In this document: in pieces, positions 1 through 64,000 of the stretch
Position numbering within the stretch: position 1 is the stretch's first letter
Layout of the letters: each line of letters begins with the position of its first letter
Source: an uncultured Thermococci archaeon
GTDB taxonomy: Archaea; Methanobacteriota_B; Thermococci; Methanofastidiosales; Methanofastidiosaceae
Length of the DNA: 64,000 bases
Reading direction: 5' to 3'
Assembly (NCBI GenBank): GCA_964521515.1
Contig: CAZFRW010000001.1
Span: forward strand, 7,639 to 71,638
Made by a program: the position numbers and the translations under genes
The notes under the pieces: generated by a model
What the model saw: only the letters and a program-made list of their open reading frames with translations
Database searches by the model: none
Told to the model about the DNA's origin: nothing

Positions 1-328
1 TTGTAAAATCAATAACCTGGTCTGGGAAAACAAGGTGTCCTGGGTGAATCTCTTCTCTTAATGAGCCTACGGCCGTTGTTGCCAGTATATGGGTACAACC
101 GATATTTTTTAATGCCAGTACATTCGCCCGGTAATTTACTCCTGACGGGTAAATCGAATGGTTCCTACCATGCCTTGCTAGGATTACCACATCCTTGCCC
201 TTTATTGTCCCTGTCATAAAAGAACTTGAAGGTTTCCCATACTTTGTCCTCATAACAATCTCTTCATAGTCTTTCAAGAGTTCTGGGTCGTCAAGCCCAC
301 TTCCACCTATAATGCCTATCTTTGTCAT
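1..328 (-). CDS. 5'-methylthioadenosine / purine nucleoside phosphorylase family, N-terminal part (gene runs off the window start)
   Basis: Own translation of the minus strand from ATG at 328-326 gives [90 protein letters not shown]. The IIGGSGL and RHG..H..P..VNYRAN motifs are typical of the MTAP/PNP family. It is not in the ORF track because it is edge-truncated. Confidence 0.75.
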
Positions 329-411
329 GTTATCACAAATTCTATACACTTTAATTATATAAAATTTCTTACAGCGAAAAATATTTAAGGTTTAATATAA
401 TCCTTTGCTCT

Positions 412-1434
412 ATGAAGAAAAAAGAACTATTAAGTAAGGAAATAGAACATATAGATATTAAAAGTTTTGACTCGACAGAGATAATTGACGCTTTTTCAAA
501 GATGGCCTTCCAGGCTAAAAATCTTGCAAGAGCCTCACATATACTTGAAAAGATGACTGAGGATAAGGACTGCTCAATAATCTTGTGTCTTGCCGGATCC
601 ATTTTTAGCGCAGGTCTAAAAAAAGTCGTATATGATATGGTAAAGCACAACATGGTCGATGCAATTGTTTCTACAGGTGCAATAATTGTCGACCAGGAGT
701 TCTTTGAAGCTCTAGGATTTAAGCACTACCAGGGGACACCTTTTATCGATGATGAAATCCTAAGAAAGCAGAGCATTGATAGGATTTATGACACATATAT
801 AGACGAAGATGATCTTAGGGTATGTGACATGACTATCGGAAAAATAGCAGATTCACTTGAGCCAAGACCATACTCTTCAAGAGAGTTTATCGTTGCAATG
901 GGAAAGTATCTTGATGAGCACGGAGCCAAAGTTAAAGACTCTATAGTGCTTGAGGCATACAAGAAGGGAGTTCCTATATTTGTTCCAGCATTTTCTGACT
1001 GCAGCGCCGGGTTTGGTCTTGTTTACCACCAGAACAATAGGGGAAACAAGCCCAAGGTTTCAATTGACAGCGCAAAGGATTTCTTTGAACTTACAAAGAT
1101 TAAGATGGCTTCAGAAGACACTGGCCTTTTCATGATAGGCGGAGGCGTTCCAAAAAACTTTGCTCAGGATGTACCAGTTGCAGCCGATGTGCTTGGGAAA
1201 GAGGTCAACATGCATAAATACGCAATCCAGATAACAGTAGCCGACGAGAGGGACGGGGCACTTTCAGGCTCTACTCTAAAGGAAGCACACTCATGGGGTA
1301 AGGTTGAAAGTGGCAGTGAACAGATGGTCTATGCAGAAGCTACAGTTGCCATGCCCTTGATAGTAAGCTATGCTTATCACAAAGGCGGCTGGAAGAAGAG
1401 AAAGGAAAACAGATACAACGATCTTCTAAAATAA
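412..1434 (+). CDS. dys: deoxyhypusine synthase
   Basis: 340-aa ORF of the usual size and domain order for DHS, with an NAD/spermidine-binding GG-rich core (LAGSIFSAGL, MIGGGVPKNF). Confidence 0.9.
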   Translation: MKKKELLSKEIEHIDIKSFDSTEIIDAFSKMAFQAKNLARASHILEKMTEDKDCSIILCLAGSIFSAGLKKVVYDMVKHNMVDAIVSTGAIIVDQEFFEALGFKHYQGTPFIDDEILRKQSIDRIYDTYIDEDDLRVCDMTIGKIADSLEPRPYSSREFIVAMGKYLDEHGAKVKDSIVLEAYKKGVPIFVPAFSDCSAGFGLVYHQNNRGNKPKVSIDSAKDFFELTKIKMASEDTGLFMIGGGVPKNFAQDVPVAADVLGKEVNMHKYAIQITVADERDGALSGSTLKEAHSWGKVESGSEQMVYAEATVAMPLIVSYAYHKGGWKKRKENRYNDLLK

Positions 1435-1509
1435 TCTTTTAATTTTTTATTAAAAAATTTTTTCTATTAATATGATAAATTAGAAAAGAGTTATTTTATA
1501 AAAAAATAT

Positions 1510-1929
1510 TTATTGTTTTTTCTGGATGATTTCGTCGGCCTGCATTTCTATATCGTTCATTCTAGCACTGATATTCTGGAGTGTTGCCTCGTTTTGGCCT
1601 AGGCTTTTTTCGACCTCTTTTAGGGTCTCATCAAGCTTTGAAATTGTCTCGTCAATACTCCTTTCCATTGTGACATCCCTTGCTAGGGTAGTTATCACAG
1701 TATTGACATCGGTGATAGTCCCTTTTACAAAGTTCCCAGCGCCTATTGGTATCAGGATTTCATTTCCTTTCTTTACGCCCTTTAGGCCTTCAAGTGTTAT
1801 CTTTGAAAGAGCAAGCTCGTTTCTATGGGAAGATAGCAATGACAGATTGTTTGAGAGTACTTTTGACTGCTCATTTAGGTAGTTTAGTTCAGAACTAAGC
1901 TTCCTTAAGGCTTCTTCCTCGCCTGCCAT
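1510..1929 (-). CDS. pfdA: prefoldin alpha subunit
   Basis: 139-aa coiled-coil-hairpin-coiled-coil protein. It sits at the end of the conserved archaeal L31e-aIF6-LX-PfdA gene string. Confidence 0.8.
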   Translation of the reverse strand: MAGEEEALRKLSSELNYLNEQSKVLSNNLSLLSSHRNELALSKITLEGLKGVKKGNEILIPIGAGNFVKGTITDVNTVITTLARDVTMERSIDETISKLDETLKEVEKSLGQNEATLQNISARMNDIEMQADEIIQKKQ

Positions 1930-2130
1930 TTACATATCCCCTTTTTTTTCTTCTATACTCTTTATTTCGATGTTTCTTCTTTTACATCCGTAAATTGATC
2001 CAAATTTGGCATAGATGTCCTCTAAAACATCCGTTTCCTTTGTGCCACTAAATTCTTTAACAAAATGTTTTGTGCTAGTTCTTAGTTTAATAATACCTTC
2101 AACTGTATAGGTTTTCATCATAAGATTCAC
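1930..2130 (-). CDS. rplX: 50S ribosomal protein LX (L18Ae/L20A family)
   Basis: 66 aa. YTVEGIIKL...HFVKEF...KETDVLEDIYAKFGS...KRRNIEIKSIEE matches the LX pattern (YRVKG..RL...HFTKEV...EDALEKVYSEIGS..KRNQIKI). It lies between aIF6 and pfdA as in many archaea. Confidence 0.7.
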   Translation of the reverse strand: MNLMMKTYTVEGIIKLRTSTKHFVKEFSGTKETDVLEDIYAKFGSIYGCKRRNIEIKSIEEKKGDM

Positions 2131-2131
2131 C

Positions 2132-2785
2132 TCATACGCCCATTATGTCTTCAACATAACTTAATTCAATACCTGTTGTTGTTTCTCCAACAACTGCCCC
2201 TTTATCATTTACTATAATACAGGCCCCAATATAGGAAACTCCCCTATTTAGAGTTGACATCCTTACATCGACCTTTAACAGGTCTTTTATAAGGGAAATG
2301 TCTTCTTCCTTTGCTTCTTTGTGGACAAGGCATCCCATGTTGTTTGTCCTTGCTACACTGCCAACATATTTGTGATTTCCTATGGAAGCGATAGTTGTTT
2401 CAACACCTAGTGCATCTTCAATTAGCTTCTGCTCGTCTGTCAATATTGGGCTTATTATCGCTCCTTTGTCATTTGAAAGGATAAGATTTCCAACTGCAGT
2501 TTCCTTAGTGTTTAGGATGCAGTTATTTATCCCCATATCCTCTATTAATTGAAGCTCTTCGTCCTCAATTACATAAGGAAGTATAATCCCATTATTGTTA
2601 CCTGCAATATAAATGCCCGCTAGATCAGTTGCGGCAATTGTGCTCATTATAAGTTCAGTTCCAAGAGCTTCCTTTATAATTCCGGCATGCTCCCCAACAT
2701 CTTCTCTTACGATAGTTACATTGTTATTAGTAAAACTGAATATACCAACAAACGGATTGCCACTGATCTTCAACTGTCTTATCAT
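2132..2785 (-). CDS. eif6: translation initiation factor 6 (aIF6)
   Basis: 217 aa with pentameric-repeat eIF6 architecture, including repeated GV..T segments. Conserved position after L31e. Confidence 0.9.
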   Translation of the reverse strand: MIRQLKISGNPFVGIFSFTNNNVTIVREDVGEHAGIIKEALGTELIMSTIAATDLAGIYIAGNNNGIILPYVIEDEELQLIEDMGINNCILNTKETAVGNLILSNDKGAIISPILTDEQKLIEDALGVETTIASIGNHKYVGSVARTNNMGCLVHKEAKEEDISLIKDLLKVDVRMSTLNRGVSYIGACIIVNDKGAVVGETTTGIELSYVEDIMGV

Positions 2786-2790
2786 TAACT

Positions 2791-3075
2791 TTACTCCGCA
2801 AGATAAGCAGTAACAACATCTCTCTTTTCTTCTTCCCCTTCTTCGCCCTTTACTATCTTAATTTTAATCTTTGAAGGAGAACTCTCAATGCCTTTTTCCC
2901 AGAGTTTCTCATTTAAGGATTTGTCAATCTTTACATTCTCACATTTTGAATGTTTAACAACAAACTCTCTCAAGGCTCTTGTTGCTCTTGCAGCTCTCTG
3001 TCCTTTTGGGGCTTCTTTAACTTTCCTTAAGGGTACCACATATAATCTCTCTTCATTATTGTCCAAAGTTCTCAC
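2791..3075 (-). CDS. rpl31e: 50S ribosomal protein L31e
   Basis: 94 aa. The RLYVVPLRK...KGQRAARATRALREFVVKH signature is typical of L31e. Confidence 0.85.
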   Translation of the reverse strand: MRTLDNNEERLYVVPLRKVKEAPKGQRAARATRALREFVVKHSKCENVKIDKSLNEKLWEKGIESSPSKIKIKIVKGEEGEEEKRDVVTAYLAE

Positions 3076-3077
3076 CT

Positions 3078-3233
3078 CTACTTCTTAAGAGAAGTTCTTC
3101 GCCAATTTCTTCTTTTTGGATGTGATCTAATTTTTAATTTAGTTTTGGCCCATACCCAAACAGGGACTCTTCTGTTTTGATTCATGGCCTTACCTAGTCT
3201 CTTCTTTTTTCCGAGTCCTTTGTTTCTCGACAT
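3078..3233 (-). CDS. rpl39e: 50S ribosomal protein L39e
   Basis: Own translation gives [51 protein letters not shown] (51 aa). It is below the ORF-track size cutoff and immediately upstream of L31e, as in other archaea. Confidence 0.8.
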
Positions 3234-3452
3234 GATAATCCTCCAATAATAGCGAGTTTATTAGGCTTTTAAATATCTATTTATATGTCTTTTGTTTACG
3301 ATTCAGACGATAAATATTCTGTTTAAAAAGCTTTCAATCAGAATAATGCCACTATTAAATTAACTCTAAAATAAGAATTTGTAAATATAAAAAATAAAAG
3401 GACTTTTCCTATAGTGATTAGAAATAACCTTTTACAAAAAAACTCTACTACT

Positions 3453-3616
3453 TAATATCTTCTTGGATTCTTCTTTTGGTAGCAATCCCTACAGTAAACA
3501 GGTCTTGTGCCATCTGGTTTAAATGGTACTTCAGTTTCCTGTCCACAAGCTGCACATGTTACTTTGTGCATTTCACGAGGTGGTCTGTTGTAGCCGCCTC
3601 GGTTTTCGCCATACAT
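3453..3616 (-). CDS. small zinc-ribbon protein (CxxC-x19-CxxC)
   Basis: Own translation gives MYGENRGGYNRPPREMHKVTCAACGQETEVPFKPDGTRPVYCRDCYQKKNPRRY (54 aa). It is not in the ORF track, and the 3476..3685 + ORF is its antisense. It has basic termini and a compact treble-clef-like core. Confidence 0.55.
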
Positions 3617-3872
3617 TTTTATTACTCCTTTATATATTTGACCCTTTTACAGGCCCTAAACATAGTATATGTAATTAGTTTATAAAGTTGTCGATTTTAG
3701 CTGATAGTTTTTATATCCAATTATCACTTTATTAAGATAATCTACAGTATTTTTTATATAATTAATACAAATTACGCGTTCTATTGCTACAAACATATAG
3801 AGTTATAATTTCCTAGTCTACATTTTATTACTTATTAAATTTTACAAAATATTTATATATTGGATTTAGAAA

Positions 3873-4481
3873 ATGCAAAATACAGATATAACTAGGGGTT
3901 CTATTTTGGAAGACATTACCAACTGTTTTAAGTGCGGGACAAAACTTCCCGAGGAATCTAACTACTGTTTCAAATGCGGCTTTAAAATAAAAGATTTTCA
4001 AATCGACAACATATTTTCTGACGACAATTCAAAAGATGATGCTCATTACTACGAAAAGGCATCAGAGAAGTTTTTTTTTGTAGGGCTTTCATTTTTCAAA
4101 AGTGGGGCATATCTAGAGGCCATTTCTAACTTTACAAAGGCAATTGAATTAAAAAATGATTTTGCTGAAGCCCACTACCACAGAGGTCAGGCATATATCA
4201 AAGAAAGCAAATACGATGACGCAATCAGTGACTTTACAAAAGCGATAGAAATTGATCCTACGTTTAAAGATGCATATTTCCAGCGCGGCAATACATTCTT
4301 TGAGCAGGGATCCAAAGAGAGGGCAAGAGAGGACTATGAAAAGATAATAGAGCTTGATATTGAAATATCCTCCCATATATTTGATAAATTACACAATTTC
4401 ATGGAGTCCTGGGTAAATAATATTACGAAGAACAATAAAACTAACCCTTCGATAGAAAATGATTTTGTAAATGACTCATAA
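3873..4481 (+). CDS. zinc-ribbon plus TPR-repeat protein
   Basis: N-terminal CFKCGTK...CFKCGFK zinc ribbon followed by three recognisable TPR units (AISNFTKAIELKNDFAEAHYHRGQAY... repeated). Confidence 0.6.
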   Translation: MQNTDITRGSILEDITNCFKCGTKLPEESNYCFKCGFKIKDFQIDNIFSDDNSKDDAHYYEKASEKFFFVGLSFFKSGAYLEAISNFTKAIELKNDFAEAHYHRGQAYIKESKYDDAISDFTKAIEIDPTFKDAYFQRGNTFFEQGSKERAREDYEKIIELDIEISSHIFDKLHNFMESWVNNITKNNKTNPSIENDFVNDS

Positions 4482-4484
4482 TTT

Positions 4485-5021
4485 TTAGATATTGTATCTT
4501 CTTATCTTTTCTATAGATTTTCTGCTTTTCTTTTTAGGGGAATCGGCCGGATACCCAACAGCTATAATAAGTGAAACTGATTTATTTCCCGGGATTTTTA
4601 AAATCTGCTTAACATTCTTTTCGTTAAAATAGCCTAAGATACATGTCCCAAGCTCTTCTTCTGTCGCCTTAAGGCAGAAGTGTGAGGATACAATTCCAGC
4701 GTCCATGAGACTATAATCTCTTCCTTGGGTAAATCTTCCAAGAAAGCTTGTCATAACTGGATTCTCATTTACTACAACAACAAGGGCGGGCGCGGCAAGT
4801 GTGAATTTGTTGAATGAAGCTACCGCGTCAAATGTCTCTTTTGCAATTTTCTCTTTCAGTTCTGGATCATCTACTACTATGAAACTCCATGGTTGGGCAT
4901 TTACTGCAGAAGGTGCAAGTCTTGAAGCTTCAAGACACCTCTCAATCTTTTCCCTTTCAACTGCTTTGTCAAGGTATTTCCTGCAGCTGTACCTTTTTTC
5001 GCAAAGTTCTAAAAAATCCAA
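4485..5021 (-). CDS. nitroreductase family protein
   Basis: CEKRYSCRKY...APSAVNAQPW motif near the N-terminus; 178 aa. Confidence 0.75.
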   Translation of the reverse strand: MDFLELCEKRYSCRKYLDKAVEREKIERCLEASRLAPSAVNAQPWSFIVVDDPELKEKIAKETFDAVASFNKFTLAAPALVVVVNENPVMTSFLGRFTQGRDYSLMDAGIVSSHFCLKATEEELGTCILGYFNEKNVKQILKIPGNKSVSLIIAVGYPADSPKKKSRKSIEKIRRYNI

Positions 5022-5660
5022 TTATTCACCTTTATGGAGTTTTCTGTATTCCACATACGAGTAAACAACAAGGTATGCAGATACGACTAGGATCGGCCCT
5101 ATCATAAGGAGAAATGCTATATCTTTGAAGAATACTCCAAAAAAGGCTATTATCCCCGAGGCTTTGAAAAGCGTTGAACCGAGTTTGTGGGTCTTTTCCC
5201 AGACACGATCATCACTTATTGTCCAAGGTGTTCTGATACCAATAAAGAAGTTGCTTTTTGTTTTTTCCAAAGCAACACCCATATAAAAAAATAGGGCCCC
5301 AAAAGCAGGGCTTAGCATCTGGGTCATATTGAATTTGTATCCAAGCCCAGCCAGTAAAGATAGAATAAATAGGTAAAAAAGGAATCCTATTGTAACTAAA
5401 ATTATCCCTCTATAATAATTATCAAAATCCTCTATATTTTTTCCTCTTGGGTCATACTTTGGGATAAATGTAAAGAGCACAAATAAGCCAAATGAGATGG
5501 TAGGCAGTAAAAATACTCCCCAGAATTTGTCCATGTATCCATCAATCTCGCCTTGGGCATTCCAGTGGGTGGGCATAATATCTGGTAGATATTGATAAGC
5601 AAACGCACCGATAATAAATGATAGAAATATAATCCCTAAAGAGATATCATTAGCTTTCAT
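5022..5660 (-). CDS. SdpI/YhfL-family (DUF1648) membrane protein
   Basis: 212 aa with four or five TM helices. The N-terminal LPDIMPTHWNAQGEIDGY motif resembles DUF1648/SdpI immunity-type proteins. Confidence 0.5.
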   Translation of the reverse strand: MKANDISLGIIFLSFIIGAFAYQYLPDIMPTHWNAQGEIDGYMDKFWGVFLLPTISFGLFVLFTFIPKYDPRGKNIEDFDNYYRGIILVTIGFLFYLFILSLLAGLGYKFNMTQMLSPAFGALFFYMGVALEKTKSNFFIGIRTPWTISDDRVWEKTHKLGSTLFKASGIIAFFGVFFKDIAFLLMIGPILVVSAYLVVYSYVEYRKLHKGE

Positions 5661-5696
5661 TGCCCCAAAGAGAATCCTCTAGTTTAAAAAGTTATT

Positions 5697-7478
5697 TTAT
5701 TTTTGCCATTTAATCTTGTCATATATTTTGTGAGATACAGTTGATACTTCTCTTTCAAACCCATCCGAGATTTTGAATTTATCTTCATCATCTCCAATGT
5801 CCTTTGCGATTCTATATGCTTTTAAGAGGTCAGATTTTGTAATAATCCCATAAATCTCTTTTGAGATTGGATCTAATACTATAACCCTCCCGCATTTTCT
5901 CTCGTCCATTATCCCCAAGATTTTGGGCACTGTATCATAAGGAAGGACATAGTTTGGGGGGGACATTGCGTCCCTGATCTTTAGGAATGGTATCTTTTTA
6001 CTATCTATGTTTTTGACTTTGTTATTAGAGATGATACCTAAAAGCTCCCCTTCTTCTATCACGGGAAACCCAAGTTTTTTGTATTTCTTAACATAGTCCC
6101 AAAATTTAGTAAGCGGCATGTTTGGGTCCATTGAAATTATCTCTTTGGACATTATATCCTTGGCCCGGACATCGTTTAAATCCTTAGAAAACGACTTTAC
6201 CGTTGATAGTTTTCTATCAAGCTTTATCGTGTCTATTGATGACCTTCCTAAGAAAATTATCGAAACCCCATAGCTTACCATGACTGAAAGCATTATGGCC
6301 GGTATAATTGAATAGTCTGAGGTCATCTCTGGGATCATGACTATGCATGTCAATGGAACTTTTGCAACGCTTGCAAAAAATGCCCCCATTCCAATAAGTG
6401 CATATGCTTCTGGATAGCTTACTACGTTTGGTGCAAGCTGAACAAAGATTAACCCCATGGCACCTCCAATCATTGATCCTAGATATAGGGATGGTGAAAA
6501 TAATCCACCTGAAGCGCCTGAACCCAATGTGAATGAAGTTGCAAGCATCTTTGCTACAAAAAGAAGTAATAATAGCGATAGTCCAATCTTTCCAGAAAGT
6601 GCCGCATTTATCCCTTCAAAGCCACCGCCTAAAACTCCATACCGAACAAATGAAAATCCAATTAAACCTGTTAAAAGTCCACCAATAGCTGGCTTATAAT
6701 AAAATGGAATCTTAGCCTTTTCAAAACTGTCTTCAATTAAGTAGAATACTTTAATGAATACATATGAGGCAACACCGGTCACTGCACCAAGCAGGATGTA
6801 AAATGGTACCTCTGCCGGATTAAAGGCAAAAGGTATTGCGTGTATCATCGCTTCTTGGCCTAAAACAGCCCTGGAAAAACTCACTGAGATTACGGAGGCA
6901 AGTGCAATCGGTATTACGCTTAGCGGAGAAAAATCAGCAAGAATCAATTCGAAACCAAATATTGCACCACCAAGCGGTGTATTAAACGCGGCAGAAAGAC
7001 CAGAGGATAATCCGCTTACAACAAGTATCCTTGTTTTTCTCTCGTCAAATTTAAAGAACTGGCCGAAAGCAGATCCGATAGAGGCCCCAATCTGGGCGAT
7101 AGGACCTTCCCTTCCTGCGCTCCCCCCGCTCCCGATAGTAATTGCAGAAACTATTGTCTTAAAGAATGCAACCCTTTTTCTGATAATGCTTCCCTTGGCG
7201 TTTATGGCATACATGACTTCTGGGATGCCATGGCCTTTTGATTCCTTGCAATATCTGTATATGATTGGCCCAACTATAAGCCCTCCTATGGCCGGTATTA
7301 AAATAATACTCAGGGCCTCAAAGAATCCTCTTTGGAAAATTGTTTCAAAGAAATATTTACTGTAGTCTATCATCTTGGCAAAGACTATAGCCCCTATAGC
7401 CCCAAATATACCTAAAATTATGGCTATAAAGTTAAGTTCTGCCCATTCTTTAAGATAATGTAAGTTTTTAATTTGCAC
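5697..7478 (-). CDS. ClC-type chloride channel/transporter with C-terminal CBS pair
   Basis: GSGGSAGREGP and GxFxP ClC selectivity motifs, about 10 TM segments, then two CBS domains. Confidence 0.85.
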   Translation of the reverse strand: MQIKNLHYLKEWAELNFIAIILGIFGAIGAIVFAKMIDYSKYFFETIFQRGFFEALSIILIPAIGGLIVGPIIYRYCKESKGHGIPEVMYAINAKGSIIRKRVAFFKTIVSAITIGSGGSAGREGPIAQIGASIGSAFGQFFKFDERKTRILVVSGLSSGLSAAFNTPLGGAIFGFELILADFSPLSVIPIALASVISVSFSRAVLGQEAMIHAIPFAFNPAEVPFYILLGAVTGVASYVFIKVFYLIEDSFEKAKIPFYYKPAIGGLLTGLIGFSFVRYGVLGGGFEGINAALSGKIGLSLLLLLFVAKMLATSFTLGSGASGGLFSPSLYLGSMIGGAMGLIFVQLAPNVVSYPEAYALIGMGAFFASVAKVPLTCIVMIPEMTSDYSIIPAIMLSVMVSYGVSIIFLGRSSIDTIKLDRKLSTVKSFSKDLNDVRAKDIMSKEIISMDPNMPLTKFWDYVKKYKKLGFPVIEEGELLGIISNNKVKNIDSKKIPFLKIRDAMSPPNYVLPYDTVPKILGIMDERKCGRVIVLDPISKEIYGIITKSDLLKAYRIAKDIGDDEDKFKISDGFEREVSTVSHKIYDKIKWQK

Positions 7479-7532
7479 TTATTATAGAAACCCAATTACC
7501 AATTTAAAGATTTACCTCTTCATACCAAAAAG

Positions 7533-7542
7533 CTTTAAAAAC
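7533..7542 (+). promoter_or_regulatory. TATA-box-like element (CTTTAAAAAC) upstream of rps19e
   Basis: AT-rich TTTAAAAA about 33-40 nt upstream of the S19e start, followed by the GAGAGG SD-like sequence. Confidence 0.25.
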
Positions 7543-7574
7543 ATAACAATAATGCTCTTTTAATACCAAGAGAG

Positions 7575-8033
7575 GTGAGTATTATTACAACAGTATATGA
7601 TGTTCCTGCTGATATGCTAATTGATGGTGTTAAGGAAGAGTTGAAAAACGACAAGAATTTGACACCACCCCAGTGGGCAACCTTTGTTAAGACCGGATCA
7701 TCAAGAGAGAAAGTTCCAGACCAGCAAGACTGGTGGTATATAAGAGCGGCAGCTATAATGAGAAAGGTTTACGTTTACGGACCAGTCGGCGTTGAGACAT
7801 TGAGAGTCGACTATGGTGGCAAAAAGAACAGAGGCGTAAAACCTGAGAAGTTTAGAAAATCATCTGGTGCAATTATTAGAAAGATATTTTCACAGCTTGA
7901 GAAAGGCGGATACATAACGAAAGCTGAGAAGGGAAGAATAATATCCTCCCAAGGAATGTCTCTTCTTGACAAAAAGGCTTTAGAGATTAAGTCCAAGATA
8001 GCAGTAGATATACCTGAACTTAATAAATATTAA
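7575..8033 (+). CDS. rps19e: 30S ribosomal protein S19e
   Basis: TTVYDVPADMLI... N-terminus typical of S19e. A GTG start is listed at 7575; an ATT at 7581, following the GAGAGGTGA SD-like sequence, would give M-ITTVYDVPAD instead. Confidence 0.85.
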   Translation: MSIITTVYDVPADMLIDGVKEELKNDKNLTPPQWATFVKTGSSREKVPDQQDWWYIRAAAIMRKVYVYGPVGVETLRVDYGGKKNRGVKPEKFRKSSGAIIRKIFSQLEKGGYITKAEKGRIISSQGMSLLDKKALEIKSKIAVDIPELNKY

Positions 8034-8045
8034 TAAAGTGATTTT

Positions 8046-8375
8046 TTGCCGGACGAAGCTGAAGCCATAAAGAAAAAGAAGTTAGAAGAACTTCAACAGC
8101 AAGCGTTAGCTGATGAAAAGGCTAGGCAGCAGAAGGTTGAATTTGAACTTCAGAAGCAGCAAATATTACGTGCACTTCTTTCCTCTGAAGCCAGAGAGAG
8201 GCTTACTAGGGTAAAGATGGCAAGAAAAGAAGAAGCCGAGCAGATAGAACTTTTATTGATTCAGCTTTACCAACAAGGAAAAATCACAAAGCAAGTTGAC
8301 GATGCGATGTTAAAACAGATCCTCGAAAAGGCCCTTATGAGCAACAAGAGGGAGTTTAAGATTCGAAGGATCTAG
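8046..8375 (+). CDS. PDCD5/TFAR19-like dsDNA-binding protein (MTH1615 family)
   Basis: TTG start. 109 aa, with the acidic/Q-rich helix KKKLEELQQQ and a conserved C-terminal helix. Commonly adjacent to S19e in archaea. Confidence 0.7.
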   Translation: MPDEAEAIKKKKLEELQQQALADEKARQQKVEFELQKQQILRALLSSEARERLTRVKMARKEEAEQIELLLIQLYQQGKITKQVDDAMLKQILEKALMSNKREFKIRRI

Positions 8376-8380
8376 TCGTT

Positions 8381-8989
8381 ATGGAAACGGCTGTCTTATT
8401 TTCTGGGGGGAAGGATTCCTCCCTTACTAATATTTTTCTAAAAAAAATACTTCCTTGTGAGATTACAAATTACACAATAACATTTGGTATAAACTCCAAC
8501 TGGAAGTATGCAGAAGAGACTGCAAAGGCACTTGAATTTCCCTTTAAACTTTATGAAATTGATAAAGAGCTGCTTGAGAAAACCGTCGATAGAATTGTGA
8601 GGGACGGATTTGCAAACGATGGCATTACATTTCTCCACAAATGGGTGATAGAGTCTTTCTTGGAAGATGTAAATGTTGACATGATCGCAGATGGAACTAG
8701 AAGGGACGACAGAAGCCCTAGATTAGAGCTTTCTGATATGAGGCGCATTGAAGATAAGTATGATGTGGCATACGTTGCGCCCCTTATGGGGATAAGCTAC
8801 AGGATATTAAAACCGATATGTCACGCCTTATTTATCATAGAGGAAGGGCCTACCGACCTTATTAAAAAAAGTGATTATGAGTCTGAGATAAAAGACTTAA
8901 TGAAACAAAGAGGCCTTTATCCTTATGATTTTTTCCCAAAACACTCCCAGAGCAGAGTAATAGGGTATAAAGACCGATACGCATTCTAG
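8381..8989 (+). CDS. PP-loop (N-type) ATP pyrophosphatase; possibly a diphthine-ammonia ligase (Dph6)-like or tRNA-thiolation enzyme
   Basis: Exact SGGKDS PP-loop at residues 8-13; 202 aa. It lies 5 nt after the PDCD5-like gene in a translation-related operon. Confidence 0.65.
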   Translation: METAVLFSGGKDSSLTNIFLKKILPCEITNYTITFGINSNWKYAEETAKALEFPFKLYEIDKELLEKTVDRIVRDGFANDGITFLHKWVIESFLEDVNVDMIADGTRRDDRSPRLELSDMRRIEDKYDVAYVAPLMGISYRILKPICHALFIIEEGPTDLIKKSDYESEIKDLMKQRGLYPYDFFPKHSQSRVIGYKDRYAF

Positions 8990-9149
8990 TGATTATTTTA
9001 ATTAAAACAATTGTTTTTTCTAAATCCTTTATCTTTTAATATTTTTAATGATAAACTATTTAATTAAATGTTACCTTTATTGTTTAACATTATTAACTAA
9101 AATGATTAACTATATCTTCTCATCAATTACCATAACTAGTGGTGATCAT

Positions 9150-9605
9150 ATGGCAATGTTCAATGAGACTTATGCGAAATTAAAGAATCAGACTGAACTT
9201 GAGATTCTAAAGACTATTAGAACAGCGCTCTATGAAGTTGGATATCCAGGTGGCAAGTATCTTGAAAAACTACAGATAATTTCTGCCATATACCAACTTT
9301 ACAGGGCAAAGGATTTGGTCAAAGAGATTAAAAATAAAAGTGATTACCAGTTTAGAGATCTTATTACCTCCATTTATGTTGATATAGATTCACTTTCCCG
9401 AGAGTTTGAATATACGAGAGACCACCCTTCAGTTGAAAGATGCGATATTGCAAGAGAAAAATTATTTGGTGTTCGGGATAAAATGGTGCAGCTATGTAAA
9501 AATCTCGGCGTAACAGATGGAGAGATTTCAAATATTCTAAGGGACTACACTCCAAGACCAAATGAAGATCTTACAAGTTACCGCAAGAACACAAATAGGA
9601 GATAA
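9150..9605 (+). CDS. hypothetical protein
   Basis: The ORF track starts at 9048. ATG 9150, preceded by GGTGA four nt upstream, is the more likely start (MAMFNETYAKL...). No recognisable family. Confidence 0.45.
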   Translation: MAMFNETYAKLKNQTELEILKTIRTALYEVGYPGGKYLEKLQIISAIYQLYRAKDLVKEIKNKSDYQFRDLITSIYVDIDSLSREFEYTRDHPSVERCDIAREKLFGVRDKMVQLCKNLGVTDGEISNILRDYTPRPNEDLTSYRKNTNRR

Positions 9606-9644
9606 TTTCTTTCCTGTTCTTTTTTATAATGATTTTTTAAAATA

Positions 9645-9885
9645 ATTGTTTGTCGCCCACCTAACTAACTCCGAAGCTCATCGTTCGGATATCCTCTCTT
9701 CCTTCGGTAACTCTCGTGGTGGGCTGAGCCCCATCATTGTAACCCCCGATTCATCTAAGCGATATGCCACATCACCGGGTGACCGTTGATAGGGTATTAC
9801 CCTTGTATTTGCTGTTTCACTCATAGAAGAAAGATTTCCTCTCATGAACCCCTCGCTACAAGGGATAAAAAATAAAATATATTTT
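9645..9885 (-). ncRNA. candidate structured non-coding RNA of unknown class (about 240 nt GC-rich island)
   Basis: A sharp GC-rich patch in an AT-rich intergenic region between convergent genes. It has several stems, including GCCCACC/GGUGGGC enclosing about 56 nt and an 11-bp imperfect hairpin. G.U wobbles in two stems would be A.C mismatches on the plus strand, so the minus strand is favoured. No tRNA T-loop is present. There is a partial resemblance to RNase P CR-IV (UAGAUGAAU), but no P4 pairing partner. Confidence 0.35.
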
Positions 9886-9896
9886 GGTATAAATAG

Positions 9897-10661
9897 TTAC
9901 CTATTGAACTTATGGCCACATTCTGGGCAGAAGTTAGACGAAGGCTGGACATTTTTTTTACATTTAGGGCAGTAAAAGTAGTCTTTATCCGAGGGTTTAA
10001 ATGGTGAGGCCTTTGACATTTCTCCCAGTCTTTTTGTCAAGAAGTATACTAGAATTATTAAGATCGGTAAGAATAGGAATGCCAATATAGTTTGAGTGAA
10101 TAGGACAAAATCGAATAGACCGTGTGAGAACGCAGCTATCGCAAGACCTTTATAGACTAGGCTATTATTCTTAGGTGAAGAAAATTTCGCCTTTCCTACG
10201 TAATACCCAACTATACCTGAAAATCCTGCGTGGCCTAAACAACCTGTTATTGCCCGCATGAGAATCAGCGAAGCGCCATACTGTGATATATATAAGAAAT
10301 TTTCAAAAGTTGCAAATCCTAAAGCTGCTACTACAGAATATAACATTGCATCGATTGGCTCATTAAATTCCTTTGACTTTAGGGCATATACCCTCATAGC
10401 CAAATATTTTGAGATTTCCTCAACAGGCCCTATTACAAAAAAAGCCCCCAAAAACAGTAAAAGAATCCCTGCTTCATCAATAGAGAATGGCATCAGCAGA
10501 CTATTTAGTATACCTGCTGGAATTGTTGAAATCATTCCTAGGATAAATGTTATTATAATCAGTTTTTTTGGCTCAGGTTCATATTTATCTTTTTTATAAA
10601 AATACCATACCCAGAATAGTCCTGGGGCAAGCGCAATAGCCAGAAGTGTTAGAGCGTCCAT
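9897..10661 (-). CDS. PrsW-family intramembrane metalloprotease with C-terminal zinc ribbon
   Basis: Multi-TM protein with the EExxK-like GPVEEISKYLA and FSHGLFD motifs of PrsW. C-terminal CPKCKK...CPECGH zinc ribbon. Confidence 0.65.
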   Translation of the reverse strand: MDALTLLAIALAPGLFWVWYFYKKDKYEPEPKKLIIITFILGMISTIPAGILNSLLMPFSIDEAGILLLFLGAFFVIGPVEEISKYLAMRVYALKSKEFNEPIDAMLYSVVAALGFATFENFLYISQYGASLILMRAITGCLGHAGFSGIVGYYVGKAKFSSPKNNSLVYKGLAIAAFSHGLFDFVLFTQTILAFLFLPILIILVYFLTKRLGEMSKASPFKPSDKDYFYCPKCKKNVQPSSNFCPECGHKFNR

Positions 10662-10823
10662 TTATTCACCTTTTATTGATTTTTTATTTATATCTTGTCT
10701 TATTAAATTATCTTAGATGAACTCTTAAAATACTTGATGTTTTATCATAAATCAAGCACTTAATCTATGAACAATAAAAAGTTATGTTTAAATAGATTTC
10801 TTATAAAAAAGAAAATAAAAATA

Positions 10824-11387
10824 TTATAGTTTAACAACGAAGGTATTGGCAATCTTGTCGTGTAATCCTTGTTTTTGTGAGTCAAATATTATCCATATGT
10901 ATGATATTTGGCCTAATATAGGTATTATCTTGATTAACCATCTTATAGCTCCAGGACCTATACCTATCGGCATTGCACCGTTCGTACCTACGACTTTAAG
11001 CTTCATAAGCTGTTTACCTATAGTTGCACCTTTCATACCATCAAAGTATATGTAGTATGCAAGAGATATCAATACGAGTATACCTGTCCCTATACCACCT
11101 AAATTGAAGCCAGATTCATATCCCATACCGTAACCGTATCCATAATTAGTTCCTAATCCTACTAGGCTTAATATCCATGAAATGACTCCGAATATTATGG
11201 TATCAATAATCCATGCGACAAATCTTGGCAAGAATCCAGCGTGCTCATGAGAAAGCCAGTTTCCAGGTGCGTATGTAGTAGCTTTTGTTTGTTGAGTAGC
11301 AGGTACAGTATCTAGAGTTGCTCCACAGTTCTCACAAAACTTTGCGCTCATTGGATTATCTTTTCCACATTTTCCGCAAAAAACCAT
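10824..11387 (-). CDS. RDD-family membrane protein with N-terminal zinc ribbon
   Basis: N-terminal CGKCGK...CENCGA, then FLPRFVAWIIDTIIF, which fits the RDD-domain consensus. Confidence 0.65.
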   Translation of the reverse strand: MVFCGKCGKDNPMSAKFCENCGATLDTVPATQQTKATTYAPGNWLSHEHAGFLPRFVAWIIDTIIFGVISWILSLVGLGTNYGYGYGMGYESGFNLGGIGTGILVLISLAYYIYFDGMKGATIGKQLMKLKVVGTNGAMPIGIGPGAIRWLIKIIPILGQISYIWIIFDSQKQGLHDKIANTFVVKL

Positions 11388-11473
11388 TTTATCACCATAT
11401 CTATTAGTAGCTCCTCTTTTAAAAGATTTTCTAATAGTCCTAAATATTTTCGCAATAAATTAAAATAAAAAGT

Positions 11474-12319
11474 TTAATTTAATTTATTATTATCGGGTCT
11501 TTCATTTGCAAACCAAACGACCCTCTGTGGAAATGGAACCTGAATACCTTCTTTTTCAAGTGTTGTCTTTATCTTCCCTAAAAGTTCCTTTTTTGTTGAG
11601 TACCACTGCGATACAGGTGCCCAAGCTTTAATTACAATATTAACAGAATTTTCTCCAAGGCTATCAACATAAACATCTGGTGTTGGTTTCTTTAAGATGA
11701 AGGGATGATCCTCAATCAAACTATCTATTATTTTTACTGCCTTTTCAGCATCATCGCTATACCTTATCCCAATTGTATACTCAATTCTTCTTGCGATATT
11801 AGCGCTTACATTAATTATATTGTTTGTGAATACCTTCTCATTTGGTATTCTTATGTATAGGCCGTCATAGTTCCTTAGTATTGTTGACATTACCCCTATG
11901 TCTTCAACAAACCCCCTCACGTTATCAATTTCGACTTGACTCCCTATTTTGATTGGTCTTTCAGCCATGATAAATAATCCCGATATAAGATTTCCAACTA
12001 TGCTCTGACTTGCAAAGCCTATGACTATACCTGTAACTCCCCCTGCCACTAGAAGTCCAGATGTATTGATCCCTAACAAAGGGAGTGCTAGAATTACAGC
12101 TATTATGATTATCCCATAATAACTTCCTTTAAGCAGGATACCAAGTCTATCTTTGTCAAATTTATCCCTTAGAGATCTTCTCAGAAACATAGAAAAGCCC
12201 TTTGCCAAGATTATAGCAAAAATAACCATTCCAACAGCAAAAATATAAGGGAAGATCTTGTCAGTTTCAATAATTCCAATAGTCTTTCCCAAAGTATGAA
12301 AAATTTCATCAAGATTCAA
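11474..12319 (-). CDS. small-conductance mechanosensitive channel (MscS family)
   Basis: Three N-terminal TM helices, then a conserved MscS beta-domain (GSQVEIDNVRGFVEDIGVMSTIL). Confidence 0.8.
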   Translation of the reverse strand: MNLDEIFHTLGKTIGIIETDKIFPYIFAVGMVIFAIILAKGFSMFLRRSLRDKFDKDRLGILLKGSYYGIIIIAVILALPLLGINTSGLLVAGGVTGIVIGFASQSIVGNLISGLFIMAERPIKIGSQVEIDNVRGFVEDIGVMSTILRNYDGLYIRIPNEKVFTNNIINVSANIARRIEYTIGIRYSDDAEKAVKIIDSLIEDHPFILKKPTPDVYVDSLGENSVNIVIKAWAPVSQWYSTKKELLGKIKTTLEKEGIQVPFPQRVVWFANERPDNNKLN

Positions 12320-13035
12320 AATCCTTCCTCCATGGTAAATTTCTTTTGTGAAACTGTTATCTTTGAAGGTTCAAATACTTCAAGAGCTTTCTTCATTCCC
12401 TTTTTAATCCCCGAATTAACAAATTCAGTTTCTGCAATTTTCTCACTTATTACCTTCATATTGGCTTTCATTGAAACAAGGGTCTCATCAAAAAAAACTT
12501 TCATTTCATGTGAATCAAAAACACTTTTTGTTATTTCAATCCAATCATCGGTAGTATTAATCAGCTTTAACTTCATCACACCATTAATTAAAGGATTCAC
12601 ATCAGTTGGCATTGACGTAAAAACAGGGCTTTTATGGTATTTGCATATAACGCCACTCCTTGGGTCCCCATACAATGTATATTTTTGTCTTGCAAGGGTA
12701 AAAACATCCAAAAGATCATAATTTTTATGTCCCGAGATAAAAACACCTATATCGACTGGAAAAGTAATATACACATTGTTTGTTCCCTTGGGCTCAACAA
12801 AGACAGATTTCTCAAATTCTATCAACAGGTATGGTGTCACTTGGTTACGAATTTTGTTAGTTTCAATCGGATTTATTATAATCCCGCAGTCTTTTGTCAA
12901 CAGTATTTTCTCCACGGAATCATTAAGAATAGTTCTTTCATAATGAAGATTATTACCATCCTTTTTTATTTGGAGGTGTACCCCATCTTTTGATATTCTA
13001 AGGGGATTTAGGGGAGATTTATAGTATCCGTACAT
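12316..13035 (-). CDS. conserved hypothetical protein
   Basis: 239 aa with no recognisable motif. Its stop overlaps the MscS start by 4 nt, so the two are probably co-transcribed. Confidence 0.5.
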   Translation of the reverse strand: MYGYYKSPLNPLRISKDGVHLQIKKDGNNLHYERTILNDSVEKILLTKDCGIIINPIETNKIRNQVTPYLLIEFEKSVFVEPKGTNNVYITFPVDIGVFISGHKNYDLLDVFTLARQKYTLYGDPRSGVICKYHKSPVFTSMPTDVNPLINGVMKLKLINTTDDWIEITKSVFDSHEMKVFFDETLVSMKANMKVISEKIAETEFVNSGIKKGMKKALEVFEPSKITVSQKKFTMEEGF

Positions 13036-13080
13036 GGCTATGGGATATTATATATTTACCTTTATGAGTTTTACGCCAAA

Positions 13081-14454
13081 TTAATTTTTTGTTTCTCTAA
13101 GATTTGCCAAAGTTGAAGGAATTAGCTCAGGCAATGCAGGATGTATATGCATCCCCTTAAATATCGTCTTAAAGTTCATATTGTTAGCCATTACATTGAT
13201 TACTTCTTGGATTAATATCGAAGCGTAAGGGCCAATTATATGAAATCCTAAAATCTTATTACTTTCTTTATCAACAATTGCTTTAGCAAATGTCTCTTCT
13301 TCAAGCATAGCAATACCCTTTGCGACACTATTGTACCTTGAATATCCCACCAGTATTTTGTGTTTCTTTTTTGCCTCGTTTTCAGTCATCCCAACAGAGG
13401 CTATTTCAGGGTATGAAAAAATTGCATGTGGTATGGCGTTGTACTCCATCGGAAGTCTCTTTCCATGGAGACTATTGTGCCACGCATATGCGGCTTCCTT
13501 GTTAGCAGAATGCCTGAACATATATTTACCTATGATATCCCCAAAGGCCCAGATGTTTTTCTTTGAAGTTTCTAGGTAATCATTAACTTTGATGAATCCT
13601 TTCTCATCTGTTTGGATACCTGTATTTTGAACTTTTAATAAATCAGAATTGGGCACTCTACCCCCTGCAACTAAAATCTTTTCTGCTGTCACTTCAATAC
13701 TTTTTTCTGATTCTTTTTTCTTTCCAATTAATGTGACATGATCTCCTGTTTGCGTGGCTTCAATAACTTCAGTGTTTGTGTATATCTTCATTCTCTTTGA
13801 CATTTCTTTCAAGAGTAACTCTGAAACTTCAGGCTCCTCATTTGCCACAAGCCTTACATTTCTTTGAATTATTGTTACTTCACTTCCCATTCCAGCCAGA
13901 AAATGTCCGAACTCACAAGCAATATACCCTCCGCCTAAGATGACCACACTTTTTGGAAGGTCATTTAATTCAAGAATGCTTTCATTTGTCAGATAATCTA
14001 TTTTATCAAGACCTTTCACATTCGGGATTAGAGGTCTTGCACCAGCAGCTATGAAAATTTTTTCTCCAAAAATCTTTTTCTTATTTACTTCCATTGTGTA
14101 GTCTTCTACAAAATACCCAGTTCCCTCGTAGAAATCAAGTTTTTTTGTCTGTTTTATTCCTTTTCGCATGTCATCTCTTTCTTCAGCAATAGAAGATCTC
14201 ATTCTTTCCATTATTTCTCTAAAACGAATCTTAGTTATATTAGCCTCCACACCGAGTTTTTTTGAATTTTCTATTTCTGCTACTCTGTCTGCAGGAAAAA
14301 TTAGTAATTTTGAGGGTATACATCCTAAATTCAAGCATGTCCCACCAAGAGGCCCCTTATCCACAACTGCCACTTTAAGTCCATTTGAAAGGGCGTCGCT
14401 TGCTACACCCATGCCGGCGCCTGAGCCGATAACTAAAACATCGTATTTTTTCAT
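13081..14454 (-). CDS. pyridine nucleotide-disulfide oxidoreductase, dihydrolipoyl dehydrogenase-like
   Basis: N-terminal FAD GxGxxG, redox-active GGTCLNLGCIPSK disulfide and a C-terminal dimerisation domain; 457 aa. Confidence 0.8.
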   Translation of the reverse strand: MKKYDVLVIGSGAGMGVASDALSNGLKVAVVDKGPLGGTCLNLGCIPSKLLIFPADRVAEIENSKKLGVEANITKIRFREIMERMRSSIAEERDDMRKGIKQTKKLDFYEGTGYFVEDYTMEVNKKKIFGEKIFIAAGARPLIPNVKGLDKIDYLTNESILELNDLPKSVVILGGGYIACEFGHFLAGMGSEVTIIQRNVRLVANEEPEVSELLLKEMSKRMKIYTNTEVIEATQTGDHVTLIGKKKESEKSIEVTAEKILVAGGRVPNSDLLKVQNTGIQTDEKGFIKVNDYLETSKKNIWAFGDIIGKYMFRHSANKEAAYAWHNSLHGKRLPMEYNAIPHAIFSYPEIASVGMTENEAKKKHKILVGYSRYNSVAKGIAMLEEETFAKAIVDKESNKILGFHIIGPYASILIQEVINVMANNMNFKTIFKGMHIHPALPELIPSTLANLRETKN

Positions 14455-14622
14455 TATTCCACCTTTTTACATATCGAATTTAAGGACTAATTTATAATCT
14501 TGTATTTGGTTTAACTATATAATAAACTTTTGTTTTACCTTGCTTGAGCCTTAAAATATTTAAATTAAAAAATATAAATTAATGCATACATCAGTTATAT
14601 TTTATCTTGATAAAGGGATGTA

Positions 14623-15114
14623 ATGATTAAAATAGTGGATAGTTACTGCCCTGGCATCATCGGGAGAATAACTGAGCTTCATGCAGATTACTATTCCAAA
14701 AATTGGGGATTCGGGCTTTATTTTGAGTCAAAAGTTGCAACTGAGCTTTCCGAATTTTTAGGTAGATTTGATAAAAATAGAGATGGAATCTGGACAGTAC
14801 AGGTAAATGATAAAATTGTGGGATCTATAATCATTGATGGAATTGACTCAGATGGTGAAGGGGCAAGACTTAGGTGGTTCATACTTGATTCTAATTTCCA
14901 AGGCAGAGGGATAGGCAATTTAATGATGGAAAAAGCGATTCATTTCTGCAATGAAAAAGAGTATCGAAAGGTATACCTTTGGACATTTGCAGGGCTTGAC
15001 GCAGCAAGGCGCCTCTATGAGAAATACGGATTTAAGTTGTGCAAGGAATGCGAGAATAATCAATGGGGGGAAACAGTAAGCGAGCAGATGTTTGAACTAC
15101 TACTGGAAAAATAA
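14623..15114 (+). CDS. GNAT-family N-acetyltransferase
   Basis: 163 aa with the Q/RGRGIG acetyl-CoA-binding motif (FQGRGIGNLMM). Confidence 0.7.
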   Translation: MIKIVDSYCPGIIGRITELHADYYSKNWGFGLYFESKVATELSEFLGRFDKNRDGIWTVQVNDKIVGSIIIDGIDSDGEGARLRWFILDSNFQGRGIGNLMMEKAIHFCNEKEYRKVYLWTFAGLDAARRLYEKYGFKLCKECENNQWGETVSEQMFELLLEK

Positions 15115-15200
15115 ATTAATTGCGAATTTAGGCCATTTGTTAAAATTCTTGAATTAACTTTTTGAGTAAAACATTTAAGTAAAACTAACAAATAAGAATT

Positions 15201-16109
15201 GTGATATATATGAAAAATAAATTATTTTTCTCTGGAATATTAATATTTGTCTTGATTGTTGCAACTACCGGTTGCATAGGTCAGGGTTCTGAAAAAAAAA
15301 TTGTTATCGGTACAATGCCTTACAATGAGGAATACATTCTTGGGCACATGATATCTTTGTTATTAGAAGACGCCGGCTACCAAACTGAAGTTAAAGAAGG
15401 ACTTGGTGGCACACTCATAAACTACGAAGCGCTAAAGCGTGGGCAGATTCATGTATTTGTCGGGTACACTGGTGCTTTTTATAATACTGTTTTAAAACTA
15501 CCCGCATTAGATAACTGGGATCCCAATGTAGTCTACACTGAAGTAGAAAATGGATTAAGGGACAAGGAAGGGATATCAGTTGTTTCTAAACTTGGATTTA
15601 AGAACAACTATGCAATCTCTGTTCCAAGGATTTGGGCCCAAGAGAAGAATCTTACAAAAGTTAGTGAACTTGCACCGTATGCACCATTAATGGTACTTGG
15701 AACTGACATCGAGTATCCAACTGCTCCAGATGGACTACCGACATTTGAAAAGGCTTATGGATTCAAATTTAAAGATGTTAAATCAATGGAACCAACACTT
15801 GTATATGAAGCCATAAAAAATAATCTAGTTGATGTGATTACAGGTTACACAACTGACAAGAGAGGGGAACTCTTTGATCTAGTCGTTCTAGAGGATGACA
15901 AAGGCGGGCTTTTACCATACGATGCAATTATCATAACAACTAACTCATTTGCTAAAGACGAAGACGTAATTAAAGTTCTAAAAAAACTTGAGGGAAAGAT
16001 TGATGACAAAGCAATGGCAGATATGAATTATCAATATGACATCGAGAAGAAAGAATCAAGGGACATCGCTAGGGCGTTTTTAATCTCCCAAGGATTAATT
16101 AAAAATTAA
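15201..16109 (+). CDS. glycine betaine/choline-type ABC transporter substrate-binding lipoprotein (OpuAC/ProX-like)
   Basis: Signal peptide plus TGCIGQG lipobox-like cysteine. About 300 aa, of periplasmic-binding-protein size, followed by the ATPase and two permeases. Confidence 0.75.
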   Translation: MIYMKNKLFFSGILIFVLIVATTGCIGQGSEKKIVIGTMPYNEEYILGHMISLLLEDAGYQTEVKEGLGGTLINYEALKRGQIHVFVGYTGAFYNTVLKLPALDNWDPNVVYTEVENGLRDKEGISVVSKLGFKNNYAISVPRIWAQEKNLTKVSELAPYAPLMVLGTDIEYPTAPDGLPTFEKAYGFKFKDVKSMEPTLVYEAIKNNLVDVITGYTTDKRGELFDLVVLEDDKGGLLPYDAIIITTNSFAKDEDVIKVLKKLEGKIDDKAMADMNYQYDIEKKESRDIARAFLISQGLIKN

Positions 16110-16127
16110 TTAATTATTTATTTTTTT

Positions 16128-17270
16128 ATTGGAGAGGGTAAAACGAATAAATTCCTGTCAGGTGAGTGCTTAGAATCATTAAGATTTGAACATGTAACCA
16201 AAGTATACAAAGAATCAAAAGCCATAGAAGATCTTTCATTTGAGATATGCAAGGGTGAACTTTTCGTAATATTGGGCTCCAGCGGCTCTGGCAAGACAAC
16301 AACTTTGAGATTAATCAATAGGTTAATCGATCCAGATGAAGGGACAGTTTATCTCAATGGAAACGACACTAAAACTATGGATCCAGTCAAGCTTAGAAGA
16401 AAAATAGGATACGTAATACAGCAGATTGGTCTTTTCCCACATATGACGGTCAAAGAAAATATTGGTCTGATACCCAATTTAGAAAAATGGAAGGAAGAGG
16501 ATATTTCAAACAGGATTGATGAGCTTCTTACTCTAGTTGCACTGCCACCTGATCTATTCAGATCTCGTTACCCAAACCAATTAAGCGGAGGCCAGCAACA
16601 GAGGATTGGGCTTGCAAGAGCTCTTGTTATGGATCCACCTTTATTACTCATGGACGAACCTTTTGGTGCTCTTGACCCTCTTTTAAGAATGCAACTTCAA
16701 AATGAATTTCTTTCAATAAAAAGAAAGTTGGACAAAACAATTGTTTTTGTTACCCATGATATAGAAGAAAGTTTCATTTTAGCCGATAGGATTGGGGTCA
16801 TGCACGGCGGGAAAATGCTCCAGATTGGAACACCTTCTGAATTATTATTTGAACCTGCAAACGACATAGTTTCAAAAATAATTGGGGCTGAAAATAAATT
16901 CAAGGCCATCAAATTTCTTCTGGCAAAAGATGTAATGATACCTCTTGATAAGAATTGTGTCATTGAATCAGATATTTCATGTAAAGAAGCCATTAGTAAG
17001 ATGATTTCAGACAAAATAGAATCATATATAATAAAAAAATCAAACTCAGATATAGCCCAAATATCATTAATTGATTTATTGAATGAGAAGGATCAGGAGA
17101 AATCTATACTTGATCTCGGAACTAGGGTAAATGTAGTTGTGCCTAGCGATACACTTTCATCAGTAATATCTCTATTAAAATTATCAAATGATTCTATGGT
17201 AGTTGTTATTGAACATGGCAAGGTATTGGGTGTTGTAAGAATAAATTCAGTTTTAATGAACTTAGTTTAG
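16128..17270 (+). CDS. osmoprotectant ABC transporter ATP-binding protein with tandem CBS domains (OpuAA/ProV-like); start codon uncertain
   Basis: Walker A GSSGSGKTT, the LSGGQQQR signature and Walker B LLLMDEPF, with a C-terminal CBS pair. The ABC beta-strand LRFEHVTKVYKESKAIEDLSFEI lies upstream of the first canonical start (TTG 16272). The frame is open from 16110 with no ATG/GTG/TTG. The 16128 boundary is a provisional in-frame ATT. Confidence 0.7.
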   Translation: MGEGKTNKFLSGECLESLRFEHVTKVYKESKAIEDLSFEICKGELFVILGSSGSGKTTTLRLINRLIDPDEGTVYLNGNDTKTMDPVKLRRKIGYVIQQIGLFPHMTVKENIGLIPNLEKWKEEDISNRIDELLTLVALPPDLFRSRYPNQLSGGQQQRIGLARALVMDPPLLLMDEPFGALDPLLRMQLQNEFLSIKRKLDKTIVFVTHDIEESFILADRIGVMHGGKMLQIGTPSELLFEPANDIVSKIIGAENKFKAIKFLLAKDVMIPLDKNCVIESDISCKEAISKMISDKIESYIIKKSNSDIAQISLIDLLNEKDQEKSILDLGTRVNVVVPSDTLSSVISLLKLSNDSMVVVIEHGKVLGVVRINSVLMNLV

Positions 17271-17278
17271 GGGATATC

Positions 17279-17923
17279 TTGACTAATATAATAGATACTA
17301 TAATATCTGTTTGGATTACACATCAAATTACTCTTAGGACCATCCAGCACCTTTACATGTTTTCTATTGCCTTGATCATATCGATTTTGATAGGTGTCGC
17401 ATTAGCAATTTTAGTTTACAGCAATCCTAAACTTGCAAATGTCTGGTTTAATGTATTAAATGTAATAGAGACTATCCCTGAGTTAGCGCTATTCATTTTT
17501 CTCCTGCCCATCCTAGGCCTTGGAGAGAAGCCTACCATAGCAGCATGTGTCTTGTATTCGATACTTCCGATTATGAGAAATTCCTATACTGGATTGGCGT
17601 ATGTTAGCAATGAATATGTTGAAATTGCAAAAGCAATCGGTCTTACAAAAAATGAGATTCTATTAAAAATAAGACTGCCAATGGCCTTACCCCTGATAAG
17701 TAGTGGGATTAGGGTGGCTGTTGTGTACATAATGGGCATTGTCACATTAGGGGGTCTAATCGCCGCAGGAGGTCTAGGAGTCCCTTTACAAGCAGGGATA
17801 TATAGATACGATATCCCGGCCATAATTATTGCGGCCCTTTGGGTGGGCACACTTGGAGTTATATTTGACTTTATAGCATGGATTATAGAAAATAGATTAG
17901 CCCGGAGGTTCAATCCTTGGTAG
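17279..17923 (+). CDS. ABC transporter permease (OpuAB/ProW-like)
   Basis: Six-TM binding-protein-dependent transport permease with an EAA-like loop (EIAKAIGLTKNEILLKIRLPMALP). Confidence 0.75.
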   Translation: MTNIIDTIISVWITHQITLRTIQHLYMFSIALIISILIGVALAILVYSNPKLANVWFNVLNVIETIPELALFIFLLPILGLGEKPTIAACVLYSILPIMRNSYTGLAYVSNEYVEIAKAIGLTKNEILLKIRLPMALPLISSGIRVAVVYIMGIVTLGGLIAAGGLGVPLQAGIYRYDIPAIIIAALWVGTLGVIFDFIAWIIENRLARRFNPW

Positions 17924-18528
17924 CCATACTCCCTCTTTTGGACGCTATTCTACAACATCTTACTTTGGTCTTTACATCATTAGCTATAGGGATATGCCTA
18001 GCAACGCCTCTCGCTATTCTTTCCGTTTTTTATAAACGTGTTTCTTATCTTGTCTTAACTACAATAAATATGGCTCAGAGTATACCAAGTTTTGCACTCG
18101 TTGCAATAATCGTTCCTTTAGTTGGGATAGGATTCCTACCAGGTATAGTTGCTATTGTTTTGGGTTCAATTGTGCCCATTGTAAAGAATATGTATGTGGG
18201 GCTTGCGAAAACTGATGCTGAACTTATTGATACAGGAAAAGGTATGGGATTGACAGACTTTCAGGTAGTAAGATATGTGAGACTCCCTCTGGCATATCCT
18301 GCTATATTCGCAGGATTAAAATTTTCTGCCATAATTGCGAACGGCATAGCGGTTTTAACAGCAATTATTGGAAGCGGGGGGCTGGGGAGGATAATCTTTG
18401 AAGGTTTAGCAAGTTTTAACATAAATAAAACTTTGAGCGGAGCAATACCTGCGATCCTGATAGCTTTATCTTTAGATATAATATTCTCAATGGCAGAAAA
18501 AAAATTAAAATCAAAATCAGTTTACTGA
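17917..18528 (+). CDS. ABC transporter permease (second subunit)
   Basis: Paralogous permease with an EAA-like loop (DTGKGMGLTDFQVVRYVRLPLAYP). Its start overlaps the end of the previous gene. Confidence 0.75.
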   Translation: MVAILPLLDAILQHLTLVFTSLAIGICLATPLAILSVFYKRVSYLVLTTINMAQSIPSFALVAIIVPLVGIGFLPGIVAIVLGSIVPIVKNMYVGLAKTDAELIDTGKGMGLTDFQVVRYVRLPLAYPAIFAGLKFSAIIANGIAVLTAIIGSGGLGRIIFEGLASFNINKTLSGAIPAILIALSLDIIFSMAEKKLKSKSVY

Positions 18529-19521
18529 CTATTTGTAAGATCCTAAAGTTTTCATATAGTTTGCTCGCTCATAAGCTGAAGGCTCTAAAACATTTTCTTG
18601 GGACATAAGGCCTTGTACGGATCTTATTGATTTATAGTCATTTTTAGAAAGCCATTCTGTAACTTCTGACAAAACTTTTTCGATGTGGTCAATGCCATTT
18701 TTTATCAAGGCAGATGTCATCATTGAAACTTTTGCTCCAGCCATACTTGATTTTATGACATCAGATCCTGTGTGCACCCCACCCGTGATTGCAATGTCGG
18801 GCTTTACTTTTCCGTACATTATTGCAGCCCATCTCAATCTTAGTCTTAACTCATCACTCGTACTTAAAACAAGATTTCTTTTTATTTCAAGATTCTCAAT
18901 ATCAATATCTGGCTGATAGAATCTATTGAATATGACAAATGCATCAGCACCGGCTTTTTCTATATTTTTTAGTACATTTGGTGTTGAAGTGAAATAAGGG
19001 CTTAGCTTAACTGCCAGTGGGATCCTAATCTTTTGTTTGACACTTTTAACGAGATTATAATAGTTTTCTTCAATCTTTTCTGAATTTATTGAAATATCAG
19101 TTGGGATATAATAAATGTTTAACTCCAGCCCATCTGCACCAGCCTGTTCAATCTTTTGTGCATACTTTATCCAACCCCCGTCTGAAACTCCATTTAAGCT
19201 TCCTATAATTGGGATTTCTGAATCTGCCTTAACTTCTTTTACAAGTTCTATATATTCGTCTGGGGCAAACTTAAATTCTTTTATCTCTGGAAAATATGTG
19301 AGGGCTTCTGCATAACTTTCTGTTCCCTGAAGTAAAAATGTATTTAGGTCCTCCTGTTCAATCTCTAGCTGCTCTTCAAATAGAGAGTGTAAAACGACTG
19401 CACCGGCACCTGATTTCTCGGCTTTTTTGATATTCTTTGGATCTTCCCATAGGTATGAGGACGAAGCCACTATAGGATTCTTTAGTCTAAGTCCCATGTA
19501 GCTTGTTGAAAGATCAATCAT
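18529..19521 (-). CDS. dihydroorotate dehydrogenase-like (PyrD family) TIM-barrel flavoprotein, non-canonical active site
   Basis: LKNPIVASSS...GAGAVVLHSL N-terminus and ITGGVHTGSDVIKSSMAGA FMN-binding C-terminal motifs of the PyrD/DPD family. The catalytic N-x-(C/S)-CPN loop is replaced by NIYYIPT. The likely start is ATG 19521, overlapping the PFOR stop as ATGA; the track lists 19575. Confidence 0.65.
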   Translation of the reverse strand: MIDLSTSYMGLRLKNPIVASSSYLWEDPKNIKKAEKSGAGAVVLHSLFEEQLEIEQEDLNTFLLQGTESYAEALTYFPEIKEFKFAPDEYIELVKEVKADSEIPIIGSLNGVSDGGWIKYAQKIEQAGADGLELNIYYIPTDISINSEKIEENYYNLVKSVKQKIRIPLAVKLSPYFTSTPNVLKNIEKAGADAFVIFNRFYQPDIDIENLEIKRNLVLSTSDELRLRLRWAAIMYGKVKPDIAITGGVHTGSDVIKSSMAGAKVSMMTSALIKNGIDHIEKVLSEVTEWLSKNDYKSIRSVQGLMSQENVLEPSAYERANYMKTLGSYK

Positions 19522-22500
19522 TTTTCCTCCTCTTTTGGCTGTGGCATCTCCGACCAATATTTGTAGAAGTTCCATCTTTTTATAACTTGTTTTTGTGACT
19601 CATCTAGGAGTTTCTTTGCCATGTCAGGCTTGCTCCTTAACAGTATCTTGAATCTAGTTTCGTTATAGATAAATTTATCGAGGGTTATGGAAGGCTTGCC
19701 TGAGTCTAACTGAAGAGGATTTTTACCTTCCTTTTCTAGATTTGGATTATACCTCATTAGTGGCCAGTAACCAGAAAGAACTGCAGCTTTCTGTTGCTCA
19801 GGGCCATGAATAAGGTCATATCCCTGATTGATACAGTGTGCATAAGCAATAATAATAGAAGTCCCCTCGTATGCTTCCGCTTCTAGGAAGGCTTTAACTG
19901 TTTGAGCATTATTTGCTCCGAAAGCAACTCTTGCCACATATACATTTCCATAAATCATCGCCATCATGGCAAGATCCTTCTTTGGTGTTGGTTTTCCACC
20001 CATAGCAAATTTTGCCACTGCACCAAGAGGTGTGGCCTTTGACATCTGGCCTCCTGTATTAGAATACACTTCTGTGTCAAGTACAAGAATGTTGACATTC
20101 TTTCCGAGGGCAAGAACATGATCAAGACCACCATACCCTATATCGTATGCCCACCCATCTCCTCCTAAAATCCAGACGCTTTTTTTAACTAGAGAATCTG
20201 ATAAACTCAATAAATTCTTTGCTTCAGGTTTGTTTATGGACTTAAGCTTGGCCTTCAATAGTTTTACCATCTCTCGCTGCTTTTTTATTCCGGCTTCAGT
20301 ATCTTGATTTGTATTTTTTAATTCGTATACAAGGTCTTTTCCCAAATCATCGGTAAGTTTTTCAATTAGTTCCATTGCATGTTCCTTTTGCTTATCTAGG
20401 GCCAACCTCATACCGAGACCGAACTCTGCAGTATCTTCAAAAAGAGAGTTGGACCATGTTGGGCCACGGCCATCTTTATTTTTGGTGTAAGGAGTTGTTG
20501 GGAGATTTCCCCCATAAATTGATGAGCATCCTGTAGCATTGGCTATTACAGCCCTATCCCCAAACAATTGGGTCATTAGCTTTACATAAGGTGTTTGACC
20601 GCAACCTGAGCAAGCACCTGAAAACTCAAACAGAGGCTCTAAAAGCTGAATATCCTTTACAGTTGTGACATTTAATTTCTCACGGTCAACGTATGGAAGC
20701 GATTCAAAGAAATTCCAATTTTCCTTTTCCCTCTCAAGTATGGGGTCTTTAGCCTCCATGTTTATAGCCTTTAATTTGGGGTCCTGTTTGTTTTTCGCAG
20801 GGCATGTTTCATGGCAGAGTTTGCATCCAGTACAGTCTTCTGGCGAAGCCTGAACAGTGTAAATATAATCCTTAAACTGTGAAAACTTTGCTTCAACGTG
20901 TTTAAATGAAGCGGGTGCATTCTTTAATGCATCTTTTGGGTAAACTTTAGCTCTGATAACTGCATGTGGGCAGATAAAGGCGCATTTACCGCATTGTATA
21001 CAAGTTTCAGGGTCCCACACAGGTACGTCAAGTGAGATATTCCTCTTTTCCCACTTAGTTGTCCCAGTTGGATATGTCCCATCGTGAGGGAATGCGCTTA
21101 CCGGAAGTTCATCTCCCTTCCCGATAATCATTTTAGGTATAGCATTCTTGACATATTCAGAGGCTTCTTTTGGTATAGATGATTTTAAATCAAAACTGCC
21201 TGTGGCCTTTTCAGGTACCTTCACTTCATAGAGATTTCCAATGGCCTTATCAATTGCCTCATAATTCATCTTTAATATTTTTTCTCCTTTTCGGCCGTAT
21301 GTTTTTTCTGTAAACTTTTTAATTGATTTAATTGCATCTTCTTTGGGAATGACATTACTCAATGCAAAAAAACATGTCTGCATTATTGTATTGATTCTAA
21401 CCCCAAGACCTACATTCTTTGCGATATCATAAGCATCAATTGTATAAAATTTAATTTTCTTATCAATTATTTCCTGTTGGACATTTCTGGGAAGCTGATC
21501 CCACACCTCTCCCTTAGGATAAGGGCTATTCAAAAGGAATATTGAATTTTTTTCAGCAACACTCAGCATGTCATATTTATCCAAGAATGAACATTGATGA
21601 CAAGCCACAAAGTTTGCCTTATCGATTAGATATGGGGATCTTATAGGATCTGGCCCAAATCGTAAATATGAAATTGTTAGCGATCCAGCCTTTTTTGAGT
21701 CGTAATAAAAGAAGCCTTGGGCATAGTTGTCTGTTTCCTCACCAATTATTTTTATTGAACTCTTGTTTGCACTGACTGTACCGTCAGCACCTAAGCCGAA
21801 GAATACCGCCCTAGTTCTGTTTTCTGGCTCAACAAAAAAGTTTGGATCATAATCTAGACTTTGATGTGTTACATCATCATTGATTCCGACAGTAAATCTG
21901 TTCTTGGGTGCACTCTTTTTTAGTTCATCAAACACAGCCTTTGCCATTGAAGGTTTAAATTCCTTTGAGGAAAGTCCGTAAATGCCTCCAATTATCTTTG
22001 GCATCTTTTCCATTTTTAACAAACCATTTGAGAATGCCGAAGCTATGGCAGTTGTAACATCAAGGTAAAGAGGCTCGCCCAAAGCACCTGGCTCTTTAGT
22101 CCTATCCAGAACTGCAATACTTTTTACAGATAGGGGCAGTGATGAAATGAAATGTTTCAAAGAAAAGGGCCTGAAAAGTCTTACTTTTAGGACCCCTACC
22201 TTCTCACCTTTCTTGTTGAGATAGTTGACAGTTTCTTCTACAGTCTCAGCACCGCTTCCCATGATAACAATAATTCTTTCTGCATCCGGCGCCCCTTCAT
22301 ACTGGAAGAGTTTGTATTGTCTACCAGTAATTTTTGCAAATTTGTCCATTGCTTCCTGGACTAAATCTGGGCAGGCATTATAATAAGGATTAATTGTCTC
22401 TCTTGCTTGGAAAAATGTATCGGGATTATGTGATGTTCCTCTTATTATTGGATTATCGGGTGACAAGGCTCTTGCACGATGTGCCCTTACTAAATCTTCA

Positions 22501-23087
22501 TCTATCATCTCTTTTAAATCTTCAAGTGTTAAACGTTCGACTTTAGAAGTTTCAGCGGATGTCCTAAACCCATCAAAGAAGTGTAAAAATGGAACTCTTG
22601 ATTTTAATGTTGCGGCTTGGGCAATAAGGGCAGTGTCCATTACTTCTTGAACTGAGTTTGAAGCTAGAAGTGCAAATCCAGTTGAACGTACTGACATTAC
22701 ATCTCCATGATCACAAAATATAGATAGAGCATGTGTTGCAATAGTCCTGGCACTAACATGAAAAACAGTAGAAGTAAGCTCCCCTGCTATTTTAAACATA
22801 TTGGGGATCATTAAAAGAAGTCCTTGGGATGCTGTAAATGTAGTAGTAAGTGCACCTCTCTGTAATGAGCCGTGAACAGTACCAGATGCCCCCCCTTCAC
22901 TTTGCATCTCCGTTACATTAGGGACTGTACCCCATATATTGGGCTCTCCTTCAGATGCCCACTGGTCAGATAATTCACCCATTGTGGAGGAAGGTGTAAT
23001 GGGGTATATTGATATAACTTCATTAACGTGATAAGCTGTATATGCGGCAGCTTCATTTCCGTCAATAGTAACTATAGGCCTTTTCAT
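19518..23087 (-). CDS. por: pyruvate:ferredoxin (flavodoxin) oxidoreductase, single-polypeptide NifJ/PorA type
   Basis: 1189 aa with domains I, VI, II and III in order. It has two 4Fe-4S ferredoxin motifs (CIQCGKCAFICP, CTGCKLCHETCP) and the TPP-binding GDG motif (GGDGWAYDIGYGG). Confidence 0.9.
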   Translation of the reverse strand: MKRPIVTIDGNEAAAYTAYHVNEVISIYPITPSSTMGELSDQWASEGEPNIWGTVPNVTEMQSEGGASGTVHGSLQRGALTTTFTASQGLLLMIPNMFKIAGELTSTVFHVSARTIATHALSIFCDHGDVMSVRSTGFALLASNSVQEVMDTALIAQAATLKSRVPFLHFFDGFRTSAETSKVERLTLEDLKEMIDEDLVRAHRARALSPDNPIIRGTSHNPDTFFQARETINPYYNACPDLVQEAMDKFAKITGRQYKLFQYEGAPDAERIIVIMGSGAETVEETVNYLNKKGEKVGVLKVRLFRPFSLKHFISSLPLSVKSIAVLDRTKEPGALGEPLYLDVTTAIASAFSNGLLKMEKMPKIIGGIYGLSSKEFKPSMAKAVFDELKKSAPKNRFTVGINDDVTHQSLDYDPNFFVEPENRTRAVFFGLGADGTVSANKSSIKIIGEETDNYAQGFFYYDSKKAGSLTISYLRFGPDPIRSPYLIDKANFVACHQCSFLDKYDMLSVAEKNSIFLLNSPYPKGEVWDQLPRNVQQEIIDKKIKFYTIDAYDIAKNVGLGVRINTIMQTCFFALSNVIPKEDAIKSIKKFTEKTYGRKGEKILKMNYEAIDKAIGNLYEVKVPEKATGSFDLKSSIPKEASEYVKNAIPKMIIGKGDELPVSAFPHDGTYPTGTTKWEKRNISLDVPVWDPETCIQCGKCAFICPHAVIRAKVYPKDALKNAPASFKHVEAKFSQFKDYIYTVQASPEDCTGCKLCHETCPAKNKQDPKLKAINMEAKDPILEREKENWNFFESLPYVDREKLNVTTVKDIQLLEPLFEFSGACSGCGQTPYVKLMTQLFGDRAVIANATGCSSIYGGNLPTTPYTKNKDGRGPTWSNSLFEDTAEFGLGMRLALDKQKEHAMELIEKLTDDLGKDLVYELKNTNQDTEAGIKKQREMVKLLKAKLKSINKPEAKNLLSLSDSLVKKSVWILGGDGWAYDIGYGGLDHVLALGKNVNILVLDTEVYSNTGGQMSKATPLGAVAKFAMGGKPTPKKDLAMMAMIYGNVYVARVAFGANNAQTVKAFLEAEAYEGTSIIIAYAHCINQGYDLIHGPEQQKAAVLSGYWPLMRYNPNLEKEGKNPLQLDSGKPSITLDKFIYNETRFKILLRSKPDMAKKLLDESQKQVIKRWNFYKYWSEMPQPKEEEK

Positions 23088-23200
23088 AATAATTTCACCA
23101 TTAACGTATTAGTCTGTATTTGGAAATAAAAAAATTAAAATATAAGGTTATCCCATAAGGTCCTTTTTAAGAAAATGAGAGTAATATACAAAATAATTCA

Positions 23201-23710
23201 TTACCATTTGTTGAATCTAATTCTTTCCTGTTTGAATCTAAATGCTGGTTTTGGTATCTCTACAGGGTATCCCATTATTACTATTGAAAGAGGTATAATC
23301 CTCTCAGGAATTCCAAGTAAATTTCTAAATCCACTTACCCTATCCTCAAGTGGGTATATTCCAGACCAAACAGCCCCTAAACCAAGGGCGTGTGCCGCAA
23401 GTAAGATATTCTGAGTCGCAGCAGAGCAGTCCTGAACCCAAAATCCTGGATATTTCTCCAAACTTGGGTCTCCGCAAATGACTATAGCGGTAGATGCTTC
23501 CTTTGCCATTGGTGCATAGAGACTTATATTAGGAACCTCTTCAAGGATCTTTTTATCATTGATTACCACAAAATGCCATGGTTGCTGATTTCCCGCAGAG
23601 GGTGCACTCATGGCCGCTTCTAATATCCTATCAATCATTTCTTTAGGTATGTCCTTATCAGTAAATTTTCTTACACTTCTTCTTGTAAGAATTGCATCAA
23701 GCGTTTCCAT
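23201..23710 (-). CDS. nitroreductase family protein
   Basis: RRSVRKF...APSAGNQQPWHF motif; 169 aa. Confidence 0.75.
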   Translation of the reverse strand: METLDAILTRRSVRKFTDKDIPKEMIDRILEAAMSAPSAGNQQPWHFVVINDKKILEEVPNISLYAPMAKEASTAIVICGDPSLEKYPGFWVQDCSAATQNILLAAHALGLGAVWSGIYPLEDRVSGFRNLLGIPERIIPLSIVIMGYPVEIPKPAFRFKQERIRFNKW

Positions 23711-23812
23711 TTTATTTCCTCCGTTAATATTACCAAATCTAAACTTATAAATCTAATCTAAAAACCGAAACTATTATAAAACTCACTATAATCAATAAGT
23801 CTAGGTAGATTT

Positions 23813-24106
23813 ATGAGTTCGATTAGGGTTATAGTTCTTGATGTTTTAAAACCCCATAAGCCAATACTCCCGGATTTTGCAAATAAGCTAGCTGAAATCC
23901 CAGGGATTATAGGTGTCAACATTTCTGTTGTTGAGATAGACCAAAAAACTGAAACAGTGAAGCTTTCAATACAAGGGGATTCAATCGATTATGAACTATT
24001 AAAAGAGGAGATAGAAAAGCTTGGTGGTACTGTCCACAGTATAGATAAAGTTGCCGCAGGTAAAAGGATTATACCTGAAGTTGAAACTTTACAGGACAGA
24101 TCTTAA
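23813..24106 (+). CDS. small conserved hypothetical protein (possibly DUF211-like)
   Basis: 97-aa alpha/beta protein with no diagnostic motif. Convergent with SRP19. Confidence 0.4.
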   Translation: MSSIRVIVLDVLKPHKPILPDFANKLAEIPGIIGVNISVVEIDQKTETVKLSIQGDSIDYELLKEEIEKLGGTVHSIDKVAAGKRIIPEVETLQDRS

Positions 24107-24393
24107 GTCCCGCCTCTGTTTTTTCTTATCTCTTTTGATATTTTTTTAAGTATCTCATTTTTTGAGAACTTCTTTTCAACTAAAAATCTCCCAAGATTTC
24201 GGTCGTCTCTTCCCTGCTCTTTTGGATATTTTGAGTTCTTCTCAATTTGGTGATTTATCCCAATCAACTCCAGAGCTTTTTTGATTTCATCGAATTTTGG
24301 GTGATCTAATGCCAAATTTTTTGGAATTTTTCTCCCGTCTTTCTTTGAAAGATTTTTATCAAGATAAGATGGCCATATAACATAATCCTTCAA
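24103..24393 (-). CDS. srp19: signal recognition particle protein SRP19
   Basis: The pattern VIWPSYLDK..SKKDGRKIPKNLA...P...EI.KALELIG matches archaeal SRP19 (IWPSY.DK.S...GRK.P..LA). Confidence 0.8.
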   Translation of the reverse strand: MKDYVIWPSYLDKNLSKKDGRKIPKNLALDHPKFDEIKKALELIGINHQIEKNSKYPKEQGRDDRNLGRFLVEKKFSKNEILKKISKEIRKNRGGT

Positions 24394-24455
24394 AATAATC
24401 CCCCTAAGCTTTTAAATAATCTTTTGACAGAATATAAAAGTGTATTGGTGATTTT

Positions 24456-24818
24456 ATGCATGAACTTTCACTTGCCGATGGTATGCTAAAGACAGTATTA
24501 GAGGCAGCTCAAAAAGAAAAGGCCAAAAAAATTAAGTCAATTAAGCTAGAGATGGGTGAGATTCTTCTAGTGAATGCTGAGCAGCTTACCTTTTGTTTTG
24601 ATATAATCTCAAAAGGAACAATCGCAGAAAACGCCAAACTAGATATTACTTTCCTAAAACCAAGAGTCCACTGCAACAAGTGCAACAAGGAATTCAATAT
24701 TACTTCAGATAAAGATTTTCCCATACTTTATATTACATGTGAATGCGGCTCAAATGATGTCACAATACTCTCTGGTAGGGAGTTTAACATTAAGTCTATA
24801 AAAATTGAAGAGGATTAA
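24456..24818 (+). CDS. hypA: hydrogenase nickel-insertion/maturation factor HypA
   Basis: MHELSLADGML N-terminus, and a C-terminal zinc site CNKCNK...CECGS, as in HypA/HybF. Confidence 0.75.
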   Translation: MHELSLADGMLKTVLEAAQKEKAKKIKSIKLEMGEILLVNAEQLTFCFDIISKGTIAENAKLDITFLKPRVHCNKCNKEFNITSDKDFPILYITCECGSNDVTILSGREFNIKSIKIEED

Positions 24819-25981
24819 TTTTTAGAAAGAAACTTCTCTATTCTGTCGCACGCTTCATTAATCTTATCTTTTTTAAGAGGATACGCAAGTCTAACAAATT
24901 CATCAGAGTAGGGGCCAAATGCAGATCCAGGTACTGTTACTACCTTTTCTTGATTCAACAATTTTTCAGAAAACTCTTCTGACTTCATTTTTGTTTGTGA
25001 TATGTTCATAAATAGATAGAATGCACCTTCAGGTTTTATTGAACTTACCCCGTTCATCTCTTCAATCCTTTTCAAAAGTAGATCCCTTCTATCTTTGAAT
25101 TCATCCCGCATATGATTAACAAAATCCTGAGATCCTTTTAGGGCCTCTAAGGCGCCAAACTGGGCAAATGTATTGTTACATACAGGTCCATACATGTGAA
25201 GTTTTAACATCCTGTCGAATAATACTTTATCTTTTGAGGACAAGTATCCAACTCGCCATCCGGTCATAGAGTAAGTTTTGGAAAAGGAGTTAACTGTTAT
25301 AGTGTTCTCTTCCATGCCGTTAAGTGATGCAATGCTTACATGTTTTTTGTTATCATAGATAAGACTCTCATAAACTTCATCAGATATTACTTTTAGATTA
25401 TATTCTATGATTATGTCAGAAATCTTTTCCAAGTCATTTTTTTTCATTACCGCGCCAGTTGGATTTGAAGGGGAATTAAGTATCAATAGTTCTGTGTTTT
25501 CAGTTATTTTTTCTTCTAGAAGGTCAGGATTTAATATAAAGTTTTCATCTTGTTTGCATTCGACCTCTATAGGATTTCCACCAGAAAGTATAACTGTTGG
25601 GACATAGGCAACAAATGCAGGCGATGGAACAATAACGTCATTTCCAGTTTTGATTGAAGATTGAATTGCAAGTGATAAAGCTTCTCCGCCCCCAACAGTG
25701 ACCATGATTTCATTTTCGGATACATCAATACTGTTTTGTTTTTTCATTTTTTCAGAAATGGCCTGTCTCAATTCTAAGATCCCAGAATTTGGGGAGTAGT
25801 AAGTCTTTCCCTCTTTTAAGGCTTTAATTGAAGCTTCAACGATGTTTTGGGGCGTAGCAAAATCTGGCTCTCCTATCCCCAGGCTTATTATGCCTTCCAT
25901 ATTTTGTGCAAGGTCAAATAATTTTCTTATACCTGATTTTGGGATTTTATCTAGTGATGATGATATAGAATATTCTGACAT
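24815..25981 (-). CDS. class I/II pyridoxal-phosphate-dependent aminotransferase (aspartate aminotransferase-like)
   Basis: 388 aa. SFSKTYSMTGWRVGY contains the PLP lysine region, and a GEPDF-type N-terminal motif is present. Confidence 0.8.
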   Translation of the reverse strand: MSEYSISSSLDKIPKSGIRKLFDLAQNMEGIISLGIGEPDFATPQNIVEASIKALKEGKTYYSPNSGILELRQAISEKMKKQNSIDVSENEIMVTVGGGEALSLAIQSSIKTGNDVIVPSPAFVAYVPTVILSGGNPIEVECKQDENFILNPDLLEEKITENTELLILNSPSNPTGAVMKKNDLEKISDIIIEYNLKVISDEVYESLIYDNKKHVSIASLNGMEENTITVNSFSKTYSMTGWRVGYLSSKDKVLFDRMLKLHMYGPVCNNTFAQFGALEALKGSQDFVNHMRDEFKDRRDLLLKRIEEMNGVSSIKPEGAFYLFMNISQTKMKSEEFSEKLLNQEKVVTVPGSAFGPYSDEFVRLAYPLKKDKINEACDRIEKFLSKN

Positions 25982-25992
25982 AGGCTCTTCCT

Positions 25993-27357
25993 CTAAAAAT
26001 CAAAAAGTGTTTTTTGTTGATTCTTTTCCTCTTTATCTTTTTGATTTTCTGTTTCTTTAGGGAGTTCCTTTTCTTTCTCAGATTCTACTTTTTTATTAGT
26101 TTTTATAGGAACTGCCTCAATTTTCTCCTTTTTTTCTGGCCCCTTTAAAAGCTCTTCTCTTGCCAATTCTATTTTTCTATAATTTTTCTCATCAATAAAC
26201 TTTATTTCTTCCATGTCAAATTCAAAAAAGTTTGATATAAGGGCCCCTTTTCTTGGATTTAGAAATAATGCCGATATCATTGGTAGATAAGATCTTGCAA
26301 CTTTTTTAGAGCAATGGCATTTTCCCCCAATTTTCTCTAGGATTATCTTGTTTGTTTCTCTCATTTTTTTGGAGGATCCTAAGACTTGAAAATATTTTGG
26401 CGGGGAAAACGGGATGTATCTTGACTCAGTTACCCCGGCTACAGAAACTCCGCCGGTCATAAGGTCTGATGCATACTTCCACATAGAATAGTTTCTAGTA
26501 TTAAATGCTCTTTTCAAATAAATATCTGCCTTTGAGAGAAGTCTCATAGCCTCAAGCAGATTTTTTCCTTTGTATGCCTTGGGAGTATTTTCATCAATCC
26601 AGAGAAGAAGCTCATCTGGTTTTTTATCAACATCAAAAAAGTCTTTTCTAACATCAATCGAGTTTGACATGTAAAGTTTTGATAGAGCCTCAAATATGGA
26701 TGTCTCTGTGTCTCTCGTACCAACTAACTTTTCATCACCTTTTAATAATTTTATACCTAAAGAGTCAAGATCATTAATTGCTGCACGCATATCGCCTGTT
26801 GACTGTTCAGCTATCTTCATCAGAGTTTCATCTTCTACCTGAATTCCTTCGGCGACCGATATCTCTTTTAATCTAGCAAAGACAGTCCTTGATTGAAGTC
26901 GTTTGAATTGGACAAGCTTGCAGTTGTCCCTTATAGATTGAGATACTTCCCAGTAGCTGTTTGCGGTAAGAATGATTGGATTTTGTGTATCCTTTATTAT
27001 CTCTAGTAATGCTTTTGATCCTCCAAAATCTTCCTTTCCATGAATATTATCGGCCTCGTCTAGTAAGATTATTTTCTTGTAACCAAAAAGAGTCTTTGAA
27101 GAAGCAGCATTGCCAACTATTCTGTTTAGTGCAGCTTGATCTCTTTTATCACTAGCATTTAGCTCTATTAAGTCGTATCCAAGCTCTTTTGACAATACCT
27201 TTACCATCGTTGTCTTACCACTACCAGGGGGGCCATAAATTAGTAGTGCCTTCTTTTCAGTACCCCAAGTATTTATCCATGCTAGAATATCCTTTACAAG
27301 TGCCTGTTGACCTTTTATCTCAGAAAAATTTTTTGGGGAGTATTTCTCAACAAGCAT
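25993..27357 (-). CDS. rfcL: replication factor C large subunit
   Basis: LVEKYSPKNFSEIKG...LLIYGPPGSGKTT AAA+ N-terminus, DEAD-like LLDEADN and a Lys/Glu-rich C-terminal tail. The ORF extends to 27447, but the M of MLVEKYSPK (27357) is the more typical start. Confidence 0.8.
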   Translation of the reverse strand: MLVEKYSPKNFSEIKGQQALVKDILAWINTWGTEKKALLIYGPPGSGKTTMVKVLSKELGYDLIELNASDKRDQAALNRIVGNAASSKTLFGYKKIILLDEADNIHGKEDFGGSKALLEIIKDTQNPIILTANSYWEVSQSIRDNCKLVQFKRLQSRTVFARLKEISVAEGIQVEDETLMKIAEQSTGDMRAAINDLDSLGIKLLKGDEKLVGTRDTETSIFEALSKLYMSNSIDVRKDFFDVDKKPDELLLWIDENTPKAYKGKNLLEAMRLLSKADIYLKRAFNTRNYSMWKYASDLMTGGVSVAGVTESRYIPFSPPKYFQVLGSSKKMRETNKIILEKIGGKCHCSKKVARSYLPMISALFLNPRKGALISNFFEFDMEEIKFIDEKNYRKIELAREELLKGPEKKEKIEAVPIKTNKKVESEKEKELPKETENQKDKEEKNQQKTLFDF

Positions 27358-27364
27358 GTTATCT

Positions 27365-28312
27365 TTATCCTGTGGAAAGATTGGCGAGAAGGTATTCAAG
27401 CTGAATAAATTCATTTGCTCCCTGTACAAGCCTGAAATCCGCTTCACCTATCATATCGACAATTCTAACTTTTTCTTTGTCAGAAACTTCTAAATTGAAT
27501 GTCTCTCTATGCATCTGCATTATTATATCTTCACCTGACAATCCTTGTTCTAAAAGAAGCATCTGAAGTATTTTTCTTGATGAGATGAAATCACCAGATA
27601 GGGCGACCTTCATCATATTTTTTATTTCTTCAGGTTTTGCCCTTGAAGAAACTTGGTACACTAAACTTTCTGTTATTGAATCCCCTATGCCTGATGAAGA
27701 TTGAAGGGCATTTATTGCCTTTCTCATATCTCCTTCAGAAACATATGCAATCGCATTAAGTCCGTCTTCCTTAAGGTCAATACTTTCTGCTTTGGCTATC
27801 TTCCTAATCATAATTTTTACAGCATCAGTTGATAATGGGCCGAACCTGAACACTGCACATCTAGACTGTATTGGATCAATTATCCTTGAGGAATAATTAC
27901 ATGAGAGAATGAATCTACACGTCGAAGTATAGACCTCCATAGTTCTCCTCAAAGCATTCTGAGCATCTGATGTAAGCGCATCAGACTCATCTAGAAATAT
28001 TATCTTGAAATCTCCGCCTATTGGTTTAGTTCTTGCAAAGTCCTTAATTTTTTCTCTCACAACATTTATACCTCTCTCATCTGAGGCATTTGTTTCTTGA
28101 AAATTCTGCTTCCAATATTCACCAAAAATCTCCTTTGCAAGAGCTATGGCGGCTGTAGTCTTTCCAACCCCAGGAGGGCCAGCAAATAACAAATGTGGCA
28201 TCGATTTCTTATCAACATAATATTTAAGTCTTCTAATTATAGGGTCTCTTCCAACTATATCGTCAAGCTTTTGAGGCCTGTACTTCTCCGTCCAGGGTTT
28301 TTCAAACTCCAT
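27365..28312 (-). CDS. rfcS: replication factor C small subunit
   Basis: PWTEKYRPQKLDDIVG...LLFAGPPGVGKTT and DESDALT Walker B; 315 aa with no intein. Confidence 0.9.
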   Translation of the reverse strand: MEFEKPWTEKYRPQKLDDIVGRDPIIRRLKYYVDKKSMPHLLFAGPPGVGKTTAAIALAKEIFGEYWKQNFQETNASDERGINVVREKIKDFARTKPIGGDFKIIFLDESDALTSDAQNALRRTMEVYTSTCRFILSCNYSSRIIDPIQSRCAVFRFGPLSTDAVKIMIRKIAKAESIDLKEDGLNAIAYVSEGDMRKAINALQSSSGIGDSITESLVYQVSSRAKPEEIKNMMKVALSGDFISSRKILQMLLLEQGLSGEDIIMQMHRETFNLEVSDKEKVRIVDMIGEADFRLVQGANEFIQLEYLLANLSTG

Positions 28313-28355
28313 CGAATCACAACCAATTATTTTAATTACCTAAAATATTTAAGTC

Positions 28356-29045
28356 TTATTGGATATTTCTAATAAGTTCTCCTATATCTGAGTTGGATTT
28401 ATACTCTTTTAAAAGTGTCTTAATAAAATCTTCTTGAAAATCAAATAATTCCTTTATTCTTTCTCTAACAAGGCAGTCAGACAGAAAGCACATCGATAAA
28501 AAAGAAGTTACATTTTTTGGGGTATTTGAAAAATGAGCCTTTTCAAAGTCGATTATGACATTTTTTCTACCGCAAATAATATGCTTTCCCCCTTGGATCT
28601 GTCTATGATTTATCCCTACCTTATCAAGAGCATTGCACTGCCTTGAGATATCAAAGATGTCTTCTCTACCGAACTTTCTCTCGATTAATAGATCTCCTTC
28701 TATATACTCCATTATGATGTAATTGTCATCATACCCATATACCTTTGGTCCGACGCCTTGTTCATTAGCCTTAATTAAATAATAAGCTTCTTTCTTAAGA
28801 GAACCTTTCCTTTCAGAGTCCGATCTTTCGATTTTGAGCGCTACCTTTCTTTTTTTGTAATTTCCCAAAAAAACAATTGAGGTATTGCCTTTTCCTATAG
28901 CCCTCTCGCACCCAATATCAACTTTACCAAAAGAGTAGATATTATCGACACCTTTTTCAAAAAGAGATTCTTTCAGTAAAGATGCCCTTTCAGTTGAGAA
29001 AGAAGGATAATCTATATACCTTATGTCACTTAAGGTAGTTTCCAT
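28356..29045 (-). CDS. atypical protein-kinase-like fold protein (RIO/Bud32/Kdo-kinase-like) with a degenerate catalytic loop
   Basis: Glycine-rich loop IGKGNTSIVFLG and VAIK-like lysine (KVALKIER). The catalytic-loop region reads INHRQIQGGKH and the metal-binding triplet is DFE (IIDFEKA), instead of HxD...N and DFG. Separated by 1 nt from the dCMP deaminase gene. Confidence 0.5.
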   Translation of the reverse strand: METTLSDIRYIDYPSFSTERASLLKESLFEKGVDNIYSFGKVDIGCERAIGKGNTSIVFLGNYKKRKVALKIERSDSERKGSLKKEAYYLIKANEQGVGPKVYGYDDNYIIMEYIEGDLLIERKFGREDIFDISRQCNALDKVGINHRQIQGGKHIICGRKNVIIDFEKAHFSNTPKNVTSFLSMCFLSDCLVRERIKELFDFQEDFIKTLLKEYKSNSDIGELIRNIQ

Positions 29046-29534
29046 TTAATCAGTCAAGAGCAATTTTTTTACCCTGACCCCAGCGTCTCTTATCATGCTC
29101 ATTTTTATTTCATTGTCAAGGTCATAATCTCTTCCATAAACTATTTCTTTTACGCCTGCATTTATGAGGATTTTTGTGCAGGACATGCAGGGAAAATGCG
29201 TCGAATAAACAGTTGAATTTTCAGTCGACACTCCATGTATTGCAGCTTGAATTATCGTATTCTGTTCTGCATGAACTCCTCTACATAGATGAGATTTTTC
29301 GAGAGAACCAAGTGTTTGCCTAAGGCATGTTTCTTCCGAGCAGTGTGGGAGACTTCGTGGGGCACCATTATAACCAGTAGATATGATATAGCCTTCCTTA
29401 ACTAATACTGCACCTACTTGCTGTTTTATACATGTTGATCTTTTCTTAACTAATTCTGCAATACTCATAAAATATGTATCTATGTCCATCCTTGTCATAA
29501 AAATCACTCTATTATTTAAAAAATTCTTTAACAA
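29046..29534 (-). CDS. dCMP deaminase (ComEB/cytidine-deoxycytidylate deaminase family)
   Basis: Zinc-binding HAEQNTI and PCMSCTKILINAG motifs; 162 aa. Confidence 0.8.
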   Translation of the reverse strand: MLKNFLNNRVIFMTRMDIDTYFMSIAELVKKRSTCIKQQVGAVLVKEGYIISTGYNGAPRSLPHCSEETCLRQTLGSLEKSHLCRGVHAEQNTIIQAAIHGVSTENSTVYSTHFPCMSCTKILINAGVKEIVYGRDYDLDNEIKMSMIRDAGVRVKKLLLTD

Positions 29535-30231
29535 TTATTCTTCTTTGATCAATATTTTTTCCCTCAAATAGTTTGTAACAACCACAAGAAGATTTGCCTT
29601 CTGTGCATATACCTTCACTGATGCACTTTGGGCCTGATGTCTCAAACAACGCAGGCGAAACTTCAAGGACTTGATATAGCATTTCCCAGGCCATATCCCT
29701 AATCTCCCACTGTGCTCTGTTGCAACACCTGAGATTAAAGAAATGTAGAAGCTCTCTGGCATTCATTGTCATGACGAGATTTGTCTTTATAGCATTTGGG
29801 AGTACAAATCTAGCATCTTCAGGAGTTATCCCTAGTTCGATTAGTTTCTTATAAATTTCGGCACTATTATTAATACTTTCATTGAATATCTCATCTGCAT
29901 TTTTATTCTTTTTAATCGAAGGGGGAGTGACAAATGGAGCATCCTCCATCTTTACATATCTCTGGCTCTGCTGAGTAAAGGATGCTATTCTATGCCTTAC
30001 TAGTTGATGAGAGCATGCCCTAGATATCCCCTCTATAGAAAAAGTAAAATTTGCATGTTCTATAACTGAATAGTGGCCATATCCAACAACCCTTTGAATT
30101 CTCTTTTTTGCATTATCTGAGTCTATTTCATTCAACATATCAGAAGGGACTCCTTCTTTCATCGACGTAAGAGCTGCAACAGCACACACTTTTTCAGGGT
30201 TTCTGGTATGCTCTAAAAGAACAACTTTCAT
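29512..30231 (-). CDS. thyX: FAD-dependent thymidylate synthase ThyX
   Basis: ThyX RHRxxxxxxxS motif present (QLVRHRIASFTQQSQRY). Confidence 0.85.
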   Translation of the reverse strand: MKVVLLEHTRNPEKVCAVAALTSMKEGVPSDMLNEIDSDNAKKRIQRVVGYGHYSVIEHANFTFSIEGISRACSHQLVRHRIASFTQQSQRYVKMEDAPFVTPPSIKKNKNADEIFNESINNSAEIYKKLIELGITPEDARFVLPNAIKTNLVMTMNARELLHFFNLRCCNRAQWEIRDMAWEMLYQVLEVSPALFETSGPKCISEGICTEGKSSCGCYKLFEGKNIDQRRIIVKEFFK

Positions 30232-30320
30232 TATACCAAATTAGCCCAAATATTATATAAGATTAATCATTTATAATTGGATATAAATAATACAAATTGT
30301 TTGATAGTACAATGGTAATT

Positions 30321-30333
30321 ATTGATTATCAAT
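30321..30333. promoter_or_regulatory. palindrome ATTGAT-T-ATCAAT (half-site repeated at 30465-30477, ATTGATTATCAG)
   Basis: Read directly, in the 270-bp AT-rich region upstream of the 30503 ORF and surface-protein gene. Confidence 0.25.
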
Positions 30334-30502
30334 ACTTTCCTAGTATTTAAATAATAACATCAATAATTTGAAAGGTATTAAGGCCTTTTTGTTTATATTT
30401 TGTAATGATTTTGGAACATTGTTATATATTATCGATATCGAAAAGCTTATAAACTGGTAACTGTATATTGATTATCAGCTACTAAAGGATAGGTGAAGCA
30501 TT

Positions 30503-30766
30503 ATGAAAATAGTTGAAAGAGGAATTGAAAGGCATATAGATAGGCCCTACACAGTTAGGATACTTGTCGAAAACCTAAATCTTGGCACAATCAGTCCAGG
30601 AACAATTCCAGGGTCTGTAAACGTAAAAACTTACGACTCAGAGCTTGGGACATACCTGGAGCTTTCCGGTGACACAAGGGACGTTATAGAGTGCGAGACA
30701 AGAATAGTAGAGATGGACAATACTATTAAGGTAAAAGACGTAAGAAAAGTATTTTCAGAGATTTAA
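30503..30766 (+). CDS. hypothetical small protein
   Basis: 87 aa with no motif. It precedes the surface-protein gene on the same strand. Confidence 0.4.
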   Translation: MKIVERGIERHIDRPYTVRILVENLNLGTISPGTIPGSVNVKTYDSELGTYLELSGDTRDVIECETRIVEMDNTIKVKDVRKVFSEI

Positions 30767-30800
30767 TTTTTTATTTTAATTAATAAATCTTGGGAGAAAA

Positions 30801-32435
30801 ATGTTAGGAAGATACTCAAGGATTGCCATCTTATCAATATTCATATTGGTAATCATGATGCCATCTACTTGGGGTGCTACTAACAAGAATTTTCTCCTTA
30901 ACATTTCTAGCCCAAATGGGGCTCCAATTCCCGATGCAGAAATTAGGATGTCATTACAATCAGATACAAATTACCAAAGATCAGCAACTTCAAATTCAAG
31001 GGGGGAAGTGCTTTTTGAAAATATAGCGGAAGGAAGCTATACAATCACTATATCAAAAAGTGGATTTGCCACCATTATAGAAAATGTAGATATTACTTCA
31101 ATTGACTCAAAGACATTTTATCTAAGACACACTGGATTTAAAATAATTTCAGGAAATGTCTACAAAGATTCAAACAGTAACAATATATTTGAAACTGGCG
31201 AGCTCGGTATATCTAACGTAACTGTGAAAGTGACAAACATAACTACAAACGAAACATTTTCAATCAACACTGATGAAAATGGACAATTTAGAATTGAAGT
31301 TCCTGATGCACAAAACTATACTATTAAAGTTTCTTATTTAACATCAGAATATGAGTTACCTAACTCTGTAACTCCAATAGATACTGTTGATTATTCAATT
31401 AATATCCCTTTAACCATAAAAGGAGAGATTTATGGGAAATTAACAACAGACGATGGCAAACCATTATTTGGTATACAGGTTCTTCTCAAAGGGACAACCG
31501 TATCTTATACCCCAACAGATCTTGGTGGTTTCTTTAAATTTTCAGTCAAACCAGGAACTTATTTCTTAGAAGTCGAATTTATGGATTACGAGAAGTATAC
31601 CTCTGAAACTTTTGATCTGGGAGAAGAAGATCAAAAAGAATTTACAATTGTTCTCTCAAAACAAAAAGGTACTTTTACTTATGAAATAAAGACTGAGGAC
31701 GGAAAAGCTTTATCTGAAGTTGAAGCAGAAATAATAAAGACTGGAAGCGGAGTATTAGTTGAAAAGATTACTAAGGCAAATGGTGCAATACAACTCGTAC
31801 CTGGAGTCTATACACTAAAGGCAGATGCAAAAGGGTATAATCCTTCTGAAGTGGATTTTGAGATTACTAAAAATGGAATATCAAAGGCCCTCAAACTAAA
31901 ACAAGCTAATGGTTCACTAAAAGTTTCATTAAAAGATTCAAAAGGCGGCCCTATAAGCGGAGTTTCTATCTTGGTCGACGGAGTCCAAAAAGGAAACTCA
32001 GACAATTCTGGTACAATAGTAATATCTGAACTTCCGCCAAAAGATTATCAAGTTGTTGCCTCTTCAACATTGTACGGAAAGGTAACTCAGATCGTAAAAG
32101 TTGAAGGCGAAACAGAAAAAGAAATTAATTTAGTATTAGAATCAAATATTTTAATTCAAGCATTGCCTATAATAATAATTGCCATATTTTTCATTATAAT
32201 TGCTTTATTAAAGAAGAATATGAAACACATTGGCCTTCCAAAAATATCATCTGAAAAGCCGCCTGAAACCTTGTCAGTGCAAGAAGCCCCAACTCAGGTA
32301 TATCCCCAAGAAGCTGAGTCAAGGGAGCAATTTACCGAACCGAAACCGATGCCAATCAAAAAATCAAAGCTTAAGACAAAAAAACCACTAAAAGGACTTC
32401 CTAAAAAACCTTCAAAGGATAAAATAAATCCATAA
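30801..32435 (+). CDS. cell-surface protein with repeated beta-sandwich (carboxypeptidase-regulatory/PEGA-like) domains and C-terminal membrane anchor
   Basis: N-terminal signal/TM. It has at least five repeats of an about 80-aa module, each with G.Y.ITISKSGF/G.Y.LKADAKGY-type strands. A C-terminal TM (IIIIAIFFIIIALL) is followed by a Lys/Pro-rich tail. Confidence 0.6.
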   Translation: MLGRYSRIAILSIFILVIMMPSTWGATNKNFLLNISSPNGAPIPDAEIRMSLQSDTNYQRSATSNSRGEVLFENIAEGSYTITISKSGFATIIENVDITSIDSKTFYLRHTGFKIISGNVYKDSNSNNIFETGELGISNVTVKVTNITTNETFSINTDENGQFRIEVPDAQNYTIKVSYLTSEYELPNSVTPIDTVDYSINIPLTIKGEIYGKLTTDDGKPLFGIQVLLKGTTVSYTPTDLGGFFKFSVKPGTYFLEVEFMDYEKYTSETFDLGEEDQKEFTIVLSKQKGTFTYEIKTEDGKALSEVEAEIIKTGSGVLVEKITKANGAIQLVPGVYTLKADAKGYNPSEVDFEITKNGISKALKLKQANGSLKVSLKDSKGGPISGVSILVDGVQKGNSDNSGTIVISELPPKDYQVVASSTLYGKVTQIVKVEGETEKEINLVLESNILIQALPIIIIAIFFIIIALLKKNMKHIGLPKISSEKPPETLSVQEAPTQVYPQEAESREQFTEPKPMPIKKSKLKTKKPLKGLPKKPSKDKINP

Positions 32436-32469
32436 GCTTTTTTAGTTTATACTTCTAATCTTATTCTAT

Positions 32470-33864
32470 ATGAAGAAAAAAGTTGTTATTATTGGTGCAG
32501 GACCCGCAGGTCTTTTTTCTGCTTACAAACTTTCTGAAACTGATAAATTTGATATCATTGTCCTAGATAAGGGAAGGGATGTTGATAGTAGGAAGTGTCC
32601 ACTCGAACTTACAGGCGAGTGTGATAATTGTAACCCTTGCAATGTGTTATACGGGGCTGGTGGTTCAGGTTGTCTTTCAGACGGAATACTAAATCTAAGG
32701 CCTGATATAGGGGGGGATCTAGAAGAACTTACTGGAAAAGCAGACAAAGCCATAAAATTAGTGGAAGAAGTAGATTCAATTTTTTTGAAACATGGGGCGC
32801 CAGAAAAACTTTTCATTGGCGAAACAGAAATGATCGAAGATTTACAAAGAAAAGCCGAGGCCTCAGGGATTAAGTTTATACAGATACCTCAAAGACACAT
32901 AGGAAGCGACTACACGCCCGTAGTAATAAACTCTATGAAAAAATATCTTGAGAAAAAAAGGGTAAAATTTGTCTTATTGGCAGATGTCATAAAAATAGAA
33001 AATAAAAAATATGGATATGATACTACATATATTCAAAAAAAGGCTTCTCATAAAATAGAGTCTGATTATGTCATTGCGGCACCTGGTAGAGCCGGTTCTA
33101 GTTTTTTAATGTCACAAATTAAGGAACTGGGCATCAAGACGGAGAATCAACCTATTGATATTGGAGTAAGAGTCGAAGTACCAAAAGTTGTAATGAAACC
33201 AGTAATTGAGGTTAATAGAGATCCAAAGTTTCATATCTATTCCAAGACTTATGATGATTTTGTAAGGACCTTTTGTACAAATCATGAAGGATATGTCATG
33301 AAGGAGCAGTATGATGGATATGTTGGCGTAAATGGCCACTCCATGAGGGATATTAAATCTCCAAACAGTAACTTTGCTTTTCTTTCAAAGGTTACACTCA
33401 CATCGCCTGTAGAGGATACAACTTCATATGGGATATCTATTGCAAAAATTGCCACACTTCTTGGCGGGGGTAAACCTCTTATCCAGAGATTTGGGGACTT
33501 AAGGAGGGGAAGAAGGTCAACACCTGAAAGAATTAGAAGAAGCAATATAAAACCAACACTTCTCTCGGCTACCCCAGGAGATATAGCCATGGCATTACCC
33601 TATAGGATAGTTACAAATTTAATCGAATCACTTGAAAGGCTTGATAATGTACTCCCCGGCGTGGGAAGCGATTCAACACTTCTATATGCTCCAGAGATTA
33701 AATTCTACGGAATAAGGGTAAAAGTAGACGTATCAATGGAAACTAATTTATCAAATCTTTTCGTCGCGGGTGATGGAGTTGGGCTTTCTAGAGATATAGT
33801 AAATTCTGCAGCCACAGGTATTCTTGCAGCAGAGGGGATATTGAAGAAGGAGAGTGTATCTTGA
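32470..33864 (+). CDS. FAD-dependent oxidoreductase (COG2509-like uncharacterised FAD dehydrogenase)
   Basis: N-terminal VVIIGAGPAGLFSA dinucleotide fold and a second GxGxxG near the C-terminus (FVAGDGVGLS). Confidence 0.65.
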   Translation: MKKKVVIIGAGPAGLFSAYKLSETDKFDIIVLDKGRDVDSRKCPLELTGECDNCNPCNVLYGAGGSGCLSDGILNLRPDIGGDLEELTGKADKAIKLVEEVDSIFLKHGAPEKLFIGETEMIEDLQRKAEASGIKFIQIPQRHIGSDYTPVVINSMKKYLEKKRVKFVLLADVIKIENKKYGYDTTYIQKKASHKIESDYVIAAPGRAGSSFLMSQIKELGIKTENQPIDIGVRVEVPKVVMKPVIEVNRDPKFHIYSKTYDDFVRTFCTNHEGYVMKEQYDGYVGVNGHSMRDIKSPNSNFAFLSKVTLTSPVEDTTSYGISIAKIATLLGGGKPLIQRFGDLRRGRRSTPERIRRSNIKPTLLSATPGDIAMALPYRIVTNLIESLERLDNVLPGVGSDSTLLYAPEIKFYGIRVKVDVSMETNLSNLFVAGDGVGLSRDIVNSAATGILAAEGILKKESVS

Positions 33865-34661
33865 AAGAAATCCAATACGTATTTATGGATATTGACGGTG
33901 TCCTTTACAAGGGTCGTTACCCCATTAACGGGGCAAGAGAATTCATTGATTATTTAATTGAAGAAGAAATAAAATTTATTTGTGTAACTAACAATTCTGC
34001 CAAAACTCCGAAAGACTATTCAAAAAGATTGAAAAGTATGAAAATAAATATTGGAGAAAATGAAATAATAAATTCAGGGATTGCGACAGTAGAATTTCTA
34101 AAAGATACGTTTCTCAAAGAAAAGGATAATCTAAGTGCATATATAGTTGGTGGTGAAGGTTTAGTATCTCTAATAGAAGATTCTGGTATAAGAATTGATG
34201 ATAAAGATCCAGATCTAGTGATAGTGGGATGGGATACCAATTTCACTTATGAAAAAATGAAGAAGGCATCGCTTGCTATTCAAAAAGGTGCAATATATAT
34301 AGGTACTAATCCCGATATAACGTATCCCTCGGATGAAGGTATACTCCCAGGGTGTGGTGCAATTTTGGCTTCAATAACAACTGCAAGTGGTGTTGAACCC
34401 ATAATAATTGGAAAACCTAGATCTTTAATAATGGAAATTGCAGCCAAAAAGATTTCAGCAAAAAAGGAAAAAAGCTTGATGATTGGGGATAGAATTGACA
34501 CAGATATTTTGGCAGGAAGAAACTTTGGTGTTCAAACGGCACTTGTATTGAGTGGGGTTGTGGATAAATTAGAAGTATCAAAATCCCATATAAAGCCCGA
34601 TTATGTCTTTGAAGATATGATGGATTTATATATTAATTTAAAAAAATCTAGAAAGGTGTAA
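33861..34661 (+). CDS. HAD-superfamily hydrolase, subfamily IIA (NagD-like)
   Basis: Motif I FMDIDGVL, motif II VTNNS, and GDRIDTDILAG motifs III/IV. Confidence 0.7.
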   Translation: MKEIQYVFMDIDGVLYKGRYPINGAREFIDYLIEEEIKFICVTNNSAKTPKDYSKRLKSMKINIGENEIINSGIATVEFLKDTFLKEKDNLSAYIVGGEGLVSLIEDSGIRIDDKDPDLVIVGWDTNFTYEKMKKASLAIQKGAIYIGTNPDITYPSDEGILPGCGAILASITTASGVEPIIIGKPRSLIMEIAAKKISAKKEKSLMIGDRIDTDILAGRNFGVQTALVLSGVVDKLEVSKSHIKPDYVFEDMMDLYINLKKSRKV

Positions 34662-34663
34662 AA

Positions 34664-35155
34664 ATGAAAGGCAATAAAATATTAGTTTTGTGTTTGATTC
34701 TGATTTTTTTATTACCGCTTTGTCTTAACACGTCTCTTGATAATTGGAATACAGGTATAAAAGTTGCAAATCTGCGTTTAGCAAAAGGAATAGAATATTA
34801 TAACATCTCTTCAAACGCCTATTCAATTCAGGACATGGACAATGTTACCATTTATGCCGATAAAGCAATATTGGAATTTTCAACAGCCATAATAGCTCTT
34901 GAAAATGCAATGGGCGAAGCCCAGAAATCAAATAAGGCTTGGTTAGCCACATATACGAATTATTACCTAAAAAAAGTCCAAGCACTAAAAAATGCAGCAG
35001 TTGAGATAAAAATCTTGAAAGAGTATTATATAAATGGGCAGGAAGACGGAATCATCCAATCAATGAATAATATAAAACAGTATGAAGATGAATTTAAGAT
35101 GTATGACCTCAAGATGGAGGACATAAAAAGAGATCACATAACAGAGTTCCAGTAA
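34664..35155 (+). CDS. hypothetical secreted/membrane-anchored helical protein
   Basis: N-terminal hydrophobic segment followed by a predicted helical domain. No family recognised. Confidence 0.45.
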   Translation: MKGNKILVLCLILIFLLPLCLNTSLDNWNTGIKVANLRLAKGIEYYNISSNAYSIQDMDNVTIYADKAILEFSTAIIALENAMGEAQKSNKAWLATYTNYYLKKVQALKNAAVEIKILKEYYINGQEDGIIQSMNNIKQYEDEFKMYDLKMEDIKRDHITEFQ

Positions 35156-35704
35156 CTATTCTCTTTTCTTTTCAATTAATTCTCCCGGATAAGTAAAATA
35201 TGGCCCTCCAAGATGATTAATGAACTTTACCTTTTCAATATTGATGCAATCATTGTAGAACTCCTTTTCTATTTCACAATGGACTACCTCTCCAATAAAG
35301 AGATAGTGGTCACCACACAAAAATGAGTCAATGACTCTACACTCAAGAAAAGCAAAGCACTCTTTGATTGAAGGAGAAGAGATCTTTTTACCTTTAACTT
35401 CTTTAAGATTATATTTCTTATATTTATCAACATTCCTACCACTCTCAGAACCACAAAGTATAGCCTTGTCTAAAAGGTCAATTGAGGGAATGTTGACTGT
35501 AAATTCTTTAGAATTACCAATCAAAATATGGGACAGTTTCTTTGTTGAAAGGGATATTGAAATAAGTGGGGGTGAATGAGAAACAGGGCTTGTCCAAGCT
35601 GCAGTAACGATATTAGACTTCCCTTGGTACTTCGACGTGATTAAAACAAGAGGCCCAGGATTTAGTAACCGGAGGCCTTTTAGATTTTCTATTTTGATTT
35701 TCAT
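35156..35704 (-). CDS. flavin reductase-like FMN-binding domain protein
   Basis: LLNPGPLVLITSKYQGKSNIVTAAWTSPVSHSPPLISISL fits the flavin-reductase-like split-barrel pattern. Confidence 0.65.
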   Translation of the reverse strand: MKIKIENLKGLRLLNPGPLVLITSKYQGKSNIVTAAWTSPVSHSPPLISISLSTKKLSHILIGNSKEFTVNIPSIDLLDKAILCGSESGRNVDKYKKYNLKEVKGKKISSPSIKECFAFLECRVIDSFLCGDHYLFIGEVVHCEIEKEFYNDCINIEKVKFINHLGGPYFTYPGELIEKKRE

Positions 35705-36195
35705 TCTATCCTGTATCCTATTTTTTCTAAAAGATCTCTTCGTTCTTTCTTTTCATATTTGTCTTCAATCTTCTCAGCAAAATTTCCATCAACAACTCCC
35801 ATAACAGAATTTCCTAGATTTGTTTTTGCTACAATTACTTGGAAGGGATTTTCGCTGGCTCCATATACAGCGCAAACAGACGGATGGGTTTTTATATTAT
35901 TTAAGACATTAATAGGAAAAGCACCTCGCATCATTATTACAAATATATGTCCAGCACCTATCTTCAAAGCGGCATTGGCAGCAAGATCTTTTAGGTGCTC
36001 ATCGTTTCCTGCAACTCTTGTAAGTTTAGGCTTGGCTTCGTTCATTGCAATACCAATCTTAATGCCTGCAACACAGGTCAGAAGAGTTCTTGCAAGATCA
36101 TCTACAGTGTATATAGAAAAGTTTCCTTGCCCAACTATAAACTCAACACCATCGTCTTTCTTTATGTCAATAACATTCATTTCCATAATACCCAC
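35701..36195 (-). CDS. conserved hypothetical protein (possibly DUF355/adenosine-specific-kinase family)
   Basis: 164-aa alpha/beta protein whose stop overlaps the start of the flavin reductase-like gene. The family assignment is from memory of general features only. Confidence 0.45.
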   Translation of the reverse strand: MGIMEMNVIDIKKDDGVEFIVGQGNFSIYTVDDLARTLLTCVAGIKIGIAMNEAKPKLTRVAGNDEHLKDLAANAALKIGAGHIFVIMMRGAFPINVLNNIKTHPSVCAVYGASENPFQVIVAKTNLGNSVMGVVDGNFAEKIEDKYEKKERRDLLEKIGYRIE

Positions 36196-36221
36196 CTTTT
36201 CAAGTTTTTAGATATTAATTT

Positions 36222-36932
36222 CTAATCTATACATCTATTGAGTGCCTCGAAAGCAAGCACCATATCCTTCTCATCAACGACAAATATGGTGTCCATAAAA
36301 CAGCTCATAGTTTCAATAACGTTTATCCCAACAGAGGAAAGATTTGAGGATAAATAGGAAACCACCCCCGGAGTATCTCCAATGTCTTCTGGGCTCTTAA
36401 CAGATATTTCAACTAGGTTCTTTGATACTCTCAATACATTTTCTTTACCTATAAGTGCGGTGACTTCCTCAAGGTAATCTTCAAGCAATATTAGGGTTAT
36501 GCCCTGGGAGCCTTGGATAATATTTATCAGATAGCCTTCAGAAAGTGTCTTCTTTAGAATAGGCTCAAGTTTCAAGAAAACATGCCATCCTGGTTTTAAT
36601 GTTACAGTAGCAACCTTTGTCTTTATGTTGATTCTGCTCTTCTTTAGAATCAGCTTTATTTTCTTCTCAAGAAAATGTTTTTCTTTCTGTAATTCTTCAG
36701 CATATCTCCTAGATGCTATAAGCACAGCAACCATGTTATCTATTTTGTATTCGTCCATTATCATTCTTGAAAGAGCAGAATAATTGATTATCCCATATTT
36801 AAGACAGTCCATTATAGATGGGTGTGCGCCTATATATTCCCTGACTATTCCAGCTATGCTTTTTTTGTCTGACACAGGTAGTATTTGTATGATACTATAT
36901 TTAAATGTTCTGAATGCATTAAAGATTGACAA
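36222..36932 (-). CDS. ACT-domain-containing protein
   Basis: The C-terminal roughly 90 aa have an ACT-like beta-alpha-beta-beta-alpha-beta pattern (VSYLSSNLSSVGINVIETMS...IFVVDE). Confidence 0.45.
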   Translation of the reverse strand: MSIFNAFRTFKYSIIQILPVSDKKSIAGIVREYIGAHPSIMDCLKYGIINYSALSRMIMDEYKIDNMVAVLIASRRYAEELQKEKHFLEKKIKLILKKSRINIKTKVATVTLKPGWHVFLKLEPILKKTLSEGYLINIIQGSQGITLILLEDYLEEVTALIGKENVLRVSKNLVEISVKSPEDIGDTPGVVSYLSSNLSSVGINVIETMSCFMDTIFVVDEKDMVLAFEALNRCID

Positions 36933-36984
36933 ATTATGCCAAAATACTTAAATCATGTTTATTATACCTATTTTAGATGTTTTT

Positions 36985-37332
36985 ATGTCAATAAAAAATC
37001 CAAAGACGCTTAGAGAAAAGACAAGATACGTTAGCTTTAAAATAGAAGGGGGGAAAGACTTTAAAAGAGAAGACCTAGTTAAAGCTATCTGGAATTCAGC
37101 CATTGATTTTTTAGGAGAGTTTGGCGCTTCTGAAATAGGTCTTTGGGTTAAGGAGTATAATGAGAGTAATAAATATGGCATAATAGAAAGTAATATAAAA
37201 TCATTACACAAAGCTATATTTATACTATCACTTACTAAATCTGTAGGTAAAGAAAAAGTTAATATACTGCCTCTTTGTGTATCAGGGACTATAAAGGGGT
37301 TAGAAAAAAATATTAAGTCTAATGTTAATTAG
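36985..37332 (+). CDS. rnp2: RNase P protein component 2 (Pop5/Rnp2)
   Basis: KTLREKTRYVSFKIEG matches the Pop5 N-terminal signature (TLR.K.RYI.F). It is the first gene of the exosome superoperon, directly before psmA. The ORF could start at 36955. Confidence 0.65.
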   Translation: MSIKNPKTLREKTRYVSFKIEGGKDFKREDLVKAIWNSAIDFLGEFGASEIGLWVKEYNESNKYGIIESNIKSLHKAIFILSLTKSVGKEKVNILPLCVSGTIKGLEKNIKSNVN

Positions 37333-37349
37333 TTTATGGAGGTATATAA

Positions 37350-38108
37350 ATGGCATTTGTTCCACCCGCATCTGGATATGACCGGGCAATCACCGTTTTT
37401 AGTCCAGATGGAAGTTTGTATCAGGTTCAATACGCTGGCGAGGCAGTAAGAAGGGGTGCCACCGCTATAGGTATTAAATGTAACGATGGCGTTGTTCTAT
37501 GTGTTGACAAGAGAATCCCTTCAAGGCTCGTTGAACCGGAATCATTTGAGAAGATATTTCAAATAGATGATCATCTAGCAGCAGCGACCTCAGGAATCAT
37601 AGCAGATGCAAGGATACTTGTCGATAGGGCAAGAATTGAAGCACAGATTCATACATTAAGCTATGATGAAAAGATGTCTGTTATGATGCTTGCAAAGAAG
37701 ATTGGAGACTTAAAGCAGATGCACACACAATATGGCGGATTAAGGCCATTTGGTGCTTCTTTAATTCTTGCAGGTATTAATTCAGAAGGACCTCAAATAT
37801 TTGTTACTGAGCCTTCAGGAGCTTACCTTGAGTGGAAAGCAACAGCCATAGGCGCTGGAAGATCCGTCGCAATGGAGATATTCGAAAAAGAATATTCGCC
37901 TGAAATATCAATTGAACACGCAATAATACTTGCTTTAAGGGCCCTTAAAAAATCAATAGAGGGAGACCTAAGCAAGAGTAATGTTGAAATGGCTGTAATA
38001 AGTATGGAAGATAAGAGATTTAAGAAAATGGATGAAGAAACATTGAATCTCTATATCGAGAAAGTTAAAGCGATTAAGGAAGAAGAGAAAAAGGAGGATA
38101 AGGAGTAG
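37350..38108 (+). CDS. psmA: proteasome alpha subunit
   Basis: [21 protein letters not shown]-terminus is universal for proteasome alpha; 252 aa. Confidence 0.9.
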
Positions 38109-38113
38109 ATTGT

Positions 38114-38806
38114 TTGATATCTCTAGATGATGCAGTTACTGCAAAATTAAAGTACCAAGGGGAACATTTTGAGATTTTAGTCGATCCCAAAAAGGCCCAA
38201 GAATTTAAGGGTGGAAATGAAGCAGATGATTTTCTAGCCACGAATTTTATTTTTAAAGACGCCAACAAGGGAGATAAAGCATCTCCAGAGTCTCTTAAAA
38301 AAGCATTTGGTACGGATAACGTTAATGAGATTTCAAAGATTATTCTTAAGAAAGGAGAAATACACCTTACCACTGAGCAGAGAAGGACACTCATGGAAAA
38401 TAAAAGAGCCCAGATTATTTCTTATATATCAAGACATGCAATAAATCCTCAGACAGGCCACCCACATCCACCACAAAGAATAGAAAATGCCTTAGAAGAG
38501 GCGAGAGTTACTATAGACATGTACAAAAGAACTGAAGATCAAATTAAACAGATAATTCATGTATTAGCCCCAATAATACCCATTAAGATTGAAAACAGGA
38601 GAATTGTCGTTAAAGTGCCTGCAGAGCATGCACCTAAAACAATGGGATTTGCAAAAAATCTTGGTACTATTATTAAAGAGGAATGGGGAAGAGATGGCTC
38701 TTGGATGTTTGTAATTGAAATACCAGCTGGATTACAAGATGACCTTTTCAATAAGTTGAACAGCGCCACAAAAGGAAACGTTGAAACAAAGATAATGGAT
38801 AAATGA
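38114..38806 (+). CDS. SBDS-family ribosome maturation protein
   Basis: TTG start. AKLKYQGEHFEILVDPKKAQEFK matches the SBDS FYSH-domain signature. Confidence 0.85.
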   Translation: MISLDDAVTAKLKYQGEHFEILVDPKKAQEFKGGNEADDFLATNFIFKDANKGDKASPESLKKAFGTDNVNEISKIILKKGEIHLTTEQRRTLMENKRAQIISYISRHAINPQTGHPHPPQRIENALEEARVTIDMYKRTEDQIKQIIHVLAPIIPIKIENRRIVVKVPAEHAPKTMGFAKNLGTIIKEEWGRDGSWMFVIEIPAGLQDDLFNKLNSATKGNVETKIMDK

Positions 38807-38822
38807 TACGGAGAAGATAACA

Positions 38823-39503
38823 TTGGAATTTTTAGTTAAGGATAGATCGATTGTCACGCCAGGTATGGCTATTGCAAAAGGGCCTTTCAGATATGAATAT
38901 GGAGTTGATAAATTCGAGGATACTATTATATCCTCTGTTTTAGGAATTGTCTATATCGAAAATGAGAGTGTTAAGGTAGTTCCATTAGAAGGTAAATATA
39001 TGCCTAAGAGGGGCGATGATGTAATTGGAACAGTTGTAAGTATAAATCCTTTAAGTTGGGATTTAGATATAAATGCCCCTTACTTAGCCAATCTTCATGT
39101 TCAGGATGCTTTGAGATATGTCAAGGACACTTCAAACCTTGAAAGAATCTTCAAAGTAGGCGATGTAATTTATGCAAATATTAGAGATGTCGGGGAATCT
39201 TCAGATATTGTTTTACAGTCAAAGGAAAGACCTTATGGTAAAATGAAATGGGGAAGAGTTGTAAATATTCATGCCACAAGAGTGCCCCGAGTAATTGGTA
39301 AAAAAGGATCTATGATTAAGTTATTGAAACAAATGACCAAATGCGAGATTATGGTTGGTCAGAACGGAAACATATGGATTAAGGGCGAGAGACAAATGGA
39401 AGATATTGTCGAGAGAGCCATTTTAAAAATTGATAAAGAAGCTCATATACCAGGGCTAACAGATAGAATAAAAAAAATACTTGAAACTGAATTATCAAGA
39501 TAA
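38823..39503 (+). CDS. rrp4: exosome complex RNA-binding subunit Rrp4 (S1 + KH)
   Basis: TTG start. It has an S1 domain (GDDVIGTVVSI) and a C-terminal KH domain with GKKGSMIK. Position after SBDS in the superoperon. Confidence 0.85.
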   Translation: MEFLVKDRSIVTPGMAIAKGPFRYEYGVDKFEDTIISSVLGIVYIENESVKVVPLEGKYMPKRGDDVIGTVVSINPLSWDLDINAPYLANLHVQDALRYVKDTSNLERIFKVGDVIYANIRDVGESSDIVLQSKERPYGKMKWGRVVNIHATRVPRVIGKKGSMIKLLKQMTKCEIMVGQNGNIWIKGERQMEDIVERAILKIDKEAHIPGLTDRIKKILETELSR

Positions 39504-39509
39504 TATTAG

Positions 39510-40247
39510 GTGTTATATATGGAGAAAGACATAAAGTTCTTTACTAATGGCAAGAGAATTGATGGAAGAGCCACAGATGAATTGAGAAACATAAAGATAG
39601 AAGTCGGAGTTTTTAAAAGAGCCGATGGCTCATCTTACATTGAATGGGGCGGAAATAAGATCTATTGTGCTGTCTATGGCCCAAGAGAAGCTTATCCGAG
39701 ATTTCTTCAAAAATCAGACCGGGCTATATTAAAGTGTAGATACAACATGGCTTCGTTCGCAGTTGAAGAGAGAAAAAGACCCGGCCCAAGCAGAAGGGGG
39801 GTAGAAATAGGCAAAGTAACACAAGGTGCATTAGAGCCTGCTTTGTTGTTAGAGAATTTCCCAAAATGTATGGTTGAGGTAAATATTGAGGTTATCCAAG
39901 CAGACGCTGGAACAAGATGTGCAGGAATAACGGCTGCATCTGTAGCACTTGCTAATGCAGGAATACCTATGAAAGAGTTGGTACCTGCATGTGCCGCTGG
40001 AAAAGTTGACGATAAGATTGTATTGGATCTCTGTAAAGAAGAGGATAACTACGGTCAAGCAGATTTACCATTGGCACTTCTCCCAAGAAGAAACGAGTTC
40101 AGTCTTTTACAGATGGACGGAGACCTATCCGAAGAGCAGCTTGAAGAAGCTTTAGACCTCGGTAGGAAAGGATGTCTTCAAGTATATGAAATTCAAAAAG
40201 AAGCACTAAAGAAAAAATACACAACGGAGGATGTGGCAAATGAGTAG
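39510..40247 (+). CDS. rrp41: exosome complex exonuclease Rrp41 (RNase PH-like, catalytic)
   Basis: RNase PH fold: [17 protein letters not shown]...[14 protein letters not shown]. Confidence 0.85.
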
Positions 40248-41040
40248 TGTTCTTTCGGATATTAAGAAAGATTATATGATAAGCCTCTTGAAGAACGGTA
40301 AACGTGAGGATGGGAGAGGCCTTAACGAAATGAGGGATCTAAAGATCGAACTTGGAGTTGCAAATAAAGCTGAAGGTTCATGTTTTGTCCAGATTGGAGA
40401 AACAAAGGTAATTGCTGGAGTAAAGTGTGAAACTGGAGCACCATTTCCTGACACTCCTAATCAAGGAGTTTTTACAACTAATGCAGAATTAATCCCAATG
40501 GCATCGCCTGATTTTGAAGCAGGCCCACCAAGGGAAGATTCAATTGAACTCGCAAGAATAGTTGATAGAGGAATCAGGGAATCAGGCGCCATTGATTTTC
40601 AAAAACTAGTGATTACGGAAGGTGAACTTGTCCGAGTCTTGTTTGTTGATATTCACATAATGGATTACAATGGAAACCTATTTGACACAGCAGGAATAGC
40701 AGCAATAGGAGCTCTTTACAATACTAAAATGCCAGTATTGGATGAAGAAGGAAAGAAAACAGAAGAACTAATGCCGCTACCTATGAAAAAAATCCCTATA
40801 CCCTGCACTTATGCGAAAATAGCTGATTCAATTTTATATGACCCTTCAATGGAAGAGGAAAGTGTAATGGATTCAAGAATTACTGCTACAACTGAAGACA
40901 ATGGAAGAATAGCCGCAATGCAGAAAGGAGATGTAGGAAGCTTTAAAAAAGAGGAGATTTTAGACATCGTCAGACGATCAAAGGTAAGGGGCGACGAAGT
41001 TAGATCCCTTTTAAAAGAAAAATTCTCTGAAATGAGGTGA
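40231..41040 (+). CDS. rrp42: exosome complex subunit Rrp42 (RNase PH-like, non-catalytic)
   Basis: Second RNase PH paralogue ([18 protein letters not shown]...[14 protein letters not shown]). Overlaps rrp41 by 17 nt. Confidence 0.8.
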
Positions 41041-41300
41041 TTTTCATGACAGTTTCAAATAAATCAAGCAGCGCAGGAAGATTTGGGCCAAGATACGGTA
41101 GAAAAATTAGAGTTAAGATTTCTAATATTGAAGCCCAATCAAAACAAAAACATAAGTGTCCACAGTGCGGAAGAAAATCTGTTAAAAGAATAAACACCGC
41201 AATATGGCAATGCTCAAAGTGTGAGACTACATTTGCCGGAGGCACATATCTTCCAGATACGCCTGTAGGAAGGGTTTCACAGAAAGCATCTGTAAAGTAG
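41037..41300 (+). CDS. rpl37ae: 50S ribosomal protein L37Ae
   Basis: [12 protein letters not shown]...CPQCG...[13 protein letters not shown] zinc-ribbon L37Ae signature. Confidence 0.85.
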
Positions 41301-41302
41301 GA

Positions 41303-41443
41303 AGTGAATAATTGTATAAATGTATTGAATGTAAAAGAGTACTCACCCCTACTGAACTTGATGATATAAGAGGAATCAAGTGCCCTTACTGTGGTAACAG
41401 AATATTCATCAAGATGAGGCCTGAATTGGCAAAGACAGTGCAA
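41303..41443 (+). CDS. rpoP: DNA-directed RNA polymerase subunit P (Rpo12/RpoP)
   Basis: Own translation with a TTG start gives (M)[45 protein letters not shown] (46 aa), a CxxC...CxxC zinc ribbon. It is below the ORF-track cutoff and in the canonical position after L37Ae. Confidence 0.65.
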
Positions 41444-41453
41444 GCACGTTAAT

Positions 41454-41966
41454 ATGATGCTTATCTCAACTTCTAGAAGGCCATCAACAAGGACTAGGTC
41501 CTTTGTTAAAGAGCTACTAGGAGTTATTCCTCTTTCTTTTCAAGTTACAAGAGGTAAAAAACCCATTGAAGAGTTAAAGGATATTGCTGTTCTTAAAGGC
41601 TGCAGAAGATTAATGATAGTTGAATCAAAGGATGGAAATCCTTCTGCACTCTCTTTTATGCACATTGACAAGAAAGACTGGAAATGGTTAGGAGTTATGG
41701 ATATTACTGTATCCCTCCGAAGGGAAATGAAAATAACTCATAAACTCGATTCATTTGACGACGATTTACCTTTATTTATAAAAGGTGAAAAGGGTGAATC
41801 TTTTGATTTTGTTAAAGAGATGTTCTTTGGTATGGATTATGATGGGGGTGTAGAAGCTCCTATTCTTTTATGGAACGGTGAATTTATCAACTTCTTAAGA
41901 GATGACGTTTCTAGTATTCCAATTGGCCCCAAAATTAATGTATTGAAATGGAAGCGTTTAATCTGA
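41454..41966 (+). CDS. Brix-domain ribosome biogenesis protein (Imp4-like)
   Basis: 170 aa with an N-terminal ISTSRRPSTRTRSFVKEL Brix signature. Canonical last gene of the superoperon. Confidence 0.75.
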   Translation: MMLISTSRRPSTRTRSFVKELLGVIPLSFQVTRGKKPIEELKDIAVLKGCRRLMIVESKDGNPSALSFMHIDKKDWKWLGVMDITVSLRREMKITHKLDSFDDDLPLFIKGEKGESFDFVKEMFFGMDYDGGVEAPILLWNGEFINFLRDDVSSIPIGPKINVLKWKRLI

Positions 41967-42370
41967 TGACAGTAACTAAGAATAAATCTAGAGGTGTCCG
42001 TGCCGAATATGAAGTTAAGAAATTTCTTCTTGAGAATGGTTATTTTGTCTTTAGCAAAAGAGTGAGCCAGAGCGGTCCGGATATAATAGCAATAAAAGGT
42101 GAAAAGACAATAGTAATGGAAATTAAAAACACTAAGCTTTCAAGCATCAAAATCAAAAACTCACAGATTAAATCTCTTTTAGACACAGCTACCGAAATAT
42201 CTAATAAAACGGTTCTTTATCCAAAAACAATATTAGGGGTAAAGTTTTCTTCAAAAGAGACCGGATGGACCTTTATTTCAATTGAAAATCAAATTTATGG
42301 GGACAAAATTATAAGAAAACAGCAGGAAAATCTATTAGAATTAAGCAAAGGCTTAAAAAGTTTTATTTAA
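41948..42370 (+). CDS. hjc: Holliday junction resolvase Hjc-family nuclease
   Basis: RGVRAEYEVKKFLLENGYFVFSKRVSQSGPDIIAIKGEKTIVMEIKNT fits the Hjc E...D...E-x-K restriction-endonuclease-like core. Confidence 0.7.
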   Translation: MEAFNLMTVTKNKSRGVRAEYEVKKFLLENGYFVFSKRVSQSGPDIIAIKGEKTIVMEIKNTKLSSIKIKNSQIKSLLDTATEISNKTVLYPKTILGVKFSSKETGWTFISIENQIYGDKIIRKQQENLLELSKGLKSFI

Positions 42371-42394
42371 CAATTAGAGAAAAGAGAGGGTCAG

Positions 42395-42706
42395 ATGCAA
42401 GGAGAATCAAATACATTTTATTCAAAAGGATCTAAAAAATTCAAACAAAAAATCTATTCTAAAAAAACCAAAAAATTAAACATGGGAAGAGTTTCAGATT
42501 TCAAATGGGATTTAAACCAAGTATTAAATAAACTACCTGAAGATAAAGCAGGTCTTATTCGGGGGCCATTGTACGCAAAAGCTTCAAAGATAGGTTTTGA
42601 TGAGGCTAAACAGTTCTTAAAGGATAAGGAAGATGAAGGATTAATCGATAAGGACACTGCATTAGATATTCTTCGTGTATTATCTAAATACTCAAAATTT
42701 AGATAG
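42395..42706 (+). CDS. hypothetical Lys-rich protein
   Basis: 103 aa with a GAGAGGG SD-like sequence upstream. No family recognised. Confidence 0.4.
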   Translation: MQGESNTFYSKGSKKFKQKIYSKKTKKLNMGRVSDFKWDLNQVLNKLPEDKAGLIRGPLYAKASKIGFDEAKQFLKDKEDEGLIDKDTALDILRVLSKYSKFR

Positions 42707-42827
42707 TCTTTTCTTTAATAATTTAATCCATTCAATTATCAAATTTCTTGACAATTTTAAGGTAATAAATTTATATTCTGTTCTGTTATTAAATTAGAAG
42801 ATATTAGATATAGGGCTTGCTGATAAG

Positions 42828-43304
42828 ATGGTATACAATCCAAAAACTGATTACTATGAAATGATTGGAGGTATAACCCCATCGTCTAGCATAAGAGATA
42901 TTAAAAAAGCTTACAGGAAAAAAGCTTTAGAGTACCACCCCGATAAAAATCCCGGGAGAGAAGAATCAGCAAAAAATAAATTTCTTGAGCTAAAAGATAT
43001 TTATGAAATCCTTATAGATAAAGAAAAAAAGTCAAAATATGATAGTGATAGAGAGAAATTTTTATCTATTAAAAAAACTGTTAATTATGAAGGGCGTCCA
43101 GGTTGGAACTATACAACTAATCTTAATCTTGACTCTACAAGTCTGGACCCTATCCCAAGAACATTTGTCAAGAGCAGGCCTTATGCAGTTTACGATTACG
43201 CAAAAAGTTCAAATCAGGTCCTTATTAGAATCATTATTTACTCATTCATGTTTATAATGGTTTTAGTGACTATATACATGCTAAGTTTTATCAGGCAACT
43301 ATAA
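42828..43304 (+). CDS. J-domain (DnaJ-like) protein with C-terminal transmembrane anchor
   Basis: DYYEMIGGITPSSSIRDIKKAYRKKALEYHPDKNP is a canonical J-domain with the HPD motif. The C-terminus has a hydrophobic helix (IIIYSFMFIMVLVTIYML). Confidence 0.7.
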   Translation: MVYNPKTDYYEMIGGITPSSSIRDIKKAYRKKALEYHPDKNPGREESAKNKFLELKDIYEILIDKEKKSKYDSDREKFLSIKKTVNYEGRPGWNYTTNLNLDSTSLDPIPRTFVKSRPYAVYDYAKSSNQVLIRIIIYSFMFIMVLVTIYMLSFIRQL

Positions 43305-44148
43305 GGGCCTTCTTTTCGATATACTTTTCGACCATCTTCGCGCTCAACAGGGGAAGTTTTAAGCTTATTAGTGTTTTTTCTGCTGCAATTCTCTTCAAGA
43401 TTTCACTTGCTTTTGGATCAGTGGATATCCTTTCAAGATTAGAAAAAAATTCTGGGGAATTCAATTTAGAAAGGGCCGTAGCAATGTCTTCTTCTTTAAA
43501 TCTTCCCTTCTTTGGTATTATATCCTCTACAAGTTTGTCGAGTGATTTCATATCAAACTTCTCAGACATGTAGTCATAGATTTTGTTATTGAAAGATTCT
43601 CTTATTGATAAGAGAAGCATAGCTATGTCAAAATCTTCTGTGAGTTCTTCAACTTCCATTCTCTTGACACACTTCCAGCCTTTGTAGTTACCGAGAAAAT
43701 GGACCATCTCCTTACCCGAAACAACTTTGCTCCCTTTGTCTTCAATAGGATTCTGTCCAAGATAATTATCAAGGACAGCAGGTGTAAGTCTTTCAATCCC
43801 TAATTTTTCTAAGACCATTTCTGTAAGTATACCCTTTGCAATATCTTTTGCTTCTTTTATGTCTGCAATTTCTGATAATTTTTTCGTAGTCTTGGGAGAT
43901 TTTGCCTTGTAAAGTGCACCAGAAATAGTTTTTTCATCTTTTATTATCGAGTCAACTATTTCCTGAATAAAATTTAGATTAAATCCTTGGCCTAAATACT
44001 CAAAGATCTTTTCATTAAATGATTCTCTTATCGAGAGTAATAATCGTGCAATATCAAGTTTCTCTTTCTCATCAAGGGGATCAAAACCTTTGTAACATTT
44101 CCATCCCTTGTAGTTACCGATAAACTCAACTTTTTCTGGCATGGCCAT
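43291..44148 (-). CDS. hypothetical protein with internal tandem duplication of a roughly 140-aa module
   Basis: Two copies of a module containing GNYKGWKC(Y/V)K...D(I/F)..(A/I)..LLLSIRESFN(E/N)KI(F/Y)(E/D)Y. The repeat is also visible at the DNA level (cttgtagttaccga occurs twice). Confidence 0.55.
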   Translation of the reverse strand: MAMPEKVEFIGNYKGWKCYKGFDPLDEKEKLDIARLLLSIRESFNEKIFEYLGQGFNLNFIQEIVDSIIKDEKTISGALYKAKSPKTTKKLSEIADIKEAKDIAKGILTEMVLEKLGIERLTPAVLDNYLGQNPIEDKGSKVVSGKEMVHFLGNYKGWKCVKRMEVEELTEDFDIAMLLLSIRESFNNKIYDYMSEKFDMKSLDKLVEDIIPKKGRFKEEDIATALSKLNSPEFFSNLERISTDPKASEILKRIAAEKTLISLKLPLLSAKMVEKYIEKKALIVA

Positions 44149-44259
44149 TGTATCACCTATCTTATATCGTGCTCTAGATACTTAAAAGTGTTTACTGGAT
44201 AAATTATTAATATTAACAACAAATATAAAAACTAACTAATTATCAGAATAAATGATAAG

Positions 44260-45171
44260 ATGAGGATAGCTTTCATAGGGTCCGGAGCGATAGGTAGTCT
44301 TTTTGGAGGACTTCTTAAAAAAGGTGGTGCAGATGTTTTACTCATTGGAAGGCAAAATCATGTAGAGGCCATAAGAAAAAATGGACTTTTTATTTCCGGT
44401 ATTGATGAATTTAATATTAGAATAGATGCTTCTTCCAATCCACTCGATGCAAAAGGATCAGATATTTTTGTTATTACAACTAAGGCATATGACACAAGAA
44501 AAGCACTTCTTGACATTATGCCGATTTTGAATGAAAATGCTGTAGTGATGTCTCTCCAAAACGGTGCGGGAAATATTGAAGAGATTTCTAGATTAGTTAA
44601 AAAACAAAATATCGTTGGGGCGGTAACAAGCATGGGGGCATTCCTTGAAAAGCCAGGTAAAGTACAGTTTAGAGGAAAAGGAAATACTATTATTGGTGCA
44701 CTATCAAAAGAGAACAAGAATGCTAAAGAAATAGTCAATATATTTAACGGTGCAGGAATTAAAGCCCAGTTTACAAATGACATAAAGAGCGAGATATGGT
44801 CAAAAGTAATTATTAACACGGCAATCAATGCTCTTGCTTCAATTTTTGATGCTGAAAATGGAATTCTTTTAGATGAAAATCTTATTGAAATTGTAAAAGA
44901 GATAACAATAGAAGGGAAGACAATTCTCCAAAAAGATGGGGTAAATATTCCTGAGGACATTTTTGAAAAGACAGTCGATGTCATAAAAAACACCTCTAAT
45001 AACATTAATTCAACGCTCTCAGATCTTAGAAAAGGGAATAGAACCGAGATTGACTATATATCTGGTAAGGTCATTGAACTTGGAGATAAATTATCCTTGT
45101 CAGTGCCTTATAATAAGGCACTTTTGAATATGATAAAATTTAAGGAAAATCAATTAATACAAAAATCCTAA
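44260..45171 (+). CDS. panE: 2-dehydropantoate 2-reductase (ketopantoate reductase, ApbA/PanE family)
   Basis: MRIAFIGSGAIGSLFGG Rossmann N-terminus and 303-aa length typical of PanE/ApbA. Confidence 0.8.
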   Translation: MRIAFIGSGAIGSLFGGLLKKGGADVLLIGRQNHVEAIRKNGLFISGIDEFNIRIDASSNPLDAKGSDIFVITTKAYDTRKALLDIMPILNENAVVMSLQNGAGNIEEISRLVKKQNIVGAVTSMGAFLEKPGKVQFRGKGNTIIGALSKENKNAKEIVNIFNGAGIKAQFTNDIKSEIWSKVIINTAINALASIFDAENGILLDENLIEIVKEITIEGKTILQKDGVNIPEDIFEKTVDVIKNTSNNINSTLSDLRKGNRTEIDYISGKVIELGDKLSLSVPYNKALLNMIKFKENQLIQKS

Positions 45172-45340
45172 TAACATATATAAATATTAGATTTTAATTA
45201 ATGTTGTGAACACTTTATCGGAAATATTTGGATTTGTAGTTTAATTCAAATTATTCGATATTTAAAACTCGGCCTTAATATCCGAATTTTAAATAATTTA
45301 ATAAATCAATAGAAAAGTATTTTAATATTCATGAAATAAA

Positions 45341-46402
45341 ATGTTAATAGGTGCTTTGATGGAAGATGACGTGTCCCTCATAATGTCGAAATTGATGGAA
45401 AAGGGTTATACGGAAGCTCAAATAAAAGAGAAAATAAGAATAAAAAAAGAATCCTTAATGTACGATATAACAACAAAAGGAATCCTTTCTATGATTGCTT
45501 CCGAGGAAGGAATAGTCCTGCCCGGCAAGGAAGATATCAAGATCGATTTGCTGAAAGAGGGAATGAAAGACGTTAATGTAGTTGGTCGGGTTTCAAGAAA
45601 GTATGCCCCAAAGGAATTTATACGAGATGACGGGTCCCGGGGCGTAGTCTTAAATTTGGTGATTTCGGATAAGACTGGAGAAATTGCAGTAGTATTCTGG
45701 GATGAGAACGCTGTTAAGTCTTATGAGATCTTAAACAGAGGGGACATCATAAAGATAATTTCTGGGCAGGTCAAAGGTGGAATGAAAGGTCCCCAGCTCC
45801 ATATTACTTCAAAAAGTAAGATAATTATTAATCCAGAGGGTTTTGATGAATCTTCTTTACCAGATAATTCTAGCTTCAAATCCCTAAAATATCAAAGAGC
45901 TATGTTGTCAGAATTAAACCCTGGCGACAAGTTTAAAGAAATTAGGGGCACAATAGCCAAACTATACTCTGTATTTTTTTACGATGGATGCCCCAAATGT
46001 TTTAAAAAAATGGATGCCACCCAGAAAGGATTCTGTAAGAACTGTAAACTTGAAGTATATCCTCTAAAAGTCATCATATTAGACCTCGGTATAGATGATT
46101 CAACAGGATACATCAGAGCTTCATTTTTCAAAGACAAGGCTGAGAAAGTTCTAGGTGCAAGTGCTGATCAAATTTACCAAGGCGTAAAAAGTTATCTTGA
46201 GAAAGGATTTAATTTGAAAAATTCGGGCGAAGCATATTTATCTGACAATCACTACAGTTTGTTGGGGAAAGAAGTATTAATCACAGGAAACGTTTTAGAA
46301 AGCGAGTATGTTGGAAGCGTATTTCAGGTCCACAATATATCTGATATTGATGTAGAAGAAGAGATCGAGAGGGTATTAGAGGTTATAGGAAAGGAGATGT
46401 AA
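45341..46402 (+). CDS. replication protein A large subunit (RPA41-like; OB folds plus zinc finger)
   Basis: Two OB-fold regions and a C4 zinc finger (CPKCFKK...CKNCK), as in archaeal RPA/RPA70-like ssDNA-binding proteins. Confidence 0.75.
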   Translation: MLIGALMEDDVSLIMSKLMEKGYTEAQIKEKIRIKKESLMYDITTKGILSMIASEEGIVLPGKEDIKIDLLKEGMKDVNVVGRVSRKYAPKEFIRDDGSRGVVLNLVISDKTGEIAVVFWDENAVKSYEILNRGDIIKIISGQVKGGMKGPQLHITSKSKIIINPEGFDESSLPDNSSFKSLKYQRAMLSELNPGDKFKEIRGTIAKLYSVFFYDGCPKCFKKMDATQKGFCKNCKLEVYPLKVIILDLGIDDSTGYIRASFFKDKAEKVLGASADQIYQGVKSYLEKGFNLKNSGEAYLSDNHYSLLGKEVLITGNVLESEYVGSVFQVHNISDIDVEEEIERVLEVIGKEM

Positions 46403-46713
46403 TGAAACAATCTTTCTCTATTGAAAAGGACATACGCGAAATCAAAGGTGACGAAACATTAGTTTCTTTTATAGGTGTAGTAGTATCTATTGATCCATCA
46501 ACATATATGCTGATAATTGATGATGGGACAGGAGCATTAAGCGTTTCATCAGATTCACTTTACAATGTGGAAAAGATTTTAAGGATTGTAGGAAGCCCCT
46601 ACAAAGAAGGTGGGCAGATAATCGTGAACTCTGAAATAATTCAGGATTTCACTGATTTTAATTTTGATCTCTTTAGAAAAGTTCAACAAATTGAGAAGGA
46701 GGTCTATCAATGA
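46402..46713 (+). CDS. RPA small subunit (RPA14-like OB-fold protein)
   Basis: 103-aa single-OB-fold-sized protein. Its start overlaps the RPA41 stop (ATGA-like). Gene order matches the Thermococcales-type RPA41-RPA14-RPA32 operon. Confidence 0.5.
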   Translation: MKQSFSIEKDIREIKGDETLVSFIGVVVSIDPSTYMLIIDDGTGALSVSSDSLYNVEKILRIVGSPYKEGGQIIVNSEIIQDFTDFNFDLFRKVQQIEKEVYQ

Positions 46714-47477
46714 AAAAGAGGATGCCCTCTTCTAGGCTTTCTTTAGATGAGATCCAAAAAGGGTATTTTGTAAAACCTGAAGGTGATTTTGCAACTAATT
46801 ATATAATCACTCAAGACGGATTAAAAGTATACAGGCTTAAAGGAGTCGCAACTGTAATGGCTGACCCTAGACTATCTGAGGACGGTACTTATGGCTCTGT
46901 TTTTCTCGACGATGGTACACAGAGCATAGTTGCCCTTGCATTTAGAGAGAATACCAAACTTCTAATTCCAATTAAGAAAGGAGACCTTGTCCAGTTCATG
47001 GCAAAGCTCAGTGAGTGGCAGGGTAAAAAGCAACTTAGTCTTGAAGTATTATCCTTAGTTTCTCCGAATATGTTGACTCTTCACAGAGCTGAATCTGTCC
47101 TTACCTTAATCAGACAGAAAAAATACTTTAAGATTGCGAAGAAAATCTATGAAGAAGAAAATAATGTTAGAAAGGCAATGGATCGTGCTAAAAAAGAAGG
47201 GATTAACCCTGATTTAATAGACGCTATTGAGGAACTTAACTATCTTATCGAGAATACAGAAGAAAACCGTATCTTTGACTCTGACACAGCGATTGAATCG
47301 AGAGTCATGGAGGCCATGGAAAAGCTTGATGAAGGAGATGGAGTAGTCCTTGATCTCATACTCTACGAGCTGAAAGATGACTATCTAGCAGAAGACATAG
47401 ATAACGCCGTACGAGAACTTTTGTCAAGAGGCGACCTTTATGAACCTAGGGTAAATTACTTTAAGAAGGCCATTTGA
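46710..47477 (+). CDS. RPA middle subunit (RPA32-like: OB fold plus C-terminal winged helix)
   Basis: 255 aa with a central OB-like region and a C-terminal helical/winged-helix-like domain. Third gene of the RPA operon. Confidence 0.55.
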   Translation: MKKRMPSSRLSLDEIQKGYFVKPEGDFATNYIITQDGLKVYRLKGVATVMADPRLSEDGTYGSVFLDDGTQSIVALAFRENTKLLIPIKKGDLVQFMAKLSEWQGKKQLSLEVLSLVSPNMLTLHRAESVLTLIRQKKYFKIAKKIYEEENNVRKAMDRAKKEGINPDLIDAIEELNYLIENTEENRIFDSDTAIESRVMEAMEKLDEGDGVVLDLILYELKDDYLAEDIDNAVRELLSRGDLYEPRVNYFKKAI

Positions 47478-47487
47478 GGGAGGATTT

Positions 47488-48033
47488 ATTATTAGGAGAT
47501 ACCAGATTGGTGTCATTGGCTCTGCAAGTGGCATCATAGGAAATGATTTAAAACTTGTTGCAAAAGAACTTGGAGAGGCCATCGCAAAAAATAATCAAAT
47601 ACTTTTTTCTGGGGCTTGTCCAGGACTTCCATTGGAAGCTACAATAGGTGCAAAAGAAGTTGGGGGAACAACAGTTGGAATATCTCCTGCAATAAATTTT
47701 AAAGAGCATGTTGAAGACTATAAATACCCATCCGATATATTTGATTCTATCATCTTTACAGGTTCTGGTTACAAAGGAAGAAATGTAACTCTTGTTAGAA
47801 GTTGTGATGCAGTTATTTCAGTTCAGGGAATGATGGGCACTTTAAATGAGCTTACAATAGCGTATGATGAAAAGAAGATTGTTGGATTGTTATTGGGAAC
47901 TGGTGGAGCATCCGATATTTTTTTAGATGTGCTGAAGAAAATGGGTAAGTCAAATGAGAATATTTTATCTTCAGATGACCCTTATTTATTAGTTGAAAAA
48001 ATAATAGATAGTTTAAACATTCTTTCTCAATAA
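47488..48033 (+). CDS. SLOG/TIGR00725-family Rossmann-fold protein (LOG/DprA-like); non-canonical start
   Basis: The conserved N-terminus YQIGVIGSASG...ILFSGACPGLPLEATIGAKEVGGTTVGISP is in a frame open from 47455, with no ATG/GTG/TTG before TTG 47632. GAGGGAGGA at 47476-84 is followed by ATT ATT (47488-93), so 47488 is a provisional ATT start. Confidence 0.6.
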   Translation: MIRRYQIGVIGSASGIIGNDLKLVAKELGEAIAKNNQILFSGACPGLPLEATIGAKEVGGTTVGISPAINFKEHVEDYKYPSDIFDSIIFTGSGYKGRNVTLVRSCDAVISVQGMMGTLNELTIAYDEKKIVGLLLGTGGASDIFLDVLKKMGKSNENILSSDDPYLLVEKIIDSLNILSQ

Positions 48034-48825
48034 TAATTTTTCTAAATACTCTTTTTTGAGCTCCATACCAAACATATCACCTTCTCTATGGTAGTCAGAA
48101 CCTGCAGTGGGGATAAGTGAGTATTTTTCTGCAAGTTTTAGGTATTGTGCCTCTTCTTCTTTGGTGTGTTTGGAGTAATATACTTCAAGCCCTCCTAGGC
48201 CAATATCAGATAGGTAAGCTATGAAGTTTTCAAGATCTTCTTTTTCTAAAAATGTATACTTTGGATGGGCCAACACCGGAACTCCTTTGTACTTTTTAAT
48301 CAATTCAATTGCCTTTCTTATATCAGGCCTTTCCTTTGGAACATAACAAGGTTTGTCGTTTCCAATATATTTTTCAAAAGCTTCAGGGAAAGTAGAAACA
48401 TAACCTTTTTTCACCATGAGGTCTGCGATATGTGGTCTTCCGATGTTTCCTTCCGCACTTGCTTTTAGCTCTTCCATGGTGATTTCAAATCCAAGATCTC
48501 CTAATTTCTTAAGCATTTTATGATTTCTTTCTTCCCTTGAATTTTTTAGTTTATTTATAAAGCTCTGAAATTTTAAATCTGTGTAATCTATGAAATAACC
48601 TAGCATGTGAATCTGCTTTTCATGTTTTGCACTTATCTCAAGAGCAGGGATTAATCTTATTCCTTTTTCATTTGCAGCCTTCATACCTTCGGGTATTCCA
48701 TCAATCGTGTCGTGATCTGCAATAGCTATTGTATCTAATCCATTCTCTTTAGCTTTAGCTATTATTTCTGTGGGGGAGAGAAGACCATCTGAGGCTGTGG
48801 TGTGAACGTGTAAATCTACTTTCAT
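48013..48825 (-). CDS. PHP-domain metal-dependent phosphoesterase
   Basis: MKVDLHVHTTASDG...AIADHDT PHP motifs I and II; 270 aa. Confidence 0.75.
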   Translation of the reverse strand: MKVDLHVHTTASDGLLSPTEIIAKAKENGLDTIAIADHDTIDGIPEGMKAANEKGIRLIPALEISAKHEKQIHMLGYFIDYTDLKFQSFINKLKNSREERNHKMLKKLGDLGFEITMEELKASAEGNIGRPHIADLMVKKGYVSTFPEAFEKYIGNDKPCYVPKERPDIRKAIELIKKYKGVPVLAHPKYTFLEKEDLENFIAYLSDIGLGGLEVYYSKHTKEEEAQYLKLAEKYSLIPTAGSDYHREGDMFGMELKKEYLEKLLLRKNV

Positions 48826-48909
48826 TGAAAATAAGAAATTTAATTAATTTATATGAGTTTCTGATTTATTAAAATAATAAAAACTTATTTAACAGAAAGT
48901 GAAAATAAT

Positions 48910-50148
48910 GTGTTAAGAGGGGATCAAATTAATTATATTTTAGCTCTGATAACAATTATTATTGGATTTATACTTGGAGTAACTATAATTAAATACCTGA
49001 CAGTACATCAGAGTAAGATTAGAATATATTTTCTGTTGCTATTTTCTGAACTTATTATTTTTGTTTCTCTCATCTATTTTAATCGAGATGAATTTGGAAT
49101 TGTCTTAACTTTGAGCTTTCTATTATCGGTCCTAGTTGGATATAATTTTATGACTTATATGGTGCTATCTATTAAAGATAAGAGACATATCCCTAAACTT
49201 ACTAGGAAAAAAGGGGATTTAGGGAAGGGCCATACTGCTATTATTTATTTTACTCATGGTGAGCCTGAAGATTATGATCCAATAGGTTGGATAAATCAGT
49301 TCAGGGAGTTTGATGAGCAGAAGATTAAATTTATACCATTTTTAATTAGACCAATATTTCTCTATATGTTAAGAAAAAAATATATTCATGTTGGTACAAG
49401 CCAACATAAAAAAATGCACACAAAGATGATGCAATCTCTTGAAAAAAGATTTAGAAATGAAGGAGATTCAACAACTAAATTTTATCTTTCATTTCTTGAA
49501 GATGAACCAAGGCCGGGCGCGGCAGTTATCAATGCTTTAAATGGAGGAGCAAGCAGAATAATTGTAAGTGAAGTATTTCTTACTATTTCTAATCATACTG
49601 TTGAAGGCGAAAAATTAGTTAAGAAACTCAATTTTGAGGACTACGGAGTTTCAATTTTATTTACTGGCCCCTTGTGGAATTCAAAAATATTACAAAGTAT
49701 GTTTGTTGAAAGGGTAAACAAACATCTAGGCAAAACTGATAAGAAAAAAGTTGGTGTTTTGCTTGTTGGTCATGGGCAACCTAAAGAATGGGACATTGAA
49801 TGGCCGACTGAAACAGAACAGGAGATAAAATTTAGAAAAGATGTCTTAGAATTATTTGTTAAAGATGGTTACGATCGAAAGAATCTTGATCTTGCTTGGA
49901 TGGAGTTTAGAGAGCCATGTACCTCAGAGGCCATTAAAAAATTATTAGAAAACAAAGTAGAAAAGATTTTTTATTTTTCAGCTGCAATAAGTGCAAATAG
50001 TATCCACAGCATGTGTGATGTGCCTAAACTTATTTCTAAGTGTGAAATACCTAATAATATCGATGTTATAAATCTTGAAGCTTGGAATGATGATCCTTTA
50101 GTAATTGAAGCAATTAAGGAGAAGATTGATAGAGTTAGGTTTGATTAA
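48910..50148 (+). CDS. membrane-anchored long-form class II chelatase-like protein (CbiX/CbiK/HemH-like double domain)
   Basis: Three N-terminal TM helices are followed by about 310 aa with two half-domains. Each half opens with a hydrophobic strand plus HG-x-P (TAIIYFTHGEP and VGVLLVGHGQP). The C-terminal LEAWNDDPLVIEAIKEKI resembles the ferrochelatase/CbiX tail. Confidence 0.5.
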   Translation: MLRGDQINYILALITIIIGFILGVTIIKYLTVHQSKIRIYFLLLFSELIIFVSLIYFNRDEFGIVLTLSFLLSVLVGYNFMTYMVLSIKDKRHIPKLTRKKGDLGKGHTAIIYFTHGEPEDYDPIGWINQFREFDEQKIKFIPFLIRPIFLYMLRKKYIHVGTSQHKKMHTKMMQSLEKRFRNEGDSTTKFYLSFLEDEPRPGAAVINALNGGASRIIVSEVFLTISNHTVEGEKLVKKLNFEDYGVSILFTGPLWNSKILQSMFVERVNKHLGKTDKKKVGVLLVGHGQPKEWDIEWPTETEQEIKFRKDVLELFVKDGYDRKNLDLAWMEFREPCTSEAIKKLLENKVEKIFYFSAAISANSIHSMCDVPKLISKCEIPNNIDVINLEAWNDDPLVIEAIKEKIDRVRFD

Positions 50149-50228
50149 TAATTTTAATAAATAATTTCTATTTATATAAGTGGATTATAGTCGAAACTCT
50201 TTTATGTATATTAAATATTAATTCAGAT

Positions 50229-50639
50229 ATGAAAACAAGGATGTTTGTTATTGCCGATACTTCATCACTAACACCCCAAACTGTTATTAACTATATTGTA
50301 AGTCTCGGAAAGACCTTGAACATTAAAGATACTTGTTATGGCATCATGGTTGAAGGAGATGATGATGTTGTTGAGAATGTCACACTGAAGGTCAGGGAAA
50401 AATTTGATGCGGATATATTCTCAAAACATCGAGCTTACCCAATAGGCGATGAAAGAAGATGCAGAGCCACAAGAGGTGGAGGAGCAAGGCCTGGCTATTA
50501 TTTCTTACTAGAAGAATATAAATTATTACCTCTAATTTCTAATGTTTTAAAAGAAGGAAGATTTAAAACTCTAGATAAAAAGAAGAAAAAACCTGTTGAT
50601 GTAGATTTACTGAAGAAAGCGATTAAAGAGATGGTGTAA
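50229..50639 (+). CDS. small Cys/Gly-rich protein, candidate methanogenesis-marker (Mmp5/Mmp6-type) protein
   Basis: 136 aa with a Gly-rich RCRATRGGGARPGYY segment. Placed by position in a cluster resembling the mmp3-6-5-15-17-7 arrangement. Family not verifiable by eye. Confidence 0.35.
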   Translation: MKTRMFVIADTSSLTPQTVINYIVSLGKTLNIKDTCYGIMVEGDDDVVENVTLKVREKFDADIFSKHRAYPIGDERRCRATRGGGARPGYYFLLEEYKLLPLISNVLKEGRFKTLDKKKKKPVDVDLLKKAIKEMV

Positions 50640-50641
50640 AT

Positions 50642-51076
50642 ATGAAAGTTTTCATTTATCCTCCAAACAGCATGATATTACAAGACTTAGTTGAAAGATT
50701 TGGGCATACCCCACTTGCCCTTGCAAAAGAGATAGAAAGAAGAGTAAATGATCCAGAGCTTGACTCTCCTCCTATGAATATAACTGAAATTGATGTAAAA
50801 GTAGGGTTAAAGTATGCTGCAATAGAAGTTCCATCAGGCGTCAGAGGCAGACTTGCAATGTTTGGGCCTTTAATCGATGAGGCAGAAGCAGCAATAATTG
50901 TAAATAACTTTCCATCTACATTTGGGTGTATGGCATGTGCTAGGACTAACGAACTTACTATTTATTTGATCAAACAAAAGAAAGTTCCAACATTAGAACT
51001 TGATTATCCAACAAATGAAGAAGAAGTGGAAGACTTTATTGGGAGAATTAAGAGTTTCTTGGAGGGGTTAAAATGA
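50642..51076 (+). CDS. small CxxC protein, candidate methanogenesis-marker (Mmp5/Mmp6-type) protein
   Basis: 144 aa with GCMAC cysteine pair. Starts 3 nt after the previous gene and overlaps the next by 4 nt, so it is tightly coupled. Confidence 0.35.
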
Positions 51077-52290
51077 TTAAGATAGCTCAACTTTCATGTG
51101 GTAATGATTACAGCGGTATCCAGAAAGAAATTGAAAAAGCTGCAGAAACAGTCGGCGCTAAAATAGTCTTTCCCGATGTTGACATTGATTTTGATGATGC
51201 TATAAAAGATTTTGGTTTCGATCCAGTAAGTCCTGGATTAAAACTAATGGTTGCAAGGGCAAAAGCGTTGGCAGATAAAACATTTGAAGCAGATGCTGTA
51301 TTAATAGCTACATGTTTTAGATGTGCGGAAGGCGCTTTAATAAGAAATGAGCTAAGAAGATATATTCAGAAGCACACGAAACTTCCAGTAGTCATGTATT
51401 CATTCACTGAAAATACAAAAGCAAGCGTTCTTTTAATAAGAATGGAAGCATTAGTTACAATCGTACAAAGAAAGGATCTATTGGCTCGTGAAAGACAAGT
51501 TGGAATCACAATGGGGCTTGACTCTGGATCAGCTACAACAAAGGCAGTTATAATGCAGGATAATCAAATTGTATCCAAGTTCTGGCATCCAACTTCAGGA
51601 GTACTTGAGTCAGCTGAGAAAGCAGTAAATGAAGCACTTAAGCTTGCTAAGATGGACTTTAAAGATATAGAGGCAATTGGAACAACAGGGTACGGCCGAT
51701 ACATTCTGGGAGAACATTACAAAGCGAAGCTTGTCCAGGAAGAAGTAACTGTAAACTCTAAAGGAGCGGCTTTTCTTGCTAACAGACAGAAAGGAGAAGC
51801 CACAATTCTTGATATCGGGGGGATGGACAACAAAGCAGTAACAATCAAGGACGGTATACCTGATAGTTTTACAATGGGTGGAATATGTGCCGGCGCATCA
51901 GGAAGATTCTTAGAGACTGCCGCAAAGAGGCTTGGTGTCGAAATAGCTGAATTTGGAGAGCTTGCAGCAAGGGGTGACCTTCACAAAGTTCCAATGAACA
52001 GCTACTGCACAGTTTTTGGTATCCAAGGACTAGTTTCTACTTTAGCTGAAGGGCACAGCAAAGAAGATGTAGCCGCAGCGGCTTGCAGAAGTGTTGCTGA
52101 ACAAATTTATCAGCAGCAACTTCAAGAAATTGATGTAAGATACCCAGTTATTCAGGTGGGCGGTACATCACTTTTGAAAGGCTTAGTGAGGGCAATTGGA
52201 GATATCTTAAATACCGAGCCTTTAGTTCCTCCAAACTCACAGTATATAGGTGCGGTGGGTGGAGCCTTACTCTCCTCAGGATTTATCTAA
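51073..52290 (+). CDS. BadF/BadG/BcrA/BcrD (HgdC-like) ATPase, CoA-substrate-specific-enzyme-activase type; candidate Mmp15
   Basis: The C-terminal roughly 260 aa have the ASKHA-fold motifs of HgdC-type activases ([17 protein letters not shown]...[12 protein letters not shown]...IQVGGTS). The N-terminal roughly 140-aa extra domain has a CFRC pair. Confidence 0.65.
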
Positions 52291-52303
52291 AGGTGACCGA
52301 ATA

Positions 52304-52846
52304 ATGGAAATAATAGTTGAAGGGCTACCAGCACAAGAATCTGATGGTTATGTCGCTCTGATAAACGATATAATGAGAGAGTTTGAGATACGAAGAAGCA
52401 TCGAAAAAGTATACTTCTATGGTGATACTGAAAATTTTGTTTTTATTACTTCAATCAGAATAAAAAAAGTTCTTGAACCTCTAAGGATAGAAGATGTGGC
52501 CATATATAATCAAGAAAAAGAAATCCTATCGGTAGAGGATGAGTTTTACGTTCCAAAGATATTATCCCTATTATGGTCCATTTCAAAAGAAGGGATTGAA
52601 CAAGCCGAACGAACTGAAATTAAGTTACCTGCTGATCTATTTGCTAAAATAAAATCTGAAGTTGTCTACTACCCTACGGAAGATTTGAAAAAAAACGTCC
52701 AAGAAGCAATCAACAGGGTTTTACCCGAGGCCGCAAGAATCAAATATATCCTTTCTGCAGAAAAAACTATTACAGTAGCATCAAGTGAGAACGCATTATC
52801 TGAAGAAAGTAAAAAGCTTGCTCAAAAGTTTCATGAGAGGGACTAG
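52304..52846 (+). CDS. hypothetical protein, candidate Mmp17-type
   Basis: About 180 aa from ATG 52304, preceded by GGTGA. The track ORF starts at 52250, inside the previous gene. Assignment is positional only. Confidence 0.35.
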   Translation: MEIIVEGLPAQESDGYVALINDIMREFEIRRSIEKVYFYGDTENFVFITSIRIKKVLEPLRIEDVAIYNQEKEILSVEDEFYVPKILSLLWSISKEGIEQAERTEIKLPADLFAKIKSEVVYYPTEDLKKNVQEAINRVLPEAARIKYILSAEKTITVASSENALSEESKKLAQKFHERD

Positions 52847-52856
52847 GTGAGAATCA

Positions 52857-53774
52857 ATGTTTAAGATGGCATTGTTTGAAGGTGGGCTCCACAGGGCAGA
52901 TGAGCTAGAAGACCTTGTAGATGACCTTGGAGGATTTCTAATTCAAAAGAATGTGACTCAAATTGATATTACACTCATTATAGCTGTGCCTGGTGAAGAT
53001 TATGAGCTCGTAGTAAAAAAAGCAAAGGAACTAAGAGGAAAGATTGTAGAAGTTCCACTTGCAGGCTCAGAAATCACAATTGTTGCACCATCTCTTGGTA
53101 AGCACCATCTACCCCATCCCGTGTGCGATATCTCAGAGTACATCCGAAGGAATGGTGCTGTAACAAACGTCATGGGGCTTGCAAGAGGGGTGGGCCAGAG
53201 GATAAATCAGATAACTGCGACAGAGAAAGGCATGATTGAAGAAGCTGACGTGGCCGTCTACTCTTTGGGAAACTTCAGCAGGTGTCTTAGAAAAAAGACC
53301 CATCTTTACACAGATATTGACATCCCCGTAGTTGTTCTTGGGGGCCCTCAAAAGTTTAATATCGAAGGACTTGAATATTACGTGGGTGGTATTGGCAGAA
53401 GAAGCCAAAGATTGAGACAGAAATTTGATCTTGATATATTTGATATAATGGTCGGTGAAATATCAAAGGCAGTTGAAAAAAGAAGGAGAGAAGTCGAGGA
53501 GGATCCTTTGATACTAGAGCCAATATACCTTAAAAAAATTCTTGAAGAAAACGTAGAAGGTATAGATAAGATTATTTCTCCAATCCCCATAGTACTCAAT
53601 GTAGATGGTGTTAAGGTAAAAATGCCACTTAATCAGTTCAAGGAAAAGATAAAAAATATTGAATTTGACGGCAGGAAGATTGATGAATACTGTAATATGT
53701 ATCAATCGCCCTATACTGGATTTACAATTCTTAAGATATTTACAAAATCCTATTTTGATTCTCTAAAAAAATAA
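52857..53774 (+). CDS. McrC-like protein, candidate Mmp7
   Basis: SLGKHHLPHPVCDISEY and IPVVVLGGPQK resemble, from memory, the McrC motifs RHITKPVCEIT and VVHLGG. 305 aa. Last gene of the cluster. Confidence 0.5.
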   Translation: MFKMALFEGGLHRADELEDLVDDLGGFLIQKNVTQIDITLIIAVPGEDYELVVKKAKELRGKIVEVPLAGSEITIVAPSLGKHHLPHPVCDISEYIRRNGAVTNVMGLARGVGQRINQITATEKGMIEEADVAVYSLGNFSRCLRKKTHLYTDIDIPVVVLGGPQKFNIEGLEYYVGGIGRRSQRLRQKFDLDIFDIMVGEISKAVEKRRREVEEDPLILEPIYLKKILEENVEGIDKIISPIPIVLNVDGVKVKMPLNQFKEKIKNIEFDGRKIDEYCNMYQSPYTGFTILKIFTKSYFDSLKK

Positions 53775-53781
53775 TCTAATC

Positions 53782-55170
53782 TTAATTCCATTTTTTCTTA
53801 AGATAGTAAAAATAACTAACAATTAAAGGAGTTCCAAACCCCCCATATGCAAAAAGATTCATTACTCTTGAAGGGAATAATCCTACTATGCCCTCAAAGA
53901 CCATCATTAATACAAAAATAGCTAACGATAAAAAAACAAATCTTTTATCAGGAACAAATAAAACCTTTAAGCTTTTCACTATTAAGGCCATCCCTATTAT
54001 ACATGATACCATAGTTGCAAAGGCCGCACCATTGATTTCATATTTTGGTATTAGTAGATAATTTAATATCACGTTTATTGTGGCTATCAGAACTGTTATT
54101 TTCATTGGGGTCCATTGTTTTCCCATTGCTTGAAGAGAAGTTGAGGCGATATAGAATATGGAATAGAATAGCATGGCAATTGCGAGAAGTTTTAATACCC
54201 ATCCTCCTTCTTGGACCCCAAATAGGAAATATATTATCGGATTTGAAAACGCAAAAAGTGAGAGTGCAACTGGGAGAGTAACATTAAAGGAGGCTTTAAG
54301 TGAGACTAGAATACTTTTAATTCCTTCTTTTTCTATTGATTTTAATTTTGATAACTCAGGTAGCAATACCGCAGAAAGCGCGATTGCAAATGATGGAATA
54401 ATACCTGCCGTGGGAGAAGCCATCCCATAAATCCCAACTGTCTTGGGCCCAAAGAAGTGGGCTAGAAAATAAATATCGGCATTAAATAGGAGGACAAGGC
54501 TCAAAGAGAATATTGAAACTGGAACTGCAAATACAAAAATTTTTTTAAATTCCTGAACATTCTCACTTTTTAATTTTAGTTTAACACCACTCTTTAAAAC
54601 TAACAAAAACGAGACAATTATTCCTACAATATACCCCCCTACAAGGGATGCAGATGCACCTGAAACTCTAAATACATATGAAAGAGGAATGGAAAGTAAA
54701 AAGTATGACAAGGAAAGGGCAAATATGGAAATTGCCATGTAATTTACTTTTTTGATACCAAGTAAGATACCAGTAAAAACAGAAAATAAAACACCCAAAG
54801 GTATTACTAGAATAATTATCTTAAGCGGGGCATCAATACCCGCTCTTATATCTGGGGAGTAAAAATTCATCATAATAGGGGATAAAACAAAGAGAAAAAT
54901 AAATAAAATAATCCCTATAGGCACAAAAAACAGTGAAGATGAAATTTTCTCATGTTTTTTTTCAGAATCAAAAATCGACGTGAACCTCGATACGGAAGGA
55001 GCTATGCCAAATGATGAAAGAACAAGTATCAGTGACTGAAAAGGCATAATTGCCGAAAGAAGGCCATACTCAGTAAGGAGAAGGATATTGGCAGTGAAAA
55101 GGGTGAAGAGATAATTTGCAACTCTAGAAAATGTATTTGCAATGAGAAGCATCAAGGATTTCTTAATCAT
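53782..55170 (-). CDS. polysaccharide/oligosaccharide flippase (MOP superfamily, Wzx/MATE-like)
   Basis: 462 aa with about 12-14 TM helices and the typical lipid-linked-oligosaccharide flippase topology. Confidence 0.7.
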   Translation of the reverse strand: MIKKSLMLLIANTFSRVANYLFTLFTANILLLTEYGLLSAIMPFQSLILVLSSFGIAPSVSRFTSIFDSEKKHEKISSSLFFVPIGIILFIFLFVLSPIMMNFYSPDIRAGIDAPLKIIILVIPLGVLFSVFTGILLGIKKVNYMAISIFALSLSYFLLSIPLSYVFRVSGASASLVGGYIVGIIVSFLLVLKSGVKLKLKSENVQEFKKIFVFAVPVSIFSLSLVLLFNADIYFLAHFFGPKTVGIYGMASPTAGIIPSFAIALSAVLLPELSKLKSIEKEGIKSILVSLKASFNVTLPVALSLFAFSNPIIYFLFGVQEGGWVLKLLAIAMLFYSIFYIASTSLQAMGKQWTPMKITVLIATINVILNYLLIPKYEINGAAFATMVSCIIGMALIVKSLKVLFVPDKRFVFLSLAIFVLMMVFEGIVGLFPSRVMNLFAYGGFGTPLIVSYFYYLKKKWN

Positions 55171-55209
55171 ATAATTGATGACTAAAGCTCTGTCTTTTAT
55201 TTCTTTTGT

Positions 55210-56175
55210 TTAGTCTTTCAATTTCTCTGCAAGCTTTATGATGTTTGTCCTTCCTTTTTCTTCCTTTTCTATTAACTTTCTCTTGAGGAGTTTATCTAAG
55301 ACTCTTGACAGAGTTGGCTTTGAAAAGAATGTGGTCTGCTCAAATAGTTTAGCCTGAGTCATTGATCCTCCGTTATCCGATATTATCTTCAGGATCCTTG
55401 ATTCCCTTGGGTCTAAAACATTCAAGGCAACGTCTATCTTACTGTGGCCTCTCTTTCTTGTAAGCAGGAGGATTGCAATTAATCCAAAGAAGATAATGGC
55501 GATTGACATTAGGATAAACAATGCGGGATTAGTCTGTGGTTCTTCTGTTGTAGGAGTTACATCCTTAATTTGCCTTAAGATTGCGTATTTTTCGTCATAA
55601 CTGGCATTGAAAATAAGTTTTTCTCCTTCTTTTACCTCTTCCTTGTACCAAACAACTGAAACTTTATTGTCCAAAGATTCAAATCTTGAAGGAGATGGCA
55701 GAAATTCTGATAGTACAGGAATTCCCTTCTCAAAGTTAAATGCCATCTTTAGATATCTTAGTTCACAAGGGGCCTCAAAAGGAAAACTTAACCTATAAGA
55801 ATCATTTTTTGTAATTAGGTCATTAGCATCGTACTCTATTTTAACAAGGATTTTCTCTCCCAGATTAATGCCTTTGTTGAAATAAAACTTGACAAATGTT
55901 TCACTACCTATCGGTGAAAAAGAAGACTCGAGAACATTACCTGCTTCATCAACTATCTTTAAATTGTTCACCTTGCCTGGAACGTAAAGTGAAAATCCAT
56001 TGAAATCTGGCAATCCTAGGTTTAGAAATATCATTCTAATAGTGACGTGTTCAGATTTTTCATATACATCAACGTCTATTGTGCATCCCATGCAGGCAAA
56101 ATCTTCCTGGGCTTGTATGGGAATTTGAGACGATATACCCATTATAATGAGTAAAATAATAATTAATTTTTTCAT
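55210..56175 (-). CDS. single-pass membrane protein with extracytoplasmic domain and cytoplasmic winged-helix DNA-binding domain
   Basis: Signal peptide, an about 200-aa beta-rich extracellular part, a TM helix (FILMSIAIIFFGLIAILLL), then a C-terminal MarR/ArsR-like wHTH (SRILKIISDNGGSMTQAKLFEQTTFSKPTLSRVLDKLLKRKLIEKEEKGR). Confidence 0.55.
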   Translation of the reverse strand: MKKLIIILLIIMGISSQIPIQAQEDFACMGCTIDVDVYEKSEHVTIRMIFLNLGLPDFNGFSLYVPGKVNNLKIVDEAGNVLESSFSPIGSETFVKFYFNKGINLGEKILVKIEYDANDLITKNDSYRLSFPFEAPCELRYLKMAFNFEKGIPVLSEFLPSPSRFESLDNKVSVVWYKEEVKEGEKLIFNASYDEKYAILRQIKDVTPTTEEPQTNPALFILMSIAIIFFGLIAILLLTRKRGHSKIDVALNVLDPRESRILKIISDNGGSMTQAKLFEQTTFFSKPTLSRVLDKLLKRKLIEKEEKGRTNIIKLAEKLKD

Positions 56176-56286
56176 TTAGTCACCATTACCAATGCCGGGC
56201 ATATATTACAATAAATAGGGGATTATTTAAGATTTTTCCCAACAAAAAGAAAAGCCTTTTAAATTTTTGGGTATTTTTTCATAAAG

Positions 56287-56571
56287 ATGGCAATTTATAT
56301 ACTCAAATGGGTTGTAGGCATACTTGTGCTGACCGTGGGTATATTATTCGGCTTATCTATAGCCCTTAATGCCAAATCCACAGATGTGTTCCTGATGTCT
56401 GGCGCCACAATGATTGCCATATCTTTTATGATTGTCGGAGCCAATATATTCTTCATGGGGACATCAGATATGAAAAAGAAGAGAGAAACAAAGAAGAATA
56501 AGCAGCTTTTGACAAAGGCCGAATTTCTTTCATCAAAAGAGAGGATAGACTCATACAGGAACATCAGATGA
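56287..56571 (+). CDS. small two-TM membrane protein
   Basis: 94 aa with two hydrophobic helices and a basic tail. Confidence 0.35.
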   Translation: MAIYILKWVVGILVLTVGILFGLSIALNAKSTDVFLMSGATMIAISFMIVGANIFFMGTSDMKKKRETKKNKQLLTKAEFLSSKERIDSYRNIR

Positions 56572-57403
56572 GTTCAATCCCATAAATCTCTTCTATTAGG
56601 TATCTGTGTATATGATCAATATCTTCCTTTGAGAAAACTCCCTTTTCAAATAGTTTTTTAGTTGTTTTAGGAACTGTTTTAGGGCCAACAACAGCACCTG
56701 GCCTTTCGTTATCATCAATATAATCAGTTTCCATCAAAAATCGTTTGCCTTCCTCGCAAGCTTTCATGATATTTTTCTCCCTTGCAATAATTGAAGGATA
56801 AATCCCAATCTTCTCACAAATAGAAACCATCGGAGGTGAAAAATGCTTAATAGTCTTTCCTGGATCCCCATATTTTTTTACCATCTCTCCCAATTCAATA
56901 AACTTATTTTCATCAAATGTTTCAGTGTGGAGCTGCACCGGGCATTTCAATCTCTTTGAAACTTTTAGAACTTCAATTAGAAACTCATTTGAGATATCTA
57001 TAATCTCTTTTTCTACATCGTAATGTGGCCTTCCTACTTCCCCTATGCCAAAAGCGAATCCTTCAGAAATTCTTTTTTCAATCTCATTTAGAGCTTCCAA
57101 AGCTATCTCAAATGCTTTTTCTTTTCCAAAGTCCATTATAATATGGTGAAATTCTGCTGGGTGAAGTCCAATTATGGGATATGATTTTGCATCAGTTTCT
57201 CTGTTTATTTTGTTTGAAAGCTCAATTACATAATCATAGGCTTTCCCAAAATCTTTACCAGTTTTTATTTGGACATTAGAGTCATAAGCAGTTTTATAGA
57301 CAAGCATAAAGTGTGTGCCGCCTGCAGAAGAAAATTCTCTAACTGCATCAAGTCCTATCCCCTTGGTGGGGTCAATATGCATATGATTGTCAGTTATGAA
57401 CAT
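56564..57403 (-). CDS. TatD-family metal-dependent hydrolase
   Basis: TatD motif series TDNHMHID, GIGEVGRPH, VQLHTE, IKHFS and METDY. Confidence 0.75.
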   Translation of the reverse strand: MFITDNHMHIDPTKGIGLDAVREFSSAGGTHFMLVYKTAYDSNVQIKTGKDFGKAYDYVIELSNKINRETDAKSYPIIGLHPAEFHHIIMDFGKEKAFEIALEALNEIEKRISEGFAFGIGEVGRPHYDVEKEIIDISNEFLIEVLKVSKRLKCPVQLHTETFDENKFIELGEMVKKYGDPGKTIKHFSPPMVSICEKIGIYPSIIAREKNIMKACEEGKRFLMETDYIDDNERPGAVVGPKTVPKTTKKLFEKGVFSKEDIDHIHRYLIEEIYGIELI

Positions 57404-57449
57404 TAATATAATTTGGATGGACTATTATTAATAGTTTTGCAATCGAACT

Positions 57450-57803
57450 CTAAACAGGAAACAATATCTTGTCTTCAATCCTGATACTATTCTTCTTGAT
57501 TGAGTCAATTGGCATTTCTATAAAGTATTTAGCCTTGCCATTATGGCCGGTATGGAATGAAAAAGATTTTACATTTTCTTTTATATCAATAACTTCAAAT
57601 TTAGAGTTAAGCCACACGACATCAATTGAGAAAAAAACAAACATCATGGTTATTGCAGCTTTTCTTTCTCTGTCAAGAACAAAAATATATGCCTCGTTTG
57701 CTTCCGATATATTTTTTCTAAACATTAGCCCTCTTGATAGTTCAAAAAAATTTCTTTGATATGTCAGTTTATTAAAAATTCTTGAGAGATTATGGGCAGT
57801 CAT
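57450..57803 (-). CDS. DUF192-family protein
   Basis: ELSRGLMFRKNISEANEAYIF fits the DUF192 G(L/M)M.R...GMLF-type core; 117 aa. Confidence 0.5.
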   Translation of the reverse strand: MTAHNLSRIFNKLTYQRNFFELSRGLMFRKNISEANEAYIFVLDRERKAAITMMFVFFSIDVVWLNSKFEVIDIKENVKSFSFHTGHNGKAKYFIEMPIDSIKKNSIRIEDKILFPV

Positions 57804-57865
57804 TATACCGACTACTCGAGTTATAATTAAAAAATTATCTTAAATTCACAGAAAGATTTATATAT

Positions 57866-57895
57866 AGTAACACGTTGTTATGTAATAGTGTTACT
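57866..57895. promoter_or_regulatory. perfect 8-bp inverted repeat AGTAACAC-N14-GTGTTACT in the divergent intergenic region
   Basis: Read directly from the sequence. It lies between the divergently transcribed DUF192 and THUMP genes. Confidence 0.3.
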
Positions 57896-57912
57896 GGCAT
57901 ATAGTATTCTTC

Positions 57913-57938
57913 CATATAGAGTTTTTACACTCTATGTG
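57913..57938. promoter_or_regulatory. 10-bp inverted repeat CATATAGAGT-N6-ACTCTATGTG (one G.T position)
   Basis: Read directly. It is the second hairpin-capable element in the same 200-bp divergent promoter region. Confidence 0.3.
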
Positions 57939-58003
57939 GAATATTTTACCTAATTTTTTAGAAATACATATAACTTTTTAAATCAATAATAATTCCTTTC
58001 TTT

Positions 58004-58531
58004 ATGGAACAAATGAAAGAATATCTTCTTGTGACTACCCCCACAGCTAGGCAGTTTGATGGGATCTGGGAAGTAGAATGGGCGTTGGAAGGAGAGATAT
58101 TCGAGATTAAAAAAACGAAGTTCAAGGGAGTTCTCTTAGTTAAGTGCAAGAATGCCAGAAAAGCTGCCGAGACGCTTAGGGATTACGAGACAAGCGCCAT
58201 TCACAGAGTACTACCTTTTGATAGGTATGTCAATACAGACACTAATCTTATAACAGTTGAAGCAACTGATGTTGCGTTACCTAAAATTTTTAAAAGTGAC
58301 ACATTTGCCGTAAGATGTAAAAAAAGAGGTAAGGCAAACTTCAAGTCCCAGGACCTCGAAAGAGAAATCGGTGCAAAAATCGTTGAAGCAACAGGCGCAA
58401 AAGTAAATCTTGAAGACCCCGATATAAAGGTCATTATTCAAGTAATTGATAAAAAAACAGGAATTTCTGTTTTGAAAAGAGAAGAGATTATTAGAAAAGA
58501 TGTTCTTGAAGAAGATGCAGATTCATTCTAA
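58004..58531 (+). CDS. THUMP-domain RNA-binding protein
   Basis: 175 aa with the ferredoxin-like plus THUMP fold pattern (AVRCKKRGKANFKSQDLEREIGAKI). Confidence 0.6.
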   Translation: MEQMKEYLLVTTPTARQFDGIWEVEWALEGEIFEIKKTKFKGVLLVKCKNARKAAETLRDYETSAIHRVLPFDRYVNTDTNLITVEATDVALPKIFKSDTFAVRCKKRGKANFKSQDLEREIGAKIVEATGAKVNLEDPDIKVIIQVIDKKTGISVLKREEIIRKDVLEEDADSF

Positions 58532-58815
58532 ATCAAGTTCTTTTTTAATCCTTTAACATCTTTTTTGATATTTTTTATGGCTTCAAGAAGCGCATCTTTT
58601 GGTGATATTGTTCCGTCAGTATTAATTATGAACATTGGCCTTTTTCTATCTAGAAGAGGATGGTCTATTCTGTAAGCCGCCACCTTCACCTTTTCATTTT
58701 TTAATAAGGCCTCCCTTAATACATTACAAAGTGTATGATCCTCACCAATAATCCTAAATTCCATGAAACTTCCTTCATTTTTAATTACTTGTATATCCAA
58801 ATTAACCACCTGCAT
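58528..58815 (-). CDS. rpoL: DNA-directed RNA polymerase subunit L (Rpo11)
   Basis: EDHTLCNVLREAL matches the EDHTLGN signature of Rpb11/RpoL; 95 aa. Confidence 0.8.
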   Translation of the reverse strand: MQVVNLDIQVIKNEGSFMEFRIIGEDHTLCNVLREALLKNEKVKVAAYRIDHPLLDRKRPMFIINTDGTISPKDALLEAIKNIKKDVKGLKKNLI

Positions 58816-59392
58816 ACTCTCTTAGATATGAAAGAGCATCATCATAGCTTATATTTAAAGATACCGTTTCTGTATCATTAAATATCTTTTCGTCTATCCC
58901 TACGCTCAAAAGCTCCGAGGATAAAACATCATGTTCAATTGCAACTCTTACAATGATTTCTGTCACCGGCTTCGATACACCTTCTAAGTCTCCCAATAGG
59001 TAAGATATCTCCCCTGCAACTTTGGCAGCAACTGAAACGTGTGCAGAAGAAACTACATTTTCTTTTTCGACTTCAAACGAGTAACCTTTGTCACTTAGAA
59101 CTGCCTTTAGAAGTTTTACAGGAACAGTTACGCCGGCAATTTTAGAGATGCTGTCAAGATTGTATGAGAATATCCCTTTTTCTTCCTTGATTTCCTTTTC
59201 TTTTACCTCTTCTAAGAAACTTTTAATTGAATAGACTAAATCCCCCATACTACCGGGATTAAAAACTTTGACCTTTAAGGTATCATCAGATACATTAAAA
59301 GATATATCTTCAAATTTAGAAAGAAAACGGGCAATTTCTACTTTTTGATTGCCCTTGATTTTAAAACTTAAAACTCTTGTTTTTCTCTTCAT
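58802..59392 (-). CDS. conserved archaeal protein of the Csl4-RpoL operon (DUF54-type position)
   Basis: 196 aa, between csl4 and rpoL as in the second exosome-associated operon. No motif recognised. Confidence 0.45.
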   Translation of the reverse strand: MKRKTRVLSFKIKGNQKVEIARFLSKFEDISFNVSDDTLKVKVFNPGSMGDLVYSIKSFLEEVKEKEIKEEKGIFSYNLDSISKIAGVTVPVKLLKAVLSDKGYSFEVEKENVVSSAHVSVAAKVAGEISYLLGDLEGVSKPVTEIIVRVAIEHDVLSSELLSVGIDEKIFNDTETVSLNISYDDALSYLREYAGG

Positions 59393-59396
59393 CTTA

Positions 59397-59993
59397 TCAT
59401 AATTTAGCTTTCAAATAATCGTTTGCTGTCTTTCTTGTTTCCTTTGAACCGCAGTAGTTGCATTCAAGATTTCCATCAAGATTTCCATCCTTATTTTCAA
59501 GAGTTTTCTTGCAAACGCCACAAATAGCTCTGATTACTCCAAGACCATCTTCCGCAGTTGAAAGTCTTATTGAATCGCCCTGTGTATCTACAACTCTAGC
59601 TCTAACAACATCTCCATTTCTAAATTCTGTAGAGATAGTTTTTACATACTTTTTGTCAGTCTGCGAAACATATATCCTAGCTTTTGTGTTGGCTGAAAGC
59701 TTTTTGTCTGCGTATCCCTCTAATGCCAGAAGATCCACATAAACCATCTGTGGCTTGACGGATACTATCTCTCCGTAGACAATATCCCCCTCTTTTAGCT
59801 GAGGTAAAACATTTGTTTTTGAAATAACGCTTGCACTTCTTCTTGACATGTCAAGGTCTAAATCTCCTACCAGGGTAGCATATATCTTCCCATTCTCTTC
59901 ATATGCCCCGTCTCCTGGCAAATATTCTTCAGCAACACCTATGTAGTCACCTGGTATAACAAACTCTCTTTTAGTCTCTCCATTTGCTTCCAT
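59397..59993 (-). CDS. csl4: exosome complex RNA-binding subunit Csl4 (S1 domain plus C-terminal zinc ribbon)
   Basis: S1 domain (GDIVYGEIVSV) and a C-terminal CGVCKK...CNYCGS zinc ribbon. Confidence 0.75.
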   Translation of the reverse strand: MEANGETKREFVIPGDYIGVAEEYLPGDGAYEENGKIYATLVGDLDLDMSRRSASVISKTNVLPQLKEGDIVYGEIVSVKPQMVYVDLLALEGYADKKLSANTKARIYVSQTDKKYVKTISTEFRNGDVVRARVVDTQGDSIRLSTAEDGLGVIRAICGVCKKTLENKDGNLDGNLECNYCGSKETRKTANDYLKAKL

Positions 59994-60633
59994 TATAACA
60001 CCTCATGAATCTATAAAGTTCAACTTCAATCAGTACTTTTCTTTTCTTATGTACTTGAAACATCGCTTTTATTGGAAAATTGAAACTCTCTTTTTCAACT
60101 AGTTCAAAACTCTTCTCCAAAGCAACATTTCTGATGAAATCATAGTTCCCTTTCTTATGCAAGGAATACACAACATTTCCTATTTCAAAAGCCTTTTTCA
60201 AAAAATTGGTGTCCATATTCCTCTTTTTTGTACCAAAAGGCGGATTTTGAATAATAGTGTCCCCTCGCAGGAGGACGTCTAAAACGTCACCATCCTTAAT
60301 CTCGTATTCTCCTAAGATTTGATTACTTTTTAAAGTTAATGTTTTTAAATTATCGTTTAAAATCTCTATAGCCCTTTTATCTTTCTCTACAAAGTATACT
60401 TTTTTAGCTCCTAGTAGGAGAGAAGCTATCCCAAGTCTTCCAGTACCGGCTCCAAGATCAATTATGGTCTTCCCTTCTACATCTCCTCGGTGGTATGCAA
60501 ATAATACTATTTCGGCAGCAATATCCCCTGGTGTAGTGTACTGTTCCTCAAACATTTTGGGGTCTTCCATCTCTTTTAGATTAGAAAGAAATATTTCAAG
60601 CTGTTTTTTTCTCACAAAAATTAAAAATATCAA
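59971..60633 (-). CDS. N6-adenine-specific RNA methyltransferase (METTL5/RsmD-like, NPPFG motif)
   Basis: SAM motif I IIDLGAGTGRLG and catalytic IQNPPFG. Canonical partner of csl4 in the second exosome operon. Confidence 0.8.
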   Translation of the reverse strand: MIFLIFVRKKQLEIFLSNLKEMEDPKMFEEQYTTPGDIAAEIVLFAYHRGDVEGKTIIDLGAGTGRLGIASLLLGAKKVYFVEKDKRAIEILNDNLKTLTLKSNQILGEYEIKDGDVLDVLLRGDTIIQNPPFGTKKRNMDTNFLKKAFEIGNVVYSLHKKGNYDFIRNVALEKSFELVEKESFNFPIKAMFQVHKKRKVLIEVELYRFMRCYNGSKWRD

Positions 60634-61139
60634 AGGTATAAAAAGCCTACCTTTGATTGAAGAAATTGTTTTACTCCTTTATTTCTCATTATTATTTCCA
60701 TCAGTATGCCGAGTATAATAATTTCAGCAAACGCCTTCGCCAATATGGTGTATACAACAGGTAATGGAAGTCCGTATGGGATTTTTAATACTACAAGAGT
60801 TAGATATGTTAAAAAGGCTTCAGGCAGGTACCCAAAAAAGACCGCTATACCAGGTCTTGTCTTTTTGGACAGAATAGCAACAAAAATTCCTGTTAAGGCT
60901 TTAAATGGAGGAACGAAAAAATTCCCAAAAGTAACGCCCGGCCATATGCCGACTATAAATCCTGTAATACCTCCAAATATTGGGCCTAGTAATATAGCAG
61001 ATAAAACTGTACCTATGTGGGACAGATCAAGATAAACATTTGGCACCGGCGTTGGAATAAGTAGTATTGTTCCAAATAGAATCCCTATAGCTGCAAAAAT
61101 TGCTGTGAAGGCGATATTCTTTGAACTTTTTGCTTTCAG
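60630..61139 (-). CDS. bioY: biotin transporter BioY (ECF S-component); non-canonical start
   Basis: FAAIGILFGTILLIPTPVPNVYLDLSHIGTVLSAILLGPIFGG matches the BioY N-terminal pattern (IP...PVP.TLQ...V.L.G.LLGP..G). This helix lies upstream of the first canonical start (GTG 61046). The frame is open to 61160 with only ATT (61157) or CTG (61139) as candidate starts. Confidence 0.6.
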   Translation of the reverse strand: MKAKSSKNIAFTAIFAAIGILFGTILLIPTPVPNVYLDLSHIGTVLSAILLGPIFGGITGFIVGIWPGVTFGNFFVPPFKALTGIFVAILSKKTRPGIAVFFGYLPEAFLTYLTLVVLKIPYGLPLPVVYTILAKAFAEIIILGILMEIIMRNKGVKQFLQSKVGFLYL

Positions 61140-61205
61140 TGAATCACCAAAAAAAATTAATTAAGAGCATATATAAATATTTGGGTAGATACTTAAAAAT
61201 GGGTA

Positions 61206-62903
61206 TTACATCTCTTCCGGTGCTTTAATACCAAGAAGCCCCAAAGCATTATTCAGCACTGTCTTTGTAGCCTTAACAAGGGATGCCCTGAACTCTTTGT
61301 TTGTTTCAGCATTTAAGACATGGCATTCATGATAAAACTCGTTGAAGCATTTGGCAACATCATACACATAATTAGAGACAAAATCTGGTCTATACTCAAC
61401 TGATGCCCTCTGAACTACTTCTGGAAATTCTGAAAGCATAAACAATAACTTGTACTCCTTTTCGTTAAGGTCTTCTATTAAAAATTCAGGAGTTAAGTTT
61501 CCTATTTTATTTAGAATACTTGAGGCTCTAGCGTGTGCGTACTGTATATATGGGGCAGTGTCACCTTCAAAGTCCAAAGCTTTCTTCCAGTTGAAGATGA
61601 TCCTTTTGTTATTGTCCTTCATCATGCTGTATTTCAATGCACCCATAGTAACAATTTCAGATATACTTCCAGCATTTGATATATTTCTTTCTCTGACTTG
61701 ATTCAAGGCCTCTTTTTTCACAACATCCTTTAGTTCTGAATACAGGACAACATTTCCTTCCCTAGAGGACATCTTACCCTCTTCAAGCATGACAAGCTCA
61801 TATGAGAGATGATAACATTTTTTTGCCTGACTAAATCCCATAAGCTCTAATGTTTTGAAAAGTTGTTTGAAGTAGAATTTCTGCTCACTTCCAACAACAT
61901 ATAATGAAAGATCAATCTTAAAATCCTGAAATTTTCTCTCTGCAAGTGCAAGGTCTTTTGTTGAGTAAAGAGCTGTGCCATCGCTTCTTAAGATAACAAA
62001 TTCATCAAGTCCATAATCCTTAAGGTCAACTATAACAGCCCCTTCCTTAGTTTTTGCAATTCCTTTATCAAAAAGTTCACGTGCTATCTTGGTGCCTTCT
62101 TCCTTCACTTCACTCTCATATAAGAAAATATCAAAGTTAACTCCAAGTTCTTGGTAAATTCTATTAAACTCTTCAAGGCTCCACTCTCTTGTTGTCCTCC
62201 AGACTTCCATGGTCTTTTTGTCTCCTTCATAGAGATTCTTTAAGACGATCTTGTATTCTTCTTGATACTCTTCAGATTCTTTGAGTTTGTTGTCTGCTTC
62301 AGAGTAGATTTTCCCTAGAAAGTCTCCTTTATTTTGATCGGGGATAACGCCATCATAGAACTTCATATACCCCCATAAGCATTTAGCGACATGGGCTCCA
62401 ACATCGCCTATGTAATTGGCCCTTACAGTTTCATACCCGGAAAACTCCATTATATTGGCAAGAGCATCTCCAAGACAGACATTTCTAAGATGCCCTATAT
62501 GAAATGATTTGTGGGTGTTGGGTTGTGAATACTCAACCATTACCTTCTCTTTCTTTTTCTCACCTTTTCCGTATAAGCTATCTTCTCGGAGTATAATGCC
62601 CACAGTTTGTTTTGAGAAATATTTTCTATCGAAGAAGAAGTTTATATACCCTCCAGAAGTTTCTGCTCTTTCTACACCTTCTGGCAGGACAATATTTTCT
62701 GCAATATCCTTTGCAATCTGGATAGGATTTTTCTTTAGTTTTTTGGCAAGCTCAAAAGATAGAGGAGTTGCAATATCGCCTAGTTTAAAATCAGGCGGTC
62801 TTGAGAAAACTATCTCGACATCTAAAGTATTTTCTAAATTAATTGTTTTTCTTATTGAGTTTTCCAACTCATTCTTTAAATTTTTGAGCAATATTGTCCC
62901 CAC
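61206..62903 (-). CDS. argS: arginyl-tRNA synthetase
   Basis: Class I HIGH motif (PNTHKSFHIGHLRN), anticodon-binding C-terminal domain; 565 aa. Confidence 0.9.
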   Translation of the reverse strand: MGTILLKNLKNELENSIRKTINLENTLDVEIVFSRPPDFKLGDIATPLSFELAKKLKKNPIQIAKDIAENIVLPEGVERAETSGGYINFFFDRKYFSKQTVGIILREDSLYGKGEKKKEKVMVEYSQPNTHKSFHIGHLRNVCLGDALANIMEFSGYETVRANYIGDVGAHVAKCLWGYMKFYDGVIPDQNKGDFLGKIYSEADNKLKESEEYQEEYKIVLKNLYEGDKKTMEVWRTTREWSLEEFNRIYQELGVNFDIFLYESEVKEEGTKIARELFDKGIAKTKEGAVIVDLKDYGLDEFVILRSDGTALYSTKDLALAERKFQDFKIDLSLYVVGSEQKFYFKQLFKTLELMGFSQAKKCYHLSYELVMLEEGKMSSREGNVVLYSELKDVVKKEALNQVRERNISNAGSISEIVTMGALKYSMMKDNNKRIIFNWKKALDFEGDTAPYIQYAHARASSILNKIGNLTPEFLIEDLNEKEYKLLFMLSEFPEVVQRASVEYRPDFVSNYVYDVAKCFNEFYHECHVLNAETNKEFRASLVKATKTVLNNALGLLGIKAPEEM

Positions 62904-62945
62904 AGCAAAACTAAGTAAAATCTTTTTATCGTTTTTGGTTAATAA

Positions 62946-63521
62946 TTAAAAATTTAAGAAGATCTTTGAGGTGGCTTCTTCGGCTCCTGTCTTAACGTTT
63001 AGGAATGGTATATTTCCGTCATTTAGAAAATAAAATATTACAATTGCGTTTATTATCAAAAGAGCCACAACGAGAAGAATGAAAAACAGTTTTTGCTTTG
63101 ACATCCCACTTCTTTTTGGCGTTTCTCTTCTCCTAAGCGTCTTACCCCTTTCAACCATTGGACTCATGGGTGGCATGTCTCTAAGTTGAGGGGAATCTTC
63201 TTGTAGGAACTCACCTTTCATCCTTTCCGGGATTTCTTCATCTGTTATCCCTTGTTTTTCAAAACTTTCTTCAACAGGGGACACTGTCTCACTCTTCTGC
63301 TCAATATCTACCTCTTCAATAAAGACATCCTTGTTTTCATCTTTTCTAAATATCTCAGCAGGCCTCCCAAGCCTTACATGTGCGATGTTTAGAACCTTGC
63401 CACAGTTTGGACATGGCTGTTCTTCAATACACGTGAAATGAAAGGTCATGTTACAGTAACTGCAGTAACACATCTCAAGATTATCCTTTATTCTTTTGCT
63501 GCAAATGCCACAAGTTTCCAT
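62946..63521 (-). CDS. membrane-anchored zinc-finger protein
   Basis: N-terminal Cys cluster CGIC...CYCSYC...HFTC...CPNCG (RING/PHD-like), then an acidic/Pro-Met-rich linker and a C-terminal TM helix (FFILLVVALLIINAIVIFYFL). Confidence 0.5.
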   Translation of the reverse strand: METCGICSKRIKDNLEMCYCSYCNMTFHFTCIEEQPCPNCGKVLNIAHVRLGRPAEIFRKDENKDVFIEEVDIEQKSETVSPVEESFEKQGITDEEIPERMKGEFLQEDSPQLRDMPPMSPMVERGKTLRRRETPKRSGMSKQKLFFILLVVALLIINAIVIFYFLNDGNIPFLNVKTGAEEATSKIFLNF

Positions 63522-63632
63522 AATTATTATTTATTTTTTAAATATAAAAAGTTTAGCGTATACTTTTCATTATCTTTTGAAAATTAACCATAAATCATTT
63601 ATATCGAGAAAAATTAAATTATATCAGATAAG

Positions 63633-64000
63633 ATGAAAGCAAAAGAACCTTTAGATGATTTGACTGTTAATGATTTGAAAAAAAGAGCTAACAAAATTAG
63701 AAAACATATAATTGAAATGATTTATTCTGCCAAGTCTGGCCATCCTGGTGGCTCTCTTTCTTCGGCAGACATTGTAACATCACTATATTTCCATATAATG
63801 AATCATGATCCTAAAAATCCTTCATGGCTTGGGAGAGATAGATTCATTTTAAGTAAGGGACATGCATGCCCTTCCTTATATGCAGCTCTAGCCGAATCGG
63901 GTTATTTTGATGTAGGTGAGCTTAAAAATCTTAGAAAGCCTGAATGCTTGCTTCAGGGTCATCCCTGCACAAAGACTCCGGGGATAGAGATATCTACAGG
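63633..64000 (+). CDS. transketolase, N-terminal (TPP-binding) subunit, 5' part (runs off window end)
   Basis: SGHPGGSLSSADIVTSLYF and GHACPSLYAALAESGYF are canonical transketolase N-terminal motifs. Confidence 0.85.
   Translation, partial: MKAKEPLDDLTVNDLKKRANKIRKHIIEMIYSAKSGHPGGSLSSADIVTSLYFHIMNHDPKNPSWLGRDRFILSKGHACPSLYAALAESGYFDVGELKNLRKPECLLQGHPCTKTPGIEIST

Follow-up and report, generated by a model that had tools for sequence, protein, structure and literature searches.

A predicted methyl-coenzyme M reductase activation operon in Methanofastidiosum and its probably independent, chelatase-like neighbour

The closest described counterpart of the present locus is the methyl-coenzyme M reductase (MCR) activation operon of M. 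acetivorans, which comprises MA_3998 (component A2) together with the genes for Mmp3, Mmp5, Mmp6, Mmp7, Mmp15 and Mmp17 and which has been validated by RT-PCR. Clustering of the mmp genes in M. marburgensis (MTBMA_c04360-c04410), where nifB follows, has also been described. In M. maripaludis, the Mmp7 ligands of the L-cluster-like Fe-S clusters are numbered H84, C90 and C143 (PMC12176620). The window, that is, the whole stretch of 64,000 nucleotides analyzed here, contains five of these mmp families with the same internal order, mmp6-mmp5-mmp15-mmp17(-mmp7), the same tight spacing and the same Mmp7 ligand residues. Unlike the known operon, it contains neither mmp3 nor atwA at the locus, and nifB does not follow. 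The five genes are preceded by ORF1, a gene for a membrane-anchored class II chelatase-like protein, and the features are collected in Table 1.

Table 1. Features of the mmp locus and the preceding gene (positions within the window)
Feature	Position	Strand	Details
ORF1, membrane-anchored class II chelatase-like protein	48910..50148	+	412 aa, GTG start
Promoter-like element of the mmp operon	50188..50228	+	BRE-like CGAAA 50192-50196, TATA-like TTTTAT 50200-50205
mmp6 (methanogenesis marker 6, DUF2102)	50229..50639	+	136 aa; TIGR03272, PF09875
mmp5 (methanogenesis marker 5, DUF2112)	50642..51076	+	144 aa; TIGR03271, PF09885
mmp15, HgdC/BcrAD-type ASKHA ATPase	51073..52290	+	405 aa; TIGR03286, PF01869
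mmp17 (methanogenesis marker 17, DUF2113)	52304..52846	+	180 aa; TIGR03291, PF09886
mmp7 (McrC paralogue)	52857..53774	+	305 aa; TIGR03274, PF04609

A sequence-only reading had taken six tightly spaced genes on the plus strand (48910-53774) for one functional cluster resembling the Mmp cluster and headed by the chelatase. All six ORFs lie in the same direction, and their coordinates and sizes were borne out. For mmp17, the ATG that gives a 180-aa product was adopted as the start, as annotated in relatives; the mechanical ORF begins with a GTG at 52250. The gaps from mmp6 through mmp7 are 2, -4, 13 and 10 nt, the start of mmp15 overlapping the stop of mmp5 by 4 nt, compared with 80 nt between ORF1 and mmp6. 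Downstream of mmp7, the opposite strand carries a flippase gene of the MurJ/Polysacc_synt type. The window yielded neither a tRNA nor an Rfam RNA. As the same reading had noted for mcr, mtr, hdr and fwd, none of these genes was found among the scanned or synteny-annotated window ORFs of at least 110 aa, and the same holds for cfb, mmp3 and atwA.

The mmp genes were assigned to families by NCBIfam curated cut-offs and Pfam matches, and all five products scored above the cut-offs of their Mmp families. Mmp5 matched TIGR03271 over its full length with 228.5 bits against a cut-off of 140.25 (Pfam, 221.7 bits), Mmp15 matched TIGR03286 with 684.7 bits against 455.75 (residues 2-404 of 405 aligned), Mmp17 matched TIGR03291 with 96.6 bits against 67.1 (Pfam, 110.5 bits), and Mmp7 matched TIGR03274 with 357.7 bits against 349.15 and the Pfam family MCR_C with 341.8 bits. 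The match of Mmp6 to TIGR03272 is borderline (128.0 bits against 125.95), and its Pfam match reaches 116 bits. The BcrAD_BadFG domain of Mmp15 (residues 148-400) is joined to an additional Mmp15-specific N-terminal domain, and the generic activase model TIGR00241 spans just residues 145-400. Mmp5 belongs to a narrow family, with 93 representative clusters in 1.84 billion proteins, and carries C96-x-x-C99, while the cysteines of Mmp6 are C36 and C78. In Mmp7, H84, H87, C90 and C143 are invariant in eight sequences from three orders, and H84, C90 and C143 share residue numbers with the M. maripaludis ligands. Judged by its predicted products, the interval 50229-53774 corresponds to the conserved core of the MCR activation operon described earlier. 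The earlier descriptions of two small cysteine-containing proteins of 136 and 144 aa, an HgdC/BadF-type ATPase with an extra N-terminal domain and a 305-aa McrC-like protein all hold, and the proposed likeness to the Mmp cluster stands for genes two to six; it does not extend to ORF1, which lies outside the operon. The option that the cluster is a diverged relative acting on another substrate is unsupported, the Fe-S ligand residues of Mmp7 being invariant.

The source is a Methanofastidiosum, a methyl-reducing methanogen; Mmp5 is 93-98% identical to the products of Methanofastidiosum loci, and the sequence cluster of ORF1 includes members named Methanofastidiosum. Methanofastidiosales are reported to carry Mcr and have been placed in the McrABG tree in the literature, which fits the suggestion of the sequence-only reading that the organism is a methanogen with MCR encoded elsewhere. 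By homology to the M. maripaludis complex, we infer that the products of the window would contribute to ATP-dependent MCR activation. Mmp7 and Mmp17 would form one complex with McrC, Mmp3 and the ATPase A2, and its [8Fe-9S-C]-like clusters would pass low-potential electrons to F430 and reduce Ni(II) to Ni(I). The HgdC/BcrAD-type ATPase Mmp15 probably uses ATP hydrolysis to power either electron injection or maturation, and Mmp5, with its CxxC motif, and Mmp6 would serve as accessory proteins. McrC, Mmp3 and A2 are not in the window and must be encoded elsewhere in the genome.

The order mmp6-mmp5-mmp15-mmp17-mmp7 is common to Methanocella, Methanomassiliicoccales and all Methanofastidiosum loci, and the order in Methanobacteriales matches up to mmp17. 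Mmp3 was detected in 61 loci, and in Methanocella, Methanomassiliicoccales, Methanobacterium and Methanobrevibacter it is encoded directly upstream of mmp6 (TIGR03268, 434-686 bits), so that the chelatase gene does occupy the position where Mmp3 had been expected. Neither in the window nor in 12 related loci of the Methanofastidiosum lineage was Mmp3 found within 10 kb of the cluster. A2 was likewise not found in these 13 loci, the sole A2-like match being a generic ABC ATPase with 31% identity. The operon begins at mmp6 in every Methanofastidiosum locus compared. Dispersal of the mmp genes, to differing degree, is already known in Methanococcales, and a missing mmp3 neighbour therefore needs no replacement.

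A BRE/TATA-like stretch of 41 bp precedes mmp6, with the TATA-like box centred approximately 27 nt ahead of the ATG. All 12 Methanofastidiosum-lineage loci that were aligned have this element in nearly identical form, the sequence 5' of it is unrelated, and it is kept irrespective of the upstream neighbour (chelatase, transporter, defence island or PHP gene). As the element fits the archaeal BRE/TATA consensus and is conserved, the mmp operon seems to be under the control of a predicted promoter of its own. The arrangement suggests that the mmp transcript is leaderless or has a very short leader.

The position of ORF1 was compared between the window and the 12 related loci, with the slot defined as the region from the PHP-phosphoesterase gene to mmp6. 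ORF1 adjoins mmp6 in the window and in three other loci, in one of which (L012) it is disrupted. In four loci, 0.8-5 kb of unrelated opposite-strand genes (defence, transporter or other genes) intervene between ORF1 and mmp6, and in a further four no ORF1 lies between the PHP gene and mmp6. Thus, 9 of 13 Methanofastidiosum-type slots lack an intact ORF1 next to mmp6. Three basal lineages are without it in a crude neighbour-joining tree, which was built from one 3-kb region and carries no support values. No chelatase match was found at approximately 70 mmp loci from other orders. The chelatase is not a conserved neighbour of the mmp genes, and its role as head of a functional six-gene cluster is contradicted, given that its adjacency varies among siblings in which the mmp genes and the promoter-like element are constant. 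More than 1,400 matches were obtained for the ORF1 family, which is annotated mainly as Chloroflexota; the named matches are from Chloroflexota or Anaerolineae, and a PPDK-like/PlsY/MacB neighbourhood is conserved in five of eight bacterial contexts. Fur and CbiMQO genes recur beside ORF1 relatives. On this comparative evidence, ORF1 is best described as an independent gene, dispensable for the mmp operon and not a functional replacement of Mmp3; it would have entered the variable spacer between PHP and mmp6 by acquisition within one Methanofastidiosum subclade. The locus as a whole is best explained, with a probability of roughly 0.8, as a known mmp operon beside an independent, separately acquired chelatase gene.

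The protein encoded by ORF1 begins with three hydrophobic helices (residues 4-31, 34-57 and 61-86 in the AF2 model; mean Kyte-Doolittle value about 2.0), which lead through a basic linker into two alpha/beta halves (approximately 100-272 and 273-412) in a two-domain chelatase fold, in agreement with the three TM helices and double chelatase domain read from the sequence alone. It also passes the Pfam gathering thresholds of PF00762 (Ferrochelatase; 34.4, threshold 27) and PF01903 (CbiX; 27.6, threshold 22), as its assignment to the class II chelatases had implied. Assignment as CfbA (NF033198) was rejected at 41 bits against a cut-off of 120, with just residues 282-405 covered, and as the ferrochelatase HemH (TIGR00109) at 20.5 bits against 124.6. 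K+R counts of 8 versus 2 in the window protein favour a cytoplasmic catalytic domain. In the alignment with CfbA, H288, E332 and H366 fall on His9, Glu42 and His75, H229 falls on His75 of the other half and forms a second pair with H116, and the N-terminal half has Leu at the Glu42 position. H116, H229, H288 and H366 are invariant in 119 of 119 sequences. Retention of the four CfbA-equivalent His in one chain provides a lead on function. Because this CfbA-like four-His site coincides with recurrent Fur and CbiMQO neighbours, the most likely activity of ORF1 would be divalent metal insertion into a tetrapyrrole at the membrane.

Several other accounts of ORF1 can be weighed against these data. 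If the six genes formed one functional cluster, the chelatase would replace Mmp3 or serve MCR activation or maturation in this lineage; ORF1 does fill the slot that Mmp3 holds in other orders, no Methanofastidiosum locus has mmp3 nearby, and in four genomes ORF1 lies in the same direction 70-90 nt from mmp6, where read-through co-transcription may occur. Against this stand the losses, disruption and separations of ORF1 among siblings, the conservation of the mmp6 upstream element independently of ORF1, a chelatase fold that bears no resemblance to Mmp3, a family annotated mostly as non-methanogen bacteria, and the mmp dispersal mentioned above. The idea is very improbable, the comparative data having largely refuted it. 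Alternatively, ORF1 could be a Ni(II)/Co(II) sirohydrochlorin-type chelatase supplying F430 and/or cobamide in the acquiring Methanofastidiosum subclade, linked to MCR via the pathway rather than the operon, with an ECF CbiMNQO importer perhaps delivering the metal at the membrane. Its CfbA-like four-His site is what would be expected of a Ni/Co chelatase, but the score falls well below the CfbA equivalog cut-off, a tetrapyrrole-biosynthesis gene adjoins ORF1 in 0 of approximately 20 contexts, the dominant bacterial neighbours are those named above and not cobamide genes, and sibling methanogens without ORF1 presumably still produce F430. This assignment is possible although doubtful.

A further account regards ORF1 as a stray gene acquired horizontally, whose product, tethered to the membrane, would bind tetrapyrroles, exchange their metal or remove it, acting alongside lipid and efflux functions; its ligands at the membrane could be hydrophobic porphyrins or tetrapyrroles derived from chlorophyll. 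This account is unlikely, in that the full CfbA-type catalytic His/Glu set, unneeded by a mere binder, is kept, the K+R counts favour a catalytic domain in the cytoplasm, unlike that of periplasmic haem binders, and Staygreen was seen just once. More broadly, ORF1 may found a widespread family of class II chelatases that are tethered to the membrane, keep all four His of the symmetric CfbA homodimer in the cleft of a single chain, use Ni/Co or another divalent metal and are fed directly by membrane importers such as CbiMNQO; the horizontally acquired copy beside the MCR activation operon would then aid F430 or cobamide supply in one Methanofastidiosum subclade. Taken as a whole, this proposal is tentative and rather improbable. 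The preferred explanation, a known mmp operon with an independent neighbour, adds little to methanogenesis beyond a Methanofastidiosum example of a known operon, which in this lineage starts at mmp6 and has neither mmp3 nor atwA attached. Its practical upshot is to keep ORF1 out of annotations and models of the MCR activation machinery.

Tetrapyrrole enzymology could gain from the locus. The large and highly conserved ORF1 family, whose members bear the label "ferrochelatase" or "hypothetical protein" in public records, joins a TM anchor and a four-His CfbA-like site in one polypeptide, its bacterial relatives residing in the PlsY/PPDK-like/MacB neighbourhood and sometimes beside Fur-CbiMQO. 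If active, the family would be a candidate for metal hand-off from membrane transporters to tetrapyrrole metalation. Compared with ferrochelatases (HemH/CpfC and eukaryotic FECH), ORF1 shows approximately 15% identity, has motifs of the CbiX/CfbA type (GHGxP) and is attached to the membrane by N-terminal TM helices. CfbA/CbiX-S, exemplified by M. jannaschii CfbA (PDB 6M25), is a small (approximately 120-140 aa), homodimeric sirohydrochlorin Ni/Co-chelatase, whereas ORF1 is a single chain of 412 aa with two fused, diverged halves, three N-terminal TM helices and a helical insertion of approximately 45 residues bearing H166 and H170. The monomeric class II enzymes SirB, CbiX-L and CbiK are soluble and have the His in one half only (in B. 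subtilis SirB, the other set of His positions is occupied by Arg134 and Leu200), in contrast to the membrane-anchored ORF1 with His in both halves. According to a 2024 study, the four-His arrangement had not been reported for a monomeric class II chelatase found in nature, and the ORF1 family, if active, would provide the natural counterpart to the SirB variants engineered to carry four His.

The six plus-strand ORFs that a sequence-only reading had taken for a methyl-coenzyme M reductase (MCR) activation cluster, headed by a membrane-anchored chelatase (ORF1), were confirmed at their positions in the window. The search against Mmp families proposed in that reading identified genes 2-6 as mmp6, mmp5, mmp15, mmp17 and mmp7, all five products exceeding the curated NCBIfam cut-offs and the Pfam matches (last entry for each gene in the table) concurring; the generic acyl-CoA dehydratase activase model spans just residues 145-400 of Mmp15. 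Spacers of 2, -4, 13 and 10 nt separate genes 2-6, 80 nt lie between ORF1 and gene 2, and for gene 5 the start matching the gene calls of relatives (180 aa) is preferred. The Mmp5 family is narrow (93 representative clusters in 1.84 billion proteins). Some of its representatives are much longer (P0123, 299 aa; P0126, 259 aa; P0141, 581 aa); the Mmp5 domain occupies residues 150-291 in one protein of 299 aa and residues 3-142 in one of 581 aa, which points to Mmp6-Mmp5 and Mmp5-Mmp15 fusion proteins in certain lineages. The L-cluster-like Fe-S clusters of the activation complex from M. maripaludis are ligated or approached by H84, C90 and C143 of Mmp7 (PMC12176620). The window Mmp7 contains H84, C90 and C143, in columns that are invariant across Methanofastidiosum, Methanocella and Methanomassiliicoccales; identical numbering and this conservation point to their equivalence with the M. 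maripaludis ligands. The operon products would work like their M. maripaludis counterparts: Mmp15 would be the ATPase of the cluster, and Mmp7 and Mmp17, with McrC, Mmp3 and component A2 (atwA) encoded elsewhere, would carry the Fe-S relay reducing F430.

An "MCR activation operon" of A2 and Mmp3, 5, 6, 7, 15 and 17 has already been described in M. acetivorans and validated by RT-PCR. In M. marburgensis the mmp genes form a cluster with nifB after it; in M. maripaludis they are dispersed (Nature 2025; PMC12176620). Genes 2-6 are a further example of this known operon. A genome scan with a 4-sequence Mmp5 alignment recovered 80 loci for comparison (with 20 or 9 representatives the alignment diverged too much for this use), among which the order mmp6-mmp5-mmp15-mmp17-mmp7 is repeated in Methanocella and Methanomassiliicoccales. 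The Methanobacteriales order is mmp2-mmp3-mmp6-mmp5-mmp15-mmp17 and then a NifB-like gene, and mmp5 stands on its own in Methanocaldococcus. In Methanobacterium and Methanobrevibacter, Mmp2 (TIGR03267, 512 bits) is encoded ahead of mmp3, and the NifB-like radical-SAM gene directly after mmp17 scores 308 bits with TIGR01290, under the cut-off of 344. In two Methanocaldococcus-type genomes, a CbiA/CfbB-type a,c-diamide synthase gene (PRK06278, 656 bits) overlaps mmp5 by 4 nt. Here a tetrapyrrole-amidase gene is genuinely linked to an mmp gene in a lineage other than Methanofastidiosum; three other Methanococci loci lack this linkage.

Mmp3 (TIGR03268, 434-686 bits) is encoded immediately upstream of mmp6 in the four lineages checked, with A2 (812 bits) upstream of mmp3 in Methanocella. 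It was found in 61 loci and was detected neither in the window nor in any Methanofastidiosum locus of the set; with the Methanomassiliicoccales Mmp3 as homology query, the best 120 matches were all of the Methanomassiliicoccales type. The earlier remark that the chelatase sits at the slot normally held by Mmp3 is therefore correct as a positional statement. Membership of the chelatase in the cluster is a different matter. The window shares a constant synteny with 13 related loci, one of which (L001) comes from the same organism as the window and 12 from others; in it, a minus-strand PHP phosphoesterase gene is followed by mmp6-5-15-17-7 and a minus-strand flippase gene. The content of the slot between PHP and mmp6 varies among Methanofastidiosum-type loci, and this spacer is a variable-cargo hot spot among the species. 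The proposed check for a conserved neighbour in other genomes found ORF1 adjacent to mmp6, parted from it by opposite-strand cargo, or absent, depending on the locus. The 1.44-Mb Methanofastidiosum contig JAXGZJ010000001.1 is among those that lack ORF1 here. No ORF1 homologue was found at mmp loci of other orders in the 80-locus set. A crude neighbour-joining tree of mmp5-mmp7 DNA, without support values, contains three basal lineages without ORF1 and a derived clade with ORF1 and one secondary loss. With a variable slot and constant mmp genes across Methanofastidiosum loci, the comparative evidence speaks against the chelatase as a member of the cluster, and its linkage to the mmp genes appears incidental.

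Features of the window and of compared loci of other genomes (L numbers); bits are followed by cut-offs in brackets
Feature	Coordinates	Particulars
ORF1 (gene 1)	window:48910-50148	412 aa
Genes 2-6	window:50229-53774
Gene 2, Mmp6		TIGR03272, 128.0 (125.95); DUF2102
Gene 3, Mmp5		TIGR03271, 228.5 (140.25); DUF2112
Gene 4, Mmp15		TIGR03286, 684.7 (455.75); BcrAD_BadFG
Gene 5, Mmp17	ATG 52304	TIGR03291, 96.6 (67.1); DUF2113
Gene 6, Mmp7		TIGR03274, 357.7 (349.15); MCR_C
Element before mmp6	window:50188-50228	41 nt
PHP-mmp6 slot, window	window:48826-50228	ORF1 adjoins mmp6 (70-90 nt); likewise L001, L016, L012
PHP-mmp6 slot, L003	L003:3060-3864	ORF1 0.8 kb from mmp6; DUF1508 gene, small CxxC...CxxC ORF (65-67 aa)
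PHP-mmp6 slot, L013	L013:1351-4956	ORF1 3.6 kb from mmp6; CbiM, PDGLE/CbiN-like protein, CbiQ, ABC ATPase, UbiA-family gene
PHP-mmp6 slot, L011	L011:5521-9588	ORF1 4.1 kb from mmp6; OsmC, other unannotated genes
PHP-mmp6 slot, L002	L002:11173-16209	ORF1 5.0 kb from mmp6; DNA methylase, BrxC-like ATPase
PHP-mmp6 slot, L015	L015:1005-2121	ORF1 absent; OsmC fragment
PHP-mmp6 slot, L017	L017:7923-9588	ORF1 absent; SSF symporter
PHP-mmp6 slot, L010		ORF1 absent; small CxxC...CxxC ORF (65-67 aa)
PHP-mmp6 slot, L014		ORF1 absent
Split chelatase gene	L012:8279-9504	92-aa and 259-aa ORFs
Chelatase gene, L013	L013:131-1351
Importer genes, L013	L013:1415-3817 (minus)	CbiM 213 bits
NifB-like gene	L085:12338-13189; L058:12345-13211	Methanobacterium, Methanobrevibacter
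a,c-Diamide synthase gene	L046:8601-9998; L075:8619-9989	upstream of mmp5 (at 9995)
Bacterial ORF1-homologue modules	L004:5087-11762; L088:4160-12519; L090:1631-10552; L091:2681-9997; L092:4942-9345
Staygreen gene	L090:10633-11109	PF12638
ABC ATPase gene	window:16272-17270
HypA gene	window:24456-24818
Repeat-protein gene	window:30801-32435	544 aa

Two of these slots deserve separate mention. The chelatase gene of L012, a Methanofastidiosum-type MAG labelled "uncultured Thermococci", is broken into two ORFs, through either pseudogenization or a fault in the assembly. In L013 (Ca. Methanofastidiosum methylothiophilum BMIXfssc0709_Meth_Bin006), a Ni/Co ECF importer operon is convergent to the chelatase gene, with a UbiA prenyltransferase gene next. 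Directly ahead of the mmp6 ATG, 41 nt (TAGTCGAAACTCTTTTAT...) are near-invariant in 12/12 aligned loci, and the sequence 5' of this element is unrelated among them. Within this stretch, a BRE-like CGAAA accompanies a TATA-like TTTTAT whose centre is ~27 nt upstream of the ATG; by consensus, this would correspond to archaeal promoter geometry for a leaderless mRNA. Scans for sigma-70 promoters and intrinsic terminators gave counts near the shuffled expectation, these models being uninformative for an archaeon.

The Mmp5 of the window is 93-98% identical to that of loci titled Candidatus Methanofastidiosum, and the ORF1 sequence cluster contains proteins named Methanofastidiosum sp. Methanofastidiosales have been reported as methyl-reducing methanogens bearing Mcr (PMC9635834). 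The window (G+C ~36%) otherwise carries housekeeping genes, including those for PFOR, RFC, ArgRS, ThyX, proteasome, exosome, RPA, HypA and a glycine-betaine ABC transporter. Among its ORFs of at least 110 aa, examined directly or through the annotation of syntenic relatives, none was identified as mcr, mtr, hdr, fwd, cfb, mmp3 or atwA, and no tRNA or Rfam RNA was found in the 64 kb. One ABC ATPase was rejected as A2 because it is only 31% identical and its gene sits between those for a glycine-betaine-type substrate-binding protein and two permeases. The HypA nickel metallochaperone gene is solitary, with no other hyp genes nearby. A protein with repeated CarboxypepD_reg/PEGA-type beta-sandwich domains, without NCBIfam match, may be a surface protein.

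The sole novel element is the ORF1 family, for which more than 1,400 homologues were found among 8,000 candidates scored. Members are 52-60% identical to ORF1 over the full length, and those with names belong to Chloroflexota or Anaerolineae, with one archaeon labelled Ranarchaeia. The Methanofastidiosum proteins form one clade (77-100% identity among themselves, 58-69% to all others), a pattern consistent with a single horizontal acquisition. In 5/8 bacterial contexts, the homologue is tightly packed with one or two PlsY-family acyltransferase genes, a gene for a PPDK_N/Rph_4th/PEP-utilizers enzyme (about 780-800 aa) and usually a MacB-type ABC exporter with HlyD-like adaptor; in L091 the chelatase gene overlaps plsY by 4 nt. 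Fur is encoded downstream of the homologue in L006, L089 and L091, and CbiM/CbiQ/ABC in L006 and L091. These neighbourhoods have no bearing on MCR. In one case, the closest non-archaeal homologue has a gene of the Staygreen (Mg-dechelatase) family 4 kb downstream; SGR homologues from Anaerolineae are known to be active Mg-dechelatases (PMC8531759, PMC11006732).

In the AF2 model of ORF1 (pLDDT 83.6), three N-terminal TM helices precede two alpha/beta halves. The full-length profile had no PDB sequence match at E <= 0.01, and alignments with CfbA, the small homodimeric sirohydrochlorin Ni/Co-chelatase, were obtained with the two halves searched separately. ORF1 was rejected as CfbA proper (41 bits vs equivalog cut-off 120) and as HemH (20.5 vs 124.6). 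By phmmer against M. jannaschii CfbA, E332 and H366 of the C-half fall on Glu42 and His75, and H229 of the N-half on His75; H116 (FTHGEP) and H288 (VGHGQP) occupy the His9 position, after strand 1 of the N-half and C-half respectively. An hhalign comparison of the halves gave the same His register, its weak statistics (E 0.055) making it supporting evidence at most. The four His are invariant in 119/119 family sequences; position 332 is occupied by E in 98 of them, by S in 20. Further conserved features, possibly additional sites of metal handling, are a TVHP motif (residues 31-33; H33 in 115/119) in the short TM1-TM2 loop, H108 just ahead of strand 1 and, within a helical insertion in the N-half, the S-x-H-x-x-x-H pair H166/H170 (119/119). 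K+R counts of 8 vs 2 in the window protein favour a cytoplasmic catalytic domain; the family-wide signal is weaker, and the topology is graded no higher because a first family-wide count was poorly framed and a second was limited to 10 sequences.

Beyond the observed family membership, gene order, residue conservation and comparative variability of ORF1, we infer a membrane-tethered divalent-metal tetrapyrrole chelatase, for which Ni or Co is plausible; a tetrapyrrole-binding or metal-exchange protein is a serious rival. The family is worth biochemical attention independent of MCR. According to PMC11301274, a class II chelatase that is naturally monomeric and has four His had yet to be reported, and a further literature search turned up nothing newer. 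From the alignments and secondary-structure positions, the four His of ORF1 would be arranged in one site. A four-His site of exactly this kind is present in the CfbA homodimer, whereas SirB, a monomeric class II chelatase, has Arg and Leu at the positions of the second His pair, unlike ORF1.
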